Shown here: in pieces, positions 1 to 64,000 of the stretch | How positions within the stretch are numbered: position 1 is the stretch's first letter | How the letters are laid out: each line of letters starts with the position of its first letter | Source of the DNA: a virus | Taxonomy: Duplodnaviria; Caudoviricetes | DNA: 64,000 nt | Direction: 5' to 3' (one strand) | Virus record (IMG/VR): IMGVR_UViG_3300028172_000069 | Notes under the pieces: generated by a model | What the model was told of the DNA's origin: nothing | Seen by the model: the letters and a program-made list of their open reading frames with translations, nothing else | Databases searched by the model: none | Made by a program: the position numbers and the translations under genes

Positions 1-1776
1 GGTGCTATTGATGCTGCCCAGATCGGTAAAGGTGCAATCGACAGCGGCAAGGGCGCAGTCTCTGCTGTCCGTGCTGGCGAACAAGGTTTGGTGCGTGCTG
101 GCGTTGGTGCTACTGCTCGCGCCACAGGTAAAGCGTTGATCCCAGGTGCCAACATCGCCATCGGTGCCTACGACGCTTATGACGTAATCACAGACGACGA
201 GAAGACCCGTGCAGAAAAAGAACGTGCTCTATCGGGTGTTGGTGGTGGGATGGCAGGCGCGGCTGCAGGTGCTTCTGCTGGTGGCGCCGCTGGTACTGCG
301 ATTGGTGCTGGTATTGGTAGTCTGTTCTTTGGTGTCGGGGCTGCCCCAGGTGCCGTGATCGGTGGTGGTCTTGGTTTGCTTGGCGGTGCAGTTGGTGGTT
401 ACTTCGGTTACAACTACGGGCAAGAAGGCGGTGAAGCTGCCTACGATGCACTTGCTGGTAGCCCTGAAGAGCAAGCTGCCAAAGACGCTGCCAAGGAGAA
501 TCGCCCAGTAGCTGGTTCGACCAACCTGCTGATGATGGCGAACAACAAGGCAGCCTCTGGTGACACCAACGCAGCCGCAGCTGCCAAGCAGTTGACGATG
601 GTTGACCAGCTGGTGAAGTCGCAGACCTCGCTGATCGCTGCAACGACCAAAGAAGACGTGAAGAAGGCTACGGAGAAGACTGTCGATCAAGCAACCGCAG
701 AGGCGAAGAAGGAAGAGCCCAAGACAGAAACCAAGGCAGAGGACAAACCTGCTGCCGGCAAGCCTGTCGAGCTTCCTGCAAACGACACTCCGCAAACCGT
801 TGACTTGACTGCACAGCAATCTGCTGGCCCGATTGCGTCCGCCACTCCGCAGACACAAGCCGATGCCAACACGCTGACCGCTGCTGCAACGCCCACTGGT
901 TCGGGTACTGCTGCAACTGCTGGCGCTAATGCTCTGGCTGCTGGTCTTGGTGTACCTGCTGCATGGGGTGCTGAACTCAGTGGTTCGCTTGCTGGTGCGA
1001 TGGCTATGCAACAAGCTGCCGCAAATGGTACCGCGCCTCCTGTGTCTGCACCTGTGATGAACGCCGCTCCGCATCTGGCTTCGACTCGCCACCTAGGTGG
1101 GCCGAACAGTCCGGGCGCTGCTGTCACCAAGCCTGCATACGCACTTGCCCATGAAGCTCAAAAAGCAGTCGATGCGGCACTGTCGATCCCTACTGGCTTG
1201 GCATCTGGTGTTGCATCTGCGGCTAACGACGTAGCAGGCAAGCTGGCGAATCCGTTCGCAACTCTTGGCACTCCTGGCTTCAACCCTGGACTCTCGCTGC
1301 CTGGTAACCCGTTTGCCAATCTGGAGAAGCCAAACTTCGGTGCTATGGCTGCTAGTGCAACGAACCCGTTCAAGGCTTTCGAGTCGATGCAGAACCCGTC
1401 GTCGCCTACGTCGAGCAGCTTCTACAGTGCCAACGACGTTTCGCCAAGCGCGTCCGTAGTTGCGTCCCAGCAGGCAGCACCAAGCGCGTCGCTCACTTCG
1501 TCCGTGGCTTCGACCTCAACGGCGTCTCCAACTGTGAGTTCGGCAGCGAGCTATGCAGAGCCTGTTGAGCGCCAGCAGTATGAACCAGTGAAGACTGTCA
1601 TGGCGTTGGAGCCTAAGCAGCAAGACACAATGATGCCGCAGCGCTTCAAGCCTGAGGGTGATCGTATCCCATCCAAAGGTATCAGTGAGGGTAACAGTTC
1701 GCGTCAAACGCTGGACGACTGCCCTGCGGTAATTTCTGACAACGGGCTTGTAATGCTCCAGACGGGGTTCATCTAA
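1..1776 (+). CDS. Tail tape-measure-like protein, C-terminal part (5' truncated)
   Basis: Frame open from base 1; Gly/Ala-rich hydrophobic helices then a long Ala/Pro/Ser/Thr linker; directly upstream of tube-initiator, LysM and hub-like genes (myovirus synteny). Confidence 0.62.
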   Translation, partial: GAIDAAQIGKGAIDSGKGAVSAVRAGEQGLVRAGVGATARATGKALIPGANIAIGAYDAYDVITDDEKTRAEKERALSGVGGGMAGAAAGASAGGAAGTAIGAGIGSLFFGVGAAPGAVIGGGLGLLGGAVGGYFGYNYGQEGGEAAYDALAGSPEEQAAKDAAKENRPVAGSTNLLMMANNKAASGDTNAAAAAKQLTMVDQLVKSQTSLIAATTKEDVKKATEKTVDQATAEAKKEEPKTETKAEDKPAAGKPVELPANDTPQTVDLTAQQSAGPIASATPQTQADANTLTAAATPTGSGTAATAGANALAAGLGVPAAWGAELSGSLAGAMAMQQAAANGTAPPVSAPVMNAAPHLASTRHLGGPNSPGAAVTKPAYALAHEAQKAVDAALSIPTGLASGVASAANDVAGKLANPFATLGTPGFNPGLSLPGNPFANLEKPNFGAMAASATNPFKAFESMQNPSSPTSSSFYSANDVSPSASVVASQQAAPSASLTSSVASTSTASPTVSSAASYAEPVERQQYEPVKTVMALEPKQQDTMMPQRFKPEGDRIPSKGISEGNSSRQTLDDCPAVISDNGLVMLQTGFI

Positions 1777-2496
1777 ATGGCAAGCATCGGAAGTATGTAC
1801 GCACCTGCCGCACTGTTCGTCAACAACCCTGCTGGGCGAGCAGACGCGGTGAAACCAAACGTCCCGGATATCTACCGAGCCGAGCTGATCGTGAAGCGTG
1901 ACGGTGCAGAGTTTTTGCGCATCGACACGCCACTTCCCGAGAACTACATGCTCAGCCTTGCGACGTCCTGGGACAACCCGTTCAACCAACCGCTGTCCAA
2001 CTTCGCAACTGGCGCTGGCGGCGCACCGGGTAAAGCGCTCGACGTGGCGTCTACTGGTGTGACCGCAGCAACCGGCTTCACCACTCTGAACAAGTGGCTG
2101 TCGGGTGGAGTCTGGACTGGTGGCTCGATGATGAAGCTGGACATCCCCTTCGTCATTCAAGCCTACGAGAACCCAAAGCTCGAGGTCGTTACGCTCATGC
2201 GCGACCTCATGAAGCTGGTAGCGCCGAGTGAGTACATGGGGCAGTTCCTACGTGCCCCAGGTCCTTACATGAAAGCGCCGAACGCTGGCGGTGTAGCGGG
2301 TGATGAAATCACGGTGAACATCGGTAAGTTCTTCACCATGAGCCCGTGCATCATCGACAGCGTGACAGAGACGTTCGACACCCAGCTGGACCACAACGGT
2401 GACCCAATTGGTGTGACGATCAACGTGTCCGTCATCAGCTTCTTCACCACAACACAGGAAGACCTCGATCGGTTCTTTGCGCCGTCGCTGGGTTAA
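1777..2496 (+). CDS. Baseplate/tail tube initiator-like protein (T4 gp48/gp54-like)
   Basis: C-terminal PCIIDSVTETF..NGDPIGVTINVSV pattern typical of tube-fold initiators; abuts the TMP stop. Confidence 0.5.
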   Translation: MASIGSMYAPAALFVNNPAGRADAVKPNVPDIYRAELIVKRDGAEFLRIDTPLPENYMLSLATSWDNPFNQPLSNFATGAGGAPGKALDVASTGVTAATGFTTLNKWLSGGVWTGGSMMKLDIPFVIQAYENPKLEVVTLMRDLMKLVAPSEYMGQFLRAPGPYMKAPNAGGVAGDEITVNIGKFFTMSPCIIDSVTETFDTQLDHNGDPIGVTINVSVISFFTTTQEDLDRFFAPSLG

Positions 2497-2505
2497 GGAG
2501 ACAGC

Positions 2506-2841
2506 ATGGCCGATATCACCAAAGCCAAGACCTTCGCAGTGATCGACGAACTTGGGATCGACCCGTTGCGTGACAAGTCCTTTGACGCGATCATGGGCAT
2601 CACCAACTACAAGTTCCACGTCATCGCTCCTGAGGAGGAGCACAACATGCCACTCGTTGCCTACAATGAGTACATGAATGAGGAATACTGGAGAGTCCTC
2701 ATGATTTTCAATGGAATTGCCGATATGTTCGCGCTGAAGGCGGGCAACAGGATACGAATCCCAGCGCTCGCCCTCATTACCACCGCGCTGAACAACGTGC
2801 TAACCGAGCAGCCTTCGGGTTCTGCCACAGTGAGTATCTGA
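2506..2841 (+). CDS. Baseplate wedge/LysM-like protein (T4 gp53 / P2 gpX-like)
   Basis: PLVAYNEY..EEYWRVLMIFNGIAD.FALKAGNRIRIP motif; AAGGAG RBS; position between tube initiator and hub. Confidence 0.62.
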   Translation: MADITKAKTFAVIDELGIDPLRDKSFDAIMGITNYKFHVIAPEEEHNMPLVAYNEYMNEEYWRVLMIFNGIADMFALKAGNRIRIPALALITTALNNVLTEQPSGSATVSI

Positions 2842-2843
2842 CA

Positions 2844-5354
2844 ATGGAAGCAACGCTAGACGTCCAGAACATTGCGTATGCGACCCTCGACATTGAGGGT
2901 TCGCGTGTGCCACCCACGATGAACTTCGTGGACTCTATCATGCTGCAGGAGGGATTTGCAATTGCGATCCCTGTCCTGCAACTGATCCTTAACGACCAAC
3001 GTGGCACGCTCAGTGCGGACATGAACATTCAAGACGGGACACTGGTGACGATCAAACTCGCCAAGACCCGCGAGAACGTGAAGACCCGCAAGTTCCGTAT
3101 CTGGGGTTTCCGCAAGGAGACTACAGCAGCAGGACCCAAGCTGATCGTGACGTGCATCCTCGACGTTCCCAAGTGGAGCGCGGGTGTCTTCACTGAGTCG
3201 ATTCGTGGATCGTCTAGCTCTGTGATCCAACAGATGGCGAGTCGTGCTGGTCTCAAGTTCGATGGGCCTGCTGGCACTGACGACGTGCAGACGTGGCTCA
3301 ATGTCAACAAGACCCGCAGCGCTTTCTGCGAAGACGTGGCAATGCGCGGCTACGCCTCTGGCCAGTCGTGCATGTACCGCCTGCTCAACCTCGACGCCGA
3401 GGTGCGCTACAAGGACCTGTTCGACGTCCTGAAGAACGAACCCAAGTGGAGCTTCCTCCAGAACACGCCAGAGGGTAGTGCGAAAGCCACACCTGTTGTG
3501 ATTCGTGAGACGCAGGACGGCAGCTCCTCGGGCTTCGCCACTCACATGATGAACTACGGGCAGAAGCAATACGAGCACAGCCTGAACGTTGCTGGGCAGT
3601 TGTCCACGCTGACGCTCGACGCGCCTCTGTTCGGTGCTGCACTCCCAATCAACGAGGACGTGCGTGGGCAGATCGCTGATCGCGGAGCCAAGGTGAACTA
3701 CACTGGCTTCGATACTGGCACCGAGCCTGCGCCAGCGTCTAACCTCCACATGTTCTACGAGAAGGCGTTCTATCAAAACTTCCGTTACCTGGGCTTGCTC
3801 AGTGAGCGGATCAACTTGCTCTCGGATGAATACACTGAGGTCAAGACCTTCGACTGCTGCGAGTATCAGCACTCCGACCAGGACAACCACGAGTTCAAGC
3901 CCTCGAAAGCTCTCGGTGGTAAGTGGCTGATCGGTGGCAAGACCATGTGGATCAAAGCTGGTCACAAGTACAGCGAAATCTACTACCTGTACCGTCCCGC
4001 TGTCATGGAGACTGGTGCAAGCTCCGCCGCTGGCAGTCCGAAGTCAGGCAGCGAGCAGAACGCGAAGGCGAACAACGGTCCAATCGACATTGCAGCCGCA
4101 CAAGCCGATGCAGGTCCAACTGCACAGCAAGCAGCCGCAGTTGACTCGACCACAACAGTATCGAACACGGCAGCCAGCGCGACTAAAGCAGCGCCAGCCG
4201 CAACAGGTGCAACCAACACGCTGAACGCCTTGAAGTCCTACGGTGCGAGCAACCCACTCGTACCGAGCACGCCAATCGGGGCGAATGGGCTTACGACTCC
4301 GCAGCTAGCCCAACAGGATTCGCTGCGCAACGCCGTTTCCCAGTTCAAGTCGTCCTCGGGTCCGCTGCGCGATCAGCTTGTCACCACAGGTAGCGGTACA
4401 AGCGCACTGGGCTCGCTCACTGGCTACAAGGCTCTGGTCAAGTACCCAGCCGATATCATCAAGGTGTTGGCGAATGGGCAGACCGATCCTCGCTATATTG
4501 CCCGTGAGATTGACCGTGCACGGAACGATAGCTCGTACCTGAAGAACAGCGCCATCCAACGTCTGACTCGCGCAGGTTCAGACATTACTGGCGTGCGCTT
4601 GCACAACATCGTCTCCGCAGCTACTGGTAACCGCGTGAATACGCAGGGCATCATTGGTGACGTGGTAGGCGGTGGCTTCTGGGGCAAAGACTTGCGCGAA
4701 GCTGGCATCACGCCTAGCCAGATCAAGCTCCCGATCCCAGACGTGCTCAGCGAAATCAATGACGCAACTGGCAAGCTCGGTGGTACGTTCCTGCGCAACG
4801 CGACAGGCATCGGCCTGACCACTGACAACGTCCTGATCAACCCTTACCAGACTGCTCGCAACATCGAGAAGTGGAGTAAGGAAACCAACCCTGAACGCCT
4901 GCTGGTTGAACAAGGTGCACGCGCCTACATCAGCACGTTCGGACACGTCAGCCCGTCAGAGGCAGCTACCACCATGACTGATGTTGGTAAGCTGGCAGCT
5001 GAGGTTGCCCTGATGTACAGCCGCAACGAAGTAATCGCGGATGGTCATCTGACTGACAACCAACAACGCAGCCTGTTGAAAGACACCCTGTTTACCTTCG
5101 GCGATCCGACGATCGTACCAGTCGTTGACTCGGTTGATCGCATCGTCAAGTACGGGGAATACCACGACGTAACATCCAGCAAGCAATTCGTGACCTGGGC
5201 CGACTACTATTCGATGGGTGCCAAGCTTGGCAATGCTGTCGAGAAGTGGGACTTCCCGTTCACGTTCCCTGGAGAAACGATCACCGCGGGAGAGGTGACA
5301 AACGGCAACGCCACTACGTTCGATGAGGACACCAAGAGATGGATGACAAGCTAA
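2844..5354 (+). CDS. Baseplate hub-like protein (gp27/gpD-like N-terminal ~385 aa) with Ala/Ser/Thr linker and long C-terminal extension
   Basis: 836 aa; synteny after the LysM gene; beta-rich N-half, low-complexity linker, unassigned C-half. Confidence 0.5.
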   Translation: MEATLDVQNIAYATLDIEGSRVPPTMNFVDSIMLQEGFAIAIPVLQLILNDQRGTLSADMNIQDGTLVTIKLAKTRENVKTRKFRIWGFRKETTAAGPKLIVTCILDVPKWSAGVFTESIRGSSSSVIQQMASRAGLKFDGPAGTDDVQTWLNVNKTRSAFCEDVAMRGYASGQSCMYRLLNLDAEVRYKDLFDVLKNEPKWSFLQNTPEGSAKATPVVIRETQDGSSSGFATHMMNYGQKQYEHSLNVAGQLSTLTLDAPLFGAALPINEDVRGQIADRGAKVNYTGFDTGTEPAPASNLHMFYEKAFYQNFRYLGLLSERINLLSDEYTEVKTFDCCEYQHSDQDNHEFKPSKALGGKWLIGGKTMWIKAGHKYSEIYYLYRPAVMETGASSAAGSPKSGSEQNAKANNGPIDIAAAQADAGPTAQQAAAVDSTTTVSNTAASATKAAPAATGATNTLNALKSYGASNPLVPSTPIGANGLTTPQLAQQDSLRNAVSQFKSSSGPLRDQLVTTGSGTSALGSLTGYKALVKYPADIIKVLANGQTDPRYIAREIDRARNDSSYLKNSAIQRLTRAGSDITGVRLHNIVSAATGNRVNTQGIIGDVVGGGFWGKDLREAGITPSQIKLPIPDVLSEINDATGKLGGTFLRNATGIGLTTDNVLINPYQTARNIEKWSKETNPERLLVEQGARAYISTFGHVSPSEAATTMTDVGKLAAEVALMYSRNEVIADGHLTDNQQRSLLKDTLFTFGDPTIVPVVDSVDRIVKYGEYHDVTSSKQFVTWADYYSMGAKLGNAVEKWDFPFTFPGETITAGEVTNGNATTFDEDTKRWMTS

Positions 5355-5584
5355 CCCGCGAATACCTGTTGGGTCTCATCACCAAGACCTCGTTCCAGTA
5401 TCGTGGCACCACCACGATCTGCACGCTGGACATTGATGGTTTCCCTGTGGCAGGCGAGAGTCACTGCGTCTTCCGTGACCAGTACAACAAGCAAGTTGGG
5501 GAGAAGGTGAGCTACGAAAATGCGCTCAAGCAGCTACGGCGGTTTGAAGAATACGCCCAACGCAAAACTGTGAAAGCGGATTGA
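5339..5584 (+). CDS. N4 Gp49/Sf6 gp66 family protein (candidate nucleotide-signal sponge)
   Basis: TTTICTLDIDGFPVAGESHCV..QYNKQVGEKVSYENALKQL..FEEY matches the recalled Phage_gp49_66 pattern. Confidence 0.62.
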   Translation: MDDKLTREYLLGLITKTSFQYRGTTTICTLDIDGFPVAGESHCVFRDQYNKQVGEKVSYENALKQLRRFEEYAQRKTVKAD

Positions 5585-5604
5585 AGTAACAGGAAACTAC
5601 GAAC

Positions 5605-6027
5605 ATGGCCGACCTTAATATCAAGGCACGGAAAATAACGGTTGAACTACGAGTCGACCACCTCGTGCCAGAGGAAACAACGCACCTGCTTCTGTCTGCA
5701 ATCCGGAGTTGTGGTGATCGAGCCTCTTTAGGTTCGACCCACCTTCTGGTGACATTCAAGCACATCGAAATGACCAGCGTGATGTTTGAGCACCTGCTCA
5801 CCGTCTACGACAAGTATCCAGCGTTCCGCATGGAGAAAGCGCAGCATCGCAGGCAACTCGGCGTGTTGGGGATGTTGTGTGGTCGGAAAGTCGTTGAGAA
5901 CAATGACCTGGGTCACACCATCGTCTTTCAATACAAGGACATGGTGATGCCTGATGAAGGGTCCTGCCTTCCCGATCCCATGTACATCGTCCATCCGAAG
6001 TACGTGGGCCCTCAACAAGTAATCTAA
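5605..6027 (+). CDS. Hypothetical protein
   Basis: 140 aa ORF, AGGA RBS and CGAAC-ATG start. Confidence 0.7.
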   Translation: MADLNIKARKITVELRVDHLVPEETTHLLLSAIRSCGDRASLGSTHLLVTFKHIEMTSVMFEHLLTVYDKYPAFRMEKAQHRRQLGVLGMLCGRKVVENNDLGHTIVFQYKDMVMPDEGSCLPDPMYIVHPKYVGPQQVI

Positions 6028-6036
6028 GGAACACCC

Positions 6037-6819
6037 ATGAGCATCAAGAGCGACAAGTGGATTACTCGCATGTCGGCGCGTCCTACTCACGTTCTGGTTC
6101 AGCCTGATGGTACTCAGCAATACTTCCATCAGAAGCTGGACAAGGAAGAGCTGGACCTGCTGTACGACGCGATCCGTAATCCAATGCGCGACGGAGACAC
6201 TGTGCGTCCTGCGTACGGCGAGCTCCGCTTAGTTCAGCCAGACGACAAGATCGACTTCCTGCCCATGATTGAACCCTTCATCGCCAGTCAGGTGAAGCTC
6301 AAGCGTGGGCCGGATGTTGCAGGCTACGATGGTCCTGTACCTACGCATGACCAAGTCATCAGCTACGGTGTGTCGTCGTACGGGTATGACGTGCGCTGCG
6401 GTAACGAGTTCAAGGTCTTCACCAACATTAACAGCACGGTGATCGACCCGAAGAACTTCGACCCGAAGAACTACATCGACGTGGTTGGTGACAAGTGCAT
6501 CATCCCGCCGAATAGCTTCGCGCTGGCGCGTACGGTAGAGCGCTTCCGCATTCCACGGAACGTGCTCACCATCTGCTTGGGTAAGTCGACCTACGCACGT
6601 TGCGGCATCATCGTCAACGTCACCCCGCTTGAACCTGAGTGGGAAGGTGAAGTGACACTGGAGTTCTCGAACACCACCACGCTGCCAGCCATCATCTATG
6701 CGAACGAAGGTGTCGCGCAGATGTTGTTCCTGGAGTCTGACGAGGAGTGTGAAGTCTCCTACAAGGACCGTGGTGGTAAGTACCAGGGCCAGCTCGGCGT
6801 CACTCTCCCGAGGGCTTGA
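6037..6819 (+). CDS. dcd: dCTP deaminase with N-terminal insertions
   Basis: MSIKSDKWI start; [38 protein letters not shown] and [12 protein letters not shown] motifs of Pseudomonas Dcd. Confidence 0.95.
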
Positions 6820-6821
6820 CC

Positions 6822-7154
6822 ATGAAGTGGAGTCTGCTTGCATTAGTCATCATCACTGGCGTTCTCGCCGGTGCTGGTAAACATCAGCAGGCCCACGGGG
6901 AAGATCGCGTAGAGTCATTTCTACGCGAACCTCGTGACCTGAACGAAGTGACCGTAGGTACCATGCGCGAAGCTGGGCTTTTGGTCGGCATGTGCGTCGA
7001 TGGTTTTGCCTTCTGGATGAACGCCAATGGTTACATGGCACCTCAGCCGCATCCTAAAGCCTCGATAGCCACGCGACGCTGCACAGGTACTGGGCCCATT
7101 CGCGGCAACTGGATTGATCTGCGTGAACCCAACCACGCGAGGCTCGAAGAATGA
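6822..7154 (+). CDS. Hypothetical exported/membrane-anchored protein
   Basis: N-terminal hydrophobic signal-like segment MKWSLLALVIITGVLAG; two Cys. Confidence 0.6.
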   Translation: MKWSLLALVIITGVLAGAGKHQQAHGEDRVESFLREPRDLNEVTVGTMREAGLLVGMCVDGFAFWMNANGYMAPQPHPKASIATRRCTGTGPIRGNWIDLREPNHARLEE

Positions 7155-7450
7155 GTGAAGACGTGCTGGATGTGGAACGTGCATTTGCTGCATTGCGCTG
7201 TGTGGATAGGCAGTACCTGGAAATCTACTCCGACTACTGCAACATGATCGGGGTCGGTGCACCAGGTATCGAAGGTTACCCTATCTTCACCTCGGTCGCC
7301 GAGATTGCAAAACGCATTGAAGCGCGCAAGTCCCAGATCGACCACTACAAGGGTCTGATCGAAACTCTGCGCAACCAACCGGATACCCGCGAACGCGAGG
7401 CGTCTGCCAAGATCATGGCAATCGTCGACGAATTAGGGATCAAGCTATGA
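7151..7450 (+). CDS. Hypothetical protein
   Basis: 99 aa; ATGA overlaps on both sides. Confidence 0.7.
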   Translation: MSEDVLDVERAFAALRCVDRQYLEIYSDYCNMIGVGAPGIEGYPIFTSVAEIAKRIEARKSQIDHYKGLIETLRNQPDTREREASAKIMAIVDELGIKL

Positions 7451-8202
7451 GCAAACCAAGCTATATCATTGTCCGCGGCTGCTTCGATGAAGTCGAGCGC
7501 TTAGTCAACGCACGCATGGCGGAAGGCTACATTCCGACTGGCGGCCTGACTCATGGCGATACAGGCTACCTGAACTCTCGATGGTCGCAAGCCATGTACA
7601 AGCCGCATCCCGCTCCCGTAGTTAACGAGGAGCACAAAACGATTTTGAAAGAACCGGTTGTGGACCCGACGCCACAAGCGATGCTGCACCCTGCCCAGCG
7701 TCCCGACAACGTTAGCGAAAAAGTCACCACGCTGCGCGATCTGGAATACTATGCAGACCCTGACGGTAAGACGCTGCTCTTACTCGAAAGAGCCTATCGT
7801 ATCGCGGCAGGTACTGGCTACACGGGCGACGACTCGATCAACGATCACAAAGCCTTGGTGGAAATCCTCGTGGCTGTCGAGGATCGCACTCGCTACCTGA
7901 TCAATCGGGTGCGCGAATACAGCGGCAGGGCACCGCTGACTGTGACGGACTGCCAGAAGACCACGCATGCCGAGTTGATCGAACTGATTAGCCGCCGGGT
8001 CGCACAGAACGACAACCTCGTCAACGCAGCCATGGCCATTGACGCCTGTATGCGCTACCGCAAGTCGTCGAGTATGCAGCTCTCATTCGAGACACTGCAC
8101 GCGGTCCATAAGGCGCTTGCTGGCTATGAGACAGCGCAGTATCAGGACCCGCTGGTCGTTGAGTTCCTACAGCGCGTTAACGGCGGCAAGGAGGCTGAAT
8201 GA
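7447..8202 (+). CDS. Hypothetical protein with N-terminal DUF1737-like domain
   Basis: YIIVRG..DEVERLVNARMAEGYIPTGG resembles DUF1737. Confidence 0.55.
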   Translation: MSKPSYIIVRGCFDEVERLVNARMAEGYIPTGGLTHGDTGYLNSRWSQAMYKPHPAPVVNEEHKTILKEPVVDPTPQAMLHPAQRPDNVSEKVTTLRDLEYYADPDGKTLLLLERAYRIAAGTGYTGDDSINDHKALVEILVAVEDRTRYLINRVREYSGRAPLTVTDCQKTTHAELIELISRRVAQNDNLVNAAMAIDACMRYRKSSSMQLSFETLHAVHKALAGYETAQYQDPLVVEFLQRVNGGKEAE

Positions 8203-8465
8203 CAGTCACTCCGATTCGCCCAGGCGTCACCATTGTTGAGAAGCATCAGGTTGCCGCAAAGCACTTGATCGACGTTGCCTTGCAGCAAGCGGAAGCTCTG
8301 GAGAAGACGTTGCGGCTTATCAACGGTGCGTACAACGACCGTGAACTGAACCCGAACGAAGACAGCCCGTTCGATAGCCACTATCCCGATGAGGTGAACA
8401 ACTCCATCGGCCATGTGCGTGACGTTCAGGTCAATCTGCACAACTTCAAGGGGCGCGCACCATGA
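8199..8465 (+). CDS. Hypothetical protein
   Basis: 88 aa; AGGAGG RBS; ATGA overlap. Confidence 0.7.
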   Translation: MTVTPIRPGVTIVEKHQVAAKHLIDVALQQAEALEKTLRLINGAYNDRELNPNEDSPFDSHYPDEVNNSIGHVRDVQVNLHNFKGRAP

Positions 8466-8668
8466 GTGTCCAGCGAATCTCTGTTATCCTGATGCTGCTG
8501 ATTTCGGCCTTCGTGTCGCTACTCTCCGCAGACGTTGCGAGCACTGCATGGAACTCCGGTGGTTGGAAAGCTGCTGGCGCTGTGTTGCTGTTCATCGGCA
8601 TCTGCGCACTTTGGTACGGCACTGCCTGCATCATTGACCGCATGAATAACAAGCCCATCGGTGACTAA
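8462..8668 (+). CDS. Small two-TM membrane protein
   Basis: Two hydrophobic helices in 68 aa. Confidence 0.65.
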   Translation: MSVQRISVILMLLISAFVSLLSADVASTAWNSGGWKAAGAVLLFIGICALWYGTACIIDRMNNKPIGD

Positions 8669-8906
8669 CATGATCCGGAAACTGCTTTCACTCTTCGGCT
8701 ACACCATCGTGTATCGCTCTAACTGGGGTACGCACACCTATCGCTACGACGGTACAGACCGCGGAATGGGCAGACCGATTCATCGCGACATGGGCGTTGC
8801 ACCTCCATGGGCCACTCGCCACTTTGTGAGACTCGAAGATGATCCTACCGAACAACCCGCTGTACGCGATGGTGCAGGCGCTGATAACCAAGCACCAAAG
8901 TCTTGA
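8661..8906 (+). CDS. Hypothetical protein
   Basis: 81 aa in-operon ORF. Confidence 0.55.
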   Translation: MTNMIRKLLSLFGYTIVYRSNWGTHTYRYDGTDRGMGRPIHRDMGVAPPWATRHFVRLEDDPTEQPAVRDGAGADNQAPKS

Positions 8907-9138
8907 GCAAGAACGTGATACTCTGCTTTATGGTCCAAGTGGTTCACCAGGTCCTGCAGGCATGTGCGGTGCAGTAACTGTGCAGGCGCTGTATGCTCGT
9001 GCCAAGTCGCTACGCCAACGCATCGCCGACCTGCAAGTGGAGATCGAGGACCTCAAGCGTCCGCAACCTGAACTGGAGCGTGAAATCCGCGCCATCGCAC
9101 GCGAACTGGGAGTCGCAAATGAAACCCTCATTGAATGA
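8839..9138 (+). CDS. Hypothetical coiled-coil protein
   Basis: Heptad pattern; start uncertain (8839 or 8869). Confidence 0.55.
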   Translation: MILPNNPLYAMVQALITKHQSLEQERDTLLYGPSGSPGPAGMCGAVTVQALYARAKSLRQRIADLQVEIEDLKRPQPELEREIRAIARELGVANETLIE

Positions 9139-9445
9139 GAGCGGCGATAACAAGCTGACGGTCGAACAAGGCAACATCATCGTCAACGGAGTCTTCAAGA
9201 AGTACGTGGAGCTCCACTACAAAGTTCAGGCCATGCTTCCTGACGAGAAGCGCGAGCCTGCACGTGGTGCTTATCCACGTTGTCTCACCTTGCCCGAGTG
9301 TGCTCGCACTATCTCGTGGATCGAGGAGCACATGGTCAAGCTTCGCGAGCAAGAACGTGACCTGAAAGAAAACTCGGCAGCAGAAGTTCAAAAGGCAACG
9401 CAGCGCCTGCTGGACTATGCCGAGACCTACAACCTAGACTACTAA
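9119..9445 (+). CDS. Hypothetical protein
   Basis: Start moved to ATG 9119 (GGGAG RBS). Confidence 0.6.
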   Translation: MKPSLNESGDNKLTVEQGNIIVNGVFKKYVELHYKVQAMLPDEKREPARGAYPRCLTLPECARTISWIEEHMVKLREQERDLKENSAAEVQKATQRLLDYAETYNLDY

Positions 9446-9464
9446 CACGCACGGTAACTTCCCC

Positions 9465-10133
9465 ATGACTGACGCACGCAAAGTATCCAAAGGCCAACCA
9501 GCTCTGTCCACCGCAGACCTGAAGCACATCACCAAGGTCGATCTGAACAAGCGCCTGCAAACCGCAGAACGCCAGCTCGGCGAGAAAGCCGAAGCCCTGT
9601 CCGAGTTCCACTACGACGCTGAGCAGAGCAACGCGGCCGTCGAGCTCCTGCAAGAGCAGGGCATGAAGTACGATGGTCATCTGAGCGAGTGGTACACGCC
9701 GAAAGCCAAGGCAACTGCTACTGGCGTTCCGAAAGTGCCTGTGGAAGAAAATGAAGATTTCAGCACTCTGTTCATCCAACAGAACCAGAATCTCCAGGTG
9801 TATCGCGTCAACCTCGAATACACTCTGGACCTGAAGTCGAACTGCCCGGTGAACGCAGCCACCATGCAGACCGCGAAAGACCAGCGCCACTACGCTGAAA
9901 TCGCAGTAGTGTTGACTGACGGCGAGTTCGACACCGACCCGATCGCACCTGAAGTCCTGCCGTATGATTTGGTTGACGCCAACTCGCCGAGCAGCATTGA
10001 CCCAGCACTGGACATCTTGCTGGTCGGCCAGGCGGCAGTCGTCAAGTTCCAAGACCTGTCGTCCATCCCTGTCAAAATCCATCGTTGCGAGGTGACCAAG
10101 CAGGCCCTCGAACCGATCAAGTTCATCATCTAA
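9465..10133 (+). CDS. Hypothetical protein
   Basis: 222 aa with phage-like codon usage. Confidence 0.7.
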   Translation: MTDARKVSKGQPALSTADLKHITKVDLNKRLQTAERQLGEKAEALSEFHYDAEQSNAAVELLQEQGMKYDGHLSEWYTPKAKATATGVPKVPVEENEDFSTLFIQQNQNLQVYRVNLEYTLDLKSNCPVNAATMQTAKDQRHYAEIAVVLTDGEFDTDPIAPEVLPYDLVDANSPSSIDPALDILLVGQAAVVKFQDLSSIPVKIHRCEVTKQALEPIKFII

Positions 10134-10144
10134 CGAGGTACGCT

Positions 10145-10450
10145 ATGCGCATTGTAGAATTGACCGGCATCCACAAAGAAGTGGTTGATGCAGTAAACTT
10201 GGCTCTGGCGGACGGTCCGTTGAGTACCGTGCGGGCGATCGTCCTCACAGCCGAGGAAATGGCAGCCTTCATGAAGAACATGCCGTTCACTGGCGGTGTC
10301 GGTAAGTTCTACGGCGACGCTGACGTTCCTCAACTGATGCACGTTGAGTATCAACCGCAGACCAATCGCGTGTTGTCGTTCTTCCTGAACGGCGTGCGCA
10401 TCGAGTCGGAAGCTCCGATTCCTGCACCTGAGCCTGATCCGGTACCGTAA
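10145..10450 (+). CDS. Hypothetical protein
   Basis: Start moved to ATG 10145 (GAGGT RBS). Confidence 0.65.
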   Translation: MRIVELTGIHKEVVDAVNLALADGPLSTVRAIVLTAEEMAAFMKNMPFTGGVGKFYGDADVPQLMHVEYQPQTNRVLSFFLNGVRIESEAPIPAPEPDPVP

Positions 10451-10456
10451 CACATT

Positions 10457-10477
10457 GGGGAGCTTCGGCTCCCCTTT
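10457..10477 (+). terminator. Intrinsic terminator
   Basis: GGGGAGC-TTCG-GCTCCCC followed by TTT. Confidence 0.75.
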
Positions 10478-10493
10478 CCATTTGAGGTGAAAC

Positions 10494-11111
10494 ATGCGTG
10501 CCCACTTCTCACCACCTGATGAATCCAAGTTCATGCGCAAGCACGGACACCAAGACGCCCCGAAGCGTCACGTTGTCAGCCGCTCTCAAGGCTACCCGCA
10601 TTTCAACTATCGCCGCCGACCGATCGAGAAAGCCGCCGAGAAGAAGTTCCGCCGCACGATGCGCACTCGTGCCAGCAATCGTCTCTGGGCAATCAACTCG
10701 GCACTGTTCAGTGAAGTCTTCGGCCGAGACGTTCACGATGTAGCATCCCGTCCGGGCTTCCTTCGCCGTTTGATGGAGACGCCCGAAGAGGCTGTTGCGC
10801 GTAAAGCCGAAGCCTTCGCCCGCTGGAAAGAACGCTTCCTCTCCGAACAGCGCTACCTGAAGCCTCGTTGCCATCCGAAGAATATGGTCAACTTCGACGA
10901 TGTGTTCCGCAGTGGACGCATTGGCCGGCTCGAAAGTTTCAGCATCATCACCGACGCCTTTATCTCGGGTGACTCAACCTACGACTCCATGCCGCAAGAA
11001 CCTCCGACGTATCTCCAGAAAGACCTTGATGGGGTTACACGCGAGACCTTCTTCGAGAAAGCCGACGACGGTAAATGTGTAAAGATCGAACGTCATTCAA
11101 ACGAGGACTAG
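10494..11111 (+). CDS. Hypothetical basic protein
   Basis: 205 aa, Arg/Lys-rich N-half; GAGGTG RBS. Confidence 0.65.
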   Translation: MRAHFSPPDESKFMRKHGHQDAPKRHVVSRSQGYPHFNYRRRPIEKAAEKKFRRTMRTRASNRLWAINSALFSEVFGRDVHDVASRPGFLRRLMETPEEAVARKAEAFARWKERFLSEQRYLKPRCHPKNMVNFDDVFRSGRIGRLESFSIITDAFISGDSTYDSMPQEPPTYLQKDLDGVTRETFFEKADDGKCVKIERHSNED

Positions 11112-11115
11112 CTCC

Positions 11116-11964
11116 GTGATCAAAGCAAGCAAACACCCACAGACCATCTTCGCTGTCGAAGCGCAACCGTTCGTGCAAGCCCTGAACTTGCAGCCGGGCT
11201 TCAACCGCGTCGACGAAGGCCAGTTCATGGAAGCGCTGTATCGCAACCACATCCTGGGCCTGCGCGACGTGCTCGACAACAAGAAGACCACGCTGGAAGA
11301 CGTGGTAGCCCAGATCAACTACATCGCCGACCTGCACGGCATCCAGCTGGAATTCATCAACCCGCCTCCGCTGGTTGAGTACGCCGGTGACCGTACCAAA
11401 CTGCAACTGCTGCCGTATCGCGTGCTGCGCTCGAAGACTGCTGCTGGCCATCTGTTCTCGCGTTATCAGCGTGGCAAGGGCGTTGGTGAATCGCGTCTCG
11501 CTGGCAATGACAGCATCGGCTACGGCGGCCACATGGACTGGATCGACTATCAGTCCGAAGCGATGACTCTTGCGAACGAAAATCCATCGGGCATGGACGA
11601 GTTCGTCACCGAAGAGCAGGACAGCACGCTCGACGTGGTGCAGACCCTCAAGCTCTCTGCGCACCGTGAGTTCCTGCAAGAGGTCAAGCTGATTCGCGGC
11701 GAGCGCGACGTTACCGACGAGCTGGCCAACAGCATCGAGTTCAACCTCGCTGGTCTGATCTGGGACCACAGCAACGACGTCGGCCACCTGCACCTGGGCA
11801 TCGTGCTGATCGGCGATCTGCCAGAAGACGTGACCGCTGTGCCTCGCGAAGCCGAGCTGCTGCCGCGTGAGCCTCAGTACGTTGACGAACTGCTGGCCAA
11901 CGAAGCCGCCGAGAGCTGGACCAGCATCGTAGCTCGCGCAGTCGCTGACTGCCTAATCGCCTGA
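11116..11964 (+). CDS. Hypothetical protein
   Basis: 282 aa, strong codon bias; GAGG RBS. Confidence 0.7.
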   Translation: MIKASKHPQTIFAVEAQPFVQALNLQPGFNRVDEGQFMEALYRNHILGLRDVLDNKKTTLEDVVAQINYIADLHGIQLEFINPPPLVEYAGDRTKLQLLPYRVLRSKTAAGHLFSRYQRGKGVGESRLAGNDSIGYGGHMDWIDYQSEAMTLANENPSGMDEFVTEEQDSTLDVVQTLKLSAHREFLQEVKLIRGERDVTDELANSIEFNLAGLIWDHSNDVGHLHLGIVLIGDLPEDVTAVPREAELLPREPQYVDELLANEAAESWTSIVARAVADCLIA

Positions 11965-12248
11965 TGGACCTTAATAAGGCGATTGATGCCAGCATCGAAG
12001 CGGTGTTGCTACTGCACGGTGCGGGCCTTAGCGAGAGACGCAGCATTGCTATCTCGACTCAGGAGCTCGGCGTTCAACGCATCACACAGCAACTACATGC
12101 GCGTGTGATTAAAGCTGCGGAAAGCCGTAAGGTCCGCGCGCATGTCCACACTCTGGACGGTCGCATTGTGTTTGATGTTGACCTGAACACCGTTGTGATG
12201 AACGTGACACAAGCTGCACGCTACGCCGAGCAACTCAAAACCCGATAA
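11964..12248 (+). CDS. Hypothetical protein
   Basis: 94 aa; TGATG coupling. Confidence 0.6.
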   Translation: MDLNKAIDASIEAVLLLHGAGLSERRSIAISTQELGVQRITQQLHARVIKAAESRKVRAHVHTLDGRIVFDVDLNTVVMNVTQAARYAEQLKTR

Positions 12249-12251
12249 CAC

Positions 12252-12274
12252 ACGGGAGCTTCGGCTCCCGTTTC
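12252..12274 (+). terminator. Intrinsic terminator
   Basis: ACGGGAGC-TTCG-GCTCCCGT followed by TT. Confidence 0.7.
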
Positions 12275-12283
12275 GAGGCCACC

Positions 12284-12451
12284 ATGATTGATCTGACCTG
12301 TGCTGCACCTTGCTCTCGCTGCGGTTGTGTAGGCATTCACGCCTGCATGGGCGCACCAGTCAAGTGGACCGAAGAAGACGAAGCGCGTCTGGAAGATGCA
12401 CTGCGCACTGTCGCCAAGCAGGAGAAGCGCGATGGCAAGATCGAAGCCTAA
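12284..12451 (+). CDS. Small Cys-rich protein (55 aa, not in ORF track)
   Basis: MIDLTCAAPCSRCGCVGIHACMGAPVKWTEEDEARLEDALR...; GAGG RBS. Confidence 0.55.
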   Translation: MIDLTCAAPCSRCGCVGIHACMGAPVKWTEEDEARLEDALRTVAKQEKRDGKIEA

Positions 12452-12692
12452 TCGCCTGCTGTCTCGGCTAAACTCCACAGACGTGTATGTCACCATCATG
12501 GCTGTCGTGATGGTTGGCTCGCTCGCGGGTTCTGTGTACGAGGACATACAGCGCCACAACGAAGTAAGCGCCTGTGAGGAAACCTATAAGCAGCCCTGCT
12601 CAATTCACCAACTCGCGATTCCAGACAGCGCCCAGAAAGACCCAGCGCTTCTCAACTCCGCCTTGTACCGCACCATCGAGAATCTGAAATGA
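12432..12692 (+). CDS. Single-pass membrane protein, paralog 1 of tandem triplet
   Basis: TM helix then ACEETYKQPCSIHQLAIP; GGAG RBS. Confidence 0.7.
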   Translation: MARSKPNRLLSRLNSTDVYVTIMAVVMVGSLAGSVYEDIQRHNEVSACEETYKQPCSIHQLAIPDSAQKDPALLNSALYRTIENLK

Positions 12693-12916
12693 CCCTGCAA
12701 CAACGCATCAAGTCCAAGTTCCACGAACTGGAGAAGCGCTTCACCTGGACTCACGCGATGGGTTGCGGCGCTGTCTTCCTCGCAATTGTTATCGGCTATC
12801 CCGTTGTCTCCGATATCATCAAGCTCAATCACGAAGCACGGATACTCAAGGACTGCCAGTTCGCACACAAGAAGCCATGCGAGCTCCGCACGATTGCAGT
12901 GCCCAAGGAGGTGTAA
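12689..12916 (+). CDS. Single-pass membrane protein, paralog 2
   Basis: TM helix then DCQFAHKKPCELRTIAVPK. Confidence 0.7.
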   Translation: MTLQQRIKSKFHELEKRFTWTHAMGCGAVFLAIVIGYPVVSDIIKLNHEARILKDCQFAHKKPCELRTIAVPKEV

Positions 12917-13122
12917 TGGCTCACGGTGATATGTACGCTCCGAGCAAGAGCACGCAAGTATGGGGAGCCATCCTGGCAGTGACCGCGATCGGTGGCTTCT
13001 TGCTAATTTTAGGCGTAGGAATTCACGACGCCGTATCCCGCAGTAACCAGATCGAAGCCTGCAGGCAAAAGAATGCAGGTGCTCCATGCGAGATAAAGAG
13101 TCTCGCAGTACCCAAGGAGTAA
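12916..13122 (+). CDS. Single-pass membrane protein, paralog 3
   Basis: TM helix then ACRQKNAGAPCEIKSLAVPK; AGGAGG RBS; TAATG coupling. Confidence 0.7.
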   Translation: MAHGDMYAPSKSTQVWGAILAVTAIGGFLLILGVGIHDAVSRSNQIEACRQKNAGAPCEIKSLAVPKE

Positions 13123-13214
13123 ACGACTCCAAGTTCTCACAAGCGATAGGCTTGGAGAAACCCCTGTGCCCACAAAGGGCTAACCACAAAGCACGATAGG
13201 TGCGAGGTAATACC

Positions 13215-14093
13215 ATGAACGCGCGTCAAGCATTCATCACTAAACTCGGCAACGAACCATTTGAAGTCATGGTGAAGTCGATCCTGCACGGCTATAAGCA
13301 CTCCAAGCAGTACGAGGTGCTGATCCTGAGCATCACGTCTGCTGCCGCACGCGCTTTCGTACAGAGCGTATTGCGTGGTCCAGTCCCAGATTCGGTGCGC
13401 TGTGTAGGTCTCGATACCATCTTCGACACAACGCCGGAGACTCCAGCGGGCTTTATTTTCCTGATGCCTGAGCTTGCGTATACGGCACAAGGTAGTATCG
13501 GTTGCATCGACAAGTATCTGCGCAACCTCAACCGCCGAGTACAGATTGTCAGCGTCAATGAGGTTGTCTACTCGCTGCATCGGGCGATGTACGATAACTG
13601 GCTGAAAACCAAGTACAAGGTGGACGACCTGTCGCGCATCGTCCCGACTCCAGAGTCGCGGGTGCTGCACTTCACCCGTGAGCACTTTGACCGCTACATA
13701 TACAATGGCGGTGACGCATACCGCGAGTTTCCAGTGATCGACGCCGACGTTGTAGTGCTCGGCTATGACCTGCATCACTTGTCTGGCCAAGACATTGGCT
13801 ACCTCGTGTACAAACTCACCGACGACTCGGACACTGGCAACAAGGCCATGGTGCATATGGACCCCTTGCTGCTGGAGACATACTTCGAGTATGAGCGCTG
13901 GCTCGTCAATAACGGCGGCATGGAGTCAGCGATGAAGATGAACGCTACAGTTGATCCAGTGCGCGAAGTGCTCCGGCCGATGGACCCGAACGGCTACACT
14001 GTCTGGCGCGAAGACAAACCGGTGGCGCTGCCGTACTACGACAAGCAGTGGCATCTGGTGACACCGCCGGCCAAGCGCGGCAAGCGCAAGTAA
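13215..14093 (+). CDS. Hypothetical protein
   Basis: 292 aa; start at ATG 13215 (GAGGT RBS). Confidence 0.7.
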   Translation: MNARQAFITKLGNEPFEVMVKSILHGYKHSKQYEVLILSITSAAARAFVQSVLRGPVPDSVRCVGLDTIFDTTPETPAGFIFLMPELAYTAQGSIGCIDKYLRNLNRRVQIVSVNEVVYSLHRAMYDNWLKTKYKVDDLSRIVPTPESRVLHFTREHFDRYIYNGGDAYREFPVIDADVVVLGYDLHHLSGQDIGYLVYKLTDDSDTGNKAMVHMDPLLLETYFEYERWLVNNGGMESAMKMNATVDPVREVLRPMDPNGYTVWREDKPVALPYYDKQWHLVTPPAKRGKRK

Positions 14094-14105
14094 CACACGT
14101 CAGAG

Positions 14106-14129
14106 AGGCGGCCTTCGGGTCGCCTTTTT
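14106..14129 (+). terminator. Intrinsic terminator
   Basis: AGGCGGCC-TTCG-GGTCGCCT followed by TTTT. Confidence 0.8.
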
Positions 14130-14167
14130 CGTTTCTGTAAAGTCACTGTATCAACACGGTACTGACT

Positions 14168-14755
14168 ATGAACATATTCGCCACTGACCCAAGACCCATG
14201 GTAGCGGCCGCCCATCACTGTGACGTCCATGTAATCAAGATGATCCTTGAGACGGCGCAGTTGCTCTCGGCCGCACACGTCTTCTGCGACGGCAAGCAAG
14301 TAGCGTACAAGATGACCCACCAGCATCACCCGTGTGCCGTCTGGATACGCGAGAGTAAGTCGAACTACCGCTGGGCTTTCGACCTACTGGTCTGCCTGTG
14401 CGCAGAGTACACCTACCGCTTCGGTAAACGACACAAGACCCAAGATCATCTGATCGCTTTGGGTCACGTGCCTGACAACATTCCAGAAGACGATTTGACG
14501 GCCTTCGCAATGGCCATGCCTGACGAATTCCGCAGCAACAATCCGCACAAAAGCTATAAGCGCTACCTGCGTGCGAAGCTGGAGTCGTGGACGTTACGCG
14601 ACAAACCCATGCGCACGTCGTTCACCTATCGCGAAGTCCCCAAGCACCTGCTCACGGTGAGCACCCGAATCTTCCCGTGTATCCATCTAGGAGTTTTCCA
14701 TGAATCCGCTGCCAAGCACCAACCCGCTCGCCACGGTGTTGTCGTACCCTACTAA
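14168..14755 (+). CDS. Pyrimidine-dimer DNA glycosylase/endonuclease V-like protein
   Basis: MNIF...HCDVHVIKMILETAQLLS, THQHHPCAVW, EYTYRFGKRHK motifs of the DenV-like family. Confidence 0.75.
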   Translation: MNIFATDPRPMVAAAHHCDVHVIKMILETAQLLSAAHVFCDGKQVAYKMTHQHHPCAVWIRESKSNYRWAFDLLVCLCAEYTYRFGKRHKTQDHLIALGHVPDNIPEDDLTAFAMAMPDEFRSNNPHKSYKRYLRAKLESWTLRDKPMRTSFTYREVPKHLLTVSTRIFPCIHLGVFHESAAKHQPARHGVVVPY

Positions 14756-15455
14756 CACACAACTGGCGATGAACAAGGCCCACTTCGATCAGTTGTTGCG
14801 CGGCTACGGCCTGACAGACGTTTGGAACTGGATCGAAGAAAACAACATCGGTGTAGTGAACCCGTACCACAACACGCAGCACATGATGACCATTGCGCTG
14901 AATGGCTTCCGCATCTACCAGACCGAGCTGCTGCTTACTGGCGAGACGCAAGAACTCTACGGTCATATCAAGGTTCTGGTTGCAGGTATGCTGCACGACT
15001 TCAACCACAGCGGTGGTGAACATGCCGACGACGAGAACATCGAGAACGCTATCCACGACGGCCTCAACAAGATTGCGGGCACGCTTGATGCCAAGTTCGG
15101 CGAAGGGTTCAGTGACGAAGTGGAGCAACTGATCCGCTGTACCGAGTACCCGTTTGTGCGCATGCCGCACTCGCTTGCGGCCAAAGCACTACGCGACGCT
15201 GACCTGCTCCAGTCCATTGAACCCAACGGCATCACGCTGATCCTCGAAGGCCTGCGCTCTGAAATGCAGGTGCGCTTTGGTAAGCAGATCAGTGTGCAGG
15301 AAATGTACGAGGGCCAAGTCAAGTTCCTCGAGGCCGCCGAGCTGTTTACGCAAACAGGTCAAGCGCTCTGGGACGCATCCAAACACCACATGATCGAAGC
15401 GTGCCGCTGCTACGCCGAGTATCGCACTGGCAAACAACAGGAAGAACAAGCGTGA
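14700..15455 (+). CDS. HD-domain phosphohydrolase, class I cyclic-nucleotide PDE-like
   Basis: NPYHNTQH, AGMLHDFNHSG and RDADL motifs; GGAG RBS. Confidence 0.7.
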   Translation: MNPLPSTNPLATVLSYPTNTQLAMNKAHFDQLLRGYGLTDVWNWIEENNIGVVNPYHNTQHMMTIALNGFRIYQTELLLTGETQELYGHIKVLVAGMLHDFNHSGGEHADDENIENAIHDGLNKIAGTLDAKFGEGFSDEVEQLIRCTEYPFVRMPHSLAAKALRDADLLQSIEPNGITLILEGLRSEMQVRFGKQISVQEMYEGQVKFLEAAELFTQTGQALWDASKHHMIEACRCYAEYRTGKQQEEQA

Positions 15456-15880
15456 ACCAACAGGCCATTCTCAAGAAGTCCAAAACTTTCATCCTGCAAG
15501 CTCAGTTCGTGGAGCAACTTGCAGCATTGATCGAAGACGAACAGACCCTCATCCTTCAAGGTGAGGGTATCAAAATGGGTCCACTGCATTCTCGCGTTAT
15601 CTTCGGCCAAGTGCATCGCCGTAACTCTCGGGTGCGAGCACAGCCTGTATGGGTATTGCATGAAGGTCAGCCGATTGAGTTGGTGGACTACAAGGTTTCA
15701 TTCCTGCAGGCCATGTACACACCACACGACAGCCGCGTGGAGCAACAGATCAGCGTGATTATCCACAGCGCCGTGCTGTTCTCGCCTGAAACACAGGAAG
15801 CATATCCTGTGAGCATCCGTTTCCGCTACAACAACCACAACCCGCTCGACTTCACCAAAGCCTACATCACTTTCCTCTGA
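15452..15880 (+). CDS. Hypothetical protein
   Basis: GTG start overlapping the previous TGA. Confidence 0.6.
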   Translation: MNQQAILKKSKTFILQAQFVEQLAALIEDEQTLILQGEGIKMGPLHSRVIFGQVHRRNSRVRAQPVWVLHEGQPIELVDYKVSFLQAMYTPHDSRVEQQISVIIHSAVLFSPETQEAYPVSIRFRYNNHNPLDFTKAYITFL

Positions 15881-15887
15881 GGTGACC

Positions 15888-16598
15888 ATGAAGAATCTCT
15901 GGAATCGACTGTTCGGCGGTAAGCGTAAGCCAGAACCTGCAGAAGCTGCAACCCTGACAGGCAAAGAGAAAGAAAACTTTCTGCACCTGTTCATTGTGGA
16001 TGAACTGCTCAAGTACACAGGTAAGAGCGTTCGGGTGCGCAACAACGAAGCCCACGTCGAGTGCCCATACCACGCCAGTGGAACTACACCGACACTGTCG
16101 GTTGCGTTGTCCATGGGTGTAGGTCGCAAGCAGGGTATGTTCTACTGCTTTGCCTGTAACGAGCACGGCAACTGGAACAAGCTCGCACAGAAGGCAGGAC
16201 TTGCACCACTGCCCGTTGAACCTGATGACCCGCCAGAGTTGACACCTGTATTCCAAGGGTCTCTGGGGCGTCAGTACAATCGCGGCCAGCACATTAGCCG
16301 CGCGCATCGTCCAGGTCACACGCCAGCAGCGCAGGTGCACTACTTCGACGTGCAAGACCCCGCTGCTTGGGATCGCAGCTCACAGAGCCGCCAGGATAAC
16401 AGCAGCTCCACGCTCGCCAACATCGCGCTCATGGGTGCGGCACTGTCCGACAACGACACGCACCGCGAAAGCTGCGCAACACCAAGCACGACTACTCACG
16501 GTGAGCCAACGCGCAGCTATGCGCCTGACCCTACACCGAGCACTACCTACGACAGCCCATCGTCTACGGACTCAGGTAGTCCAGGCGGTTGCGACTGA
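15888..16598 (+). CDS. CHC2 (primase-type) zinc-finger protein with disordered Ser/Thr/Pro tail
   Basis: CPYH..TPTLSV...FYCFACNEHG motif; GAGGTG RBS. Confidence 0.7.
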   Translation: MKNLWNRLFGGKRKPEPAEAATLTGKEKENFLHLFIVDELLKYTGKSVRVRNNEAHVECPYHASGTTPTLSVALSMGVGRKQGMFYCFACNEHGNWNKLAQKAGLAPLPVEPDDPPELTPVFQGSLGRQYNRGQHISRAHRPGHTPAAQVHYFDVQDPAAWDRSSQSRQDNSSSTLANIALMGAALSDNDTHRESCATPSTTTHGEPTRSYAPDPTPSTTYDSPSSTDSGSPGGCD

Positions 16599-17251
16599 TG
16601 TTCTACACGGGCATTGGTAGCCGCGAAACTCCCAACCGCGTGTGTATGCTAATGTCCCGGTTTGCGCAGCTTCAATGGCGCAAGCCACGTTCTGGTGGGG
16701 CTATCCAAGCTGACGAATCTCAAGAGGTCGTCCCACTTGAACTCTACCTGCCGCGTCGTGGTTGGCGTGGTAAGGAAGGCATCTGGCAGTACACGCATGA
16801 GCAACTCCTCTTCGCTGACACCATCTGGAAGGAGGCGTTCCCATCTGACAAAGCTGTGGCAACTTGGACCCGTGATTTCTTCCGGCGCAACGTCTGGCAG
16901 ATCATGGGTCTTTGCGCATCTGTAAAGGAAGCTATATTCAGCGATTTTGTAATCTGCTGGACACCAGATGGTGCATTGACGATTCAAGACTACCAGCTAG
17001 GCGTCACCGGTGGTACTGGCATCGCAATCAACATCGCTTCAATCTACGGTGTACCCGTATACAACCTACAACGCCCAGATCACTTCCGGAAAGTCCTGAG
17101 CTGGTGCGTGCGAATGGAGCAAAAGCATGGACTCGTCTTTGAAGAAGCATCCCGTAGTTTTATCCGCGCAGCAACAGGCGAATACCTTGTTGCCGCTGAG
17201 CCTGAGCGCAGAGGAAGAGGACACCTTCCAATCTTGGCTCTATACGTTTAA
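16598..17251 (+). CDS. SLOG (DprA/Smf-like) nucleotide-binding protein
   Basis: YTGIGSRETP, RSGGA.QAD, FVICWTPDG and GGTGIAINIA motifs. Confidence 0.7.
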   Translation: MFYTGIGSRETPNRVCMLMSRFAQLQWRKPRSGGAIQADESQEVVPLELYLPRRGWRGKEGIWQYTHEQLLFADTIWKEAFPSDKAVATWTRDFFRRNVWQIMGLCASVKEAIFSDFVICWTPDGALTIQDYQLGVTGGTGIAINIASIYGVPVYNLQRPDHFRKVLSWCVRMEQKHGLVFEEASRSFIRAATGEYLVAAEPERRGRGHLPILALYV

Positions 17252-17402
17252 GGACGTCGCTCGCAAGACCATCGCCAATGTGGACGAAGTCGCTGAGGCG
17301 CACTGGCGTATGCTGTATGTCTGCACTGCACCCAAGGGTGCGCAAGAGGTGTACGACGAAATGTTTGCCCACGCTGGCAAGTGCTATCTAGAGGTGTGCT
17401 GA
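17187..17402 (+). CDS. Hypothetical protein
   Basis: Fills the gap; start uncertain (TTG 17187 assumed). Confidence 0.45.
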   Translation: MLPLSLSAEEEDTFQSWLYTFKDVARKTIANVDEVAEAHWRMLYVCTAPKGAQEVYDEMFAHAGKCYLEVC

Positions 17403-17965
17403 TGACTTTCCATATCGACTTCTCCAACTTCCCAATCGCCATTCGTCCGCCAAGCGACATGGTGAAAGTCAACTGCACGAAAGGGCCGCTGCTTGAAACG
17501 CCAGACGGAGCAATACACGCAGACGATCTGGTCAAGCAAATCTCCAAGAACCTGGATGCCAAGCTCACCATCACCGAGTTCGAGCGCCATCACATGGACA
17601 GTACGACCAAGAAGTTCTTTGACTCCTGGGTGAAGCCACAAGCTGCTGTGCCAGTTGAGAACTACGCGCTGCCTGTGTTCGACTCGTATGGCTTCCTGCA
17701 CTTCTCGCCAAAGCGCCCTGCTGATCCAAAGCGCAAGTACGGCGTGCAGGCGATAGTACGCGGCAACCTGTTCGAGGGGCGCAAGAACTTCCGTAGCCAT
17801 CGCAAAGCACGCGAGTGGGTACGCAAGCAACTCTCCTGTCAGATGTGGCCGTCGAGCACACAAGACAGCGGCTTGGCTAGCGGCATGGACCCAGTGACCA
17901 TGACGATCAGCTTCGACTTTACTGGCCCGCTCGACTCCAGCCATCTGAGCAAGGTGATGGTATGA
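17402..17965 (+). CDS. Hypothetical protein
   Basis: GAGGTG RBS; TGATG coupling. Confidence 0.65.
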   Translation: MTFHIDFSNFPIAIRPPSDMVKVNCTKGPLLETPDGAIHADDLVKQISKNLDAKLTITEFERHHMDSTTKKFFDSWVKPQAAVPVENYALPVFDSYGFLHFSPKRPADPKRKYGVQAIVRGNLFEGRKNFRSHRKAREWVRKQLSCQMWPSSTQDSGLASGMDPVTMTISFDFTGPLDSSHLSKVMV

Positions 17966-18243
17966 CCCCAGAAGATCAGTGTGCTGCCCTCGCCGCAGAT
18001 GAAGACGAACTGGCAAAGCCGTTGTCCTACGCTGTCGAACAACGCATCCGCTTCATCGACTTCCTGTTCGCTCATTACGGGTACGTCCGTCGCGAGTTCC
18101 TCATGGACTACTTCGGCCTGAGCATCGCGTCGGCGTCTCTGGACATTCAGCGCTACATCCGAATGACCGAGGACAATGTGTTCTACAACGCCAGTGCCAA
18201 GCGGTACGAGTCCACAAAAGCGTTCAAGCGCCTGTATCCCTGA
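17962..18243 (+). CDS. Stand-alone CapW/BrxR-type winged-helix DNA-binding domain (no WYL domain)
   Basis: RIRFIDFL...G.V.R..LMDYFGLS...ASLDIQRY....N..Y.AS.KRY....F..L matches the N-terminal wHTH of WYL regulators. Confidence 0.75.
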   Translation: MTPEDQCAALAADEDELAKPLSYAVEQRIRFIDFLFAHYGYVRREFLMDYFGLSIASASLDIQRYIRMTEDNVFYNASAKRYESTKAFKRLYP

Positions 18244-18252
18244 GGAGCCGAC

Positions 18253-18531
18253 ATGGCAAACAAAGCATTTCCCGGCTCCAAGCTGTTTGAGTTGAAGGCG
18301 ACTCACGGCTTGCCTCTGGACGTTGCAGTCGACCGCATCGTTAACACTGAACGCATGGTGATCGACTGGCAGGGCTTCATCGACCAAGCGCGTGCTCAAG
18401 GTTGGTACGACTTCCAGACGCTCGACGTGGCTGAGCAAGCCCTGACTGACGCTGACGTACCACGTGACTACCGCGACGCTGTGGTGTTGCGCATGAAAGC
18501 CTACGTCATGGAGAAGCGCCATGCCACGTGA
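18253..18531 (+). CDS. Mini-protein resembling an alanyl-tRNA synthetase helical segment
   Basis: GSKLFELKATHGLPLDV...E..VIDWQGF vs AlaRS G..AF.LYDTYGFP.DL....E....D..GF. Confidence 0.6.
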   Translation: MANKAFPGSKLFELKATHGLPLDVAVDRIVNTERMVIDWQGFIDQARAQGWYDFQTLDVAEQALTDADVPRDYRDAVVLRMKAYVMEKRHAT

Positions 18532-18739
18532 TCGCCTGTACCCACACCCAGGGTTCATCGTCTACAAGAACCGCGTAGAGGAGAACCCGCACACGTTCGA
18601 GCCCGAGCTGACCCGTGACATTGTTACTGAGGTTCATGACGAAAATCAGGCCAAGGAAATCGTAGCGCGGGAACGTGCCGCCGATCCCGATGCTGGTGAG
18701 AACTGGATTTATTATGAACCGGGAACCATCTACGACTAA
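18521..18739 (+). CDS. Hypothetical protein
   Basis: 72 aa; GGAG RBS. Confidence 0.6.
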   Translation: MPRDRLYPHPGFIVYKNRVEENPHTFEPELTRDIVTEVHDENQAKEIVARERAADPDAGENWIYYEPGTIYD

Positions 18740-18986
18740 GCGCCGCAAGCGTAAGCCCAAGGTGCGCGAGCCAATTCCGCAGAGCGTTTTCTACTACCCA
18801 GACATTGGTGAGTACGGCCGCACATCGGTGACGTCCTACCACGAAGTGAAATACTTCATCGACTGGGGACCCAACCCGAAGTGTACGGTGCACGGCCGCT
18901 TTCTTCCCGAGCATGACCTCTGGACGCGGTTAGACGACGACATGGACCAACAGGAAGACGAAGATGACCGAGACGAAGAAGATTAA
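18714..18986 (+). CDS. Hypothetical protein (basic N-terminus, acidic C-terminus)
   Basis: Start assumed at ATG 18714. Confidence 0.55.
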   Translation: MNREPSTTKRRKRKPKVREPIPQSVFYYPDIGEYGRTSVTSYHEVKYFIDWGPNPKCTVHGRFLPEHDLWTRLDDDMDQQEDEDDRDEED

Positions 18987-19989
18987 TCTGTGGGTGCCCG
19001 GTATGGGTACCATCTGGGAGCACCACAAGAACGGTATCGAGTACGAGGTGTACGACGTTACCAACGAAGATGCCGACGAGGAGCGTACGGACTATCGCAC
19101 CACCGTATCCTACATCGGACCTAATGGGAAGAAGTGGAGCAAGTCGCTTGAGCGCTTCCACGAGACCATGCTGTTCACTGGTAAGCATGCCGAGTACCCG
19201 ACCAAGGTTGTAGTCGGTCGTCCGGGTGTCAACCCTGGTCACTTCACGGTGCCGAAGTTCGAGGTTGTCTTCGATCCGAAGTTCGAGCCCGACGGTCCTG
19301 GTCTGTTCTACTACGTCAACTACAAAGAGTACAACGGCAAGACCACGATGCTCGAAGAAATCACCCAGCGCATTCGGGTGATGCTGCATGGCGTACCTCA
19401 GGAGCCGATCGCAGGCACGCGCACTGGCGACAACTTCAATGCCATGCAGGAGTACACAACGTTCGGGCATGTGTCCCAGTGCGAGCGCGACGAAATTGAC
19501 GCTCGTGGTCTGTGCTACATCGGGCAAGTGGGTAGCCCGTACGGTGTCGTGTGCTGGGGCCATCGCACGGCCAACGACATTCCGGTTCACGAAGCGATGT
19601 TGTACCACAAACTCCTGAAGGTGCTCGACAAGTACAAGGGCGAAATTGTTGACGACCTCCTAGTCCACAAGCTGTACGACGATTTCTACCAAGTGCTGCT
19701 ACGTGCCGTTCAGACACGACTGGTTTACGCACGTCAAGCGGGTGACGCTGCCCATATGTTGCAAATCATCGGACCTTCTGGCGATGACGACGCACGTATC
19801 ATCATGTTCCGCATTCCGTTCATCATGCACCCGCAGCCACGTCTAATGGAAGTGAGGATCGGCACCAACACGATCACCGCGTCGCTTGACGGTCGCATGG
19901 CACAAGCTCTGGGTGCGCTGTACCCGAACGATAACCTTGTGGGTGTAGTTCCACAGCCGAAGAAATCCATTGGCATGGAGGCAGAGTAA
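18964..19989 (+). CDS. Hypothetical protein with N-terminal DUF1653-like domain
   Basis: GTIWEHHKNGIEYEV......TVSY....GKKWSKSLERF pattern. Confidence 0.55.
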   Translation: MTETKKINLWVPGMGTIWEHHKNGIEYEVYDVTNEDADEERTDYRTTVSYIGPNGKKWSKSLERFHETMLFTGKHAEYPTKVVVGRPGVNPGHFTVPKFEVVFDPKFEPDGPGLFYYVNYKEYNGKTTMLEEITQRIRVMLHGVPQEPIAGTRTGDNFNAMQEYTTFGHVSQCERDEIDARGLCYIGQVGSPYGVVCWGHRTANDIPVHEAMLYHKLLKVLDKYKGEIVDDLLVHKLYDDFYQVLLRAVQTRLVYARQAGDAAHMLQIIGPSGDDDARIIMFRIPFIMHPQPRLMEVRIGTNTITASLDGRMAQALGALYPNDNLVGVVPQPKKSIGMEAE

Positions 19990-20435
19990 TGCAGCAAGGA
20001 AACCTGAACGTCACCATTCCGCAGGTCACGGTGCTGATCGACGAACAGGTCGACACCTTCTACCTACAGCCACTGGATGCCATCACGTTCCGCGAGATTG
20101 AGATTGCGCTGAACGCCAACATCGAGAAAGCGTTCGCCTACGGCTTTACGGTCACGGCTAATCCAGCGCAGGCTGCCGATGGCATCGTGATGATCGAGTA
20201 CACGCATCAGGGTACCCAGCACACTTACCGCTGCGAAGCCAAGTCGTTGAAGCTGCGTGCCGAGGAAGTGCTGCGGGCCAAGATCAACCTGGCCGCTGCT
20301 GCTGTGGAAGCTGCCCTCGAAGCGCTCAAGTCGTCACCGTCTGACGGCCGCCTGATCAACGTCGGGCGCACGCAAATCCAAAGCGGATTCATGGCACTGC
20401 GCCGCTCCATCGAACCGAACCCGGAGGCAATATGA
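19989..20435 (+). CDS. Acb2/Vs.4-like nucleotide-sponge domain fused to an N-terminal ~85 aa domain
   Basis: C-terminal DGRLINVGRTQIQSGFMALRRSIEP aligns with Acb2 [26 protein letters not shown] (recalled). Confidence 0.68.
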   Translation: MQQGNLNVTIPQVTVLIDEQVDTFYLQPLDAITFREIEIALNANIEKAFAYGFTVTANPAQAADGIVMIEYTHQGTQHTYRCEAKSLKLRAEEVLRAKINLAAAAVEAALEALKSSPSDGRLINVGRTQIQSGFMALRRSIEPNPEAI

Positions 20436-21052
20436 AGACGCTGGCCGAGTTCACCTCGCGCAATATCATCAAGGACAAGACTGCTGTAGAAGGCGGTTGG
20501 GTCAACAACTCGAAAGACAGCGGCGGTGAGACCAATCATGGCATCACGGCTGCGCTGGCGAATGACTATCGCACCAAGCTGGTATCCATGTTCAAGTGGG
20601 ACGGCACGATGAAGAACCTGAGCATCGACATGGCCTACTGGCTGTACGAGACTCACTTCTGGAATCGCCTGTATGCTGACGATCTGCTCAAGCGTCATCC
20701 TCTGTTTGCCGACAAGCTGTTCGACATGGCGATCAACATGGGTGTGACCACTGCCGGTTCGTATTTCCAGCAGGTGCTCAATGCCAACAACAACCAGGGT
20801 ACGCTGTACGCCGACCTGAAAGTCGATGGCTGGATCGGCCCAACCACGCTCAAAGCGCTCGACGCCTACATCAGCAAACGCGGCGTTGAAGGCATCAACC
20901 GTGCGCTGTGTGCGCTACTCGCTGAGCAAGGTCACCACTACCTGCAACTCGTCCAGAAGCGTGCTAAGGACGAGGAGTTCTACTACGGCTGGGCTGGTCG
21001 TGTTAGCCGTGACATGGGCATCTACATCAACGTGCTGGGAATCAAGGCATGA
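20432..21052 (+). CDS. Endolysin, glycoside hydrolase family 108 with PG-binding-3 domain
   Basis: EGGWVNNSKDSGGETNHGIT catalytic motif; LFDMAINMG, VDGWIGPTTL and FYYGW motifs. Confidence 0.9.
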   Translation: MKTLAEFTSRNIIKDKTAVEGGWVNNSKDSGGETNHGITAALANDYRTKLVSMFKWDGTMKNLSIDMAYWLYETHFWNRLYADDLLKRHPLFADKLFDMAINMGVTTAGSYFQQVLNANNNQGTLYADLKVDGWIGPTTLKALDAYISKRGVEGINRALCALLAEQGHHYLQLVQKRAKDEEFYYGWAGRVSRDMGIYINVLGIKA

Positions 21053-21504
21053 ACAGACCAAAGAAAAGTACCACGTGGAAAACCCCAGAGGGTGTGATGC
21101 TCGTGGTTGTTGGTATCATGGAGCACACCGACGTATTCCAGCCAGAGCACAACATCACCTTCGTGAACGTGCTGTATCTCAACGCGCCTGAAGACTTCCG
21201 CGCATCTGAGCTGATTTCCTTGCGCACGTTCAACGAGCACATGACCCAGGTTGGTTTGATGCTCGACGAAGGTAAGCGCCCGCGTCACCCATGGGAAGTC
21301 TATCTGGCGGATCGCGCAGATGGTTGCAAGGGTCACTTCGCCATCGCACGCTGGCACCCCAACGGGTATCAAGAAGTCTGGAACCTGCGCAAGCACACGT
21401 GGGGCGCATTCAGTGACGACGTCCTGACTCTGGAAGAAGCTGAGAAGATGCTCCAGTCAATCAGCTTCCATCCAATGACGCCCAGCATTCGGAGCCCGGT
21501 ATGA
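21049..21504 (+). CDS. Hypothetical protein
   Basis: 151 aa; ATGA overlap. Confidence 0.65.
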   Translation: MNRPKKSTTWKTPEGVMLVVVGIMEHTDVFQPEHNITFVNVLYLNAPEDFRASELISLRTFNEHMTQVGLMLDEGKRPRHPWEVYLADRADGCKGHFAIARWHPNGYQEVWNLRKHTWGAFSDDVLTLEEAEKMLQSISFHPMTPSIRSPV

Positions 21505-22334
21505 ATAATTTCCCAGAAGACACGGTGAAGTACCGTATCCAGATCATCTGCAACACCTTCTTCGGCCGCCAAGTGTCGCCGGATTTGGCGCAAGTGATTC
21601 AAGACACCCTCAATCAAGACGTACCGCCGTACTGCGCTGAGGACTTCAAGGTCCAGATCAAGATGCGCGTCGGTGTATACATTCGTGTCGATTGCTCCGT
21701 GCGCGGTGAAGAGCACTCGTATGACATTTACCCAGAGCAGCAGGACGAAATGCCTCACCTGCCGCCGCTGTCGCGTGAAGAATTAGCTGAGAGCGCGCGG
21801 CGCTACGAGCTGGCGCATCCACGCGTTCCAACCAAGCGCATCTTGATCGTTGCCATGAGCGATAACTTCGTCATCGGCAAAGAAGGTAAGCTGCCGTGGC
21901 ATATCCCGAACGACCTGAAGTTCTTCAAAGACCAGACGACTGGTCACCCACTGGTTGTCGGCCGCAAGACGTATCAGAGCATGCCTGACTTCGTGTGGAA
22001 GACGCGCACGCCGCACATCTTGACCCGCGACCCGCATAACTTCGAAGGTCCAAACTGTCCGTACCACGCTAGCGACTCACTGGGCTCGCTCGTACACTGC
22101 GCGGGTGAGAACTTCCGTACGGGCAAGGTGTTCATTGCTGGTGGTGCCGAAGTCTATCGCCAAGCACTTGACCAAGACCTGGTTGACGAAATGTTGGTCA
22201 CCCACGTTAAGGGTGTCTGGGCCGGCGACACCTTCTTCGAGTTCGTTCCTGGCTTCGGTCCAGGTGAAGTCGTGCTGGAAGACCCAGAGTTCACCGTCTC
22301 GCGCTACACGCGCTATGTCAAATTGGAGGCGTGA
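21501..22334 (+). CDS. folA: Dihydrofolate reductase with ~110 aa N-terminal extra domain
   Basis: IVAMSDNFVIGKEGKLPWHIPNDLKFFK..T.GHPLVVGRKTYQSM, FIAGGAEVY and GDTFF motifs. Confidence 0.9.
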   Translation: MNNFPEDTVKYRIQIICNTFFGRQVSPDLAQVIQDTLNQDVPPYCAEDFKVQIKMRVGVYIRVDCSVRGEEHSYDIYPEQQDEMPHLPPLSREELAESARRYELAHPRVPTKRILIVAMSDNFVIGKEGKLPWHIPNDLKFFKDQTTGHPLVVGRKTYQSMPDFVWKTRTPHILTRDPHNFEGPNCPYHASDSLGSLVHCAGENFRTGKVFIAGGAEVYRQALDQDLVDEMLVTHVKGVWAGDTFFEFVPGFGPGEVVLEDPEFTVSRYTRYVKLEA

Positions 22335-22810
22335 TGAAACGCGCACGGTACTACACAACCATTCAGGGCAAGCGTGCCACACGACGCATCAAGTGGTTCA
22401 ATCCGAAAGGCATCATCCACGAGAACGGCAAGCAGTACGTCGCCGCATTTGTGCTTGCAACTCTCGGCGAGACGGGCTTGAAGCTGCGCGCTGTCACGTC
22501 TCAGCTGGGCATCGACGGTCGCGGTAAGTGGGTGATTCCAGGCGTCATGGACTGTCCTGAGCCCATGTACACAGCAGCGTACAGTGTCGGCCTCGAAGTG
22601 GGTCGCATGACGCAGGGTGCCGAATACCTCATCAACCAGATGAACGAGCAATTAGAACGAGAGCGTGAGAACATGTGGCGTCCGCCTGTGGGTACACAGC
22701 GCGGTGTCCTGTCGGCGGAGCAAATCACGGCCGTCGAAGATCACGCCATTGAGCATCTGCCCATCAACCGCCTGAACCCGGGTGCAACTTTTCCAAAGCA
22801 GGGAGTCTAA
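22331..22810 (+). CDS. Hypothetical protein
   Basis: 159 aa; GGAGG RBS. Confidence 0.65.
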   Translation: MMKRARYYTTIQGKRATRRIKWFNPKGIIHENGKQYVAAFVLATLGETGLKLRAVTSQLGIDGRGKWVIPGVMDCPEPMYTAAYSVGLEVGRMTQGAEYLINQMNEQLERERENMWRPPVGTQRGVLSAEQITAVEDHAIEHLPINRLNPGATFPKQGV

Positions 22811-22830
22811 CCACAAACCAGAGGTAATCA

Positions 22831-23163
22831 ATGCGCAAATCAATCATGTTTGTTTACGAGGTGTTGGGTGACAGCACCGAGGTGTTCTTCATCCCGGACG
22901 CGGCGAAGCTGCCAAAGCCGGTGATTGACGCAATGAAGACGGCACGCAACACGGTGATGAATCGCGACGACTTGAGTGCACCTCAGACCGACGCGCACGA
23001 AATCATCACATCGGCGGTCAGCGAGGAATCGGCAGTCGAGTACATCGACGAGCCGTATAAAAAGTTTGTAGGTACGCTGCTGCCCTACAAAGTGCGTGGC
23101 TCCACCAGCGCGCTTAACGTGGGTGACAAACTATTCTACTTGCGCTGCGGTTTCGTGGCTTGA
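22831..23163 (+). CDS. Hypothetical protein
   Basis: 110 aa; GAGGT RBS. Confidence 0.7.
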   Translation: MRKSIMFVYEVLGDSTEVFFIPDAAKLPKPVIDAMKTARNTVMNRDDLSAPQTDAHEIITSAVSEESAVEYIDEPYKKFVGTLLPYKVRGSTSALNVGDKLFYLRCGFVA

Positions 23164-23168
23164 CTCAA

Positions 23169-23192
23169 AACAGGGTGCTTCGGCGCCCTGTT
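23169..23192 (+). terminator. Probable terminator hairpin
   Basis: AACAGGGTGC-TTCG-GCGCCCTGTT; weak U tract. Confidence 0.6.
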
Positions 23193-23243
23193 GTCGTTTC
23201 TGCGGTCTACGCTGTGCGCAGTCTACAGACCATGGTCGTTCGA

Positions 23244-23360
23244 TACCTGAACTATAAAAAGAACCATTAGAGGTGTTGACTACTGATTTCAGTAATGATA
23301 TACTGTCTGTGACTAGCCGAACCGAGCATGCCACATAGTGGTTACGACTTAGTTTAGGTT
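23244..23360 (+). promoter_or_regulatory. Promoter cassette A: sigma70 promoter, spacer operator and flanking inverted boxes
   Basis: -35 TTGACT 23276-81, 17 bp, -10 TATACT 23299-304; operator TACTGATTTCAGTA 23281-94; boxes 23244-66 and 23339-60. Confidence 0.85.
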
Positions 23361-23399
23361 ACACACTCAAACATGAATAGTTTACAGGATACCACGAAC

Positions 23400-24395
23400 A
23401 TGACCGCTACCAAGACCGTTGCCAAGAAAGCCACCGTTGCTAAAGCCGCCGCTCCTACCGTAGCCCGTAAAGTCACCCGCACCGCAACCACCGAGACCAA
23501 AGCCATGACCAAGCCTGCAAACAAAACCGCCGCCACCAAGACCGTTGCTGCCAAAGTCGTGAGCAAGAAGCCGGTCGTTGCCGCTGCTGCCAAGCCTGCT
23601 GTTAAAGCTCCGGCCAAGCGCACCAAGAAAGTTGCGCGCAAGCCGAAGGTCGTCAAGTACGCCAAGCGCGTGATCGACGTTGCAGCCTTCGCCACCAGCA
23701 AGCGCATTGTTAGCGACCTGCTGGTCACCAAGCTGACCGAAGCTGATGACCTGATCATCACTCGCGAAGGTCAACCTGAAGGCAAGAAGCTGGTAGGCAA
23801 AGCGCTGTGGGTTCAACTCGGCGAGAAGAAAGTCGAGAACTACGGCGTTGTGTCCGATGTGATCGTTTCCGTCGGCATTGACGGCAACAAGATTGTTTAC
23901 TTCCTCGAGGCCGTCTGCGGTGATACCACCTTCCCGCTGCACGCCATCGACAAGGTCGGTGCCAAGTTCATCGTTGACCTGAAAGCGACCATGCCTACTC
24001 GCGCCAACATCGAGCTGATCGGCGTGGACGAAATCATGGGCAGCAAGCGCCCAGGTCGTGCACCTGCAAACACCAACGCTGGCAAGCGCGCTGCTCGCGT
24101 AACCCGCGCTGCCCGCGCTGCCGCTGTCAAAGCCGAAGCTGCTGCCGAAAAGGCGCCTCTGGTTGTTGGCAAGGACGAAATGAAACCAGGTGCTTACACC
24201 AAGGGTGCGTCGATCATCATTGACCCGACCATCAAAGGCGACAAGATCGCCAAGGTGTTCATCAAGACCCTGGGCCGTGGCACCAAGAAAGACCCAGTGC
24301 GCCGTGTTCGCCACGTCCACACTGTCAAAGGTCAAATCTGCCCGCTGAACGAACTGCGTGCGCACCGTGGCGGCTTCAAAGCCATCGACCTGTAA
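23400..24395 (+). CDS. Hypothetical protein with histone-H1/AlgP-like Ala/Lys/Thr-rich N-terminus
   Basis: TKTVAKKATVAKAAAP...KPAVKAPAK; start at CGAAC-ATG 23400 (alternative 23373). Confidence 0.7.
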   Translation: MTATKTVAKKATVAKAAAPTVARKVTRTATTETKAMTKPANKTAATKTVAAKVVSKKPVVAAAAKPAVKAPAKRTKKVARKPKVVKYAKRVIDVAAFATSKRIVSDLLVTKLTEADDLIITREGQPEGKKLVGKALWVQLGEKKVENYGVVSDVIVSVGIDGNKIVYFLEAVCGDTTFPLHAIDKVGAKFIVDLKATMPTRANIELIGVDEIMGSKRPGRAPANTNAGKRAARVTRAARAAAVKAEAAAEKAPLVVGKDEMKPGAYTKGASIIIDPTIKGDKIAKVFIKTLGRGTKKDPVRRVRHVHTVKGQICPLNELRAHRGGFKAIDL

Positions 24396-24409
24396 ACTCC
24401 GTACAACTC

Positions 24410-24429
24410 GGAGCGGGACGTCCCGCTCC
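24410..24429. repeat. Perfect 20-bp palindrome
   Basis: GGAGCGGGACGTCCCGCTCC, intergenic. Confidence 0.85.
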
Positions 24430-24447
24430 ACATAGGACACCTCGAAC

Positions 24448-25407
24448 ATGATTATCGAAAACTCTTTCACTGCATACGCCGACTCCGCAGTAGCCCGTAC
24501 CAAACGCGGCTTCACCACTGCATCCAAAATCACTGGCCTCGCCATCCGCTCTGACCTGCGCAAGCTGGAAGAAGCTGAGACCAAAGCGACCATCAAAGCT
24601 CTGGCTAAGGCAAGCAGCGTCAAGACCTTGAGTGGTGGCAGCAAACTCGACGTGAAGCCTGCAGAGGCTAAACCCGCCAACCACGCCATCCGACTGTCTG
24701 GTTACTACGTCTGCCGCCAGCGCCAGCGGAACGTGCTCGAAATCATGCAGGGCCCATACGCATCGTACGGGCAAGCTCAAACTGCCTCGCGTCGCTACCT
24801 GACCAAGACGCAGGACGACCCTCGCAAGATCGAGATACTGCGTGGCATCACGCTCCGCTCTCGTACCACGAAGTTTGCAGCCAACTTTGTCGAGGCGGTT
24901 GTTCGCAACGTCGCACACGCGCACCCGCTGCCGAAGATCGCCACTGCGGACGAGAAGGCACGCATTGCCAAGCAGCGTGAACTCGCCAAACAGCGCATTG
25001 CCAAGCGCAGAGCTGAGGACCTGATCCGCAGCCTGGGTAGCCCTGACTACTCCAAACTGTTCGTTGTGGACGACAAGCGCAAGCGCATCATCCACGGCCC
25101 GTTCGGTAAGCACGCTGATGCTGTCAAGGCCGCTGCCGGTTTGAAGAACGTGGTGATCCTCTCTGGTCGCCAATGCAACAACGAAAGCCTGAAGTACGCA
25201 TCCGACTTCAAGGCAAACAAGGAGTACAAACTCACGGTCGGCATGTTTGCCGTCGGTGTTACCGTGAAGCTCAACGGTAAGAAGGTGAAGATTACCGCCT
25301 TCGACAAAACCCACAAGATCGTGCGTACTGGTTGGGGTGATTTCTTCATGGTCGATTGCACTTATGACCTAAAGACCCGTACCATCATCGCACCAACCCA
25401 AAAGTAA
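24448..25407 (+). CDS. Hypothetical basic protein
   Basis: 319 aa, Lys/Arg-rich; CGAAC-ATG start. Confidence 0.7.
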   Translation: MIIENSFTAYADSAVARTKRGFTTASKITGLAIRSDLRKLEEAETKATIKALAKASSVKTLSGGSKLDVKPAEAKPANHAIRLSGYYVCRQRQRNVLEIMQGPYASYGQAQTASRRYLTKTQDDPRKIEILRGITLRSRTTKFAANFVEAVVRNVAHAHPLPKIATADEKARIAKQRELAKQRIAKRRAEDLIRSLGSPDYSKLFVVDDKRKRIIHGPFGKHADAVKAAAGLKNVVILSGRQCNNESLKYASDFKANKEYKLTVGMFAVGVTVKLNGKKVKITAFDKTHKIVRTGWGDFFMVDCTYDLKTRTIIAPTQK

Positions 25408-25416
25408 GGAGTACCC

Positions 25417-25686
25417 ATGGCCGCAATCATCGCAGCACAACAACTCGCCAGAGCAATCAAAGCTGCCGCCAAGGCACGCGAGGAGAGCTTTGACTCGGAA
25501 GCCGCCGACGCCGCAGTCGAGGCGCAGGGTAGCAAGTTCCCACCTGTCAACTCCGAACAGTTCTACACGCTCACCATCCTGCAGGCGTGCGAGAAAGTTT
25601 GCGCACCTGATCTGGTTGAACCCGTTCGCATCATGCTGACCACGGCGTGGAACGACAGCCAGATGTGGGCAGACAACATCAAGTAA
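25417..25686 (+). CDS. Hypothetical protein
   Basis: 89 aa; AAGGAG RBS. Confidence 0.7.
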   Translation: MAAIIAAQQLARAIKAAAKAREESFDSEAADAAVEAQGSKFPPVNSEQFYTLTILQACEKVCAPDLVEPVRIMLTTAWNDSQMWADNIK

Positions 25687-25692
25687 CGCTGA

Positions 25693-25724
25693 ACGGGACG
25701 TCTGCCTTAGTGTAAACGTCCCGT
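25693..25724. repeat. Inverted repeat ACGGGACGT-N14-ACGTCCCGT
   Basis: 9-bp perfect arms, same core as the 24410 palindrome; loop contains TGTAAA. Confidence 0.75.
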
Positions 25725-25745
25725 ACTACCTTCCAAGGAACTGCC

Positions 25746-25904
25746 ATGCGCAAGCAAACTCCGATACTGCCAATCGCGCCAGGCCCTGTGCGTATTCTCC
25801 CAATGCCGGAACCCTGGCCGTACATTCACCAGAAGCATCCGATCGAACCTGCTGTCTGCCCAATCTGCGAACACGAACAAGGAAAGCGCAAATGCCAGCC
25901 ATGA
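25746..25904 (+). CDS. Small Pro-rich CxxC protein (52 aa, not in ORF track)
   Basis: MRKQTPILPIAPGP...AVCPICEHEQGKRKCQP; AAGGA RBS. Confidence 0.55.
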   Translation: MRKQTPILPIAPGPVRILPMPEPWPYIHQKHPIEPAVCPICEHEQGKRKCQP

Positions 25905-26308
25905 GAAAGAAGAAAGATACCTTTACTCAGACCCAACCAGAGAGTCTGGCAGACTTCCCAGAGCTGAGCATCTACGCCGAGGCTGGGCAGCGCGCAGAAG
26001 CCCATCGCCAACACCTGATCACGCTCAAAGGCAAGTGGGGCTTTGCCGAAATCGACTTCGACACCTCCACGTTGTTTACCAACGGCGAGTGCGAACGACT
26101 GGTCCTGCGCGTTGACCACGACGAACACTTCAATGTGGTGTATCAGGCTGCCGAACAATACGAACTGCCTCGCCGTGAAGTTGGCAGCGACTGGTGCGAC
26201 TCGCCCGCGAAAGCCCTCAGCCAACTCGTCAAGAAGTTGGAGGCCGAACGCAAGGCTTACGAGAAATCGTTGACCGTCAAGAAAGCCACCAAGCCGAGGA
26301 AGTCATGA
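25892..26308 (+). CDS. Hypothetical protein
   Basis: 138 aa; start 25892 or 25901. Confidence 0.65.
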   Translation: MPAMRKKKDTFTQTQPESLADFPELSIYAEAGQRAEAHRQHLITLKGKWGFAEIDFDTSTLFTNGECERLVLRVDHDEHFNVVYQAAEQYELPRREVGSDWCDSPAKALSQLVKKLEAERKAYEKSLTVKKATKPRKS

Positions 26309-26766
26309 GCCAGACGCATATAACCCATGGCTCTCGTCCAGGGTACGATTGCCTACGGTTCACCCAGAACGGTTCTCTAGGTGTACCGACGCCATTGCAT
26401 GAATGGCAGACGGTTTCACTTGGTGGTAAGTTTTGCGAGTACACGGTAGCTCCCGATGGTCGAATTACCTACGTACCCGGCCTTGCGACCGACGTTCCGG
26501 ATTGCGACTGTGTTGCCGCACTCTTGGATGGACGACTCACAGTTGACGACTTGGTATTGAGCGGCCACGACGTCATGGGTAACGGCCACGTCTTTCGACT
26601 TCGAGTAGTGAACAACTACGTTGTGGAAGTACGCGAAGGTGCCACTGTCCTGTTCAAGCGAAACTGGCCACCTGCTAACCCAAAGTACCTCAGCCAGAAG
26701 GTGCGCCAGTTCAACGCTGGCATCAAAAAGGTACGCGAGCTCCTACGCGTCAGGCCTAAACGATGA
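26305..26766 (+). CDS. Hypothetical protein
   Basis: Start moved to ATG 26305 (GAGGA RBS, ATGA overlap). Confidence 0.65.
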   Translation: MSQTHITHGSRPGYDCLRFTQNGSLGVPTPLHEWQTVSLGGKFCEYTVAPDGRITYVPGLATDVPDCDCVAALLDGRLTVDDLVLSGHDVMGNGHVFRLRVVNNYVVEVREGATVLFKRNWPPANPKYLSQKVRQFNAGIKKVRELLRVRPKR

Positions 26767-26909
26767 CCTGGCTCTGCAAACTCATGGGCTGTCGCTGGCG
26801 TGAGAAGTATTACACCTACAGCGACGACCACATGTGGCGTTACACCAACTACCGCCACTTCAAATACTGCCCACGTTGTGGCAACCCAAACCCGAATAGT
26901 GAGAACTGA
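26763..26909 (+). CDS. Small zinc-binding protein, DUF1660-like (48 aa, not in ORF track)
   Basis: MTWLCKLMGCRW...YCPRCG. Confidence 0.55.
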   Translation: MTWLCKLMGCRWREKYYTYSDDHMWRYTNYRHFKYCPRCGNPNPNSEN

Positions 26910-26910
26910 T

Positions 26911-28125
26911 ATGAAATCCGTAGCCATCTTCCGCGGTCAAGCAATGGTCCCAGCAGTCGAATGGAACCGTGAGAGTTCACTCCGCCTGTTCGATGCAGTT
27001 GGTAAGTTCCGACACATGGCCATCACGCCTGAGGCGGCAGAAGAACTGCGCAAGCTCCACATCGCTGTTGACAGTGGTGTACCTACCCACTTCCAACTCT
27101 CCAAGCCTATCGTTATGAGCATGATGAACGTGGCGTCGGAGCTCATGACCCAGCGCACCTCGTTGCTGCGTATGGTGCACGCCCAGTACGGTGTGATCCG
27201 ACACAGCGACGACGCGCTCGACGATCACCAGCTGTTGCGCAAGCTGCGCGAAGCCTTCTACAACATGCCGCAGGCGATCATCGACGACCTGTGTCGCACC
27301 CTTGGCCTGAACGGTATCACCTATGCGTTCAACGCCGATAACCTGCTGCGTGAATACGCGCTGGAGACTCTGGTCGAAACCGTGGTTGATTGCTACGACC
27401 AAACTCCTCTGGAACTGGTGTTTGCAGCGCCAAGTGAAGTGCTGCAACCTGCCGACCCCGACGACTTCGAGTTCATCGAGGATGACCTGAGCGAACTCGA
27501 CGCCACCCAAGTTGTCAGCCTTGGTGCATATCTGGGCGTCGCCCGTGAAGGCATGGGCATGGACGAAGTGGTGCTGGCATTGTGCGAACTGGAGCGCGAA
27601 GTCGTGCTGGCCGCAGGTAAAACTCTCGGCTTCCTTGACGCGGGTCCTGAATTCCTGGACGACCTCGACGATGAAGACGATTTCATCGAGGACGAGGCTG
27701 AGAAGGCGCTCCTCGATCCAGCGAACGAAGACGAACCCGAAGACCCGAACGCCACAGACAACGACTCGGCAGAAGTGCGCCTGCTGAATCACCTTCAAGC
27801 GCAAGAGCACGAAGTCCTGCTGGAAGTCTTTGATCGCCTGACCGAACTCTACGGTCAAGGCATTGCGCTGTCGAAAGACGAATTGGCCACAGCGATTCTC
27901 GACCGTGCCATCGAAACTCCAAATCTGGCACAACTGGTGCTGCGTGGCATGAAGCTGTACTCGGAAGACCTGCCGTCGTCTGACACTCTGGTCACCCATG
28001 ATCTGACCATGAGCCACGGTCGCAACTATCAGGACGTCACGCTGCTGGGCGAACTGCTCGCAGTGTGCGCCTACTCGCTGAGCCACCCAGACGCTGAGCA
28101 ACTGGTGCTGGTACTCCAGGAGTAA
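26911..28125 (+). CDS. Highly acidic hypothetical protein with repeated helical modules
   Basis: Start moved to ATG 26911; D/E-rich tracts such as FLDDLDDEDDFIEDEAE. Confidence 0.7.
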   Translation: MKSVAIFRGQAMVPAVEWNRESSLRLFDAVGKFRHMAITPEAAEELRKLHIAVDSGVPTHFQLSKPIVMSMMNVASELMTQRTSLLRMVHAQYGVIRHSDDALDDHQLLRKLREAFYNMPQAIIDDLCRTLGLNGITYAFNADNLLREYALETLVETVVDCYDQTPLELVFAAPSEVLQPADPDDFEFIEDDLSELDATQVVSLGAYLGVAREGMGMDEVVLALCELEREVVLAAGKTLGFLDAGPEFLDDLDDEDDFIEDEAEKALLDPANEDEPEDPNATDNDSAEVRLLNHLQAQEHEVLLEVFDRLTELYGQGIALSKDELATAILDRAIETPNLAQLVLRGMKLYSEDLPSSDTLVTHDLTMSHGRNYQDVTLLGELLAVCAYSLSHPDAEQLVLVLQE

Positions 28126-28144
28126 ACAAATCGCGCTGTACAAG

Positions 28145-28167
28145 AGGGGAGCTTCGGCTCCCTTTTT
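28145..28167 (+). terminator. Intrinsic terminator
   Basis: GGGAGC-TTCG-GCTCCC followed by TTTTT. Confidence 0.85.
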
Positions 28168-28177
28168 GCGGTCTGAA

Positions 28178-28296
28178 TACCTTACCTATAAAGATAACCG
28201 TTAGACCACTTGCACTACTGATTTCAGCTATGATATAATGACAGCACGAAGCGAAACCGAGCTAGCGGCATACTGGTTACGCTAGTAGTTAAGGTA
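28178..28296 (+). promoter_or_regulatory. Promoter cassette B
   Basis: -35 TTGCAC 28210-15, 18 bp, -10 TATAAT 28234-39; operator TACTGATTTCAGCT 28216-29; boxes 28178-200 and 28274-96. Confidence 0.85.
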
Positions 28297-28319
28297 AGAT
28301 TAGTTTGCAGGAGAATCAC

Positions 28320-28523
28320 ATGGTCAAGCGCATCTTGGAAATCGCAGTCGTCAGCATCAACTACCGCTGCCCACACTGCAACTTGGTAATATCGCTCGGT
28401 ACTGGTGACCACCCGCTGGGCAAACCGTTCACCTGCTTCTGCAAGCGCGAGGTCCTGATCGACGAGGACACCGTGTTCCAGATCAACCAGCTCAACTGCA
28501 AAGCCAAGCTTCTGCCTCAATAA
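28320..28523 (+). CDS. Small zinc-ribbon protein
   Basis: CPHC...CFC; AGGAG RBS. Confidence 0.65.
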   Translation: MVKRILEIAVVSINYRCPHCNLVISLGTGDHPLGKPFTCFCKREVLIDEDTVFQINQLNCKAKLLPQ

Positions 28524-28573
28524 CCACCGCGCACCCGAACGCGCAAACAATCGAACATGACCGGAGAACGAAC

Positions 28574-29200
28574 ATGACCAAACGCATCCAACCACGTGGC
28601 GGCAAAGACTACACCTTCAAACAAATCGTTGAGCAACTGGACCTGCGCGATTCAGCCTGCCTGATGTTCAACGAGAACAACATGGAGCAGAACATCCAAG
28701 ATTCGCACATCAGCGAACTGGACGTACTCAAGCTGCCACACTGGGCCGACTCGCTGTGGACCTACAAGTACGAGACGGACGAGTGGATTCCTGTCTTCAA
28801 GTGGTCAAGCGCAAACACCGTCAGCATTGACGAGCTGATCGACAAGGAGCCGCATATCGACCCGTATGCTGAGCGCCCTGGTGTTCTCTGGTGCGTACCC
28901 AAGGGCCAGACACGCGAACAATACCACAAGGTGGTTGTTCCCGAAGACGGCAGTGACCCGTACATCACTGGTTACGGTTCGGATGATCGCCACCCGCTGC
29001 CGACGTTTGACGACAAGGGTCTGAGCGAGCACTACTACATCCGGCGCAACAACGCTGGACGCTGTGACTACTGCAAGGGCCAGGTAGAGCGGCGGTTCAA
29101 CTACCGTGACCCTTCCGAGGGTTGCTGCAAGCTGTACGAAGTTTGCGCGCCGTGCATCGACCGCGCACGCAAAGCCAACGCAGCGGAGTTTGACGAATGA
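28574..29200 (+). CDS. Hypothetical protein with C-terminal zinc finger
   Basis: CDYC...CAPC; GGAG RBS; CGAAC-ATG. Confidence 0.7.
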   Translation: MTKRIQPRGGKDYTFKQIVEQLDLRDSACLMFNENNMEQNIQDSHISELDVLKLPHWADSLWTYKYETDEWIPVFKWSSANTVSIDELIDKEPHIDPYAERPGVLWCVPKGQTREQYHKVVVPEDGSDPYITGYGSDDRHPLPTFDDKGLSEHYYIRRNNAGRCDYCKGQVERRFNYRDPSEGCCKLYEVCAPCIDRARKANAAEFDE

Positions 29201-29376
29201 CCCGCAGTTACATGAGAACCGTAGCGTGGTGTGCTGTCTGTGCTGCGGTTTGCTTTGCAGTCATCGCGCACACTGGGCCGATCTTGCACGGCCTGATGTG
29301 GTTCGCCTGCGGTGTTTGTGCATTTTTCAGCTTATTCTTCGGGCTGATGTTTGCGCTGATCCGAGAGCCGAGATAA
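29197..29376 (+). CDS. Small two-TM Cys-rich membrane protein (59 aa, not in ORF track)
   Basis: MTRSYMRTVAWCAVCAAVCFAVIA...FFSLFFGLMFALIREPR; ATGA overlap; GGAG RBS. Confidence 0.6.
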   Translation: MTRSYMRTVAWCAVCAAVCFAVIAHTGPILHGLMWFACGVCAFFSLFFGLMFALIREPR

Positions 29377-29442
29377 TTCCTGTTGCCCACACTGAGGAGT
29401 GGGCAGCCTGAATGAACTCTAATCCCGACAAGGAATTTGGTA

Positions 29443-29808
29443 ATGTCTGATATGTTTGGTCGCGTCATCCGCTCGCCACAGAAACGCAACGTTGGCTTGA
29501 GCAAACCGATGGAAGTGCTCAACCTGTTCGCGATTGAGTACAACGCATACCGCAGTGAAGAAGAGTCGACCGCCTTCTTTGTTGCAAACATTCGCGCCAC
29601 CAACTTGGTTGAAGCGCGACACATCCTGAAGCTGTACCTGGTCAAGCAGAAGCACGCGATCACCGCAACGATCCGAGAGTACGATTTTGGTAAGGACCGT
29701 TCGTGGCTGCGTGGCAATAAGGACTACCAGATCAAAGTCCTCGACGTCAAGCAGTACGACCGTGCGATTTACGAACGCAACCGTGAAGCCCAACTCGAAT
29801 CCATGTGA
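29443..29808 (+). CDS. Hypothetical protein
   Basis: AAGGA RBS. Confidence 0.65.
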   Translation: MSDMFGRVIRSPQKRNVGLSKPMEVLNLFAIEYNAYRSEEESTAFFVANIRATNLVEARHILKLYLVKQKHAITATIREYDFGKDRSWLRGNKDYQIKVLDVKQYDRAIYERNREAQLESM

Positions 29809-29816
29809 GGTGCACC

Positions 29817-30710
29817 ATGTCCAAGATCAAGACTCTCGAATCCATGCTGGTCAACGCCGCCGACGCACTGAACAAGGTACTTCGCCAGGTGCGCAGTGAC
29901 CAAACTCCGAAACAGAAGCTAACCAACGTCGAGGAGATTCTCGCCCACGAAGGTGTTAGCGAAGCGCTGACTTGGCACCGTGACCACAAGCGCGCTCTCA
30001 AGGCAGAAGGTGTCAAGACCGTTGAAGCGAAGGTCGTCACCTCGAAGGTCGCGAAAGAGCGCCGTGCCAAAGACGTGGAAAAGGCTGCACAACCTGCCAA
30101 GGTGCCTGGCAAGAAAGCGCTGATGGGCAAGCCGGTGTTCTTCACCAAGCGCAAGTTCTCCGAAGTGTCTCGCGTCTTCCGCCGCGGCGGTGTTCGCTGG
30201 GTAGAACTTGCCGACGGTCAGGAGTTTGAAGCCTCGATGCTGACGCAGCACTCTTCCGCCGACACGGGTGAAGCGTTTGAACTCGACCAAACACCGCGTA
30301 CCGTGAAGCGTGAGAAGAAGGCGGAACGTGCAGCGCGTGAGGAAGAAGTTCACGCCATCATCACCAAAGTCGCGGGCAACGGCGCGTATGTCGAAGCCAA
30401 CAACCTGAGCGCCTTCTGCAACAAAGTCAGTGCAGCGCTCGAAGCTGAGTACGGCGCTGGGGAAATCTCCCGCGTCTTGCTCCGCCAGTGCAAGGCATAT
30501 GTCATTGACCATCACCAGAAGGTCGACAACATGAAGCCGCTCAAGGTCAAAGGTGCTGTCGCGAAGGTGAAACGCCTGACTGTAAAAGCTATAGCAAAGG
30601 CCGACGACAAGGGCCCGAGCGCAACTAAAGCGCTCAAAGCCCAAGGCAAGAAGCAACGCAACGACCCAGATGCCTACCGCAATCTGGCCAAGGGCGTCAT
30701 GTCCGTTTAA
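29817..30710 (+). CDS. Hypothetical Lys/Ala-rich protein
   Basis: Start at ATG 29817 (GAGGTG RBS). Confidence 0.7.
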   Translation: MSKIKTLESMLVNAADALNKVLRQVRSDQTPKQKLTNVEEILAHEGVSEALTWHRDHKRALKAEGVKTVEAKVVTSKVAKERRAKDVEKAAQPAKVPGKKALMGKPVFFTKRKFSEVSRVFRRGGVRWVELADGQEFEASMLTQHSSADTGEAFELDQTPRTVKREKKAERAAREEEVHAIITKVAGNGAYVEANNLSAFCNKVSAALEAEYGAGEISRVLLRQCKAYVIDHHQKVDNMKPLKVKGAVAKVKRLTVKAIAKADDKGPSATKALKAQGKKQRNDPDAYRNLAKGVMSV

Positions 30711-30756
30711 CCAACCCGCCGTTTAGTTATCCCTACTATTTGAGGATCGAATCATG
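30709..30756 (+). repeat. Duplicated intergenic element, copy 1 (putative promoter/RBS)
   Basis: AACCAACC...AGTTATCC.TACTAT..AGGATCGAAT.ATG; 36/48 identity to the 31139 copy. Confidence 0.65.
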
Positions 30757-31137
30757 CCTTGCAACTGTGACCACATGGAACCTACCCAACGTGAACGCCT
30801 GCTGAAAGACGCGGCAGGTTACCAGATCAAAGTGCGCAACGCGCTTGGCTTGAATGTGCCGAAGTGGCTGCGTGCTGAGTCCAAGAACATCTACGCCAAG
30901 GACGAGCGCTGCGAGACGGAGCTCTGCCGCATCATCAACGAACTCTCGGCCGATGATCGCAAGGCGCTGATCTACCGCGAAGGTATGGCTGATGTTGCTG
31001 CGTGGTGGGAAAGCCACGACAAGGCCGACAAAGCCCGCGAGAAACGCGAGAAGCGTCAGCGCAAGGAAGACAAGGAGCGCAAAGAGGCGGCAGCACTGCT
31101 GACTCCTCGCCAGCGCAAACTTCTCGGCGTTGAGTAA
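30754..31137 (+). CDS. Hypothetical protein
   Basis: 127 aa; MPCNC start; charged C-terminal helix. Confidence 0.7.
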   Translation: MPCNCDHMEPTQRERLLKDAAGYQIKVRNALGLNVPKWLRAESKNIYAKDERCETELCRIINELSADDRKALIYREGMADVAAWWESHDKADKAREKREKRQRKEDKERKEAAALLTPRQRKLLGVE

Positions 31138-31138
31138 C

Positions 31139-31182
31139 AACCAACCTCCCTCAAGTTGTCCTAAGATTAAGGATCGAATATG
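31139..31182 (+). repeat. Duplicated intergenic element, copy 2
   Basis: AACCAACC...AGTTGTCCTAAGAT.AAGGATCGAATATG. Confidence 0.65.
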
Positions 31183-31620
31183 TTGACTCGTAAATCCAGC
31201 GGCTGTGTAGTGTTTCGTCACAACGAGAAGAACCAGTTGGAGGTTCTCCTTGTCACCTCCAGCAACGGCAAGGAATGGGTACACCCGAAAGGTGGTGTCG
31301 AAATTGACATGACCGAACGCGACTCCGCGGCAAAAGAAGTGTTTGAGGAGGCGGGTGTTCTGGGTAACGTCGGGATGAAGCTCGGTAGCTATCGGTATGT
31401 CAAGAACAACCAGATGCAAGAAGTTACGATGTACGCTATGATGTATACACAGGACGCTGAAATGTGGCCAGAGGAACATAAGCGTAAGCGTAAGTGGTTC
31501 AAGGCCAAGAAAGCCATGAACAAAGTCAGCGAGACGCTGGCGCCGTTCATCTGGGACGTGATCGTGGCGGTGGACGCAAACACCGCGCACGAAGCCCGCA
31601 AAGCTCGGGAGTGCGCTTGA
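31180..31620 (+). CDS. Nudix hydrolase (Ap6A/DIPP-like)
   Basis: Nudix box PKGGVEIDMTERDSAAKEVFEEAGV; VLLVTSS and WPEEHKRKRKW motifs. Confidence 0.9.
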   Translation: MLTRKSSGCVVFRHNEKNQLEVLLVTSSNGKEWVHPKGGVEIDMTERDSAAKEVFEEAGVLGNVGMKLGSYRYVKNNQMQEVTMYAMMYTQDAEMWPEEHKRKRKWFKAKKAMNKVSETLAPFIWDVIVAVDANTAHEARKARECA

Positions 31621-31787
31621 TGCTTGCCCTGTACCTCGCACACCGCGAACTGATCCTCGGTGTGCTGCTCGCTCTAGGCATTCTCGGTAGCTTCGTTGCC
31701 TTAGCCTTCGCCATGCGAGCCGGGTACGAAGATCAGCTGGAGTTTATGGACCAGATCAGCAGCAACCCAAACAAAGATAAGGACTAG
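31620..31787 (+). CDS. Small membrane protein
   Basis: One TM helix; TGATG coupling. Confidence 0.6.
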   Translation: MLALYLAHRELILGVLLALGILGSFVALAFAMRAGYEDQLEFMDQISSNPNKDKD

Positions 31788-31789
31788 CC

Positions 31790-32065
31790 ATGAAAGAGTT
31801 TCTGGAGCTGTTCAACTGGAAGCGCCGTCCCGCCACAGTGTGGTTAGTTGCTGGACCCATTGCCATCATCGGACTGTTCGCTATGCTCGCTCGGGGCGTT
31901 TTGGAAATCGTGAAGAACGGTGACTGGACCTACCTGCTGATGAACCTTGCCTTCTTGCTGATCGTTGGCGTCATGTTCATCCCAGCGTGGAAGCAATACA
32001 AGATTGCGATGAAGCGAAAGGCCGAATATGAGGAGCGCAAGCGCTTCTACGGAGTTGACGAATGA
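31790..32065 (+). CDS. Two-TM membrane protein
   Basis: Two hydrophobic helices; AAGGA RBS. Confidence 0.7.
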   Translation: MKEFLELFNWKRRPATVWLVAGPIAIIGLFAMLARGVLEIVKNGDWTYLLMNLAFLLIVGVMFIPAWKQYKIAMKRKAEYEERKRFYGVDE

Positions 32066-32442
32066 CCCTGATCCATGTTGAAGTAGACGACGCACTCGCA
32101 GCCAAACTCGACGGTGAACCAACCGTTCGTGGTCTGTCCATGGACGCTGCACTGGTAATGCTCGCCAAGCGCGCACTGCACTCGCTAGAGTTGGAGCGCA
32201 GCCCGCACGTGTTCACCGCCAAGTGCCTTGAGCACATCGAGAAGTTTGAAATCGGCCGCAAGTTCCGCTTCATCGACGCAGTGCCACCACACACGTCGTT
32301 TTGTTCGCAGGACCTGAAAGCTCTGGCCGCCGCGATCCGCAACTCACCTCTGGTGAAAGCGCACCCGCCAGAAGAAATCGACGCGCCAGGTATGCCGCTG
32401 GGGCCAATATCGTTGCTTGAACGCATTCAACCAACCGAGTAA
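32062..32442 (+). CDS. RHH plus DUF1413-like putative DNA-binding protein
   Basis: IHVEVDDALAAKL..GLSMDAAL (ribbon-helix-helix); GRKFRFIDAV. Confidence 0.45.
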   Translation: MTLIHVEVDDALAAKLDGEPTVRGLSMDAALVMLAKRALHSLELERSPHVFTAKCLEHIEKFEIGRKFRFIDAVPPHTSFCSQDLKALAAAIRNSPLVKAHPPEEIDAPGMPLGPISLLERIQPTE

Positions 32443-32448
32443 GGAAGC

Positions 32449-32859
32449 ATGATGCTTCGCAGCAAGTTCCAAGCACCGAAACAGGTGCACGCAATACGGG
32501 GAGAAATAGTTCGCATCTGCCACGACGATGACATGGCCAACTTCCGAGTCTTCGTCGGGCGCGAACTTGCAGGGCTTGCTACTGTGATGCACCGAGGCAC
32601 CGATGTGTGGATTGAGGAGCTGTACACCGTTCCTTACCACCGTCGCAAGGGTGTTGCCAGTGCCATACTCGATCATCTGGCACGCTGGGAATTCACACGC
32701 AACAAACCGCAGTACCTGCTGGTGTATATCGAGAACACCGATGCACACCGGCTTTACCTCAAGCTGGGCTTTGAGGAAGTCATGGGAAGTCAGACGATGC
32801 TCACCATGAAGCGTCGAGCCGACTACCAGCCAACATCCACAGTGGAGTTTAACGAATGA
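32449..32859 (+). CDS. GNAT family acetyltransferase
   Basis: IEELYTVPYHRRKGVASAIL (motif A); NTDAHRLYLKLGF (motif B). Confidence 0.85.
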   Translation: MMLRSKFQAPKQVHAIRGEIVRICHDDDMANFRVFVGRELAGLATVMHRGTDVWIEELYTVPYHRRKGVASAILDHLARWEFTRNKPQYLLVYIENTDAHRLYLKLGFEEVMGSQTMLTMKRRADYQPTSTVEFNE

Positions 32860-33287
32860 GTCACAAGGAAGCTGTAGACGCGCATTACGCGCCGTATTAC
32901 GAAAGCATCGACAAGGCACTCGACAAGAAAGCGGCACTCATGCCACTCCTATTCCTGACTCACGATTATCGCGAAGGCTTCAAGGCAACGATGAATCGCG
33001 AGCACCCGCGCAACCAGGAAGGCACTGCCATCCAGCACAACGTGCCGGGTACCCACACCAACTTCATCTGGCGTAACGGTGTGGGTACGGAAATGTCTGT
33101 GACCACGTCGTACATGGAGAGCAACGGGTTCATGCACATCGTCGTGCTGTACACCGAAGTCGGTCGCCCTGTCATTGTGATCGAGCGCTTCGTCGAGGGC
33201 CTGCCACCGTATTCCGCCGAGCAATCGGAGTTTGCGTGTGCGATGCTCTCCAACGTGTTTGACCGCCTCTGGCCAACTCCCGCCTAA
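32856..33287 (+). CDS. Hypothetical protein
   Basis: 143 aa; GGAG RBS. Confidence 0.7.
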   Translation: MSHKEAVDAHYAPYYESIDKALDKKAALMPLLFLTHDYREGFKATMNREHPRNQEGTAIQHNVPGTHTNFIWRNGVGTEMSVTTSYMESNGFMHIVVLYTEVGRPVIVIERFVEGLPPYSAEQSEFACAMLSNVFDRLWPTPA

Positions 33288-33293
33288 CTTCGC

Positions 33294-33315
33294 TGCCCAT
33301 TCGCAAGAGTGGGCA
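33294..33315 (+). other. GNRA-capped hairpin without U tract
   Basis: TGCCCATTC-GCAA-GAGTGGGCA, intergenic; may be a processing or stabilising stem. Confidence 0.55.
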
Positions 33316-33339
33316 ACCGAGTAACCACAGGAGAGCAAT

Positions 33340-33657
33340 ATGAGCATGACAATTTGCCCAGTCAAGGGCGCTGTGAACGGTGTGCGTTTCGCACGCTTCT
33401 TTGTCCGAGTCGAAAGCCTCGATGCCCGCCCAGTCATCTGGCCAATCCCGCATCCGTATTGGCACACTGGATCCAACGACGAAGGTTGCATTGTTTGCGC
33501 CTACGTCGAAAGCGAGGAGCAGTTGCTCGCGCAGTGGCCCGAGGCCGAGAACATCGACTGGCAGGACGACGAGCCTGCACAAATCTACCAATTCACCGAG
33601 CGCTTCTACATGCCCGAGTGGTTCAAAGAACAATACAACGCGGAGAAATCGGAATGA
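33340..33657 (+). CDS. Hypothetical protein
   Basis: 105 aa, Trp/Pro-rich; AGGAG RBS. Confidence 0.7.
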   Translation: MSMTICPVKGAVNGVRFARFFVRVESLDARPVIWPIPHPYWHTGSNDEGCIVCAYVESEEQLLAQWPEAENIDWQDDEPAQIYQFTERFYMPEWFKEQYNAEKSE

Positions 33658-34358
33658 CCATCAAGGTACAGTCGAAAGCCGACGTCACCATCAACCTGTC
33701 GCAGAGCGAAGCTGCAAACATCGCACGGCAGGTTGTCGAGAACTGTGACGACCAGAACGCTGTGGTCGACATTGCTGTCCTCGCCATGGACAACCTGCTC
33801 CAGTCGCCAAGTGGTAGCAACTTGCTGCACGCAACGCTCGCAGCCCACGGCATGGAGCTCAATCACATTCCGGGCTGGGTGGCAGACGCAAACGTCCAGC
33901 AACGCACGCCCACCCGCACTGCCCGTGCAAGCAGCAACGTGCCACGGTTGCAGCGCATCAACAAACTGATCCAAGCCTTCGAGTTGTCGGAAGGTACGCT
34001 TGCTCAACTGGGTCTCTACGGGATTACCTATGCCGACGTGACCCAAGGCAACTGGCAACGGTTCATCGTTCCGGACGAGCTGGACGATCTGTGCAAGGCC
34101 ATCGAAGAGTACGTCCTGCAGCCAAAGAGCGTCGAGACCAACACGCAGCCTGAATCGCCGCGCACTGTGATGGTCGAGATTGCACTGCTGGAAGGTTTGT
34201 TCAACGTCACGCGCAATGACTACGCGCAAGCGGGCATTGCTCCTGAGCACATTCCTCACCTGCTGGATCGCAACACCGAAGGCTACATGACCTCAACGTT
34301 GCATGATATGCGCGAACTGCTCCGCGCCCACCTGCTGACAACACTCAAAGGGGAGTAA
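33654..34358 (+). CDS. Hypothetical protein
   Basis: Start moved to ATG 33654 (GGAG RBS, ATGA overlap). Confidence 0.7.
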   Translation: MTIKVQSKADVTINLSQSEAANIARQVVENCDDQNAVVDIAVLAMDNLLQSPSGSNLLHATLAAHGMELNHIPGWVADANVQQRTPTRTARASSNVPRLQRINKLIQAFELSEGTLAQLGLYGITYADVTQGNWQRFIVPDELDDLCKAIEEYVLQPKSVETNTQPESPRTVMVEIALLEGLFNVTRNDYAQAGIAPEHIPHLLDRNTEGYMTSTLHDMRELLRAHLLTTLKGE

Positions 34359-34365
34359 CCTAAAA

Positions 34366-34662
34366 ATGGCTGAACAAGTTTACCGTCGCCGCGTAGTTGC
34401 GACAATGTACCGTGGCCAAAGCAAAGAAGTGATCCTGGTTCGTCGCTATGCCTACTTCGACACTGCGATGCCGCGCATGGTCCAGCTGGCGATCAACTAC
34501 GCCAACGAAGGCGACTTCGTGATCTTCCACAGTGATGATTACGGTGTTGAAATCGGCACCCTGCGTGTGAACCGCGGGAACAAATATGACCTGACAATGA
34601 GCGAGCTGGTTAAGGCTAGCCCGAGCTTGTTGAAGTTGATGAATGAAGGTGGTTCACTATGA
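34366..34662 (+). CDS. Hypothetical protein
   Basis: 98 aa; GGGAG RBS. Confidence 0.7.
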   Translation: MAEQVYRRRVVATMYRGQSKEVILVRRYAYFDTAMPRMVQLAINYANEGDFVIFHSDDYGVEIGTLRVNRGNKYDLTMSELVKASPSLLKLMNEGGSL

Positions 34663-35024
34663 CGTTGCCGATCGCTGTCACGCTCGACCAAGGCGTGGTC
34701 GATATGATTGCCAACGACAAGTTGGATGCCAACACTCCAGTCGATCGGGTAGTCAACCGTATCCTGCGCGAGCACTACCACGCCAAGCTCATGGCGTCCA
34801 TGCCGAACACCAAAGAAATCATCATCGGTAACCTGAAGAGCATTCAACCGTATGTGGACTTTGTTGTCACTGACGTGATGGATTCGATCCACAAACAAGA
34901 TGCGAAGAAGCGCGGCGATTACGGCCGGCAGTTGTCGCTGATGATTGCTCGGCGCGAAATCAGTGTCGTTGACATTGGTGAGAAGCGCGGCACACTCAAG
35001 GTCTACCGCAAAACTGGGGAGTAA
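34659..35024 (+). CDS. RHH plus DUF1413-like putative DNA-binding protein
   Basis: IAVTLDQGVVDMI..TPVDRVVNRIL; DFVVTDVM..KRGDYGRQLS..KRGTLKVYRK. Confidence 0.5.
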   Translation: MTLPIAVTLDQGVVDMIANDKLDANTPVDRVVNRILREHYHAKLMASMPNTKEIIIGNLKSIQPYVDFVVTDVMDSIHKQDAKKRGDYGRQLSLMIARREISVVDIGEKRGTLKVYRKTGE

Positions 35025-35030
35025 ACGAAC

Positions 35031-35396
35031 ATGGCACCATCAGCAATTGCAATCTACGCGACTGCCTTCCTTGTAACATTCACCTTGAGCTTGCTACGCG
35101 GGTTTCAAAATAAATCGGTAGCAGGTGGACACAAACGTCTCGCGTTCTTTGGCGGTGGTGCCATGCAAGCCTTAGAGAACACGGTGACCATCATGCTCGC
35201 CCACCAACTGGGTGACTACACGATCATCGCGTTTACCTCTTCAGGCTCCGCCTTCGGCTGGGTTGCAGGTATGTATCTGCACGACGCCATGCTGCGCAAG
35301 CGGCTGAAAGAGGCGAAGAAAGCCAAGAAGACCAAACGCCGCGAACAAATCGAAGCCATGCTCGATGAAAGGCTCAAGGAACTGGGCGTACTATGA
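35031..35396 (+). CDS. Membrane protein (about 3 TM)
   Basis: Hydrophobic helices plus basic tail; CGAAC-ATG. Confidence 0.7.
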   Translation: MAPSAIAIYATAFLVTFTLSLLRGFQNKSVAGGHKRLAFFGGGAMQALENTVTIMLAHQLGDYTIIAFTSSGSAFGWVAGMYLHDAMLRKRLKEAKKAKKTKRREQIEAMLDERLKELGVL

Positions 35397-35698
35397 AAAA
35401 GAAGTATGACCTGCTGACGCGCACACGCCGCTTCCCGCTGCGAGAGGAAATCTTCTCGGGTGGCGGTCCAGATGCAACTGCCGCGTTCAGTGTGACTCAG
35501 GAGAAGTTGCAGAAGCTGCACGATGCGGCTGTGAGCAGCCTCAACATTCAAGTGACCAAGCACGCACAGCGACTTGACTCCGAAGTGTTTGACCAAAACT
35601 ACTTCGCCACCTTCGTGGTGTATGAGGACCAGCCGTACATACAAGTCCGCACCACGTTCCAGTTGCGACCCAAGCGTAAGCTGGCTCTTGTCAAGTAA
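35393..35698 (+). CDS. Hypothetical protein
   Basis: 101 aa. Confidence 0.65.
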   Translation: MKKKYDLLTRTRRFPLREEIFSGGGPDATAAFSVTQEKLQKLHDAAVSSLNIQVTKHAQRLDSEVFDQNYFATFVVYEDQPYIQVRTTFQLRPKRKLALVK

Positions 35699-35707
35699 GG
35701 AATACCC

Positions 35708-36016
35708 ATGAGCAGAAGTGACAACCCATACGAGGTTGCCCTGACGATTGACGTGCTCCAGAAGCTCGCGACGGCCAGTGTAAACAATACAGTGATCGAC
35801 TACCCAGAGCACTTCACCCACGTGGTCGTGTTCGACTTCCCCGATAAGCTGGTCGAGGCTGCGATTACCCACACGGTGATGGACGGCTTCCTCGAGTACG
35901 ACAACGTGATGCGGGTGAAGTGCGGTCAGTGCGTGTTGACCAATGCAAACGGGGCTGGTGGCTTCCAAGAGCACCTGCAGCGCTATGAAATGCGAGTTAT
36001 TCAACTGAGGAAGTGA
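35708..36016 (+). CDS. Hypothetical protein
   Basis: 102 aa; AAGGA RBS. Confidence 0.65.
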   Translation: MSRSDNPYEVALTIDVLQKLATASVNNTVIDYPEHFTHVVVFDFPDKLVEAAITHTVMDGFLEYDNVMRVKCGQCVLTNANGAGGFQEHLQRYEMRVIQLRK

Positions 36017-36465
36017 CCATGTGTCGTGTAGCATTGCTAGCCAAGCGTGACGGCAAGCCGAAGAAGCTCAACGATTTCACCAGCGACCAGCTGATCGAAG
36101 TGGTTGACGCCTGCCGTCCGTTCTTGACTATGTTCACGTCGGCAACCTGTGGCGATGACATTAAGAAGCTCGCCAACATCAAGAAAAAGAAGCGCGTGGT
36201 GTTTGACTCCCGTGCGCTCCTCGAATTCCACATCGTGGTGTGCGAAGTCATGCAGAACGTGGTGCGCCGGTTCAGCTACGATGCACGCTTGCTGCTGGGT
36301 GATGGTCTGCTGGCAGGTGAGACGCCGGAGCAGATCGCCGCGAAGTTTAACGGCATGCACGAGTTCACGTCGCTGCGCAGCTTCACCAAGCTGATCCGCG
36401 TGACCAACTACTTCGTCGCCAACCCAGGTGCTGAACTGATTTTCGAGGTAGAGAACGATGCCTAA
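36013..36465 (+). CDS. Hypothetical protein
   Basis: 150 aa; start 36013 or 36019. Confidence 0.65.
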   Translation: MTMCRVALLAKRDGKPKKLNDFTSDQLIEVVDACRPFLTMFTSATCGDDIKKLANIKKKKRVVFDSRALLEFHIVVCEVMQNVVRRFSYDARLLLGDGLLAGETPEQIAAKFNGMHEFTSLRSFTKLIRVTNYFVANPGAELIFEVENDA

Positions 36466-36820
36466 GATTGGACGGGTCAAGACCCAGGAAGAAATGCGGA
36501 TGAACGAGTGGTACACCGACGCCACGTTCGTCGGCCATGTCGAGTGGCAAGTGGCTATCGCAGAAGACGGTACGCCATCGCTGGTGATGCCAGAAGAGGT
36601 GCAGGCTGACTTCCGTGCGCTGCGCACGCAACTGCACGACCGCATCCGCAAGTTCGCCCAAGAGGCTGGCGTCAGCATCGTCCAGCTGAGCGACGTGGTC
36701 ACCATAGAATCGGACAACACCAACGCGGTTGCTGCCTCGTGCTTCCAAGAAGGTGCCTACCTCACCATCACTACCTACGTTGTACACGACGGACAAGGGG
36801 ACGAAGAACATGAAGGCTAA
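36458..36820 (+). CDS. Hypothetical protein
   Basis: 120 aa; GAGGT RBS. Confidence 0.65.
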   Translation: MPKIGRVKTQEEMRMNEWYTDATFVGHVEWQVAIAEDGTPSLVMPEEVQADFRALRTQLHDRIRKFAQEAGVSIVQLSDVVTIESDNTNAVAASCFQEGAYLTITTYVVHDGQGDEEHEG

Positions 36821-37610
36821 CATCCAGATCGTATCACCTGTGGAACTCGCAAACTTCATTGCGCGCAGCGTCTCGCACAAGCAACCGTTTGAACTCCCCG
36901 ACTGGTGCAGCGTGATCGTCACGTTTACCGCAGGCGAGCGCTCGCGCGACTTCGAGTTTGCCTACATCGCCAACCGCAAGACCGAGCAGATGAAGGTGCG
37001 TCTGAACTGCTACGACCTGTGGTTGCTGGACGATCCGACCTACGACCGCGTCAAGGCCGAACTCGAACACTTGATGATCCAGTGGAACATCCGTCGTGTG
37101 ACACCGTCCACGCATCAGCACAAGTCGAGCTTGAGCGACGCCATTCGCAACGACCTGGATGATCGCATCGCCAACCGCAACATCGAGCCCGAGAAGAAGT
37201 ACAAGGGCCACGAAATGAACGAGTACCTGAACTTGTTCGCGCGCTTCCCGCCAGACAGTGCTGGCTTGTTCCGTACGACTGCGTTGCCGCTGCCGAAAGA
37301 AGCTGACATCGGCGCATGGACATATCCGTTCCCTGTCATCACCACGGCAATCGGCTACAAGCGCATGGACTTCGTCAAGGCAGTGCGCAAGTTGCAAGAC
37401 TCGCCTGAGGTCGAGAAGAACGTCTACCGCACGATCTACATTGACCCGTGGACTGGCAAGAGCAAGACGCTGTGCATGTACAAGTTGGGTAACTGGACCT
37501 GGCGCGACGACTATATCGACTACCTCGAACTCGGTGTGCTGCCGACCCGCGAGTTTTACAAGATGGTGACAGGCAAGACGCTTGACACCCTGGTGGAGAA
37601 CAACGAATGA
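36810..37610 (+). CDS. Hypothetical protein
   Basis: Start moved to ATG 36810. Confidence 0.7.
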   Translation: MKANIQIVSPVELANFIARSVSHKQPFELPDWCSVIVTFTAGERSRDFEFAYIANRKTEQMKVRLNCYDLWLLDDPTYDRVKAELEHLMIQWNIRRVTPSTHQHKSSLSDAIRNDLDDRIANRNIEPEKKYKGHEMNEYLNLFARFPPDSAGLFRTTALPLPKEADIGAWTYPFPVITTAIGYKRMDFVKAVRKLQDSPEVEKNVYRTIYIDPWTGKSKTLCMYKLGNWTWRDDYIDYLELGVLPTREFYKMVTGKTLDTLVENNE

Positions 37611-38116
37611 CCGAGCACGAAGAAGACCTGCGCAACCAACTGCGCGACGCCATCAGCACCACAGTGCGCAGCGAAGGCTACAGCTACGATGCCGACTCCA
37701 TCCACACCATCACCGACAAGGTCATGGAAGTGGTGTTCACCGCAGGCCAAGACTCGCCCGTGTACCGCAACATCATCGCCTTCATGAACGTCTTGGGCGA
37801 GAAGGCTCTGGACAAGACTGACCTCTCGGCGCTCAAGCGTGTACGCAGCTACATCAAGGACTGCGGCTTCGACTGGAAGGCATTCTACGAATTCGGCCGC
37901 ACTGAAACTCGCAGGCTGGACATTATCCGCCTGCAAGAAGTCAGCGAAGAACTACGCGAGGCCCTCGACGCCCGCAACGTCCTGCTCAAACTCCGTGGCC
38001 GTTACAGCGACGTGAAGGAGAGCAAGGAACTCAACAAGAAGATCAGCTCGCTGGAGACCGAACTCAGTCGTCTCGCCAGCCTGTACCCAGACCATGCTAC
38101 GGACCTTTGCGAATGA
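37607..38116 (+). CDS. Hypothetical protein
   Basis: 169 aa; GGAG RBS; C-terminal coiled coil. Confidence 0.7.
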   Translation: MTEHEEDLRNQLRDAISTTVRSEGYSYDADSIHTITDKVMEVVFTAGQDSPVYRNIIAFMNVLGEKALDKTDLSALKRVRSYIKDCGFDWKAFYEFGRTETRRLDIIRLQEVSEELREALDARNVLLKLRGRYSDVKESKELNKKISSLETELSRLASLYPDHATDLCE

Positions 38117-38496
38117 ATAGCAGTCAAGAACGCGCCCTTGTAATCTCAGCCAACCCGCTTGTGTGGCAGATGCACGAATCTAATGCCGTGCAACTCCTTC
38201 GTGGTGAAGTGCTGGATAACGGTAACGTCATGCTGCACACGCGCTCCTTCATGGACGTGCTGGAAATTCTGCTCCCGAAGAAATTCAACGAGGAGCTCTT
38301 CCGTGCGATCAATGGCGGGCTGCGCGAGAAGTTTGAGTTTGTACGCCTCACCTCAATGCGCACCATCATCCGACCCCGTGGCAGCGTGCTGGTGAAAGAT
38401 CGCCAGCTCACCATTCGGCACACTGTTCGCGGCATCGACTACATCGTGCTCTTCCCAGGCAAAGAGCGCAAGAAGAAGAAACGGAGCAAAAGCTGA
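38113..38496 (+). CDS. Hypothetical protein
   Basis: ATGA overlap; basic tail. Confidence 0.65.
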   Translation: MNSSQERALVISANPLVWQMHESNAVQLLRGEVLDNGNVMLHTRSFMDVLEILLPKKFNEELFRAINGGLREKFEFVRLTSMRTIIRPRGSVLVKDRQLTIRHTVRGIDYIVLFPGKERKKKKRSKS

Positions 38497-38702
38497 TGAC
38501 CTTCCGCCTCATCATTCGTGGTCACTTGCTCACGCAGGCGCAGTTGAACGCGCTGGTGCCTGTGATGAACAAGGACCTCAACGGCGACTACGCGAGTACC
38601 GCCGAGTACCAAGCAGCAATCGAACAGGCCTGTGCGGATGCAGGTCACCCAATCCCAGAGGGCGAAGGCCCTCACCAGAAGGACGATACCAATGCCTCGT
38701 AG
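38496..38702 (+). CDS. Hypothetical protein
   Basis: 68 aa; TGATG coupling. Confidence 0.6.
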   Translation: MTFRLIIRGHLLTQAQLNALVPVMNKDLNGDYASTAEYQAAIEQACADAGHPIPEGEGPHQKDDTNAS

Positions 38703-38913
38703 TTTCCCTGATATGGAAAGCTTGGAGCGTGCAGCGCAGTGCCACAACTTCCGCCAGAAGTTGAAGTCGGAGTCTGAGGAAGACTACCGCAACGCGCTCG
38801 CTGACCACGTGCGCCACATCGACCCAGTCGAGTCGACCGAGATTCGCTCGGGCAAAGGCTGGAATGCGCAGTCGCCCATGGAGCTGCTCGGCCATCTTGG
38901 CCTCAAGCTCTAG
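38692..38913 (+). CDS. Hypothetical protein
   Basis: Start moved to ATG 38692 (AAGGA RBS). Confidence 0.6.
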   Translation: MPRSFPDMESLERAAQCHNFRQKLKSESEEDYRNALADHVRHIDPVESTEIRSGKGWNAQSPMELLGHLGLKL

Positions 38914-38922
38914 CGAGGAATC

Positions 38923-39138
38923 ATGGCTGTAGGATGGGCTAAAGAAGGCGACGGAGTCCTCGAGTCTGAGAACGAAGTCGCCGAGGGTGTACACAACGTC
39001 CGGGAGCAACTCAAGCTCTCGGAAGGTAGTACCAAGCAAACTCACTGCATCGACTGCGGTGATGAAATTCTCCCGCAGCGTTTGGCAATCTTCCCGTTTG
39101 CCCAGCGCTGCACACATTGTCAATCGTACCTAGACTAG
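38923..39138 (+). CDS. DksA/TraR C4-type zinc-finger protein
   Basis: MAVGWA...HCIDCGDEILPQRLAIFPFAQRCTHCQ (YbiI/TraR-like). Confidence 0.85.
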   Translation: MAVGWAKEGDGVLESENEVAEGVHNVREQLKLSEGSTKQTHCIDCGDEILPQRLAIFPFAQRCTHCQSYLD

Positions 39139-39147
39139 GACACCATC

Positions 39148-39495
39148 ATGCCTGTATTGGATCGCGCCACCGTTGCTGCAACCCTGCTGGTCAAAGTGAA
39201 GACCAAACTCGGCAAAGCTGTTCCCGAGTACGCCAAGAAGATTGCGAACTGGGACCCGCACACTATCGCCGAAGGGCAGCGTGCGCAAGCCGAGCTGGAG
39301 AAGCTGCTCACCCAGATGCGTCGCAGCCAGCGTCACAAGCTGTTTGAAGAAATGCCGAAGCTGGCACTCTGGTACGAACTGTACACCACCTGCGACCGTG
39401 ATACGACGTGCGCTGAACTCACCAACCATCTGGATCGCCCAGCGTCCAAGGTCCGTGAGGAGTATGCAGCCAAGCGTGCGGGTGTGCCTGCATGA
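39148..39495 (+). CDS. Hypothetical protein
   Basis: 115 aa; AGGA RBS. Confidence 0.7.
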   Translation: MPVLDRATVAATLLVKVKTKLGKAVPEYAKKIANWDPHTIAEGQRAQAELEKLLTQMRRSQRHKLFEEMPKLALWYELYTTCDRDTTCAELTNHLDRPASKVREEYAAKRAGVPA

Positions 39496-39926
39496 ATCTG
39501 TTCATCGTGTTTGCCGCGCGCAATGCCGCGTTCGTGAAGGCGCTGACTGAGCAGCAGGTCGAGGAGTATGTGGACACCGTGAAGACGGATCGCCTCAATT
39601 GGCTGTCCACTTTCACTGTCGGGCGCAACGTCATGGGCCTGCGCGATATGAGCCGCGCTCAAGTCGTCGAACTGGTCGAGACCATGCCTGGCTATGACGT
39701 GTTTAGCGGTATGAGCGAGTGCGTGTTTGTCGTCACCCAGCATCCAATGAGCCGTGACCACTATCGCACTGGCCGTTGTGACCTCGAAATGGTTGACTCG
39801 GCGTTGTTGATCGAGCGCCACATCAGTTCGACCGCAATCTACACTGGCTTGATGCGCACGCAACTAGAGCCTGCGAAGGCCCGTGAGTTCCGCACCAAAG
39901 CCCGCAAGATCGACGTTGTCCAATAA
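39492..39926 (+). CDS. Hypothetical protein
   Basis: 144 aa; ATGA overlap. Confidence 0.65.
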   Translation: MNLFIVFAARNAAFVKALTEQQVEEYVDTVKTDRLNWLSTFTVGRNVMGLRDMSRAQVVELVETMPGYDVFSGMSECVFVVTQHPMSRDHYRTGRCDLEMVDSALLIERHISSTAIYTGLMRTQLEPAKAREFRTKARKIDVVQ

Positions 39927-39937
39927 GGAAATCGAAC

Positions 39938-40375
39938 ATGAACCTGTTTGCCGTATTCTTCTTCCCTGTGCAGCACCCGATTGCTGTCGCACCTCACTTC
40001 GCCGGCTACCTAAAGCAAGCCCGTGTGGGTGAGAATTCTCCAGCTGCGGACACTGTCGCGCTGGTTGTTGGCCGTCACACTGGCAGCGCCTACTCGCATG
40101 TGAACGAGAAGGTCTACCACCAGCTGGTAAACAATCGCTGGCGCGAAGAAGCGGGTGGCATCGTGCTGATCGGCAGTGTCGATATGAACAGCGTGCAGAC
40201 GTTCAAGGACCGCTGGTTCAGCAAAGAGGACGATCAGGTGGCTGACGCAGCACTACGCCACATGAACAACCTGCCGCCGATCTACACGGGCGAACTGTGC
40301 AACTTCCGTGATCCTGCCGCACCGTACTGCATTGGTCGTGACCCACTGAGCAATCGGGAGCCTCACCGTGGATAA
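39938..40375 (+). CDS. Hypothetical protein
   Basis: 145 aa; CGAAC-ATG. Confidence 0.7.
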   Translation: MNLFAVFFFPVQHPIAVAPHFAGYLKQARVGENSPAADTVALVVGRHTGSAYSHVNEKVYHQLVNNRWREEAGGIVLIGSVDMNSVQTFKDRWFSKEDDQVADAALRHMNNLPPIYTGELCNFRDPAAPYCIGRDPLSNREPHRG

Positions 40376-40961
40376 CCAGAAGACGTTCCCGATCCTGAGC
40401 ACAGACAAGTCGAATCAGGCAGTACCATACTCGCTTGTGTTGAGCCACGAAGAGCAGGCGCTCAAGAATCATGGGCAGAGCGTTGCCCAGCTTGCACGTC
40501 GCGGTGGCCTGTCGTGGGGTGAACTGATGTGCGTGCTGCGCGACGAGAACCTGTTCTCCACGTACGGGCAGAGTCTGCACCAGAACGAACCCAAAGCGTA
40601 CCGCGAGTACCAACGGTTCATCGAGGAGTTTACGCAGCCGGAGAAGTTTCCCGATCCGGCCGCCTGCCTCGAAGCGTTGCTCAAGTTCATTCCGAAGACC
40701 CAGAAGAATGCGGAACTCCAGCGCGTGGTCGACGATTGCCGTAAGGCTGTCGCCGCCAGCAAGAACAGCACGCTGCGCTATGTCTGGCTGAACCTCGAAG
40801 ATGGCAGCTTCTCCGAGTCGTGGACGCGCACTGACCTTGCAGACCCAGAAGGGCTTGCGCATGACGTGACCCGTACGGCCCAACCGTTGTACAAGTTAAT
40901 CGAATATCGTTGCCTGAGCGACGCTGACTTCCAGTTCTCGCGCCACATGAAACTGCGCTAA
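40368..40961 (+). CDS. Hypothetical protein
   Basis: 197 aa; GTG start with GGGAG RBS. Confidence 0.65.
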   Translation: MDNQKTFPILSTDKSNQAVPYSLVLSHEEQALKNHGQSVAQLARRGGLSWGELMCVLRDENLFSTYGQSLHQNEPKAYREYQRFIEEFTQPEKFPDPAACLEALLKFIPKTQKNAELQRVVDDCRKAVAASKNSTLRYVWLNLEDGSFSESWTRTDLADPEGLAHDVTRTAQPLYKLIEYRCLSDADFQFSRHMKLR

Positions 40962-41011
40962 CTGTAAACAGTAGTCGCGTGCAACACCTCACCGAACAAA
41001 GGACTATAGCT

Positions 41012-42709
41012 ATGACACGCACCACCAAGACTAAACCAACCAAAGCTGCTGCGGCTGCAAAGCCAACCAAGGCTACTAAAGCGACCAAGGCCACCAAGCC
41101 GGTTGCACCAGTAAACAAGTACACGCCGGAAGTGTTTGACGACCTCGTTGCCGCAATGCAGACGCACCACGCAGAAGCACGCAACGCACACCGCGGCCCA
41201 ATGTTCACCGTAAAGACTGACGGTCTGAGCAGCCAGTGGGTTGAAGCCCTGGGTCAAGGTCACAACTGCGACGCCTGCCGTTCGTTCATCCGCCGTATGG
41301 GTGGCGCAGTGTTTGTCACTGCCGAAGGTAATCTGGTGTCGGCTGTCTGGCCTGCACTCCCGAAAGACCACCCGTACTACGAAATCGTCACGGCGATCAA
41401 GAGCGCCGTCGAACACGGCCAGATCGTCTCGGCCCTGTACGTACCAAGTGAACAAGCTGGTTCGCGCAGCACCTGGAGCGCACTCGATGGTGACGAGTAT
41501 GGTCACCTGAACGTCAAGCTGGTCGACTGCAAGGCACACGTTGCCAAAGACGACGATATCGGCGGCAAGAAGTCGGAAAGCGTCTCGCGCAAGAAGTACC
41601 TGAGCAAGGCAATCGTCGAGTGGGACATTGAACTGCTGCGCCGTGGCTTGCACCTTGTGTCGCACGACTCGCGCGTCCTCTACGGCAACACCGTGAAGGA
41701 CATGGCCAACTTCCTGTGGGAGTTCAAGGAAACACTGTCGTCGCTCAAGAAGCGTCAGGCCTCGAACTTCGTGTGGAATGCGTCTACTCAGTTCCCAGGT
41801 TGGGCAGCGCCTCGCGGTACGGCATACGGTGCGTTCCTGCAGAACTTGAGCAAGATGGGCGAAGACGACGCCATCGAAGAACTCAACAAGCACACCAAGC
41901 CTGAGAACTATCAGGTACCCAAGGCAGAAGCGACCACAGGCAACATCGAACGTGCCGAGCGCCTCGTCAAGGAAATGAATCTGGAGAGCGCGCTGAAACG
42001 CCGTGAAGCCGAGCTGAGCGATATTCCAGAGCACGGCTACATCTGGAAGCTGCCTGAGCCTGACGTTGACGCGCCGAGCGAAGGTGTTTTCGGTGGGTTG
42101 AAAGCGAAGTCCAAGAGCAAGCAGCATGGCGTAGTGCATGGTCGCGTGGCGAAGTCCAACATGACCTGGGAAAAGTTCTTGCGCGTCACCCTGCCTACCG
42201 TGCTGTCGATGCGGGTGCGGGTGCCACTCGACAAGTTTAGCGGTGCAACCATCACCGCAGCCGTAGACAGCGATTCCGCACCGCTGTTCAAATGGGACTA
42301 CGACGATGCGCGCAACCAGCTGGGCTTCATGACCTACACCGAGGCGCATGAGCCAGATCAGTGGTCGCTGAAAGGCGGTACCTGGGTAGACGCGCTGGCA
42401 GTCGTCAAGCTGCCGTGGAACATGGACCTTACCCGCCGCGTGCCGAAGTTTGTAGACGGTGCTGTGATCGTGGTCAAAGATGCGCGTGACCAGAACGACG
42501 TCGGCAACGGCCTGTTCCCAGTCGCGCTGCGTCCGGAGCTGTTTGAGGTGCGTGCTACCATCCAGCAGTTCTCGGAAGAGAGCACGCTGCATCCTGTTGA
42601 TGGTCAGTGCGTCGCTGGTATGTACGTCCATGTGAACAATCGTCCGTTCCGCCTCGAGGTCACCACCAAGACTGGCGTGATCGACGTGACCATCGACCGC
42701 TTCGATTAA
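41012..42709 (+). CDS. Conserved phage hypothetical protein with Lys/Ala/Thr-repeat N-terminus
   Basis: Start moved to ATG 41012 (AAGGA RBS); HNCDACRSFIRR CxxC motif. Confidence 0.75.
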   Translation: MTRTTKTKPTKAAAAAKPTKATKATKATKPVAPVNKYTPEVFDDLVAAMQTHHAEARNAHRGPMFTVKTDGLSSQWVEALGQGHNCDACRSFIRRMGGAVFVTAEGNLVSAVWPALPKDHPYYEIVTAIKSAVEHGQIVSALYVPSEQAGSRSTWSALDGDEYGHLNVKLVDCKAHVAKDDDIGGKKSESVSRKKYLSKAIVEWDIELLRRGLHLVSHDSRVLYGNTVKDMANFLWEFKETLSSLKKRQASNFVWNASTQFPGWAAPRGTAYGAFLQNLSKMGEDDAIEELNKHTKPENYQVPKAEATTGNIERAERLVKEMNLESALKRREAELSDIPEHGYIWKLPEPDVDAPSEGVFGGLKAKSKSKQHGVVHGRVAKSNMTWEKFLRVTLPTVLSMRVRVPLDKFSGATITAAVDSDSAPLFKWDYDDARNQLGFMTYTEAHEPDQWSLKGGTWVDALAVVKLPWNMDLTRRVPKFVDGAVIVVKDARDQNDVGNGLFPVALRPELFEVRATIQQFSEESTLHPVDGQCVAGMYVHVNNRPFRLEVTTKTGVIDVTIDRFD

Positions 42710-42721
42710 TCCACGCAGTAC

Positions 42722-42745
42722 AGAGGGCGCGCAATCGCCCTCTTT
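42722..42745 (+). terminator. Probable terminator
   Basis: AGAGGGCG-CGCAAT-CGCCCTCT followed by TT. Confidence 0.6.
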
Positions 42746-42756
42746 GAGGACTCAGG

Positions 42757-43395
42757 ATGAACAAGCTCCAAAGCATGATCCAGTACCCACTCACCCACAA
42801 AGAGTTTGTGCGGGTACTGCCGAACATCTGCAACATGATGGGCCTGCGCTACCATTCGTCGAGCGACGGTCCAATGTCGAACAAGGTCTACACTCTGGAG
42901 ACAGAGGACAAGATCAAGGTAGAGTGGACGATCGACCGCACTGTACCTGCACAGCGCCAGCACCTCATCCGCATCGTCGTGATCGCTGACGAGGAGGTCT
43001 CCGAGCGCCAGAGCTTTGAAGAGGCTCTCGATCTGTTCCGCAAGGTCGTTGGCAACAAGCTCAACGAGAACCCGATGACGGCTCGCGTGGTTGATACGCT
43101 CCACCCAAGCGTCAAGATTCTGCGCATGGGCGAAACTGACGTATCGCTGTTCTCCGTACGCAACCTGCTGCTAGTCAGCGACAACGCCGCGTTCCTGCAA
43201 GAGTTTGGCCTGAAGTACGAAGGTCCAACCAACCCGCTGGAAATCAAGCGTGACCTTGAACATCACGCAGTAAGCGCCAAGCTGCGCGTCTGTGAAATGG
43301 ACGTGGTCGATCCGCTGAACGGCGTGTACATGCTGCAAATGCTGACGGCCACACTCGACAGCTTCCACATGGTAATCAAGGAGGGTGCAGAATGA
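42757..43395 (+). CDS. Hypothetical protein
   Basis: 212 aa; GAGGA RBS. Confidence 0.7.
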   Translation: MNKLQSMIQYPLTHKEFVRVLPNICNMMGLRYHSSSDGPMSNKVYTLETEDKIKVEWTIDRTVPAQRQHLIRIVVIADEEVSERQSFEEALDLFRKVVGNKLNENPMTARVVDTLHPSVKILRMGETDVSLFSVRNLLLVSDNAAFLQEFGLKYEGPTNPLEIKRDLEHHAVSAKLRVCEMDVVDPLNGVYMLQMLTATLDSFHMVIKEGAE

Positions 43396-44429
43396 GCAAG
43401 GCGCAAGAAGTACAAGGCATGCGCTCCCAACTGTGGGGTCGTGAGTTGGACAGCGAGTTTGTCATACACCAGTTGAAGGCAATCTTCGAGAAGCACGAGC
43501 TGGAGATTCACATCCGCAAGCGCCGTGAGGCGGGCTGCGCAGTCAAGCAGCATATCCTGCCGTTCGCGTATCGCTGGACTGGTACCTTCCAGCTGGGTGA
43601 TTACTACTACGAGTTTGCGATCCCGGAAAAGACCATCCATTCGCATAACGTGACGCCGCTGAGCCCCACTCAAATTCAGCGGTTCCTACGACGCAACTCG
43701 TGGTTCACGCGCAAGATCGTCAGTGAGAAAAACGACATTGACCGCCTTCACGGCGTGAAGAATCCTACACCGGACGTGTTTGATTCGTCCAGCCGTTTCT
43801 TGCGAGACGTACTGGATAAGGCAGAAGCCCACGTCAAAGCACTTGAAGTTGCCGCAGCACTACGCGCCCAGCAAGAAGCACTTACCAAGGACGCCGCTCC
43901 AACAGACCATTCGCAGTTCGGTCTGATCGGCGTTTGCGCTGGCAAGATGGTTCGCGTGCCTGTAGTCCTGGGCATGGACCGTCTGGTGTGCATCAACAAC
44001 GCGGCGTTCTTCGAGGCGTTCACGTCCGATCTGACTCCGATGGGTCTGAATGACGACGAGTTCCTAGACTTCTTGAGCGATGCCGAAGAAGAGGAAGACA
44101 GTGTCCTCAATATTCCGAAGGGCATTGAGCAAGCCTTCAAGGACTGGTTGACGCTTGACCACGATGAAGAAGAAAACATCAAGCTCACCGACGTGCAGGC
44201 AGACAAGTATGGCGATCTGGTAACCCTGACGTTTGCTGTCGCTGGTCGCGAACTCACCGTGATCACGTCGCTGCGTGAGCTCCAGAAGATTCCGGCGTTC
44301 GATCCGCTCAAAGAACTGAACGACTACCTGCCAAAGAAACCCAAGGTAGCACAAAGCGGCAAGAAAGCCAAAGCAGCGCAAGACGACGACGACGATGACG
44401 ACGATACCGACGAAGAAGATTTCCGCTAA
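43392..44429 (+). CDS. Hypothetical protein with acidic tail
   Basis: 345 aa ending QDDDDDDDTDEEDFR. Confidence 0.7.
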   Translation: MSKAQEVQGMRSQLWGRELDSEFVIHQLKAIFEKHELEIHIRKRREAGCAVKQHILPFAYRWTGTFQLGDYYYEFAIPEKTIHSHNVTPLSPTQIQRFLRRNSWFTRKIVSEKNDIDRLHGVKNPTPDVFDSSSRFLRDVLDKAEAHVKALEVAAALRAQQEALTKDAAPTDHSQFGLIGVCAGKMVRVPVVLGMDRLVCINNAAFFEAFTSDLTPMGLNDDEFLDFLSDAEEEEDSVLNIPKGIEQAFKDWLTLDHDEEENIKLTDVQADKYGDLVTLTFAVAGRELTVITSLRELQKIPAFDPLKELNDYLPKKPKVAQSGKKAKAAQDDDDDDDDTDEEDFR

Positions 44430-44547
44430 TACCGCAGCAACTGTAAAGGCACAAGTGAAAGCTCCTGTGCCAGTGCAGCAACCACAGAAGCTCTCGACTC
44501 CAGTAAACGAAGTCGACCGACTTATGTCCATGTTCAACTCCCTGTAA
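44395..44547 (+). CDS. Possible small protein (50 aa, not in ORF track)
   Basis: MTTIPTKKISANTAATVKAQV...RLMSMFNSL fills a 130-bp gap; no clear RBS. Confidence 0.4.
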   Translation: MTTIPTKKISANTAATVKAQVKAPVPVQQPQKLSTPVNEVDRLMSMFNSL

Positions 44548-44558
44548 GGAATACCATC

Positions 44559-44975
44559 ATGCCTATCCTTGTCCTGGTTGCCAGCGATGAAGCCGTCGCA
44601 AAAGCCACGAAGGAAGCTGTAGAACTCAACGTACCGCTGAACCAACTGCTGCAAGAGCGTTTCAGCGAATTCCTGCTGGGTGATCGTAAACCTGCTGCCA
44701 AGGCCAAAGCTGCCAAGGCAGGCGACGAAATCCCTGAGCCGAACGAGCACCAGCAGGTGGTCAATCGTCTGGTGACCTACGCGCAAGAAAACTACGCGGG
44801 CTGCGGTGAGTTCACCTTCACTCAACTGGTCGGCGAGTTTGATCCGGAAGAAACCATCGACAAGCAATCGCGCACCAAGTACGCCTCGATGTTCAGCAAG
44901 GCGACCGAAGGCGACGTCGGTGTTGTGAAGAAAGGCAAGAACTCCAAGCAGGTCACTGTGTACGAAGTGGCCTGA
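44559..44975 (+). CDS. RHH plus DUF1413-like putative DNA-binding protein
   Basis: SDEAVAKATKEAVELNVPLNQLL; EFTFTQLVGE..RTKYASMF..GKNSKQVTVY. Confidence 0.55.
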   Translation: MPILVLVASDEAVAKATKEAVELNVPLNQLLQERFSEFLLGDRKPAAKAKAAKAGDEIPEPNEHQQVVNRLVTYAQENYAGCGEFTFTQLVGEFDPEETIDKQSRTKYASMFSKATEGDVGVVKKGKNSKQVTVYEVA

Positions 44976-44976
44976 C

Positions 44977-45384
44977 ATGGAACTGACCAGTGATCTGGTC
45001 TCTCTCATGCACCTCCATCGGCTGTCGATGTTCCGGCGCCCGATGGAGGATAGCATCAACCACGTCAACTTCATGTTGAATGTCGGCGTGCTGCACTACG
45101 ACAGAGAGACGCAGCAACGAGTGTCGGCTGTCCAGATTCAACGCGTGTACACCGACGTCGATCAACAACGGAAGGGCCACTTCAAAGCCTTCCTCCTAGC
45201 AATCGAAGCCGAAGCTGTACGGCTCAACTATGGTGTGGTGCGAGTCGATCAGGTGCACAACGAGCACTTGCTTGCATTCCTGGAGCGATCTGGGTATGTG
45301 CGATATGACGACGAAGTTGCACCTGTAATGGTAAAGCGACTGCCGCTTATGGTGAATCACCCATGGAACCAAGACACGCAATAA
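44977..45384 (+). CDS. GNAT-fold protein
   Basis: VYTDVDQQRKGHFKAFL; NEHLLAFLERSGY. Confidence 0.6.
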   Translation: MELTSDLVSLMHLHRLSMFRRPMEDSINHVNFMLNVGVLHYDRETQQRVSAVQIQRVYTDVDQQRKGHFKAFLLAIEAEAVRLNYGVVRVDQVHNEHLLAFLERSGYVRYDDEVAPVMVKRLPLMVNHPWNQDTQ

Positions 45385-45881
45385 TTCTCACCGGCCTGTT
45401 CTGTTTGTGGACGCTGCTCATAATCTGGTTCTCACACAACCGGGCTCAGAAGCTCCGCAAAGATCAGGAAGCCTTCCAGAAGTTCATGGTTGAAAAGAGC
45501 GACGAACTTCAAGCGTCCATGAACGAACTGCGCACGCAAGGCCGTCTGGTCAACAACGTGCAACGAGCCACGAGCGGCGCGCTGTGCAGTGCAGCCCGAC
45601 TGCTGGCAGACGTGGTCATGAGCGTCAAGCACATTGCCAACTTGAGCAATGGCCACGAAAAGAAAGACCAGTTCGACAATCACATTCGGGTGATCCTCGA
45701 CGCCATCGAGAAGATCGACCTGAGTGCTGCTGAAAACCAGATGGTCAAACTCGGAGAATACCATGACGAACAAGAACGCCTCGAACAATCAGGTCGACGT
45801 AATGACACGGCTCGCAGCCGAATCAAACGGGGTGTCGACCGAGCATGTTACCTTAGCAATGAGAAACAAGGTAAAGAATGA
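45363..45881 (+). CDS. Membrane-anchored coiled-coil protein
   Basis: N-terminal TM helix; 3' end overlaps the next ORF by 119 nt. Confidence 0.6.
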   Translation: MEPRHAIILTGLFCLWTLLIIWFSHNRAQKLRKDQEAFQKFMVEKSDELQASMNELRTQGRLVNNVQRATSGALCSAARLLADVVMSVKHIANLSNGHEKKDQFDNHIRVILDAIEKIDLSAAENQMVKLGEYHDEQERLEQSGRRNDTARSRIKRGVDRACYLSNEKQGKE

Positions 45882-45945
45882 CCTGTGGCCGTTGATGTAC
45901 ACCGCAGGTCTGGGGTCAGTTCGTAAAGCGGCTGGCCTGAACTAA
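45763..45945 (+). CDS. 60-aa mini-protein resembling the family A DNA polymerase fingers/O-helix (motif B)
   Basis: GGAG RBS; ungapped match DVMTRLAAESNGVSTEHVTLAMRNKVKNDLWPLMY vs Pol I [35 protein letters not shown] (recalled). Confidence 0.6.
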   Translation: MTNKNASNNQVDVMTRLAAESNGVSTEHVTLAMRNKVKNDLWPLMYTAGLGSVRKAAGLN

Positions 45946-45949
45946 ACGC

Positions 45950-45987
45950 AAGGCAGTGACGCCCAATGGGATAGCTGCCTTTTATTT
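45950..45987 (+). terminator. Intrinsic terminator
   Basis: AAGGCAG...CTGCCTT followed by TTATTT. Confidence 0.65.
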
Positions 45988-46002
45988 GGCCTGTTTATGC
46001 AC

Positions 46003-46016
46003 TACTGATTTCAGTA
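46003..46016. promoter_or_regulatory. Operator palindrome copy abutting an RBS
   Basis: TACTGATTTCAGTA directly before AAGGAG; preceded by TGCAC as in cassette B; no -10 box. Confidence 0.7.
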
Positions 46017-46027
46017 AAGGAGCAGTC

Positions 46028-46411
46028 ATGCTGCGATTCACTGCACAACATAACCAAGAGGTTGTAGCGACGCATAGCCTGAGCAACCCGAGCCGTTGGG
46101 AGTCTGTGCTGAACAACACCTTCATCCAGCCATATGCTGGTGAAGTCATTAAGCTGGAACGCTGGCAGTTCCTCCAGATCATCGTCAACATTAGCGCTGA
46201 GTCCCAGAAGCTGCTGGGTATGATCGGACACAAGATGGGCAACATTCACACGCTGGTGCACGCCAAACGGCACCCGGCCTACGTCAACATTCGCGTCGGT
46301 GAGATTGACGACCCGATGGTTGATCTGATGGAGCTCAACGCCGTGCTGGGTCTGCTGTACTCTGCGGCTAAGGGCAGCGACGTGGTCACGCTAACCAACG
46401 CGACTACCTAA
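46028..46411 (+). CDS. Hypothetical protein
   Basis: Start moved to ATG 46028 (AAGGAG RBS). Confidence 0.7.
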   Translation: MLRFTAQHNQEVVATHSLSNPSRWESVLNNTFIQPYAGEVIKLERWQFLQIIVNISAESQKLLGMIGHKMGNIHTLVHAKRHPAYVNIRVGEIDDPMVDLMELNAVLGLLYSAAKGSDVVTLTNATT

Positions 46412-46521
46412 CCTATAATCTTCACCACTAAGTCCTTGTACTACTGATTTCAGTTATGCTATAATGGTCGAGTGAAGCATACTATGCTCGCACTTCATTG
46501 GTTATGGACTTAGTTAAGGTA
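46405..46521 (+). promoter_or_regulatory. Promoter cassette C
   Basis: -35 TTGTAC 46436-41, 18 bp, -10 TATAAT 46460-65; operator TACTGATTTCAGTT 46442-55; boxes 46405-27 and 46499-521. Confidence 0.85.
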
Positions 46522-46528
46522 AACGAAC

Positions 46529-47068
46529 ATGACAACAAAACTACGCGGCGCACCAAAGCACGTCACCGAGGCAGCGAATCAAGGCCTCAAGGTGAAAGCC
46601 AAACGCAAACTATTCGGCTTGTCGTCTGCTGACGTCGGTCGCATGATTGGCTTCGACGGTGTTCGCCTGAGTCGCGCCGAGTCTGGCTTGCGAGTAGTTG
46701 GCGCCTACGGCATTCTCAACCGTGCCCTGCACTTCCTCAAGGTGCTGGAGCAGAAGCACGGTGTTCGTCCACTCAAGGCAGTGAAGAAGACGCAACTCAC
46801 TGTGGTCGCCAAGGCCATGGTCGAGCGTGTGTTTATCTCAGGTGCCGACGTGGTCACAGTGCCTGTCGAGGACGTCGAGGTGATCGTTACTCGGGAGACG
46901 GGCGCCGAAGTGTTTGTGGTGAATGAGCTGGCGATGCTGCTGGCTGCATACTGCGCACGCACCAAGACGACTCAAGGCGAAATGTACAACGTCGCCCTCA
47001 ACAATGGGATCGTGACATTCATGCGGTCCGCAAACTTTGCACCAATCGCATGGGAGGTTCTGCCATGA
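46529..47068 (+). CDS. XRE/Cro-like HTH DNA-binding protein
   Basis: KRKLFGLSSADVGRMIGFDGVRLSRAESG; CGAAC-ATG. Confidence 0.6.
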   Translation: MTTKLRGAPKHVTEAANQGLKVKAKRKLFGLSSADVGRMIGFDGVRLSRAESGLRVVGAYGILNRALHFLKVLEQKHGVRPLKAVKKTQLTVVAKAMVERVFISGADVVTVPVEDVEVIVTRETGAEVFVVNELAMLLAAYCARTKTTQGEMYNVALNNGIVTFMRSANFAPIAWEVLP

Positions 47069-47565
47069 GCCGCATTGCATTCCACATCTTCTACGCCGAA
47101 CAGCGCGCCAAGTCTGGCCTGAACCGTGCAGAGTTTGCAGCCAAGATCGGCATTAGCCACGAGACTGGCAGCAAGTACGAGAACGGCGAGTGGTACCCGA
47201 GCTTCGCCACGCTGCGCAAACTCGAACGCACCATGGACCAGAATCTGGAGCTGTTCTACATGCCGCCTGCGTATCGTCTGGAGCTCGACATTCTGACCGA
47301 CGCGCCCAAGGCATTGCCCGAAGAGTTGCTGCGCATCATTCGCAAGCGTCGTGCGTGCACCTTCAAGTACGTCGGTGACATTGGCCGCACGGGCGCGTGC
47401 ACCTTTCAGTTTCAGTCGAAGACGCGAGCGCACCTCGAGGAGATTATCGACACCTACTCGGCGAACGACCCAAGCGAAGCCGTGTACCTGAAGAACACCA
47501 TCAAGATGGTCGACTTCAATCCCGATGATGAATTCGGTGGCGTCAAGAACAACACCGTCGAGTAA
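47065..47565 (+). CDS. XRE family HTH transcriptional regulator
   Basis: RAKSGLNRAEFAAKIGISHETGSKYENGEWYPSFATLRKL; GGGAGG RBS. Confidence 0.85.
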   Translation: MSRIAFHIFYAEQRAKSGLNRAEFAAKIGISHETGSKYENGEWYPSFATLRKLERTMDQNLELFYMPPAYRLELDILTDAPKALPEELLRIIRKRRACTFKYVGDIGRTGACTFQFQSKTRAHLEEIIDTYSANDPSEAVYLKNTIKMVDFNPDDEFGGVKNNTVE

Positions 47566-47631
47566 GAGATAAGTTTGCCTGTGCGTTCTGCGGAGCGCAC
47601 AGTTGAGCTGGACTCACTCAAGGAGCAACAC

Positions 47632-48915
47632 ATGGACAAGACTAGCCTCCCGAAAGGCATCACGCTCGAAGGCTTCACGCCAGAGGGCAACCTGATTCTC
47701 ACCAACGCGATGACTGCGTGGCCTGACGTTGTTAGCCACGGTGATGGTAAGTTCAAAGCGCTGGCCGAAGATGCGAACGACACCACGCGCATCTACGTGC
47801 GGATGCGTGATCTGCCCTCGATGCCAAGTGAGCGCAAGGCAGAACGTCGAGCCCTCAAAGGCGGCCTCCCAAAGGGAACGTACACCATGGGTACCGACAG
47901 TGTCGGCAACCTTGTACTCGGTATGCAGGCGGGTGAAGATGTAGACTGGCCAGAGTCGTTTGAACTCGAAGGCGTGAAGTACGTCGGCATACCGTGCTCG
48001 CCCAACACCATGCGTGTGTACGCCATTGCCGAGAACATCGCAAAAGTGGAGCCGGAAGCGCACAGCTACGACTTCCACAAGAATCACCACACCAGCCCGA
48101 CGGCGCGACTCATTGCACTGTCGCCGCGTGAGCGCATCCTCGCCCTGACCAAAGCGCCTGGGTATGACGTGCGCAACATCAAGGTGACGATCAGCGCCAA
48201 CGGCATTGATATGAGCCCAGACGATCTGGACGACTGGATCGAGACAGAGGTGCGTGGTCGTGTCGCTCGTCTGATGCGCCACAAGGGCCTACATAGCATC
48301 GAGTCGGCAGCACGTCGTCGCGTTATCGAAGGTGTTCGTGGTCACTTCGATAGTATTGAAACCAGCATCGCCGAACTGATGCAGGTGATGGACATGCACC
48401 GTGAAAGCCTCGATGGTATCGGACGCATGTTCTGGGATCACAAAGAGCAGAGCGAACTGGCAAGCATCGGCTGCTTTAGCGTCGTGATGCCCAAGGCCCT
48501 CGAATCCTACATGGAAGAGCCGTCGCAGCAATGGCGCCACAATGCCATGTTGTTCTTCATCGACCTGGTGCGCAACACCTACCAGAACGTGGACGAGTAC
48601 GGCCGTGAGAAGTTTGAACGCCTAGCGTCGAACATCCGTGCGCAACTTGAAGCCAACGAGTGTGAACTGTTCGACTCGTGGTACGGTGTCGCCAAGCAAG
48701 GTCACCAGATCAACGTAGCTGAGCTGGTCGAGTTGTTGGAAGCGCGTTGGTTGGAAGAAGTGCGACCTGCGATAGATCAACTCGCCACAGAGCCTGATCC
48801 GCAAGGGCAGAAAACGCGCAAGATTCAAGCGATCACGCGCACCTGCCGCACAGCCGCAATTACCGAATACCTTGAAGGCAAAGGTATCACTTGCAAGAAG
48901 GAAGAAGCCGAATGA
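47632..48915 (+). CDS. Hypothetical protein
   Basis: Start moved to ATG 47632 (AAGGAG RBS). Confidence 0.7.
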   Translation: MDKTSLPKGITLEGFTPEGNLILTNAMTAWPDVVSHGDGKFKALAEDANDTTRIYVRMRDLPSMPSERKAERRALKGGLPKGTYTMGTDSVGNLVLGMQAGEDVDWPESFELEGVKYVGIPCSPNTMRVYAIAENIAKVEPEAHSYDFHKNHHTSPTARLIALSPRERILALTKAPGYDVRNIKVTISANGIDMSPDDLDDWIETEVRGRVARLMRHKGLHSIESAARRRVIEGVRGHFDSIETSIAELMQVMDMHRESLDGIGRMFWDHKEQSELASIGCFSVVMPKALESYMEEPSQQWRHNAMLFFIDLVRNTYQNVDEYGREKFERLASNIRAQLEANECELFDSWYGVAKQGHQINVAELVELLEARWLEEVRPAIDQLATEPDPQGQKTRKIQAITRTCRTAAITEYLEGKGITCKKEEAE

Positions 48916-49763
48916 GTAAAGCCATGCAGTACCGTGAAGTCGTCAAAATCCATCTGGCGCAGATTGCCAAAGAGCATGGCATAGTGTTTATCCACGTCGC
49001 GGACGCCGGCAGCCGTAGCTGGGGTTCGAGCACCGAAGATTCTGACATTGACCTGAAGTGCATCCACGTCAAACTGCCGTGGGCACGCAATGTGGAAGAA
49101 TCCACAGACACGCTGCGCAGCACGCAAACAATCCGCATCCTTGGTACTGCTGGCGATGACGTGCCAGTGAGCATTGACCTACAGTCGTTTGAACTGCGCA
49201 AGGCTCTCCAGTTGCTGACCCGTAGCGATCCCGTGTTCTACGACATGGTGTACAGCCCGGGCGTCATGGCGCAATCGGAAATGATGCACAGTTGCGTCTA
49301 CCCTATGGTCGAAGCGTACCAGAACCGTTCGCTGATGGCACGACGCTACGCTGAAATGGCGTTCAACAATCTGTGGCCAGAGCGCAGTTCGCGTGACCCA
49401 GAAGTGCGTGACAACCCGCCGACCAAGCGTGCGCTGATGTTGGCCCTGCGCTTCACCATGTTGTGCGAAGCGGTGATGCAGGACAAGAGCTACAAGGTGC
49501 GCGATTACCAAGGCCTGATCGACCTCGACTTGGCTGCTGGGTACAAGCGCATGTGGCCAGAGGTCATGGATTACAACGATGTGGAAGTGCACCACCACAC
49601 GGCAATCATGCGTGACTTCCTCGACTTCCTGACGCGCAGGCAGAAAGAGTTCCCGCTGCCGGGTGAGCGCAATCGTGATATGCACCTGTGCCAGCGAGCG
49701 TACAGCGCGATCACCAAGCACGTCGTCCTCAACTACACTGAATCGCACCTCGACTGGAAGTAA
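48912..49763 (+). CDS. Pol-beta-fold nucleotidyltransferase (YcgL/RlaP-like)
   Basis: GSRSWGSSTEDSDIDL (GS-x10-DxD); SFELRKALQLLTRSDP; ALMLALRF. Confidence 0.8.
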   Translation: MSKAMQYREVVKIHLAQIAKEHGIVFIHVADAGSRSWGSSTEDSDIDLKCIHVKLPWARNVEESTDTLRSTQTIRILGTAGDDVPVSIDLQSFELRKALQLLTRSDPVFYDMVYSPGVMAQSEMMHSCVYPMVEAYQNRSLMARRYAEMAFNNLWPERSSRDPEVRDNPPTKRALMLALRFTMLCEAVMQDKSYKVRDYQGLIDLDLAAGYKRMWPEVMDYNDVEVHHHTAIMRDFLDFLTRRQKEFPLPGERNRDMHLCQRAYSAITKHVVLNYTESHLDWK

Positions 49764-49766
49764 CCT

Positions 49767-50117
49767 ATGCTGATCCTGATGTTCCAAAGCCGTGAAGTTC
49801 TCGCTCGGCATCTGGCTAAGCAGTGCAAGCGCATTGCAGAAATTTCCCTGATTCAAGAAGACCTCGTGGACATTGAGTACCAAGACGGTGATCGGGTGAA
49901 GAAGTTTGTGGCTATCGGCGTGAGCGAATCGCATCTGCCGTTGTCACTCGGTCTGGTTACTTCATCGTCGCTGGCATTCACGGTGCACGGCGATGGCAGT
50001 CGCACGCCGCACAGCTTCGACACACTGGACCTGAGCCATCACAAGCCAGTGGGTGAAGTGCTCGACCTCGTTCAGTCCAAAGTCACTGTCGAGACCAAGT
50101 GGAGGTTGACCAAATGA
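49767..50117 (+). CDS. Hypothetical protein
   Basis: 116 aa. Confidence 0.6.
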   Translation: MLILMFQSREVLARHLAKQCKRIAEISLIQEDLVDIEYQDGDRVKKFVAIGVSESHLPLSLGLVTSSSLAFTVHGDGSRTPHSFDTLDLSHHKPVGEVLDLVQSKVTVETKWRLTK

Positions 50118-50959
50118 AAGCTAACCAAGTAAAGGCCAAGTACGCACTGATCTTCAAGCGCGAGTACGATCTGGCTGCGCTCCTGAAGTCGATGCACCAA
50201 GACGAACACTTGGCGGCATTCAAAGAGTGCGTGTACGAAATCCGCTTCGAAGGTGTTGAGTTGCAAGTCGTGGTGGTTGAGCGCAAGCGCCTCGACACAC
50301 CGCACAACAACCTGCTGGCACCGATGCTGCCTGAGCGTTGGCGGCAACTTGCTGTGGGCATCATCGAACTCGACACGCTCGCTGGCTACTGCATGATTAC
50401 CAAAACGATCATGGAGCAGCACCACAAGAACCTGCAGTTGCACATTCTGGCGATCACCGATTCGATGCGCGTGTATCAGGGTCCGCTCGGGCTCACGCCT
50501 GAATCGTTTCCTGAGGTGGTGAAGGAAATCGTAGACGCCGACCCGCCAGTCAAGTTTGATCCTACGAAAGTTGCAAAGCTCAAGCACGTCCTGATGTATC
50601 CGCACCGCACTGATCTGTCTCAGCGCCTGTGCGACTTCAGGCGTGAAGCACACCTCGAAGCGTTTGTCGAGTGCGTCAACATTCTGGGCTTCGACGGTGT
50701 GCTGTACAAGCTCCTGACGGTCGACTTGCCGTACCCGATGGAAATCGCGGGTCCAAAAGACCTGATGCTGCATCCTGACTGGCGCAAGGGCTTGATCGCA
50801 GCGTATAAGCTCGAAGATGGGCAAGTGCGCACAGTGATTCCGCATCCCGAGGATGATCGCAAGATGCGCCTGTTCTTCAACACTTTCATCGACCATCTAC
50901 CAGCGTACACCGGACCGATGGGTTATGCGATCGGCCTGCGGCAACAACCGTCCTCTTGA
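50114..50959 (+). CDS. Hypothetical protein with internal domain duplication
   Basis: DL...L....HL.AF.ECV....F.GV....WR occurs twice; GGAGG RBS. Confidence 0.7.
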   Translation: MKANQVKAKYALIFKREYDLAALLKSMHQDEHLAAFKECVYEIRFEGVELQVVVVERKRLDTPHNNLLAPMLPERWRQLAVGIIELDTLAGYCMITKTIMEQHHKNLQLHILAITDSMRVYQGPLGLTPESFPEVVKEIVDADPPVKFDPTKVAKLKHVLMYPHRTDLSQRLCDFRREAHLEAFVECVNILGFDGVLYKLLTVDLPYPMEIAGPKDLMLHPDWRKGLIAAYKLEDGQVRTVIPHPEDDRKMRLFFNTFIDHLPAYTGPMGYAIGLRQQPSS

Positions 50960-50974
50960 GGACGCGGAGGAAGT

Positions 50975-51532
50975 ATGAACACCAACAGTGAAATGCGTCG
51001 CATCACCGAAGTGAAGCAAGGCGCTAGTGGCGGATTCCAAGTTCGTTTCTACTCGCCACAGACAATCAACCAGTGGTTCCCGATGGGTGATGACCGAGAG
51101 GCCGCACTCAAGAAGGCGAAGACCTGGCGTAACTCGCGTGAACGTGAGTTTGGCATTACCAGCAGCGACTATGGTGTGCGTCGCCCGCGTAAGCGCCACG
51201 GTAACAGCAAGGCAGACACTGGCGTGTTTGTCGCAATCGGCTACAAGGGCGACCGCTTCTACGCCGACGTCATGGGTGTGCTCAACTACACCGACGAGAC
51301 AGGTAAATCGAAGCGCAAGCAGAAGGCCCACAGCATCCTCAAGCACGGCTACCACACAGCGTACTTGCTGGCGCTGAAAGATCGCTGTGAAATGGCCGGG
51401 CTGCCGTTGCCGGAAGAAGTGACGATTCCCAAACTGTCCAGCGACCAGATCGACAAGCTGCGCCAGGAAGGTGCAACGCTCAAAAGTCTCACGGAGAAGG
51501 CAACTGTGCCGTGGACGGGTGTTCTGGCATAA
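50975..51532 (+). CDS. AP2-domain DNA-binding protein (no HNH)
   Basis: GFQVRF...QWF....EAALKKAKTWR; TGV....KQKAHSILKHG...AYLLA. Confidence 0.6.
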   Translation: MNTNSEMRRITEVKQGASGGFQVRFYSPQTINQWFPMGDDREAALKKAKTWRNSREREFGITSSDYGVRRPRKRHGNSKADTGVFVAIGYKGDRFYADVMGVLNYTDETGKSKRKQKAHSILKHGYHTAYLLALKDRCEMAGLPLPEEVTIPKLSSDQIDKLRQEGATLKSLTEKATVPWTGVLA

Positions 51533-51568
51533 CTCAATTTATTGAGTGCCAACACTGGAGTATCGAAC

Positions 51569-52138
51569 ATGAAACTAATCCAACATGCAACTGTCCCATC
51601 GAAGACCACCTGGAAACAGGAAGGTAAGTTGAAGTCCCTGCTGCGCGTCCTACACATATCGCACACTGGCCTGCCGGAGTTTAGTGACGGGGCGATACCC
51701 GACGCGCTACTGCGCTTCATCAACGATCGGGCTTGCAAGACCTTTGGTAGCATCACGCTGCGGACTGGGGAGCTCCTACGCAATGCGACCGAGGAACAGA
51801 AGAACAAGCGAGTCACCATCCACTACCTGATTCGTGAAGAACAGGAAAGCCAACTGCTGGATATGTTGGAGCGATGGAGTGAGCAGCCGCCTAAGCTGCG
51901 CGTACCAGTGAGCCCTGCTGCACCCAAAGCGATGTTGTTTTGCATCGACAAAGGCGAAGAGGCGTTCATCTGGACAGCGACGCAAGGCAGACAGCTACTG
52001 GAAGAAACGCTGCCAGTGAGCGCACGCACGTTCCGCCAGAACGGACACACGTTGCGCCCGACTGCAACCACACTCGACGGCATCTTGAACAGCATGGTGC
52101 CTGTCGTCGAAGATCGTTACTCCCGAATGGAGAACTAA
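51569..52138 (+). CDS. Hypothetical protein
   Basis: CGAAC-ATG 51569; GGAG RBS. Confidence 0.7.
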   Translation: MKLIQHATVPSKTTWKQEGKLKSLLRVLHISHTGLPEFSDGAIPDALLRFINDRACKTFGSITLRTGELLRNATEEQKNKRVTIHYLIREEQESQLLDMLERWSEQPPKLRVPVSPAAPKAMLFCIDKGEEAFIWTATQGRQLLEETLPVSARTFRQNGHTLRPTATTLDGILNSMVPVVEDRYSRMEN

Positions 52139-52139
52139 C

Positions 52140-52742
52140 ATGGGTAAAAGCATTGGCGAAATGCTGGATAATCCGATTGATCAGGAAGCCATAGCGATCC
52201 TGCAAAACTATGAGCGGCACGCAAACAATGCCAGGCAGTTCTTTCTGGCTGCCGCTGGCGAACGTATCGAAGCAGGCCGCGTGGTAGCAATCGACAAGAG
52301 TGCGCCGCGTATTGCTGGCATGCCTGTTGTCTTTGAACTGCCGTACGGGCCTCAGAATCGGGCTAAGCGTATCGAGTCCAAGAAGCAAGCGCGCCGTGTC
52401 TTTGGGCTTCCATGTGTGGTGCACGACAGCAGCTACATGGGCGATAACCCAGAGCGCATCCTGTTCTACGTCGGTGACGGGAAGCATACGAGCTACCCTA
52501 TCCACGATGCGCGCGGTTATTGCGGTTACGGTGGGCACATGGAGCTCAACTACGTAGGTGGTAAAAGTACGGAGTCTTCTGTGCTGGTTCACGCCTCACC
52601 TTGGCCGAGTGTAGGTACTGTCGGACACTGTGACTTCGGACCTCCTCGAATTCCAGACGTACAAGACCTATGCTGGCGCGACAGCTACCCAACGTACCTC
52701 GCGCAATTCATTAAATCGTTAGCACAAGGAACCCAAGCATGA
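52140..52742 (+). CDS. Hypothetical protein
   Basis: 200 aa; GGAG RBS. Confidence 0.65.
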   Translation: MGKSIGEMLDNPIDQEAIAILQNYERHANNARQFFLAAAGERIEAGRVVAIDKSAPRIAGMPVVFELPYGPQNRAKRIESKKQARRVFGLPCVVHDSSYMGDNPERILFYVGDGKHTSYPIHDARGYCGYGGHMELNYVGGKSTESSVLVHASPWPSVGTVGHCDFGPPRIPDVQDLCWRDSYPTYLAQFIKSLAQGTQA

Positions 52743-53254
52743 TGCTCATTACTCTCCTGTCCGCCGCACTTGCCTATGCCATCGTATGCGCTAGCGGAGA
52801 GCACCCACGCATCGTCGACCTGTGGACGTTGTTGAACAGTCCGAACTTGATCTGGCAGTTCCTGTTCTTCACCGTGCTGTTTACGGCACTGGGTATCGCA
52901 GCGAAAGAGTACCGTGCCAAGGCTGCGATTCTGCGCGCTGCAATGTCACGTCGCCGTCACCCGAAGTTGCGCAAGCTGATCCTTGCCGGCGTTGGTGAAG
53001 GCAGCTTCGCGTATCTTGCCAAGCAAGTGCAGTACGGTACGCAGGGTGAAGCCAACTGGCTGCCTGCCATGAGCACCGTGTACGTGATCTGCCTTGCAGA
53101 CGAAGTAAAAGAGGACCCGACACGCGAACCCACTGCCGTATGCGTCCCGTACTTTGAAGGCGCCAAGAACTACTCGCCGTCGATGACGGTTGAGGTGCCG
53201 CTGCAAGACCTGTACAAACACGTTCCCCGTCACTTGATTCCGGAACTGATCTGA
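52739..53254 (+). CDS. Membrane protein
   Basis: Two N-terminal hydrophobic helices. Confidence 0.65.
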   Translation: MMLITLLSAALAYAIVCASGEHPRIVDLWTLLNSPNLIWQFLFFTVLFTALGIAAKEYRAKAAILRAAMSRRRHPKLRKLILAGVGEGSFAYLAKQVQYGTQGEANWLPAMSTVYVICLADEVKEDPTREPTAVCVPYFEGAKNYSPSMTVEVPLQDLYKHVPRHLIPELI

Positions 53255-53478
53255 TGACTACCAAAGTCAAATGGAAGCGCACACGCAAGCACAAACCCAC
53301 CGAGTCCGGACCGTACATCGTTACCATGGACGAAGACAGCGAGGAATGTACCAGCGCTGTCTGGGCGAACGCTATCGGAACTCAAAAAGAAGGCTTCTTC
53401 CAGCAACACGACGGACGCATTGTTCGCGTTAATCCAATCGCCTGGGCTGAAATGCCGAAGCCGTATCGCCCGGCTTGA
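53254..53478 (+). CDS. Hypothetical protein (DUF551-like)
   Basis: KW....KP.ESG.Y.V....AWAEMPKP pattern. Confidence 0.55.
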   Translation: MTTKVKWKRTRKHKPTESGPYIVTMDEDSEECTSAVWANAIGTQKEGFFQQHDGRIVRVNPIAWAEMPKPYRPA

Positions 53479-53503
53479 CTACTGATTGCAGTTAAAGTGT
53501 AAA
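53475..53503 (+). promoter_or_regulatory. Putative promoter with variant operator
   Basis: TTGACT, 17 bp, TGTAAA; spacer TACTGATTGCAGTT. Confidence 0.55.
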
Positions 53504-53517
53504 CGCAAGGTGAGAGC

Positions 53518-53916
53518 ATGATTACCGAACTCGACACATTCCTCGATGCACCGGAAGCACGCGCAAAGGCCGACAAGGTGATTGAACGCTTGATTGCCAA
53601 GTACGGCCAACCGTTTGACTTCGGTCGCAATCGCCTTGTGTTTGCCAATGACCGCATCGTCTTCAAGTTCCCGCGCAACCTCGCTGGTGAAACTGACAAC
53701 TGCTGGGAGGGTAGCTGTCAGGGTCCAACGAAAGCGCGTGGGAAACGCTTGGTAGTAGACGGGTTCATCTGCGTTATGCAGGAACGGTTGCAGCGCATCT
53801 ACGCTGACGTACCGAGACCCGAAGTGCTACCCAAGTGGACAGACAGTGTGGACTGTATGCAAGTCGGTTACGATAAACACGGGTGCCTGAAAGTTTACGA
53901 CTACGGGCCTCGATAG
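53518..53916 (+). CDS. Minimal protein-kinase-like protein
   Basis: FGRNRLVF (Gly-loop-like), IVFKFP (Lys), DNCWE (Glu), DCMQVG (catalytic-loop-like), VYDYG (DFG-like). Confidence 0.5.
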   Translation: MITELDTFLDAPEARAKADKVIERLIAKYGQPFDFGRNRLVFANDRIVFKFPRNLAGETDNCWEGSCQGPTKARGKRLVVDGFICVMQERLQRIYADVPRPEVLPKWTDSVDCMQVGYDKHGCLKVYDYGPR

Positions 53917-53930
53917 AAAGGACTACGAAC

Positions 53931-54509
53931 ATGAGCGAGACCCTGTTCACCTCGGACCTGCACTTCTACCATGAGCACATCTGCACCTACAACCCACGCC
54001 CATGGACGAATGCTGAAAACACCGAGCGCTTGATCGACATTTGGAACTCGCAAGTTCGCCCGGGCGATACCGTCTACCACGGCGGTGACTTCTCGTTCCT
54101 CAAAGCGCGTGAAGTTGATCGCCTTGAGCATCTGGTTGAAGCGCTTAACGGCAACAAGATTTTCATTCTGGGTAACCACGACCACATCGAACTGTGGAGT
54201 GAGCTACGCAAGCGCAACCTGAGTCGCGTGCGCAGCATCACCGACAGTAAGTGGATCAAGGTGCACGGCAAAGACATTGCCATGTGCCACTACCCGTGGG
54301 AAGTCTGGCGCAATAGCCATTACGGCTCGTGGCATCTGCACGGCCACTGTCATGGATCAATGCCTCAACGCGGGAAGCGACTCGACGTTGGCATCGACAA
54401 CCACCCACAGCATAAGCTGTTTACCTTTGAAGAAATCAAGGTCTATATGGACGCTCAAGAAGTATGGGCGCCAGATGGGCACAAGGTACGAATCAAGGAG
54501 ACTGTATGA
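53931..54509 (+). CDS. Calcineurin-like metallophosphoesterase
   Basis: FTSDLHFYH, GGDFS, LGNHD, HYP and HGHCH motifs; CGAAC-ATG. Confidence 0.9.
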   Translation: MSETLFTSDLHFYHEHICTYNPRPWTNAENTERLIDIWNSQVRPGDTVYHGGDFSFLKAREVDRLEHLVEALNGNKIFILGNHDHIELWSELRKRNLSRVRSITDSKWIKVHGKDIAMCHYPWEVWRNSHYGSWHLHGHCHGSMPQRGKRLDVGIDNHPQHKLFTFEEIKVYMDAQEVWAPDGHKVRIKETV

Positions 54510-55072
54510 ACCTGTTGGCGCGTATTAAATCGCTGCTCGCTGAACCTGAACCGTCCTTCGCAGATGCTGCCGTGCAGTTTGTGGCTGACCACCTGCTGGA
54601 CAACAATGCAACCCTGCTTATCACCGACGCCCACATGCGCGAGACGTATATCGCCCTCGTGAAGAAGCTGCGGCCAATGGAGGGAGGTGCGCTCAACGTA
54701 GCCAGTCTGGAAACGGTCGGCGCTATGGAGACTGCGATCATTGTCCACAGCCACTTCGATCAGGCGTTGCTGCATGACGCCTTGATGACCGCGAAGAACG
54801 TTGTGGTGATTGTCGCTGAGCACAAGCACAATTCGGAGGTCAGCGAGCTGGAGTATACGCGCCAACGGTTTGACCTACACGAAATCGACTTCGCCTACTA
54901 CAGGCTGGCGGAGAACCCGCGACGGGCCGATCCAGACATTGCTCACCTTGAGATTGAGCTGGATGCCTTGTGCGAGCAACTCAATGAGGTAGATGTATGC
55001 GCCAACCTGACTTCCACAACCGAGTCGTCGTCATTCGGAAAGCCATCGGGGATTTCACACCTGGCGAGCTAG
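54506..55072 (+). CDS. Hypothetical protein
   Basis: Start moved to ATG 54506 (AAGGAG RBS). Confidence 0.65.
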   Translation: MNLLARIKSLLAEPEPSFADAAVQFVADHLLDNNATLLITDAHMRETYIALVKKLRPMEGGALNVASLETVGAMETAIIVHSHFDQALLHDALMTAKNVVVIVAEHKHNSEVSELEYTRQRFDLHEIDFAYYRLAENPRRADPDIAHLEIELDALCEQLNEVDVCANLTSTTESSSFGKPSGISHLAS

Positions 55073-55551
55073 TTCGGTGTGAGCGTGACGCAAAGCACGC
55101 CCTGATCTGGAAGAAAAACAAAGACACAGGGAAGCAGGTGAAGGAGACGCTCACCACTTCCCAATTCGTTGAGCACTGTTATGACGTTCCGCATTACGAC
55201 TCCATCCTATCGGCGCTGCGAGCACATGCTGATACTTTCGGTATCATGTATTCTGTTGGCACTGGCACTTACCGCGTCGTTGGCTTTCGTTTTGGTGCTG
55301 CGTGTCGTGTCGCTGTTCCTGTCTTCGAAGGCGGGAAAGTGGTTAAGCAACGTTACGTCACGTCCACAAAGCACCTGAACATTGCCGCCAAGTCATTCGA
55401 CCTGTGCGTGTACAAGCTGTTTGCACGCGCTGTCGTTGGTGACCTGTACGGCTATTACTACCACAAACAAGTCGAACGTCTCTACTGGGACGGGATCATT
55501 GGCGAGTTCAGAACGGAAGTGGTTGAACTCAAGACACTAAGGAAAACCTGA
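54997..55551 (+). CDS. Hypothetical protein
   Basis: 184 aa; GAGGT RBS. Confidence 0.65.
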   Translation: MRQPDFHNRVVVIRKAIGDFTPGELVRCERDAKHALIWKKNKDTGKQVKETLTTSQFVEHCYDVPHYDSILSALRAHADTFGIMYSVGTGTYRVVGFRFGAACRVAVPVFEGGKVVKQRYVTSTKHLNIAAKSFDLCVYKLFARAVVGDLYGYYYHKQVERLYWDGIIGEFRTEVVELKTLRKT

Positions 55552-55552
55552 A

Positions 55553-55825
55553 ATGGTGCGTACCTTGCTTCGGGCATTTCGGAAGCCCATCCCAACGCGC
55601 TCGCAACTCAACGATGTACTGGCAGCGTCGAAGGACGTCCTGCTTAACTGCGGTACCGAAGAAGCGGAGAAGACTATCCGTGCAGCGCTGCGTAAGTATC
55701 GCCTGCCGGGTCGGCCGAGCATCCGCTTCGTTCCGGGTCGCAACTGCTACCACGTGTCGCTGATCGCCAACGGGTTCAGCGGTGAAGCACGCATCGACGT
55801 GCCCAAGTCCGTAGGCGGATTGTAA
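55553..55825 (+). CDS. Hypothetical basic protein
   Basis: 90 aa. Confidence 0.6.
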   Translation: MVRTLLRAFRKPIPTRSQLNDVLAASKDVLLNCGTEEAEKTIRAALRKYRLPGRPSIRFVPGRNCYHVSLIANGFSGEARIDVPKSVGGL

Positions 55826-55834
55826 GGAGAAACC

Positions 55835-56350
55835 ATGTTCATTCTTTGCTTGAAAGACTGCACACCTTGGCCAGACAGCGGCAACGAAGTCACGTTCAAG
55901 GCAGGCACCGTCTTTGCCGTCAAATCCGTGAACGATGGTATCGCTAAAGTTCGTCAGTGGCCTGAAGACGCAACCTTCTTCGGTCGTGTTGCCAACCACG
56001 TGCTCGGGTCTATCGACTATGCCGATATGCCTGAGATACATCAATACATCTTCCGTCCAGAGCATGGACGCCAGACGTATGTAGCCCAGCATCATCGCTT
56101 GGTACCGTGGTTGCTACTGATGCAACGAATGCTAAGCAAGACGGTAATGCACGGTATCACCGTGACCCAAGTCACGCATGAGCACAGCAAACAACGCTGC
56201 TCGCTCCATGCGCTGGACGAATTCACCATCCGCAATATCACGCGACTGCCCAGAGGTAGTAAGCCTGAGTTTGAAGCTGTACTGTGGTCCAACGAACAGG
56301 CGTACACCATACGCTTCGATCATCCAAAAGAGATTCTCGGAGACCAATAG
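55835..56350 (+). CDS. Hypothetical protein
   Basis: 171 aa; AAGGAG RBS. Confidence 0.65.
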   Translation: MFILCLKDCTPWPDSGNEVTFKAGTVFAVKSVNDGIAKVRQWPEDATFFGRVANHVLGSIDYADMPEIHQYIFRPEHGRQTYVAQHHRLVPWLLLMQRMLSKTVMHGITVTQVTHEHSKQRCSLHALDEFTIRNITRLPRGSKPEFEAVLWSNEQAYTIRFDHPKEILGDQ

Positions 56351-56384
56351 CCCAGTGACGGGCAGAACACGGAGGGGTTAGCAA

Positions 56385-56609
56385 ATGCGTCACCTGATTG
56401 ATCGCGTTGTTGAGTTAACCGATGGCCCCGTTGTACTGCACTCGCTGGCTGATAACAAGATGCTGGTTGTGCAGAAAGGGGATCAACTGATACTGGTCGA
56501 CCTCAACCAAGAACTGCACGCCCAGTTGACCACCGTTGTGTTTCGGGTCAACGGTGAGGTGTACAAAACCGAAATGGACTTTCCAGACATTCTACTTACT
56601 GAGGTATAA
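56385..56609 (+). CDS. Hypothetical protein
   Basis: 74 aa; GGAGG RBS. Confidence 0.6.
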   Translation: MRHLIDRVVELTDGPVVLHSLADNKMLVVQKGDQLILVDLNQELHAQLTTVVFRVNGEVYKTEMDFPDILLTEV

Positions 56610-56610
56610 C

Positions 56611-56907
56611 ATGAACCAGAACGCATCTACCCTGGGTTTCAGCGCGATTGCTCCAGACGCCGTACTGATGTTTGATCGCGAAGTGAGCTTGGGTGTAGTC
56701 CCTGCTGGCGTGCGAGTTGCAGCCCGCGAGGAAAGCGAAAACACCTACATGATTGTCTTCCGCTCCAAGGATGACGAAGAGTTGGCCGTTGCATCCGCAA
56801 TCGACTTCTCCAACTCCGTGAAGGGATTCGACACTGAAATCCATCGCCACTTCGACGATCAGTATGCCTACGCCATTGTCATGGTGAGGCCTGTGAGGCT
56901 AAAATGA
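56611..56907 (+). CDS. Hypothetical protein
   Basis: Start moved to ATG 56611 (GAGGT RBS). Confidence 0.65.
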   Translation: MNQNASTLGFSAIAPDAVLMFDREVSLGVVPAGVRVAAREESENTYMIVFRSKDDEELAVASAIDFSNSVKGFDTEIHRHFDDQYAYAIVMVRPVRLK

Positions 56908-57410
56908 GCCAAGATAAAGTATACCCGTTCAACGACCAGCTCCACCCCGAAGGGTTGTTCGCGGGTGCGATGCTCCCGGCACTGCCACAGATTGCCGTTG
57001 CGCTGTCTGTCGGTAAAAGCAACATGGTGCCAATTCGCATTGACGAGGACGACGTCCTGCATCTGGGCATCTTCGCGCAGACCAAGACTAGCCCGATCAC
57101 CGACATTGTGTTTCGCATCGAGGGTGATGCTGCACACGTCAAGGAAGCGCGTGAAGCAATCGGCTCGTTCGTGAAGTCGGTGGGCGAAAGCCTGCACGAC
57201 AGCGACAAGCACCTGTGCGTTCGTGAGGTGCACAGCCGATATACCACCACGGTGTTCTACATCGTCCGCTTCTACTTCAACATCGACTTCGATTGTACCG
57301 AGCATCCCGAAATGCGACTCGGTGAAGAAACCAGACCGTACCTGTGCCCAGTGTGCGGTGCAATGCAAATCAGTGGCGTTCCACATATCGCAGGAGATAA
57401 CCATGACTGA
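56904..57410 (+). CDS. Zn-ribbon protein, tandem paralog 1
   Basis: C-terminal DFDCTEHPE...CPVCGAMQISGVPH. Confidence 0.7.
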   Translation: MSQDKVYPFNDQLHPEGLFAGAMLPALPQIAVALSVGKSNMVPIRIDEDDVLHLGIFAQTKTSPITDIVFRIEGDAAHVKEAREAIGSFVKSVGESLHDSDKHLCVREVHSRYTTTVFYIVRFYFNIDFDCTEHPEMRLGEETRPYLCPVCGAMQISGVPHIAGDNHD

Positions 57411-57954
57411 GCAAGTAGACAAACTGGCAGTGTTCGCAGGCAAGTACACCGAAGCGAAGTTTGGCGAGCTGGACATTCCGGTGTTCCCGCAGACCGAGCA
57501 CATGAGCGTTGACTTGGTGAACTCCAAGAACGCCATCCAGCCACTGCGTTACAAGACTGGCGACATTGTGATTCAGGAGCTGCAGGGCGACGTTGCCGAG
57601 AAGCCTGTGTTCGACATGGTCTTCCAGTTGTTCGGCACGCCTGAGAACGTCGAAGCCAGCAAGAAAGCCATCGGTGACTGGGCAAAGGCCTGGGTGCCAA
57701 CGCTCGAAGCTGCAAACGTGCATCTGGCACAGCGCTACCTGTACTCGGACAACCCGAAGTACAAGAAAGGTGGCGAGGAGTATGTTGAAGGCGGTGTGCT
57801 GCGCGTGCTCTGGATTCGCCTGTACAACAACGCCGACTTCGACTGCACCGAGCACCCTGAGTTCCTCGGCGGCGAACCTATCGGTATGTATCACTGCCCA
57901 GCCTGCAACGATATGCAGATGGCTGGCATGCCGCACGTCAAAGACGAGGAGTAA
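57403..57954 (+). CDS. Zn-ribbon protein, tandem paralog 2
   Basis: Start ATG 57403 (AGGAG RBS); DFDCTEHPE...CPACNDMQMAGMPH. Confidence 0.7.
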   Translation: MTEQVDKLAVFAGKYTEAKFGELDIPVFPQTEHMSVDLVNSKNAIQPLRYKTGDIVIQELQGDVAEKPVFDMVFQLFGTPENVEASKKAIGDWAKAWVPTLEAANVHLAQRYLYSDNPKYKKGGEEYVEGGVLRVLWIRLYNNADFDCTEHPEFLGGEPIGMYHCPACNDMQMAGMPHVKDEE

Positions 57955-57957
57955 CCC

Positions 57958-58350
57958 ATGGCCGTCATCTTGTCTGACGCACAGATGGCGATTATCAAGA
58001 AGGCTCTCCGCAACGCTGACACGTACGGGCTTAGTCTCGCACGCCAAGCGTTGGAGAGCTTGACTGAACAATCGCTGGAAACGCGCGTGAAGGAACGGTT
58101 CGAAGGGTTGGACAACTACGTGGACGAGGATGAAATCCGCACCATGTCGTTCAACCTCAGTCAGATGGAGCAAGGTTTAGACGGTGCGCAAGCTATCGAG
58201 GTGATGCTGGAGCACGTCACACCGGGCGCGTACTCGCCACAAGTGTACAGCGAAGCATATCGCCGACGCGAAAAGGGTGAGCGCAAGTTTACCCTGCCCA
58301 ACACAGACGAAGCCAAGAAACGTCGTGGTAGCGACGAAGAAATGGAATAG
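57958..58350 (+). CDS. Hypothetical protein
   Basis: 130 aa; GAGGAG RBS. Confidence 0.7.
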   Translation: MAVILSDAQMAIIKKALRNADTYGLSLARQALESLTEQSLETRVKERFEGLDNYVDEDEIRTMSFNLSQMEQGLDGAQAIEVMLEHVTPGAYSPQVYSEAYRRREKGERKFTLPNTDEAKKRRGSDEEME

Positions 58351-58387
58351 TGTGAAGTAGATAGACAGGAAGTTCTGGAGCTCGAAC

Positions 58388-59068
58388 ATGAAAGTACCAC
58401 CGTCCTACTTGGCGTTGCTGGAAGACATTATCGCAACGTTACCCGTAGACCAAACGCAACCCACCCACTACTGGCTGTACCGCGGTCGAGACTGGCCTAA
58501 GCTCTCGAAGCAGTTCCGTGAGGCCGTCGTACAGCGCAAAGAGACGCTGACGGTCACGCTGAAAGAGTTTGCCAAGCAGTACAAGGCCTACGACGTCTGG
58601 AGCGCGTGGCATCCACTGTCTGGTCTGATCTGCGAAGGCCTGATCTACGATTCGCCAATCGACGTGTGCCACGGCCTGTTGAACGTCGAGTCGTATCAGG
58701 AAGTCGAGTACGAGGGTGTCACCCGTATCGCGTGCAAACCCAACAAGCCTGCGAAGGCTGGTGCCAAGTTGTTTAAGGCATTGAAGACACTGCAAGACGC
58801 TGAGGCCTCGCCTGTCGAGTTCAGTGACTTCGTGCTGTCCCACTTTGAAATCTGGCGAGGCATGGGGTCCTCAGTGATTCGAGGTGAGCGCACTGCCGTG
58901 ATACCACCAAAGGTCTACGACACGGCGCTGGGGTTGTTTATCAGCACGCCAAGCGATAGACTGTACGAAATGCCGCAGAGCCTTGAACAGGTCACTGCAA
59001 CCGCTTTGTCTTTCGCGTCCGAGATTGACGCATCCATCAAACGTAGCCGCAATACCACTGGGGAGTAA
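58388..59068 (+). CDS. Hypothetical protein
   Basis: 226 aa; GGAG RBS; CGAAC-ATG. Confidence 0.7.
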
Positions 59069-59072
59069 CACC

Positions 59073-59384
59073 TTGAACCGTTCCGTCTATTCGTCTCGCA
59101 CCGCTGACAAATTCGTCGTTCGCCTTCCTGATGGTATGCGTGAGCGTATCGCCGAAGTGGCACGCAATCATCACCGCAGCATGAACAGCGAAATCATCGC
59201 ACGCCTGGAGCAAAGTCTCGTTCAGGAAGGTGCACTGGGCGACGAGCCGCAACTGCGCATGGATAGCCCAGAGCTGAGCCTGCATGAGCGCGAACTGCTC
59301 AAGTCCTTCCGTGCTCTGGACCCACGCAAGCAGAGCGCGCTCGTGGCACTGATCGCACCTGAGGGTGCAGTCGAGCGTGATTGA
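59073..59384 (+). CDS. amrZ: AmrZ (AlgZ) Arc-family ribbon-helix-helix regulator, phage copy
   Basis: [49 protein letters not shown]....[13 protein letters not shown] is near-identical to Pseudomonas AmrZ; TTG start with GGGGAG RBS. Confidence 0.93.
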
Positions 59385-59487
59385 CCGCATCAATATGCTG
59401 GCCGTGTACATGCGTATACGGCTAGAGGAACGACGCCAGCGTAAACAGCGTCGGCGCGCCAAACGTGCAAACAAAAAGGCTCAGTGA
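59377..59487 (+). CDS. Possible Arg/Lys-rich micro-peptide (36 aa)
   Basis: [36 protein letters not shown]; overlaps the amrZ stop. Confidence 0.4.
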
Positions 59488-59525
59488 CGGTTGTCATTGG
59501 GCCTTTCCTCTTAAGGAACTCGAAC

Positions 59526-59855
59526 ATGCAGATGAAGTACATCGTGGTGAGCGCTACCAATCGGGACCTTGAACAGGATTACGAACTGATCCTGTTGTTC
59601 CCGTGCGTCATTACCCACAAGAACTTCTTCGAGACCGTCTACCGTATGGGTCGCCAACGCCACGGTATGCGCATCGACGTGGAAGATGTTGTCAGTGCTG
59701 GATTCGTGCGCTTCGGCTCGGCAGGGCTTGAGTGCTACGGCGAGAGCGAATCACTCAACAAGAAATCGCGACCGATTGATACTGCCATTCTCCAGAACCA
59801 AAGCGAATACGCCCAGTCATCGCAGGTGAAATACCATGAACGTTTCCTCAGCTGA
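59526..59855 (+). CDS. Hypothetical protein
   Basis: CGAAC-ATG 59526; AAGGA RBS. Confidence 0.7.
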   Translation: MQMKYIVVSATNRDLEQDYELILLFPCVITHKNFFETVYRMGRQRHGMRIDVEDVVSAGFVRFGSAGLECYGESESLNKKSRPIDTAILQNQSEYAQSSQVKYHERFLS

Positions 59856-60261
59856 GATTATTTGGTGTATCGTGGCCTTTCTGTTCTGCCGCGCGTACAT
59901 GCTCGCCACAACATGGATGCTGGTGTGCTCGACTGCTGGTGAACTGAGCCTGCACCGTATGGGTATCACGCAGGCGAACGCTCGCTATCTGAGCCTGTCG
60001 TACCTCGATTATGGCAAAGAGGTTTTACGGCACTTCTTCCTGCCACTCGCTGCATTCAGCCCAGTACGTGTCGGTGATGGTCGCTTGGTGGCGCACGGTC
60101 GCTGGGGCATGTACAAGTTTATGAAACTCCGCCACATCAAAGGTGACCCGATGGCAATCCCGTTCCGAGAGACAGTGCTACACGTCGGGTACCCAGAATT
60201 GCAAAAGATGCCGGGCGCGAAGCTCCGCATGATCGAAGACGGCTTCAAGGTAGAAGGATAA
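59836..60261 (+). CDS. Membrane-associated hypothetical protein
   Basis: N-terminal hydrophobic helix. Confidence 0.6.
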   Translation: MNVSSAEIIWCIVAFLFCRAYMLATTWMLVCSTAGELSLHRMGITQANARYLSLSYLDYGKEVLRHFFLPLAAFSPVRVGDGRLVAHGRWGMYKFMKLRHIKGDPMAIPFRETVLHVGYPELQKMPGAKLRMIEDGFKVEG

Positions 60262-60266
60262 GCACC

Positions 60267-61061
60267 ATGGCCAAGAAAAACCCACTCACCTCGTTGTTAG
60301 TAATGCTGCGCAAGCACTACACGAATTCTGTCCAGCTGGGCGTTGACGAGGACTTCATCTACTTCAACGACTCCAACGTGACGATCAAGGCGAATGCGCA
60401 CGGCCGTGGTGGTGTGACGTTGCAACTGGGCAACATGGTGCGGCATCACCGCATCCCGACGTACATCCTGGCGTCGCTCACTGCAATGCGTATCATCGAA
60501 GCACAGCTCCGTATCCCGTCGGATCACAACCCAGGCACTCGACGTGAGGGCATGCTGCGTACCTATCTGGAAGCTGTTCGCGCAATCCCAGGGTACGAAA
60601 AGGTGAAAGCCAAGATCGACCACAAGCGCAATCCAGGCAACGACATTGTGCTGGACTTCACCTTCGATGGGCGTGCGCTGTTCCGTGTCGACGTTGGCCT
60701 GTTTTCGTCCGATCTGGGTCGCACGTGCGGTCAAGGTGCTGAGTGCGCCACGTTCTTCTGCAACAACTTCGGCACTGAGTTTCACACGCTGGAGGAGCTG
60801 CTCAAGCTGCTCACGGACGAATCGCGTCCAGCACCACGTGAAGTGGATGCACAGTACGATGGCAACCGCGTGTGCTTCCTTGCAGACTCGCACTTCGCCA
60901 GCTCGTTCATCTACCTGACGGCCCGAGGGTACCGCAACTTCAAGGCCCACAAGGTCGTTGTCGCTGGACGAGTGGACAGCAAAGAAACGGTGATCGCCAA
61001 GTTCCTGAACAGCGACACTGAACATACCGTGTACGTAGGAGAAGGAACCAATGACTTTTGA
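60267..61061 (+). CDS. Hypothetical protein
   Basis: 264 aa. Confidence 0.7.
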   Translation: MAKKNPLTSLLVMLRKHYTNSVQLGVDEDFIYFNDSNVTIKANAHGRGGVTLQLGNMVRHHRIPTYILASLTAMRIIEAQLRIPSDHNPGTRREGMLRTYLEAVRAIPGYEKVKAKIDHKRNPGNDIVLDFTFDGRALFRVDVGLFSSDLGRTCGQGAECATFFCNNFGTEFHTLEELLKLLTDESRPAPREVDAQYDGNRVCFLADSHFASSFIYLTARGYRNFKAHKVVVAGRVDSKETVIAKFLNSDTEHTVYVGEGTNDF

Positions 61062-61920
61062 AGAACAGCTAGCCTACTTGCAAGAGCGCTTTCCCGACAT
61101 AGAGTTTGAGGAAGGCGTGTTCGGCGACAAGCAAGTCGCGTACAAGAAGGGCTCGTACATCCGCTTTGAGGTGCTGCTCGGCAAGACCTTCAAACAGAAG
61201 ACTGGCACTCCAGTGCTGGTGGTAGGTGTAGGTGCGCAAAGCAAACTGGCATCGCGCCAGAACTTCGACTCCTGGTTTGAGCGCATGGTGCAAGCCAACG
61301 CTGCGGTCCGCAAGACGCAATCGCACCAGCGTCAGGAAATCAACCAGTTCGTCGAGAACCTACGGGAGTCGGACGTCTTCGAGCCTGCAGAAGTCGAAAT
61401 GACCATCGACGGCTTCGGTGACCATGCCAGCAACATCCCGCGCGTGGACGTGCGCTTCATCGGCGTGGAGACAGTGATCGCGTCGATTCGTTTCCTGCGC
61501 TACTCGCCTGCTGACCTGAACGGTGAAATCGAAGTGCTGTTCGGTGACGAGGTGTTTGAGTTTGACAGCGTGCCCAAGGTGCTCGACTTCTTCGGCGGCT
61601 GGGAAGTCTTCCGTCGCACGGACCGTCGCGTTGAAACTCACAAGGTGCAACTGCGCGCACACGGTCTTGGTACGATTGCCCTGGTACCGTACAAGGAACT
61701 CACCCTGTACGCACCGTACCTGCTGGTGATGCAAGCCAACGCATTCGCTGTCGAGCAAGCCAAGGTGACAGTAACTGCGGAAACCGAGAGCCCTTACGAG
61801 GGTGCGAACGTCACTGGCATCAACGGTGCACTGGCTGAAATCTTCACCCAAGAACAAACCCTTGCATACGTGTCGGCGGTAGTGGAACCGTCACTTCAAT
61901 GGGACTACAGCTTCAAATAA
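61051..61920 (+). CDS. Hypothetical protein
   Basis: 289 aa; AGGAG/AGGA RBS. Confidence 0.7.
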   Translation: MTFEEQLAYLQERFPDIEFEEGVFGDKQVAYKKGSYIRFEVLLGKTFKQKTGTPVLVVGVGAQSKLASRQNFDSWFERMVQANAAVRKTQSHQRQEINQFVENLRESDVFEPAEVEMTIDGFGDHASNIPRVDVRFIGVETVIASIRFLRYSPADLNGEIEVLFGDEVFEFDSVPKVLDFFGGWEVFRRTDRRVETHKVQLRAHGLGTIALVPYKELTLYAPYLLVMQANAFAVEQAKVTVTAETESPYEGANVTGINGALAEIFTQEQTLAYVSAVVEPSLQWDYSFK

Positions 61921-61930
61921 GGAGAGACAA

Positions 61931-63457
61931 GTGGGAACTTACAACTACCTGCGTGGCGAAGCAACCATCAAGCCCGAACTTGTAGACGTGGTTAAGCAGA
62001 TCGTCGAGCGCGAAGACTACTGGCACATGCTGCCTGTACCTGAGCACTTCAAACGCCTGCACGCTTTCCATCTGCTGTGCCTCGCCGACCGCCATCGCTT
62101 CGTTCCTGGGGCATTCAGCAACGGCAACAAACAGGCACCAAGCTGGGACGAGCCGATCAAGACGCACCTTGAGGGTAACAAGCTGGTCTTCGGCATGTGC
62201 TTCAAGAACTACGACAATACGCAGGAAGCGTTCGTTGCGCTGCTTCCGCATCTGGCTACTGACTGGTGGGCTGAACAGGACTGGAGCGACGCCAGCTACT
62301 TCATTCCAGACCGTGATCAACCAGAGCGCTACATGACGCGCTGGAACAGTCACGAAGAAGGCAAGGGCGCTCCAGCCATCGACGTCCAGTACGTGCTCAA
62401 GGAAGCCGAGCGCGAGATTGAAGAAATCGCTGAGGTACGCCTGAAGAAGTCGTGCGTCAACTACGAAGGTTGGACCGGCGAGAGTGCGCTGGCCATGGAC
62501 GAAACGTACCTGCAGGATACGTGGCTACTGGGTATCGCACATTACTACGCCTCGCAGTTGAAGCAGAAAAAGCAGGAGCGCGAGGTCAGACGCCCAACGC
62601 CGCTCCTCGACTTGCTCAACGTCATGCCAGAAGCGCTGATGGGTCAGAACGTGCGGATTGAGCGTGCGTCGAATCCAACACCTCCGAATAACAAAGGCTT
62701 CGAGTTCAGGACCACGCCGGTTGCTACTTGGCCTAAGCCACACCCGCATCAGATCGCAGAAGGTGAGCGTATTCGCGCCATGTTCGGCGACAGCGATATT
62801 GGCATGAACCCGTTTAGCCGTACTGTCATTGTGACGGAGTGTCCAGTTGACGAAATGCGTCTCGGGAAGCTGAACCTTCCAGATCATCTGATTAGCGCGA
62901 CCGAAATGCTCTCTGGTGGCATCAAGCCTGGGATGTTCTACAGCTTCTCCACGCCGCACTCGCCACGCCCGAGCATTGCCGAAACGTTCATGCGCAATGC
63001 AATGGGCGGCAAGTCCAACATAGCGCTGCGCTTGACACTGGCTCGCCTTGCCATCCTTGCAGAGGGTATGTCACCGCCAAAAGACGCTGAACCACAAAGT
63101 GGTGAGTCGCTGTTCGAGGCGCTGTTCGATTCATTCAGCAACAACCCGCCGAAGTTCTTCCTGGACTCGTACCCTGCAGGGTTGGGTAAGACAGGCACGG
63201 TGACTCGTGGTGTGCGTAGCTGGGCCGGTGAGCCAGGTCCTGCTGGTCCCGGTATCTGGAACATTGATACTGGAGCGCTACCACCTCCTGCAGGTGAAGA
63301 CCCGAGCACCAAAGACAAGCTGCAAGGGCTTGCGTGGCAGCACCAGCAACGTGTCGAAGCGAAGGCGGCAGCTGCCAATCCAAAGTCGCGTCCATCCAAG
63401 CCCGGCGCCAAAGAAAAGCGTAAACAGCAGAAAGCAAGCCGCAAAAGGAACCGCTAA
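61931..63457 (+). CDS. Hypothetical protein with Pro-rich C-half and basic tail
   Basis: 508 aa; GTG start with AAGGAG RBS. Confidence 0.65.
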   Translation: MGTYNYLRGEATIKPELVDVVKQIVEREDYWHMLPVPEHFKRLHAFHLLCLADRHRFVPGAFSNGNKQAPSWDEPIKTHLEGNKLVFGMCFKNYDNTQEAFVALLPHLATDWWAEQDWSDASYFIPDRDQPERYMTRWNSHEEGKGAPAIDVQYVLKEAEREIEEIAEVRLKKSCVNYEGWTGESALAMDETYLQDTWLLGIAHYYASQLKQKKQEREVRRPTPLLDLLNVMPEALMGQNVRIERASNPTPPNNKGFEFRTTPVATWPKPHPHQIAEGERIRAMFGDSDIGMNPFSRTVIVTECPVDEMRLGKLNLPDHLISATEMLSGGIKPGMFYSFSTPHSPRPSIAETFMRNAMGGKSNIALRLTLARLAILAEGMSPPKDAEPQSGESLFEALFDSFSNNPPKFFLDSYPAGLGKTGTVTRGVRSWAGEPGPAGPGIWNIDTGALPPPAGEDPSTKDKLQGLAWQHQQRVEAKAAAANPKSRPSKPGAKEKRKQQKASRKRNR

Positions 63458-64000
63458 TGAACAAGTTTACGCTGGATAGTTCGTACCATCCAGACCAGCC
63501 TGAGCACGTCAAGTCGCACGGGCACATCAGCTTTCAGGAAGACGTGAACGGTTACAATCTGTACCTGAGCCTGTGCGGTCGCCAGTCTGACGAAACCATG
63601 CCACGTGAAAGCCTCGTGGCGCTGCGCGATGCCATCAACGCTGAGCTGGGTGAAAACTCGTTTCAGGCCGAAGTTGGTGACTGGCTACTTCGTTGCTTCG
63701 GCAAGAAGATCGCCTTCGATGGGCAAGAGCGTAACCATCGCTTCCTCGAAGAGGCTTTGGAGCTTGTACAGGCCACAGGTTGCACCAAACAGGAAGCCAG
63801 CAATCTCGTTGACTATGTGTTCGGTCGCGACGTGGGTGAAGTCTCGCAGGAAGTCGGCGGCACCATGGTCACTCTCGCCGCGCTGTGCTACGCAATCGAC
63901 GTTGACCTGCAAGCTGCCATGATGACTGAACTGGCGCGCATCAACCTGCCAGAAGTCTTGGTACGCATTCGCGAGAAGCAGAAACTCAAGCCGAGCATGA
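63457..64000 (+). CDS. MazG-like all-alpha NTP pyrophosphohydrolase (3' truncated, not in ORF track)
   Basis: TAATG-coupled ATG 63457, open to the window end; ERNHRFLEEALELVQA...VGEVSQEVGGTMVTLAALC (EExxE...ExxD-like). Confidence 0.7.
   Translation, partial: MNKFTLDSSYHPDQPEHVKSHGHISFQEDVNGYNLYLSLCGRQSDETMPRESLVALRDAINAELGENSFQAEVGDWLLRCFGKKIAFDGQERNHRFLEEALELVQATGCTKQEASNLVDYVFGRDVGEVSQEVGGTMVTLAALCYAIDVDLQAAMMTELARINLPEVLVRIREKQKLKPSM

Follow-up and report, generated by a model that had tools for sequence, protein, structure and literature searches.

Does a phage gene that encodes the DNA-binding head of a CapW/BrxR-type repressor, and no sensor, act against the defences of the host, or does it encode an ordinary regulator? 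The gene lies in the window analysed here, a 64,000-nt stretch of a single Caudoviricetes contig (137,684 bp, 55.8% GC, rated about 52% complete) whose baseplate-hub protein shares 70% identity with its counterpart in the Pseudomonas jumbo phage PaBG. The question has some weight, as CapW/BrxR-type WYL repressors govern many anti-phage systems. The original prediction held that the 93-aa product could keep defence operons switched off during infection or poison the host regulator. The explanation we favour, to which we give about an even chance, is that the protein is a working sensor-less DNA-binding regulator, predicted to be a dimer, with a target other than a CapW/BrxR operator. The ORF list gives a translation identical to the one first quoted for this gene, and the following features were assigned to it:

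17962..18243 (+): winged-helix (wHTH) ORF, 93 aa, stop codon included (ORF list)
17962..18027 (+): acidic N-terminal helix, residues 1–22, outside the wHTH (model and sequence comparison)
18028..18240 (+): wHTH core, residues 23–93, three helices and a two-strand wing (aligned to 7tb5; AF2 model)
18115..18147 (+): recognition helix, residues 52–62, GLSIASASLDI (Sm CapW alignment and column frequencies)
17951..17957 (+): Shine-Dalgarno-like AAGGTGA, 5 nt before the wHTH ATG (read from the sequence)

The start codon overlaps the TGA stop of the upstream ORF as ATGA and, given this overlap and the AAGGTGA 5 nt before the ATG, the gene appears to be translationally coupled and operon-internal. Residues 1–22 carry a net charge of about −5 (counted from the sequence), are modelled as a helix of lower confidence (H3–18, pLDDT 65–77 in the AF2 model) and are common only to the PaBG-like relatives P0001, P0002 and P0004; this acidic helix might mask the DNA-binding face of the wHTH. 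The core itself runs to the C-terminus of the protein, ending directly after the wing.

That this core tracks the N-terminal wHTH of BrxR/CapW, as first proposed, is borne out by both sequence and fold. A phmmer search of PDB sequences aligned residues 23–93 to residues 22–92 of P. aeruginosa PA17 CapW (7tb5, E 1.3e-12), with weaker matches to CapW 9c5g and 7tb6 (about 5e-6) and, weaker than to CapW, to BrxR 7qfz (1e-4) and 7t8k (7e-3); the family profile also scores CapW higher than BrxR. From 95 family sequences, AlphaFold2 gave a model with a mean pLDDT of 90.8 and a predicted secondary structure of H23–39, H44–51, H55–68, E73–76 and E81–84. A Foldseek comparison with CapW and BrxR had been called for at the outset, and all of the best 15 PDB matches (15/15) were CapW/BrxR chains, the best being 7tb5 (rmsd 0.7 Å over 71 columns, 38% identity). 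BrxR, which represses BREX and defence islands (Acinetobacter 7T8K/7T8L; E. fergusonii pEFER 7QFZ), shares the same wHTH fold at Foldseek E-values of 1.6e-6 to 1e-3 and gives its name to the Pfam domain of the phage protein's family (PF26109, WHD_BrxR). This domain is precomputed on the relatives P0001 (98% identical), P0002, P0003 and P0004 and is carried by 88–98% of the members of the nearest ESM Atlas clusters. Scans of the 93-aa protein and three relatives against Pfam, PHROGs, NCBIfam and PADLOC returned no match, the Pfam scans being empty because the PF26109 model is absent from the copy searched. It is already known that Pfam delimits the WHD_BrxR domain and that automatic annotation names such proteins; a full-text literature search returned nothing on phage CapW/BrxR winged helices that stand alone.

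CapW (7TB5 from PA17, 7TB6 from S. maltophilia and 9C5G from R. leguminosarum) is a CBASS repressor of wHTH-WYL-WCX architecture. The phage protein resembles its N-terminal wHTH but has neither the linker helices, nor the WYL domain with its RWHVR ssDNA-binding motif, nor the WCX/BrxR_CTD domain, and hence no ssDNA switch; it is also phage-encoded, and its gene adjoins no defence operon. No WYL or WCX sequence was found, whether within the ORF, after it or at any other place on the 137,684-bp contig, and the family profile detected no second WHD_BrxR copy there. The initial reading that the protein stops without WYL/WCX was therefore correct, as the ORF ends with the wing, an unrelated ORF follows and the contig has a single family copy. 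Ligand-triggered release of the CapW type is impossible for a stand-alone wHTH, which has no sensor. A word index search found no longer (fused) relatives sharing words with the 93-aa protein and, in an exhaustive representative search, the nearest full-length WYL proteins (about 290–300 aa) appeared only from E about 1e-9, at no more than 42% identity.

The protein is far from alone in this architecture. We count as stand-alone phage WHD_BrxR proteins those whose wHTH stops no more than about 8 residues short of the C-terminus, as it does here. The representative search returned 414 matches at E ≤ 1e-3, of which the best (about 45) were nearly all 72–160 aa in length with the wHTH at the C-terminus. 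A scan of IMG/VR with two degenerate peptide patterns derived from a 14-row alignment recovered 63 viral loci on contigs of 5 to 315 kb, and in every case (63/63) the ORF ended no more than 5 residues from the wing. The same query against 185,579 species genomes gave eight loci, seven of them short and one a 304-aa WYL regulator; an integrase lies near the annotated short locus of one bacterial genome (L018). Among 28 ESM Atlas matches sharing the WHD_BrxR family, the three short clusters listed (85–96 aa) were 57–69% viral, and the listed 296-aa WYL+BrxR_CTD cluster was 100% bacterial; full-length clusters have both PF13280 and PF26107, which the short clusters lack. Cultured examples are few: a search of 50,697 cultured-phage records met the short form only in Stenotrophomonas phage Sonora (CPT_Sonora_088), BFVD adds a 97-aa short protein from Pantoea phage LIET2, and no cultured phage matched the region by megablast. 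The proteins of Sonora, LIET2 and many uncultured phages fall in the same length class as the window protein, share its C-terminal boundary and the signature YAVEQR(L/I)RFIDFL...YG...DYFG, and are all annotated as hypothetical; the window copy differs in having a lineage-specific acidic N-terminal helix and a rare serine at position 57. A gene annotated as WYL domain-containing in the cultured, 181-kb Salmonella phage Arash (OQ632216.1, 78787–78975) also matches the wHTH, so some phages may carry sensor-bearing forms as well.

The 160 wHTH cores placed in a maximum-likelihood tree span 70 columns, too few to settle the deep order; here the window protein falls in a supported clade of short forms and most full-length forms group apart from that clade; the short/long label changes 19 times on the tree against about 53 times in shuffles. 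From these comparisons the 93-aa protein is no recent truncation and is a member of a broad short WHD_BrxR family. The gene had originally been treated as a single capture, a view that gives way here to that of one member of an old and diverse phage family. The same data bear on whether the gene is all that is left of a captured full-length WYL regulator, decaying and without function, as the presence of the N-terminal domain alone could suggest. More than 140 distinct short sequences stop at the same boundary, relatives in syntenic phages are 57–98% conserved, the downstream DNA contains no WYL-like sequence, and the ribosome-binding site and translational coupling are intact; with the family data already contradicting it, we regard decay as barely credible.

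Some family members carry N-terminal fusions or other extensions. One of these (P0008; L011 4863–5300, 145 aa) is an XRE/CI-like HTH fused to WHD_BrxR, encoded directly upstream of a 1022-aa primase on an integrase-bearing element that was found on at least 15 contigs. Tandem short WHD_BrxR paralogues were observed in uncultured phages at L013 6001–6953, L061 3998–4437 and L027 3839–5383, the L013 and L061 pairs being clear. More than one ORF fell in the wHTH cluster at 14 of the 77 loci, a count into which single-linkage clustering may have drawn unrelated ORFs. Both the XRE/CI-like fusion and the tandem paralogues are traits typical of phage regulators.

Can such a truncated head still bind DNA? 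In Sm CapW, mutation of R32 alone, or of S42, Q45 and S47 together, abolishes DNA binding (PMC9122588). These residues align to R44, S54, S57 and S59 of the window protein, so that three are kept (R44, S54 and S59 corresponding to R32, S42 and S47) and the glutamine is replaced by serine. Glutamine occupies this position in 95% of full-length forms, and serine in 3% of short forms. The DNA-contact columns are otherwise well conserved among the short forms (R44 93%, S54 75%, Q57 61%, S/T59 95%, D61 100%, Y65 96%, K80 78% with K/R80 at 98%, and Y82 83%). As to the early caveat that the recognition helix differs from that of BrxR, position 57 has Ser for the usual Gln, and S54 and S59 are kept. 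Compared with P. aeruginosa CapW, 4 of the 11 positions of the recognition helix differ.

A second, more systematic difference between the two classes lies in helices alpha1 and alpha2, where the column frequencies are as follows:

Position 30: R in 86% of short forms; E in 57% of full-length forms
Position 35: L in 72% of short forms; R in 66% of full-length forms
Position 38: H/Q in short forms; W in 90% of full-length forms
Position 39: Y in 79% of short forms; E in 52% of full-length forms
Position 46: A or varied in short forms; D in 76% of full-length forms
Position 50: Y/F in 86% of short forms; mixed in full-length forms

With R30, L35, H38, Y39, F46 and Y50, the window protein carries the short-form signature (R30, L35, Y39, Y/F50) as opposed to the full-length one (E30, R35, W38, E39, D46), a remodelled alpha1/alpha2 surface compared with CapW. 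When two copies were modelled together, a symmetric homodimer through alpha1/alpha2 was predicted (ipSAE 0.68 against 0.00 for the best control), with three runs agreeing on 100% of contacts and partner pLDDT of at least 83. Among proteins of solved structure, 20 of 30 pairs and 1 of 23 single chains reach this mark; the pass may partly reflect model memory, because CapW/BrxR dimers have already been solved. The predicted contacts involve residues 31, 34, 37–39, 43, 46 and 49–50, so that the class-specific alpha1/alpha2 residues lie at or adjoining the predicted interface. This apparent coincidence of a class-specific signature with a modelled self-dimer is new.

Full-length dimers are held together by linker helices and domain-swapped WYL domains (PMC9122589), and ssDNA bound to WYL moves the two wHTH domains about 13 Å apart (PMC11662680). 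The dimerisation domain is indeed missing from the phage protein, as had been pointed out, but the force of that caveat is softened by the predicted alpha1/alpha2 homodimer and the class-specific residues found there: since the short-form signature overlaps the predicted interface, the loss may be compensated. Under the regulator reading that we prefer, two copies would pair through alpha1/alpha2, so that their two recognition helices would suit a dyad site of roughly 20 bp. Having lost the ssDNA-sensing switch, such a dimer would be expected to bind double-stranded DNA constitutively, and it would most likely repress transcription.

The genomic setting of the gene is that of a tightly packed plus-strand block (14168–23160) between two terminator-like hairpins, in which it directly follows an orphan gene:

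14102..14129 (+): terminator-like hairpin, closing the unit upstream of the wHTH gene block
17381..17965 (+): orphan gene, 187–194 aa, upstream of the wHTH gene and translationally coupled to it (ATGA overlap)
23169..23192 (+): terminator-like hairpin, closing the gene block that contains the wHTH gene

Other products of the block are an HD phosphohydrolase, a primase-type zinc ribbon, a DprA-like protein, a GH108 endolysin and a DHFR. No sigma-70-like promoter was found before the block or anywhere upstream on the plus strand, and no defence system adjoins the wHTH gene in the block. The wHTH and orphan genes occur together before a conserved small PaBG_00049-like gene, both here and in a syntenic metagenomic relative (L002), and PaBG lacks the pair; a profile search found no WHD_BrxR anywhere in PaBG. 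As judged from this gene-order comparison, which is new, the wHTH gene and its orphan partner are an accessory insertion in a PaBG-like jumbo phage. Homologues of the orphan protein were found only in the closest relatives, the identical protein occurring on 59 contigs (the longest 265 kb). It matched nothing in Pfam, PHROG or PADLOC, an ESM Atlas feature search was empty, and its AF2 model (pLDDT 50) was too poor for a fold to be assigned.

Three other genes of this stretch were noted in passing. Right after the wHTH gene, a 92-aa ORF (18253–18531, +) weakly matches a class II AlaRS core (PF01411 positions 379–424, E 6.5e-5, below cutoff) and has no counterpart in PaBG or L002. A 238-aa protein (15882–16598, +) has a DnaG-type CHC2 zinc ribbon (PF01807, 24.6 bits) as its sole domain match, followed by a long low-complexity tail rich in Ser, Thr and Pro, and no primase catalytic domain was detected in it. 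The 148-aa protein encoded at 19989–20435 (+) matches the Acb2/Tad1 hairpin domain below the 27-bit cutoff (PF24729, E 3.7e-5, 24.3 bits); on the same profile its homologues in L002 and PaBG (PaBG_00041) score 33.6 and 24.3 bits, respectively, making it a candidate sponge for cyclic nucleotides, with an additional N-terminal segment.

What might the protein bind? A five-copy box with the core ACTACTGATT(T/G)CAGT lies in the −35/−10 spacer of early promoters, and it recurs in PaBG:

Window 23281, 28216, 46003, 46442 and 53480: early-promoter spacer box ACTACTGATT(T/G)CAGT
PaBG (KF147891), around 4470, 20620, 116540 and 116660: the same spacer box

The palindrome TACTGA-TT-TCAGTA was considered as a wHTH operator and rejected, the box being present, as ACTACTGATTGCAGT, in promoters of PaBG, which has no WHD_BrxR; the dyad-boxed early promoter cassettes were rejected as targets on the same ground, PaBG having them too. 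Since both the box and the surrounding promoter cassettes are conserved between the two phages, they do not depend on the wHTH protein, and whatever binds the box must be a factor common to both phages or supplied by the host. The exclusion of this conserved promoter box as the target is likewise new. Across the 137.7 kb, about half of the genome, the only multi-copy palindromes besides this box were terminator stems; the 26 long inverted repeats form no family, and the long single ones are terminators or, for two examined, lie inside ORFs. Neither an inverted repeat nor a palindrome was found near the wHTH gene, in contrast to BrxR, which binds 11-bp inverted repeats or a roughly 23–25-bp pseudo-palindrome near its own promoter. 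CapW/BrxR repressors as a class bind a palindromic site that overlaps the promoter of the defence operon beside them. Up to 150 bp upstream of 61 short-family genes, inverted repeats were not enriched overall (mean best score 6.6 vs 6.4), unlike the situation in BrxR, where 193 of 347 homologues have an upstream inverted repeat (PMC9122601).

We therefore weighed several readings of what such a protein does. Ordinary regulation, at a promoter of the phage, of a mobile element or of the host other than a CapW/BrxR operator, is ranked somewhat above the silencing of defence, which in its most direct form would make the protein an uninducible mimic: a dimer sitting on CapW/BrxR operators and keeping CBASS, BREX or other defence off despite phage-generated ssDNA. 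Kinship speaks for this, as the characterised relatives of the domain all repress defence operons (PMC9122588, PMC9122589, PMC9122601), and so do the mostly viral distribution of short forms as against bacterial full-length ones, the accessory status of a gene that PaBG lacks, and the presence in the same block of the Acb2/Tad1-like candidate anti-CBASS sponge (24.3 bits; L002 homologue 33.6). The recognition helix also matches that of P. aeruginosa CapW except at 4 of 11 positions, but the Gln-to-Ser change strikes a contact residue defined by mutation, and S57 occurs in only 3% of short forms. In one Frateuria genome the short form encoded by a prophage and the full-length regulator resident there have almost identical recognition helices; the shared motif is, however, the family consensus, and in a second genome with both forms the helices differ. 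With the best full-length relative only 42% identical, nothing points to the capture of a host regulator, and BrxR/CapW operators vary from system to system. The benefit to the phage is also questionable: uninducible CapW mutants leave CBASS protection against lytic lambda uncompromised (PMC11662680) and, in V. cholerae, a first infection is blocked without any need for BrxR derepression (bioRxiv 10.1101/2025.11.13.688357), so that holding an operon at its basal level would gain little per cycle. Taken together, we consider the mimic unlikely, though not remote. Extended to the whole phage-borne family, as transcription-level counter-defence that mimics the CapW/BrxR DNA-binding head, the proposal is a shade more doubtful; if true, the family would keep CBASS, BREX and other islands basal despite infection ssDNA, blunting the 'priming' of survivors and neighbouring infections. 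The further suggestion that the protein poisons the host regulator, forming mixed dimers that inactivate or lock CapW/BrxR, could draw on the shared fold and on a predicted self-contact that uses the wHTH itself. Full-length dimers, however, rely on linker helices and domain-swapped WYL domains that the phage protein lacks (PMC9122589), short and full-length forms have systematically different alpha1/alpha2 residues, and inactivation of a repressor would raise, not lower, defence expression; such poisoning seems to us highly improbable.

A different kind of regulator is suggested by the position of the gene itself. Anti-CRISPR-associated (Aca) proteins are HTH proteins that repress acr operons, and phages also encode AmrZ homologues, relatives of host regulators that repress immunity. 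The window protein is alike in concept to both, as a small, host-factor-like phage DNA-binding protein that would affect defence or counter-defence, but the folds and families differ. An Aca-like role would have it autoregulate its own accessory module, be it the orphan gene or the larger block to which the Acb2-like gene belongs, and is consistent with a small, predicted dimeric protein whose gene directly follows, and is translationally coupled to, an orphan accessory gene that PaBG also lacks. Aca autoregulators are recognised by an HTH gene downstream of an anti-defence gene and by an inverted-repeat operator. Here the upstream gene is an orphan, the packed genes leave no intergenic space, neither the pair nor the block is preceded by a sigma-70-like promoter, and no inverted repeat lies nearby. 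Moreover, the orphan partner is not conserved beyond the PaBG-like lineage, but the wHTH is. We regard autoregulation of this kind as quite improbable, and a sensor-less regulator with another target remains the explanation we prefer.

A widespread, mostly viral family of DNA-binding heads that may dimerise alone offers a concrete handle on how phages deal with the regulation of defence; alternatively, bacteria and phages would share an old DNA-binding module that phages use for ordinary regulation. Either answer would give a function to hundreds of phage genes now annotated as 'hypothetical'. Beyond single lineages, no neighbouring gene was conserved across the 77 loci. Six prophage-like loci (L018, L019, L024, L030, L033 and L064) have an ORF of about 455 aa, belonging to one cluster, about 1.1–3.8 kb from the short wHTH. 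In L018 (Paraburkholderia nodosa; 3541–4908 and 4930–5709), this ORF encodes a reverse transcriptase with generic RT/DRT-type PADLOC matches, and it adjoins a Lar-like restriction-alleviation fusion and an integrase.

Follow-up and report, generated by a model that had tools for sequence, protein, structure and literature searches.

The cassettes of the window and their relatives

The window analysed here, 64,000 nt in length, is part of a 137,684-bp IMG/VR virus contig (55.8% G+C, estimated 52% complete). Among named phages the Pseudomonas jumbo phage PaBG (Baikalvirus, 258 kb) is its nearest relative, with 70% identity in the baseplate hub protein. Three cassettes, A, B and C, lie in this window, and their neighbouring genes are all on the plus strand. 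The earlier note had described each of them as a sigma70-type promoter between inverted boxes, and both the sequence and a covariance model (R1, built from six cassette copies) confirm this layout at the positions collected in Table 1. The stretches aligned around the three cassettes have a mean column identity of 74%.

Table 1. Positions of the cassettes, their parts and related elements in the window.
Feature	Position	Strand	Details
Cassette A, full model match, 128 nt	23239-23366	+	R1 114 bits, E 1.6e-23
A left arm (~-66 to -42)	23245-23269	+	outer box ACCTGAACTA, inner box GAACCATTA; 1 mismatch to the 25-bp word
A promoter, predicted	23276-23304	+	-35 TTGACT 23276-23281; 17-bp spacer; -10 TATACT 23299-23304
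A spacer palindrome	23282-23293	+	ACTGATTTCAGT; TG at 23296-23297
A right arm (~+27 to +50)	23336-23359	+	TAGTGGTTACG and TAGTTTAGGT; spacer 1 nt below usual
A dyad axis	23302
Intrinsic terminator 5' of cassette A	23171-23199	+	G+C hairpin, then T run; fold
Cassette B, full model match, 130 nt	28173-28302	+	R1 120.9 bits, E 4.4e-25
B left arm	28179-28203	+	0 mismatches to the 25-bp word
B promoter, predicted	28210-28239	+	-35 TTGCAC; palindrome 28217-28228; TGa; -10 TATAAT 28234-28239
B right arm	28271-28295	+	0 mismatches, minus-strand reading
B dyad axis	28237
Intrinsic terminator 5' of cassette B	28146-28167	+	sequence and fold
Cassette C, full model match, 128 nt	46400-46527	+	R1 117.4 bits
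C left arm	46406-46430	+	1 mismatch; overlaps upstream ORF stop codon 46409-46411
C promoter, predicted	46436-46465	+	-35 TTGTAC; palindrome 46443-46454; TGc; -10 TATAAT 46460-46465
C right arm	46496-46520	+	outer box AAGGT = Shine-Dalgarno for ATG at 46529
C dyad axis	46463
Arm-less spacer word	46001-46014	+	directly 5' of ribosome binding site
Core-only variant, without arms	53475-53506	+	TTGACT, ACTGATTGCAGT and TGTAAAC

The first gene behind A (23400-24395) encodes a 331-aa protein with no Pfam hit, whose first ~90 residues are rich in Lys, Ala, Thr, Val and Pro, like histone H1 or AlgP; homologues (29-41% identical) stand behind cassettes in three relatives, and the composition suggests an early nucleoid-binding protein. 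The gene directly behind B (28320-28523) encodes a zinc-ribbon-like protein of 67 aa (CPHC...CFC), which may be a small early regulator and has homologues in PaBG (51%) and in a 277-kb relative (62%), there again directly behind a cassette. Two adjacent Cro/C1-type HTH genes follow C (46529-47565; HTH_3, E 2.4e-8; HTH_31, weak). No homologue of them was found in PaBG, Lu11, HRDY3 or two IMG/VR relatives, and they look like lineage-specific cargo; their products were also considered as binders of the boxes, and ruled out for lack of conservation, since neither PaBG nor the complete relative has them.

A megablast search of 8 kb against a phage collection gave no match, nor did Rfam and tRNA scans of the window. 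Further relatives were found by a box-based pattern scan of IMG/VR, and the covariance model recognizes 27 distinct full-length cassettes in 8 PaBG-like phage records; this contig has 3 of them, PaBG 7, the complete 277.6-kb relative (G006) 6 and each of five fragments 2-3. The number of three copies given in the earlier note is thus correct for the contig but not for the family. The boxes exceed background frequency: the left-box pattern has 3 matches versus 0.02 expected from shuffles, the right-box pattern 5 versus 0.03 and the spacer-word pattern 7 versus 0.18, and in the whole 137.7-kb contig both the left box and TGnTATA(A/C)TG occur only in A, B and C. Lu11 gave no match to the covariance model, and since TGnTATAATG is absent from both Lu11 and HRDY3, neither could be used as a more distant relative; a metagenome scan with the core pattern returned only chance matches, besides one contig already known from IMG/VR. 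Taken together, these comparisons show that A, B and C belong to a conserved family of ~129-bp predicted early-promoter modules of PaBG-like (Baikalvirus-type) jumbo phages. Phages of this type rely on the polymerase of the host; PaBG has sigma-factor genes and lacks an RNA polymerase of its own (PMC7412058), which is the reason why host-type early promoters are expected in phages of this kind.

Every one of the 27 copies is 128-130 nt long, and the internal distances vary by no more than 1 bp across all copies of the 8 records, so that the box spacing is indeed conserved in relatives. The distance from the left outer to the left inner box is 17 (26/27 copies), from there to the -10 box 37 or 38, from the -10 to the right inner box 39-41, and from the right inner to the right outer box 21 (again 26/27). 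In all copies a 25-bp word covers -66 to -42 on one side of the promoter and +27 to +51 on the other; it reads ACCTnAnCTA-w-nnn-CR-TAACC-R-n-TA, and is asymmetric, without internal two-fold symmetry. While the boxes are bipartite and inverted as first described, their extent had been underestimated, the conserved arm being 25 bp long and including a shared C-R before TAACC. Because the words are inverted on both sides of the promoter at these distances, the pair has a two-fold axis inside the -10 hexamer: the midpoint falls within the hexamer in 27/27 copies, A, B and C included, in agreement with the original observation. The boxes are 91 ± 1 bp apart from centre to centre, or ~8.7 helical turns, which is not an integer.

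The promoter core, TTGnnn / 17-18 bp / TGnTATAAT with an A-rich left spacer, is present in 27/27 copies; to the sigma70-like assignment made earlier it is therefore necessary to add that the -10 box is of the TGn-extended type. Conservation is concentrated in the two arms, a variable -35 (TTGnAC-like), the TGn, TATAAT and following G and, more loosely, the first part of the leader; as had been noted for the three cassettes, the interior diverges in the 27-copy alignment while the arms stay conserved. The right end of the cassette coincides with the Shine-Dalgarno sequence or lies just 5' of it. A terminator is found directly upstream in ~11/27 copies, outside the conserved unit, and none directly upstream in the other ~16; no local stem-loop was found within the conserved unit of the kind carried by the promoter-early stem-loops (PeSLs) discussed below. 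The variable leader, from the start to the right arm, has some propensity to form hairpins (mean z -1.16 ± 0.28). In several phages many cassettes have the word (T)GCGGTCT(G) between terminator and left arm (for example at 23202-23209 and 28168-28175). Another word, CTGTAAAGC, stands upstream of some left arms; it was not counted as an upstream promoter, because it is in the conserved coding end of a 5'-3' exonuclease gene at one orthologous locus.

The spacer palindrome ACTG-N4-CAGT is a module of its own, since it is missing from six of the 27 cassettes and is found elsewhere without arms, at 46001 and 53478 of the window and also in PaBG. In the longer form (TTG)ACTACTGATT(T/G)CAGT, without arms and without a good -10, it occurs in the window at 46001-46014 and 53475-53506, and in PaBG at 116542, 116660 and 5165. 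Probably the arm-less word serves some other factor, as an operator or promoter element in its own right.

A 25-bp word on both sides of the promoter

Inverted arms can be conserved as a word of DNA or as a helix, and the 27 copies allow the two to be compared. The same 18 positions are conserved in the left and in the right arm, while the three free positions pair in 11-13/27 copies versus 11-12 expected. At columns 22/126 a purine is kept on the motif strand in both arms, and as a helix this gives an A.C mismatch in 17/27 copies. No consensus structure was found by RNAalifold over the 27 copies (-0.74 kcal/mol), nor does the pairing of the arms extend inward of the boxes (p 0.28-0.58); the inward pairing suggested by cassette 4383 of PaBG (-43.5 kcal/mol, z -4.7) is an exception. 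A G.U wobble found at one column in 12/27 copies was considered as a sign of a plus-strand RNA, but it is offset by the 17/27 A.C at the other column, which would be a wobble on the other strand, and G.U is therefore no evidence for such an RNA. Matches to the word with two or fewer mismatches occur only in the cassettes and at five further box sites, all beside promoters. In general, these features of the arms look like those of a DNA word that is recognized by a protein.

Some signs point the other way. The arms can form 15-19 of 21 pairs, with two to five mismatches that include G.T and A.C; the number of pairs per cassette has a variance of 0.90 versus 1.86 in shuffles (P 0.01); the duplex energy is better for cognate than for non-cognate arms (p 0.02); and there are two compensatory double changes (ACGT/ACGT and CAA/TTG), where by our own estimate ~0.15 are expected. 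The shuffle controls are marginal, as the observed value is reached in 16-35/500 of them (19/500 for the covariation score). These signs that complementarity between the arms is itself selected are weak and mutually dependent (p ~0.01-0.05).

The reading that we favour, tentatively and at a little less than an even chance, is that the arms are a putative operator pair for a DNA-binding protein that flanks RNA polymerase and controls early genes. A conserved protein, phage-encoded or possibly from the host, would recognize the 25-bp word and lie right next to the polymerase footprint, on its upstream and its downstream side. The promoter class would be controlled as a group, most likely by shut-off, through bridging of the two sites or clamping of the polymerase. 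Since the right arm also occurs alone, the primary site would be the one downstream. Of the structures proposed in the earlier note the protein-bridged loop fits best, as the arms behave like a word and the free positions pair at chance level; the looping itself is a step that we infer. Several observations count against the operator pair: the search for a binding protein yielded no candidate; the boxes lack the symmetry of classical dimer operators; the ~8.7 helical turns between the boxes are not an integer number; and an operator alone at +27 to +51 would be a weak roadblock. The overlap with the Shine-Dalgarno sequence, the lack of C at the free positions of the right arm and the weak signs of pairing just described also weigh against it.

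The five further box sites are four lone right arms and one extra left arm, the latter 58 bp upstream of a full cassette. The lone right arms (PaBG 81276 and 95668; 277-kb relative 230217 and 214980) make two orthologous pairs, and lie 38-39 nt 3' of a TGn -10, thus at +27 to +51, without a left arm. In ~13/27 cassettes the outer right box, (G/A)AGGT, is the Shine-Dalgarno sequence, with the ATG 5-10 nt on, whereas ~14 copies conserve AGGT although it does not work as one. The right-arm free positions are never C, while the mirror positions of the left arm do have G, and this points to a constraint at the level of RNA. In ~10 other copies the right arm is followed by a second motif, AGTTTGCA, with its own Shine-Dalgarno. 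As (A)AGTTTGCA(C/G) this motif is seen wherever the right arm is not itself the Shine-Dalgarno, ~15-40 nt after the arm (for example at 28302-28309) and just before the true one, and also behind the lone arms of PaBG and the 277-kb relative; its role may be that of an operator in translation or of a further DNA site.

The overlap with the ribosome binding site brings in, as the main alternative, an RNA switch of the type known from T4 genes e, soc, 49 and I-TevI (PMC3014915), which we regard as unlikely, though still worth serious consideration. In RNA that reads through from upstream, the left arm (ACCU...) would pair with the right arm (...AGGU) and either hide the ribosome binding site or make an RNase III-type stem, while transcripts from the cassette's own promoter, which lack the left arm, would be translated. 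With ViennaRNA, the outer stem in read-through RNA has P > 0.5 in 15/27 copies, and the mean accessibility of AGGU is 0.18 there versus 0.42 in own-promoter RNA; yet in A, B and C the predicted pairing is only 0-0.12. Read-through is likely in the ~16/27 copies that have no terminator directly upstream, but eleven copies come directly after one. The number of pairs that the arms can form, its low variance, the compensatory changes, the AGGT that serves as Shine-Dalgarno and the hairpin propensity of the leader are all in favour of the switch, and the lone right arms would fit a primary function in the 5' UTR. On the other hand, the variable positions do not covary, A.C is kept at one column, U is never found opposite a conserved G although G.U could be tolerated, and the consensus fold energy is negligible. 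The ~14 copies that conserve AGGT without a Shine-Dalgarno role are not accounted for either, and a switch would not require the left arm to keep its place relative to the -35.

Exchange of gene modules at the cassettes

The cassettes are found at syntenic sites in phages whose flanking proteins are only 30-70% identical. In PaBG the counterparts of the genes that precede A and of those that follow B are joined by a single cassette: in the present contig (G000) and in the 277-kb relative two cassettes bracket ~4.8 kb where PaBG has one cassette, and the last gene of this A-B block has no homologue in the relatives. Another example is provided by two close relatives, G003 and G004, which are 90-92% identical to about nt 106 of their cassette 1, regain this identity 6 nt before cassette 2, and have unrelated cargo of 1.9 kb versus 0.55 kb in between. 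At the level of sequence comparison these junctions show that the cassettes act as homology patches for the exchange of gene cargo between phages. Cassette C was also considered as an orthologue of PaBG 4383, and rejected as such because the flanking proteins are unrelated.

Such exchanges could also mean that the arms belong, as terminal inverted repeats or as sites of recombination, to a mobile promoter module (a MITE, a Correia-like relic or the site of a cargo recombinase), the symmetry about the -10 being incidental. We consider this improbable. A size of 129 bp with 25-bp inverted ends and no coding capacity is MITE-like, the breakpoints of the cargo replacements and the PaBG junction lie in or at cassettes, and the lone arms and the one tandem left arm resemble recombination scars. 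However, the flanks have no consistent target-site duplication and no empty site was found; copies with diverged interiors and conserved arms at syntenic sites indicate selection rather than recent transposition; and homologous recombination between conserved patches is sufficient for the swaps, as proposed for PeSLs (PMC2839356).

Far less probable still is that supercoiling drives the DNA to extrude a cruciform or a single-strand hairpin, by which the -10 would be presented or hidden. The position of the dyad axis agrees with it in 27/27 copies, but the two to five mismatches in 21 arm positions (G.T and A.C among them), the 66-nt non-complementary loop that must melt and the lack of inward pairing do not; the extrudable structure with arms of ~58 bp put forward in the earlier note is not supported on the last of these points, as there is no complementarity past the boxes. 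Invertons have in general the layout of a promoter flanked by inverted repeats, and the least probable of all the alternatives, also raised earlier, is inversion, by a recombinase, of the 66-bp core that the arms enclose: 27/27 copies in 8 records point at the downstream gene, each arm is asymmetric and not a palindromic site of the recombinase type, after inversion the promoter would face a terminator or the last part of the gene upstream, and metatranscriptome contigs assembled from four independent libraries hold the forward form only, although rare variants could be missed in this look-up.

The phage is present in fourteen soil metatranscriptome runs, as contigs of ~10-140 kb across this region, and neither transcript ends nor an inverted form are seen in them. 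In runs X14, X17, X19 and X20 the phage contigs reach ~140 kb (window 22900-28700), with word depths of 180-1300. Contigs of such length in metatranscriptomes reflect either heavy DNA carry-over or genome-wide transcription in active infection.

Known layouts and the control of early promoters

These results can be viewed in the light of repeated and flanked promoters known from other systems. In the literature searched we found no promoter analysis of PaBG-like phages, nor a description of the dyad-boxed architecture. Among its closest parallels are the PeSLs of the T4-like phages RB49 and phi1 (PMC2839356, PMC4122927), and the dyad-boxed cassettes are a hitherto undescribed variant of such repeated early-promoter cassettes. 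Like the present cassettes, PeSLs are repeated composite motifs of ~100 bp that extend from the stop codon of one gene to the next Shine-Dalgarno; they have a strong early promoter that is sigma70-like, with A/T-rich sequence on its upstream side (here predicted from sequence), are sited among poorly conserved small genes, and provide homologous patches for the insertion, deletion and replacement of modules (PMC2839356). Unlike them, PeSLs have a short local G/C stem-loop terminator (often GGGG...CCCC) in or beside the promoter, whereas the present cassettes have two long-range inverted 25-bp words, 91 bp apart from centre to centre, and their terminators, where present, are outside the conserved unit. 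The phage lineages are unrelated.

With regard to the operator pair, the natural comparison is with the GalR repressosome, in which operators at about -60.5 and +53.5, each palindromic and bound by a dimer, flank the promoter. Here too, two related sites at ~-54 and ~+39 flank a sigma70 promoter in the middle of a short enclosed segment; however, symmetry belongs to the pair and not to the single site, many promoters of a lytic phage share the layout, and the binding protein is a postulate. Asymmetric words dispersed over a phage genome at many promoters are known from phage P1, whose C1 repressor recognizes an asymmetric operator of 17 bp at many promoters, sometimes paired and looped; P1 operators overlap the promoters, and have no fixed dyad about the -10.

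Two of the alternatives have their own precedents. Correia elements, MITEs of Neisseria, are ~100-150 bp long with 26-bp inverted ends, have promoter activity, and give mRNA hairpins that are processed by RNase III; their copies are near-identical, with insertion polymorphism and a TA duplication at the flanks. The present cassettes resemble them in size and in their inverted ends, and differ in being syntenic, diverged inside and without duplication. In T4 the ribosome binding site of genes e, soc, 49 and I-TevI is masked by a hairpin, and the region of its 5' arm contains a promoter (PMC3014915). As in these genes, the promoter of the cassettes is embedded between segments that can pair, the 3' one of which contains the Shine-Dalgarno in ~13/27 copies, and both arms would occur only in transcripts that start upstream. 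The T4 hairpins, however, are gene-specific, with continuous pairing and embedded promoters that are late, while here one word stands at 27 early promoters, with interrupted pairing and without covariation.

If we return to the operator pair, its bearing is on the shut-off of early promoters, which is poorly understood in large lytic phages that use the host polymerase; in T4 itself it has been called 'not completely understood' (PMC3014915). For this question the family offers a compact handle, with one 25-bp word at two fixed positions and 27 natural variants, while the promoters with only a right arm are natural controls that lack the left one. The cassettes also extend the PeSL idea, in which promoter cassettes are points of module exchange, to an unrelated lineage of jumbo phages. 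A bolder proposition, which we consider possible but unlikely, is that all strong host-type early promoters of these phages are held in one rigid two-fold frame, and that a single phage protein, bound to the 25-bp word on either side of RNA polymerase with the -10 in the middle, switches the entire class off or on at once by bridging or clamping: if true, it would amount to a global early-promoter switch of a new kind, the frame of which doubles as an exchange point for gene modules.

Follow-up and report, generated by a model that had tools for sequence, protein, structure and literature searches.

We report that a jumbo phage related to Pseudomonas phage PaBG carries a short open reading frame (ORF) which, judging by the substitutions among its orthologues, is a genuine, selected protein-coding gene, with purifying selection seen in both frames of the region that it shares with the tail of the preceding gene. 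The encoded protein is likely homologous to the helical hairpin in the fingers of family A DNA polymerases. As an overall interpretation, we consider it probable that a fragment of the polymerase fingers was captured and has been kept as a small, selected helical binding protein, which forms with its upstream neighbour an accessory pair in a subclade of the PaBG-like phages.

Results

Genomic context of the overlapping pair

The analysed window is a stretch of 64,000 nucleotides, corresponding to bases 5297-69296 of a 137.7-kb IMG/VR virus record (CheckV completeness about 52%). All long ORFs of the window are on the plus strand, and the G+C content is approximately 56%. Among isolates, PaBG (Baikalvirus), a jumbo phage of Pseudomonas, is the nearest, its baseplate hub being 70% identical at the amino-acid level. 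Complete contigs of about 265 kb of the same phage were found in many metagenomes; the upstream protein of the pair is indexed in 136 blocks of the metagenome collection, 57 of which have contigs longer than 200 kb.

The upstream gene and the 60-codon mini-gene (Table 1) close a run of small genes. The neighbour upstream of the pair matches PaBG gp010, the next gene in common with PaBG beyond the pair is a homologue of gp005, and the whole stretch between the two homologues is replaced in comparison with PaBG. We had considered a clean two-gene insertion relative to PaBG; this description was dropped, since the gene downstream of the pair has no match to PaBG gp009 and the cassette lies within the wholly replaced variable segment. 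The upstream gene is absent from a complete relative of 277.6 kb.

Several other genes of the vicinity have features of their own. The gp010 homologue shows faint matches to a GNAT acetyltransferase (E = 0.13) and to JetA DUF5716 (E = 0.004). A 345-aa orphan protein (43392-44429), for which no homologue was found in the phage collection, has a strongly acidic C-terminal tail (eight consecutive Asp, then TDEEDF). Downstream of the pair, a 171-aa protein (47050-47565) has an HTH_3/Xre-type head with PADLOC RmrA-like HTH matches (E = 4e-7); its gene overlaps the end of a 179-aa orphan gene (46529-47068) by 19 nt, and its equivalent in the relatives carries Pfam HTH_3.

Table 1. Features of the locus, with positions in the window
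Feature	Position	Strand	Remarks
Gene of a 135-aa protein, PaBG gp010 homologue (E = 2e-11)	44977-45384		3' end (22 nt) shared with the beginning of the 172-aa gene
Upstream partner gene, 172 aa	45363-45881	+	N-terminal hydrophobic helix, long helices, low-confidence tail
A-rich tract AAAAGAAA	45658-45665	+	A10 (+2 nt) in L004 (about 9894-9905)
Shine-Dalgarno sequence GGAG	45753-45756	+	6 nt upstream of the mini-gene ATG; kept in L005 and L006
Mini-gene, 60 aa + TAA (P0001)	45763-45945	+	ATG at 45763, TAA at 45943-45945; ORF and its conceptual translation, intact orthologues, dN/dS, third-position changes, codon usage
Dual-coding overlap, 119 nt	45763-45881	+	Upstream gene tail and N-terminal two thirds of the mini-gene
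Polymerase-A-like segment, residues 12-58	45796-45936	+	Helices N, O and start of O1 of the fingers; R34, K38, W42, Y46
Terminator-like hairpin AAGGCAG ... CTGCCTT (45950-45981), then TTTTATTT T-run	45950-45987	+	Begins 5 nt past the mini-gene stop
Dyad ACTACTG-N4-CAGT	46001-46015	+	Just before the Shine-Dalgarno sequence of the gene that starts at 46028; unchanged in L005 and L006

Distribution of the mini-gene

The original prediction had described a 60-aa ORF with its own GGAG and a 119-nt out-of-frame overlap, and the sequence and the ORF coordinates confirm all of this; the mini-ORF reads in the +1 frame of the upstream ORF. For comparison we used contig L004, reached via its mini-protein, and contigs L005, L006, L021, L022 and L023, reached via homologues of the upstream protein; loci L056 and L053 (unpublished genomes G007 and G024) were excluded from all analyses. 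The mini-ORF of L005 has 60 aa and is 97% identical to P0001, those of L021 and L022 carry S52Q, and that of L006, whose ATG is shifted by one codon downstream, has 56 aa and 57% identity. In each of the four recovered lineages, down to this 57% identity, the frame is intact and ends at the same stop. Gene callers report the mini-ORF in L004 only, omitting it in five of the six contigs.

The family is known from only three or four closely related phage lineages. The sole result of a word-indexed protein search was P0002, a near-identical mini-protein with R34K encoded on L004. Among 50,697 phage records, neither the locus nor the mini-protein found a match by DNA or tblastn search, and no more relatives were retrieved by back-translated patterns (IMG/VR, GTDB genomes) or by the KNDLWPLMY motif (IMG/VR). 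Longer or fused forms, sought in a word-indexed search with the family profile, did not appear at E-values up to 10, and a feature search of the ESM Atlas gave no usable match. When 1.84 billion representatives were searched by phmmer, the only match beyond P0002 was P0003, a leucine-rich-repeat protein of 1306 aa; it was rejected as spurious, its E-value being inflated by six weak repeat matches.

Selection in two overlapping frames

Between the window and L005, 12 changes are synonymous and 3 non-synonymous when read in the mini frame (dN/dS = 0.06), and the same changes read in the upstream frame are 2 synonymous and 11 non-synonymous ones (binomial P = 5e-6). In this comparison the neighbouring gene is nearly saturated at synonymous sites (pS = 0.72; the upper value across comparisons is 0.78). 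The position of substitutions within codons follows the same boundary: up to 45762, 22 of 35 substitutions occupy third codon positions in the upstream frame, and from 45763 on, third positions of the mini frame take 3 of 3 substitutions in the overlap, all of them silent in the mini frame, and 9 of 12 in 45882-45942. A search for stand-alone homologues with dN/dS, which had been proposed together with the original prediction, yields orthologues, and these are under purifying selection.

If a region codes in both frames, its divergence should drop, and such a drop is observed in the overlap. Relative to L005, the overlap diverges by 2.5%, the DNA immediately upstream by 28.5% and that immediately downstream by 19.7%; relative to L021, the respective values are 0%, 2.8% and 8.2%.

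At a larger distance, in the comparison with L006, the two frames are constrained in different halves of the overlap. In the first half, dN/dS is 0.11 for the upstream frame and 1.09 for the mini frame, the first 19 mini codons evolving as the upstream frame dictates, whereas in the second half it is 0.43 for the mini frame and 1.06 for the upstream frame. The last 14 residues of the mini-protein are weakly constrained (dN/dS = 0.74). Invariant in the overlap are EYHDEQER and RNDTxRSRIK in the upstream frame and DVMT..AA in the mini frame.

A codon-usage model based on 71 long ORFs favours the mini frame over 45763-45942 by 12.5 bits against the upstream frame and by 87 bits against the third frame. 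The GGAG sequence requires GGA at Gly131 of the upstream protein, and this codon, although it accounts for only 10% of Gly in the long ORFs of the phage, is kept in all lineages. The terminator-like hairpin placed right behind the stop also agrees with a real gene. As the mini frame is under selection, and as the length of 172 aa is the norm for the upstream protein, with invariant residues lying inside the overlap, both frames appear to code.

One could instead regard the ORF as a relic in decay, left by a polymerase gene or a mobile-element insertion, or suppose that it is untranslated and conserved as an RNA or DNA element. Such a reading would agree with the mini-ORF being passed over by gene callers in five of the six contigs, and the adjoining intergenic DNA is likewise highly conserved, probably for regulatory reasons. 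The substitution pattern, however, already contradicts it. Substitutions have three-base periodicity in the mini frame, with the synonymous to non-synonymous ratio of 12:3, and no lineage has a frameshift or a stop despite the near-saturated synonymous sites of the neighbouring gene (pS = 0.72-0.78). Moreover, the flanks hold no collinear polymerase remnants. We consider this explanation highly improbable; the suggestion of a relic, made in the original prediction, finds no support in a frame that stays intact in every lineage and has so low a dN/dS against a relative this distant at synonymous sites.

Initiation of the mini-gene

The selected frame would be initiated separately, sharing 119 nt with the tail of an upstream membrane-anchored helical protein. 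The other way to enter it would be a +1 (or -2) ribosomal frameshift within 45724-45881, which would yield an isoform of about 190 aa, anchored in the membrane and ending in a polymerase-like hairpin. The +1 frame is indeed open from 45724, and selection on the downstream frame would be indistinguishable in the two cases; also, the L006 ATG lies one codon later, and an ATG there would be expected in approximately 75% of cases from the choice of His-Asp codons alone. Nevertheless, the sequence has no evident slippery or shifty site, the correctly spaced GGAG is kept via a rare codon, and an ATG is present in every lineage. Furthermore, the upstream frame terminates 70 nt earlier in L004, where the mini-ORF is still intact and caller-reported. 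Frameshifting thus seems very unlikely, and separate initiation is the preferred reading.

The L004 variant results from two additional nucleotides in the A-rich tract, by which the upstream protein is cut to 110 aa at a TGA equivalent to 45691-45693 and the overlap is lost. The A10 of this contig may stem from a sequencing error, from a genuine frameshift variant or from the tract being prone to slippage.

Similarity to the fingers of family A DNA polymerases

The mini-protein had been predicted to be a stand-alone segment resembling motif B, the O-helix of DNA polymerase I. This resemblance is reproduced, in the same ungapped register, by Pfam, by the PaBG polymerase, by PDB chains and by a profile of bacterial polymerases. 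Residues 6-50 of P0001 match positions 179-223 of 381 in the Pfam DNA_pol_A profile (17.6 bits, E = 0.002), and no other Pfam family is matched. DNA_pol_A is the best Pfam match for four of four family proteins (17.6 bits, 13.4 bits in the R34K variant, 18.6 and 19.2 bits; profile span 179-230) and the sole match for three of them, P0002 also having a weak RepL match (E = 0.064). The profile check suggested with the original prediction is therefore positive in that the match is reproducible in four proteins, but the match is weak, as all four scores are under the Pfam gathering cut-off of 34.3 bits.

Residues 12-58 of the mini-protein align without gaps to residues 697-743 of PaBG DNA polymerase I, with 17 of 47 residues identical (36%). 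R34, K38, W42 (at the Phe position) and Y46 have the i, i+4, i+8, i+12 spacing of the O-helix; the predicted R..K...Y spacing of dNTP-binding residues, formed by R34, K38 and Y46, is accordingly in the O-helix register. The motif B pattern R-x3-K-x3-F-x3-Y-G is followed in register, with Trp replacing Phe, Thr or Met replacing Gly, and Lys in place of R34 in P0002. The invariant core of the mini-protein, K-x-KNDLWPLMY, corresponds to the O-helix.

More broadly, the mini-protein and the fingers of family A polymerases (PF00476; E. coli Pol I/Klenow, Bst Pol I, Pol nu, PaBG gp205) have in common an ungapped register of about 47 residues, including D, AA, G, E-VT, Arg, Lys, an aromatic residue at the Phe762 position (Trp), L, Tyr766 and then G...V.K..G, with DLWP standing in place of the polymerase NFG. 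A helix-turn-helix is predicted for the mini-protein, its single-sequence AF2 model being a two-helix hairpin (helices 4-22 and 26-56, pLDDT 80.6).

The resemblance exceeds the chance level of the genome, clearly so with profiles and only marginally in pairwise alignment. In Smith-Waterman alignment against one polymerase, the mini-protein scores 60 and the next segment 52; none of 3000 shuffles reached 60, the maximum being 58. With a Pol I profile built from 27 bacterial genomes, it obtains 14.9 bits, the next of 2548 six-frame segments obtains 4.6, and none of 40000 random 60-mers exceeds 10.2 bits. When a profile of the four family proteins is compared with the PDB, family A polymerases (Pol nu, Bst Pol I, Pol theta) make up 32 of the top 35 matches, always at helices N and O, at E-values of 0.1-0.9. 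The hhalign probability is 68% against nine PaBG/Lu11-type polymerases and 78% against the bacterial set (P from 1.9e-5 to 4.8e-5). Other searches gave no polymerase signal: single-sequence searches of 1.8 and 5.8 billion proteins found no polymerase, phmmer against the PDB returned only chance cyclin matches, and Foldseek of the two-helix model against the PDB, uninformative for so simple a fold, gave generic helical matches at E above 2.

The ORF was originally picked for its polymerase likeness, and the nominal E-values overstate the significance. We thus applied a test that is independent of this choice. The most diverged copy, that of L006, gets the top DNA_pol_A score, and among pseudo-orthologues in which the 24 substitutions of L006 were placed at random positions only 2 of 2000 reach this score. 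Hence the polymerase-like positions are those that the family conserves.

The same observations bear on the possibility that the mini-gene is a real, selected overlapping gene which arose de novo, by overprinting of the upstream tail and of the 3' untranslated region, the likeness to motif B being a coincidence or convergence of an amphipathic helix hairpin. The sub-threshold Pfam scores, hhalign values of only 68-78%, the generic Foldseek matches and the choice of the ORF by its likeness are all in line with such an origin, and so is the narrow, young distribution, which is typical for overprinted genes (PMC8227390, PMC3494269). On the other hand, a gap of 10 bits separates the mini-protein from all other six-frame segments, with the random 60-mers likewise left behind; the diverged orthologue, which was not selected by the reader, scores higher and lies far above the pseudo-orthologues; and the match extends beyond the hydrophobic pattern to specific polar residues (D, E, R, K, Y). 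We regard a de novo origin as unlikely, though carrying appreciable weight. Homology to the polymerase fingers, for which the profile similarity in one consistent register provides moderate support, short of proof, remains the favoured reading. The score of P0001 is 15.1 bits against the bacterial Pol I profile and 6.3 bits against the PaBG-clade polymerase, and the higher bacterial score hints at a foreign donor.

Relation to the polymerases of PaBG-type phages

PaBG gp205 is a full Pol I with a UDG domain (PMC7412058). A Pol I ORF of about 1040 aa is shared by the PaBG/Lu11-type jumbo phages (PaBG itself, L003, NC_022096 155649-159878; loci L007-L020); its motif B is KRNSVKQVIFGLIYQQG, with QQ where most Pol I have GM. 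In nine of nine aligned polymerases of this type (PaBG and eight relatives) motif B is contiguous and invariant. The polymerase of the phage itself lies outside the record, and a metagenome scan with the PaBG polymerase retrieved other lineages only, with the scan of GTDB yielding one phage-like contig.

No other DNA_pol_A signal was found in the 137.7-kb record or in any frame of 43000-48000. The match of the mini-protein family is confined to profile positions 179-230 of 381, and the palm motifs A and C with the catalytic carboxylates are absent. The mini-protein spans about 12% of the polymerase domain and, unlike the PF00476 polymerases, is devoid of palm, thumb and exonuclease; unlike the family A fingers, it stands alone, with its own start, overlaps another gene and scores under the family cut-off. 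As only N, O and O1 are covered, motifs A and C are absent, and the PaBG-type polymerases have intact motif B, the mini-protein is, by its sequence, neither a polymerase enzyme nor a split subunit.

Specifically, it might have supplied a split DNA polymerase with its missing fingers segment from a gene of its own. Family A polymerases divided into exo and pol are known in T7-like phages (PMC10201439). Yet PaBG and the eight related jumbo phages retain the uninterrupted motif B, complete polymerase-bearing relatives lack the cassette, and the mini-protein is just 36% identical to the PaBG segment. This alternative is scarcely credible.

A split match of another kind was seen in a metagenome-assembled genome (G006, contig C427; locus L033, reached via L031), where the family A match occupies two adjacent frames, covering profile positions 3-287 and then, from 3 nt on, 287-381. 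Either a frameshift or a gene split in two could explain this arrangement, and the contig itself may have entered the bin as phage contamination.

The upstream protein and the downstream spacer

Homologues of the upstream protein have 169-172 aa and identities of 99, 81, 66 and 62-64%, the 81% one being on L005. The 172-aa form is the common one, drift being limited to the last ~15 residues. No family match was found for this protein by Pfam, PDB profile search or PADLOC. Its AF2 model is all-helical (pLDDT 60; residues 145-172 below 50), the confidence being too low for a fold search. The predicted complex of the mini-protein with the soluble part of the upstream protein scores 0.01, which counts neither for nor against binding.

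The 82-nt spacer between the mini-gene and the next gene (45946-46027; 3584-3665 in L005, 3575-3656 in L006) diverges by 0-11%, as compared with 20-39% in the flanking coding DNA. It contains the terminator-like hairpin (RNA fold of -27 kcal/mol, z = -2.15), which is almost identical in L005 and L006 and is missed by a simple terminator scan due to its long loop. Together with the hairpin and the dyad, the spacer is probably a regulatory site.

Discussion

The following scenario would account for the locus. A piece of a family A DNA polymerase gene, comprising helix N, the O-helix (motif B) and the start of O1, would have been captured by the phage and held by selection as a small two-helix protein, and the upstream gene would later have extended into the captured piece in another frame. 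The resulting pair and its terminator would then occupy a variable accessory segment in one subclade of the PaBG-like Pseudomonas jumbo phages.

The mode of action would presumably be binding, with no catalysis. A free N/O hairpin would expose the face that packs in the fingers as well as the R/K/W/Y face, and hence could either display the conserved O-helix surface or pair with a partner via the exposed core. Binding of nucleotides or pyrophosphate, one of the functions initially proposed, is unlikely, since this is a hairpin of 60 aa without the palm carboxylates and metals, and since the Arg that contacts the triphosphate is Lys in P0002.

Certain small phage proteins are regarded as mimics of a component of cellular or viral machinery that titrate a binding partner. 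In this vein, the role of the mini-protein would be modulation or mimicry of the polymerase surface, for example, titration of a host factor that recognises this surface; another candidate role is that of a partner of the upstream protein. The resemblance to anti-defence mimics, in small size, location in an accessory region, narrow distribution and fast evolution, is by analogy only, and no PADLOC or other family match was found. Polymerase-sensing defences do exist: Borvo is one, and escape mutants of AbiQ map to a family A polymerase (PMC11348598). We consider the specific decoy mechanism, in which a host factor recognising the polymerase surface is soaked up, to be unlikely. A still more general proposition would be that phages recurrently excise the motif B helix pair as a tiny mimic of the polymerase surface, acting as a decoy for immune sensors or as a modulator of polymerase partners, the PaBG-type family being a selected, dual-coded example; we view it as rather more doubtful.

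Comparison with known systems reveals both common and distinct features. Genes overlapping out of frame are familiar in viruses, such as A/B/K and D/E of phiX174 and Rz/Rz1 of lambda (reviewed in PMC8227390, PMC3494269). Similarly to overprinted viral genes, the pair described here has two constrained frames, a sharp drop of divergence in the overlap, and a partner with a poorly ordered tail. In contrast to them, the short gene appears to be the older frame, borrowed and homologous to an ancient family, with the tail of the upstream gene as the apparent newcomer, and only 119 nt are shared. In the split family A polymerases of T7-like cyanophages (PMC10201439), a piece of polymerase is likewise encoded as a phage ORF of its own; however, the cyanophage exo and pol pieces are whole complementary domains, whereas the mini-protein is far diverged and repeats a segment that the polymerase of its clade already has. 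Full-text literature searches found no published precedent for a stand-alone hairpin of family A fingers.

The mini-gene cleanly illustrates how a small dual-coding gene can stay hidden in a jumbo phage, here one with a wide presence in metagenomes; annotation pipelines miss it, with no call in five of the six contigs, despite clear purifying selection. If its polymerase origin is true, a fragment of about 50 residues of a core replication enzyme became an independent protein, and a neighbouring gene has grown over it. If, in addition, mimicry of the polymerase surface is true, the mini-protein would offer a direct handle on how hosts sense phage polymerases by such systems as Borvo and AbiQ (PMC11348598).
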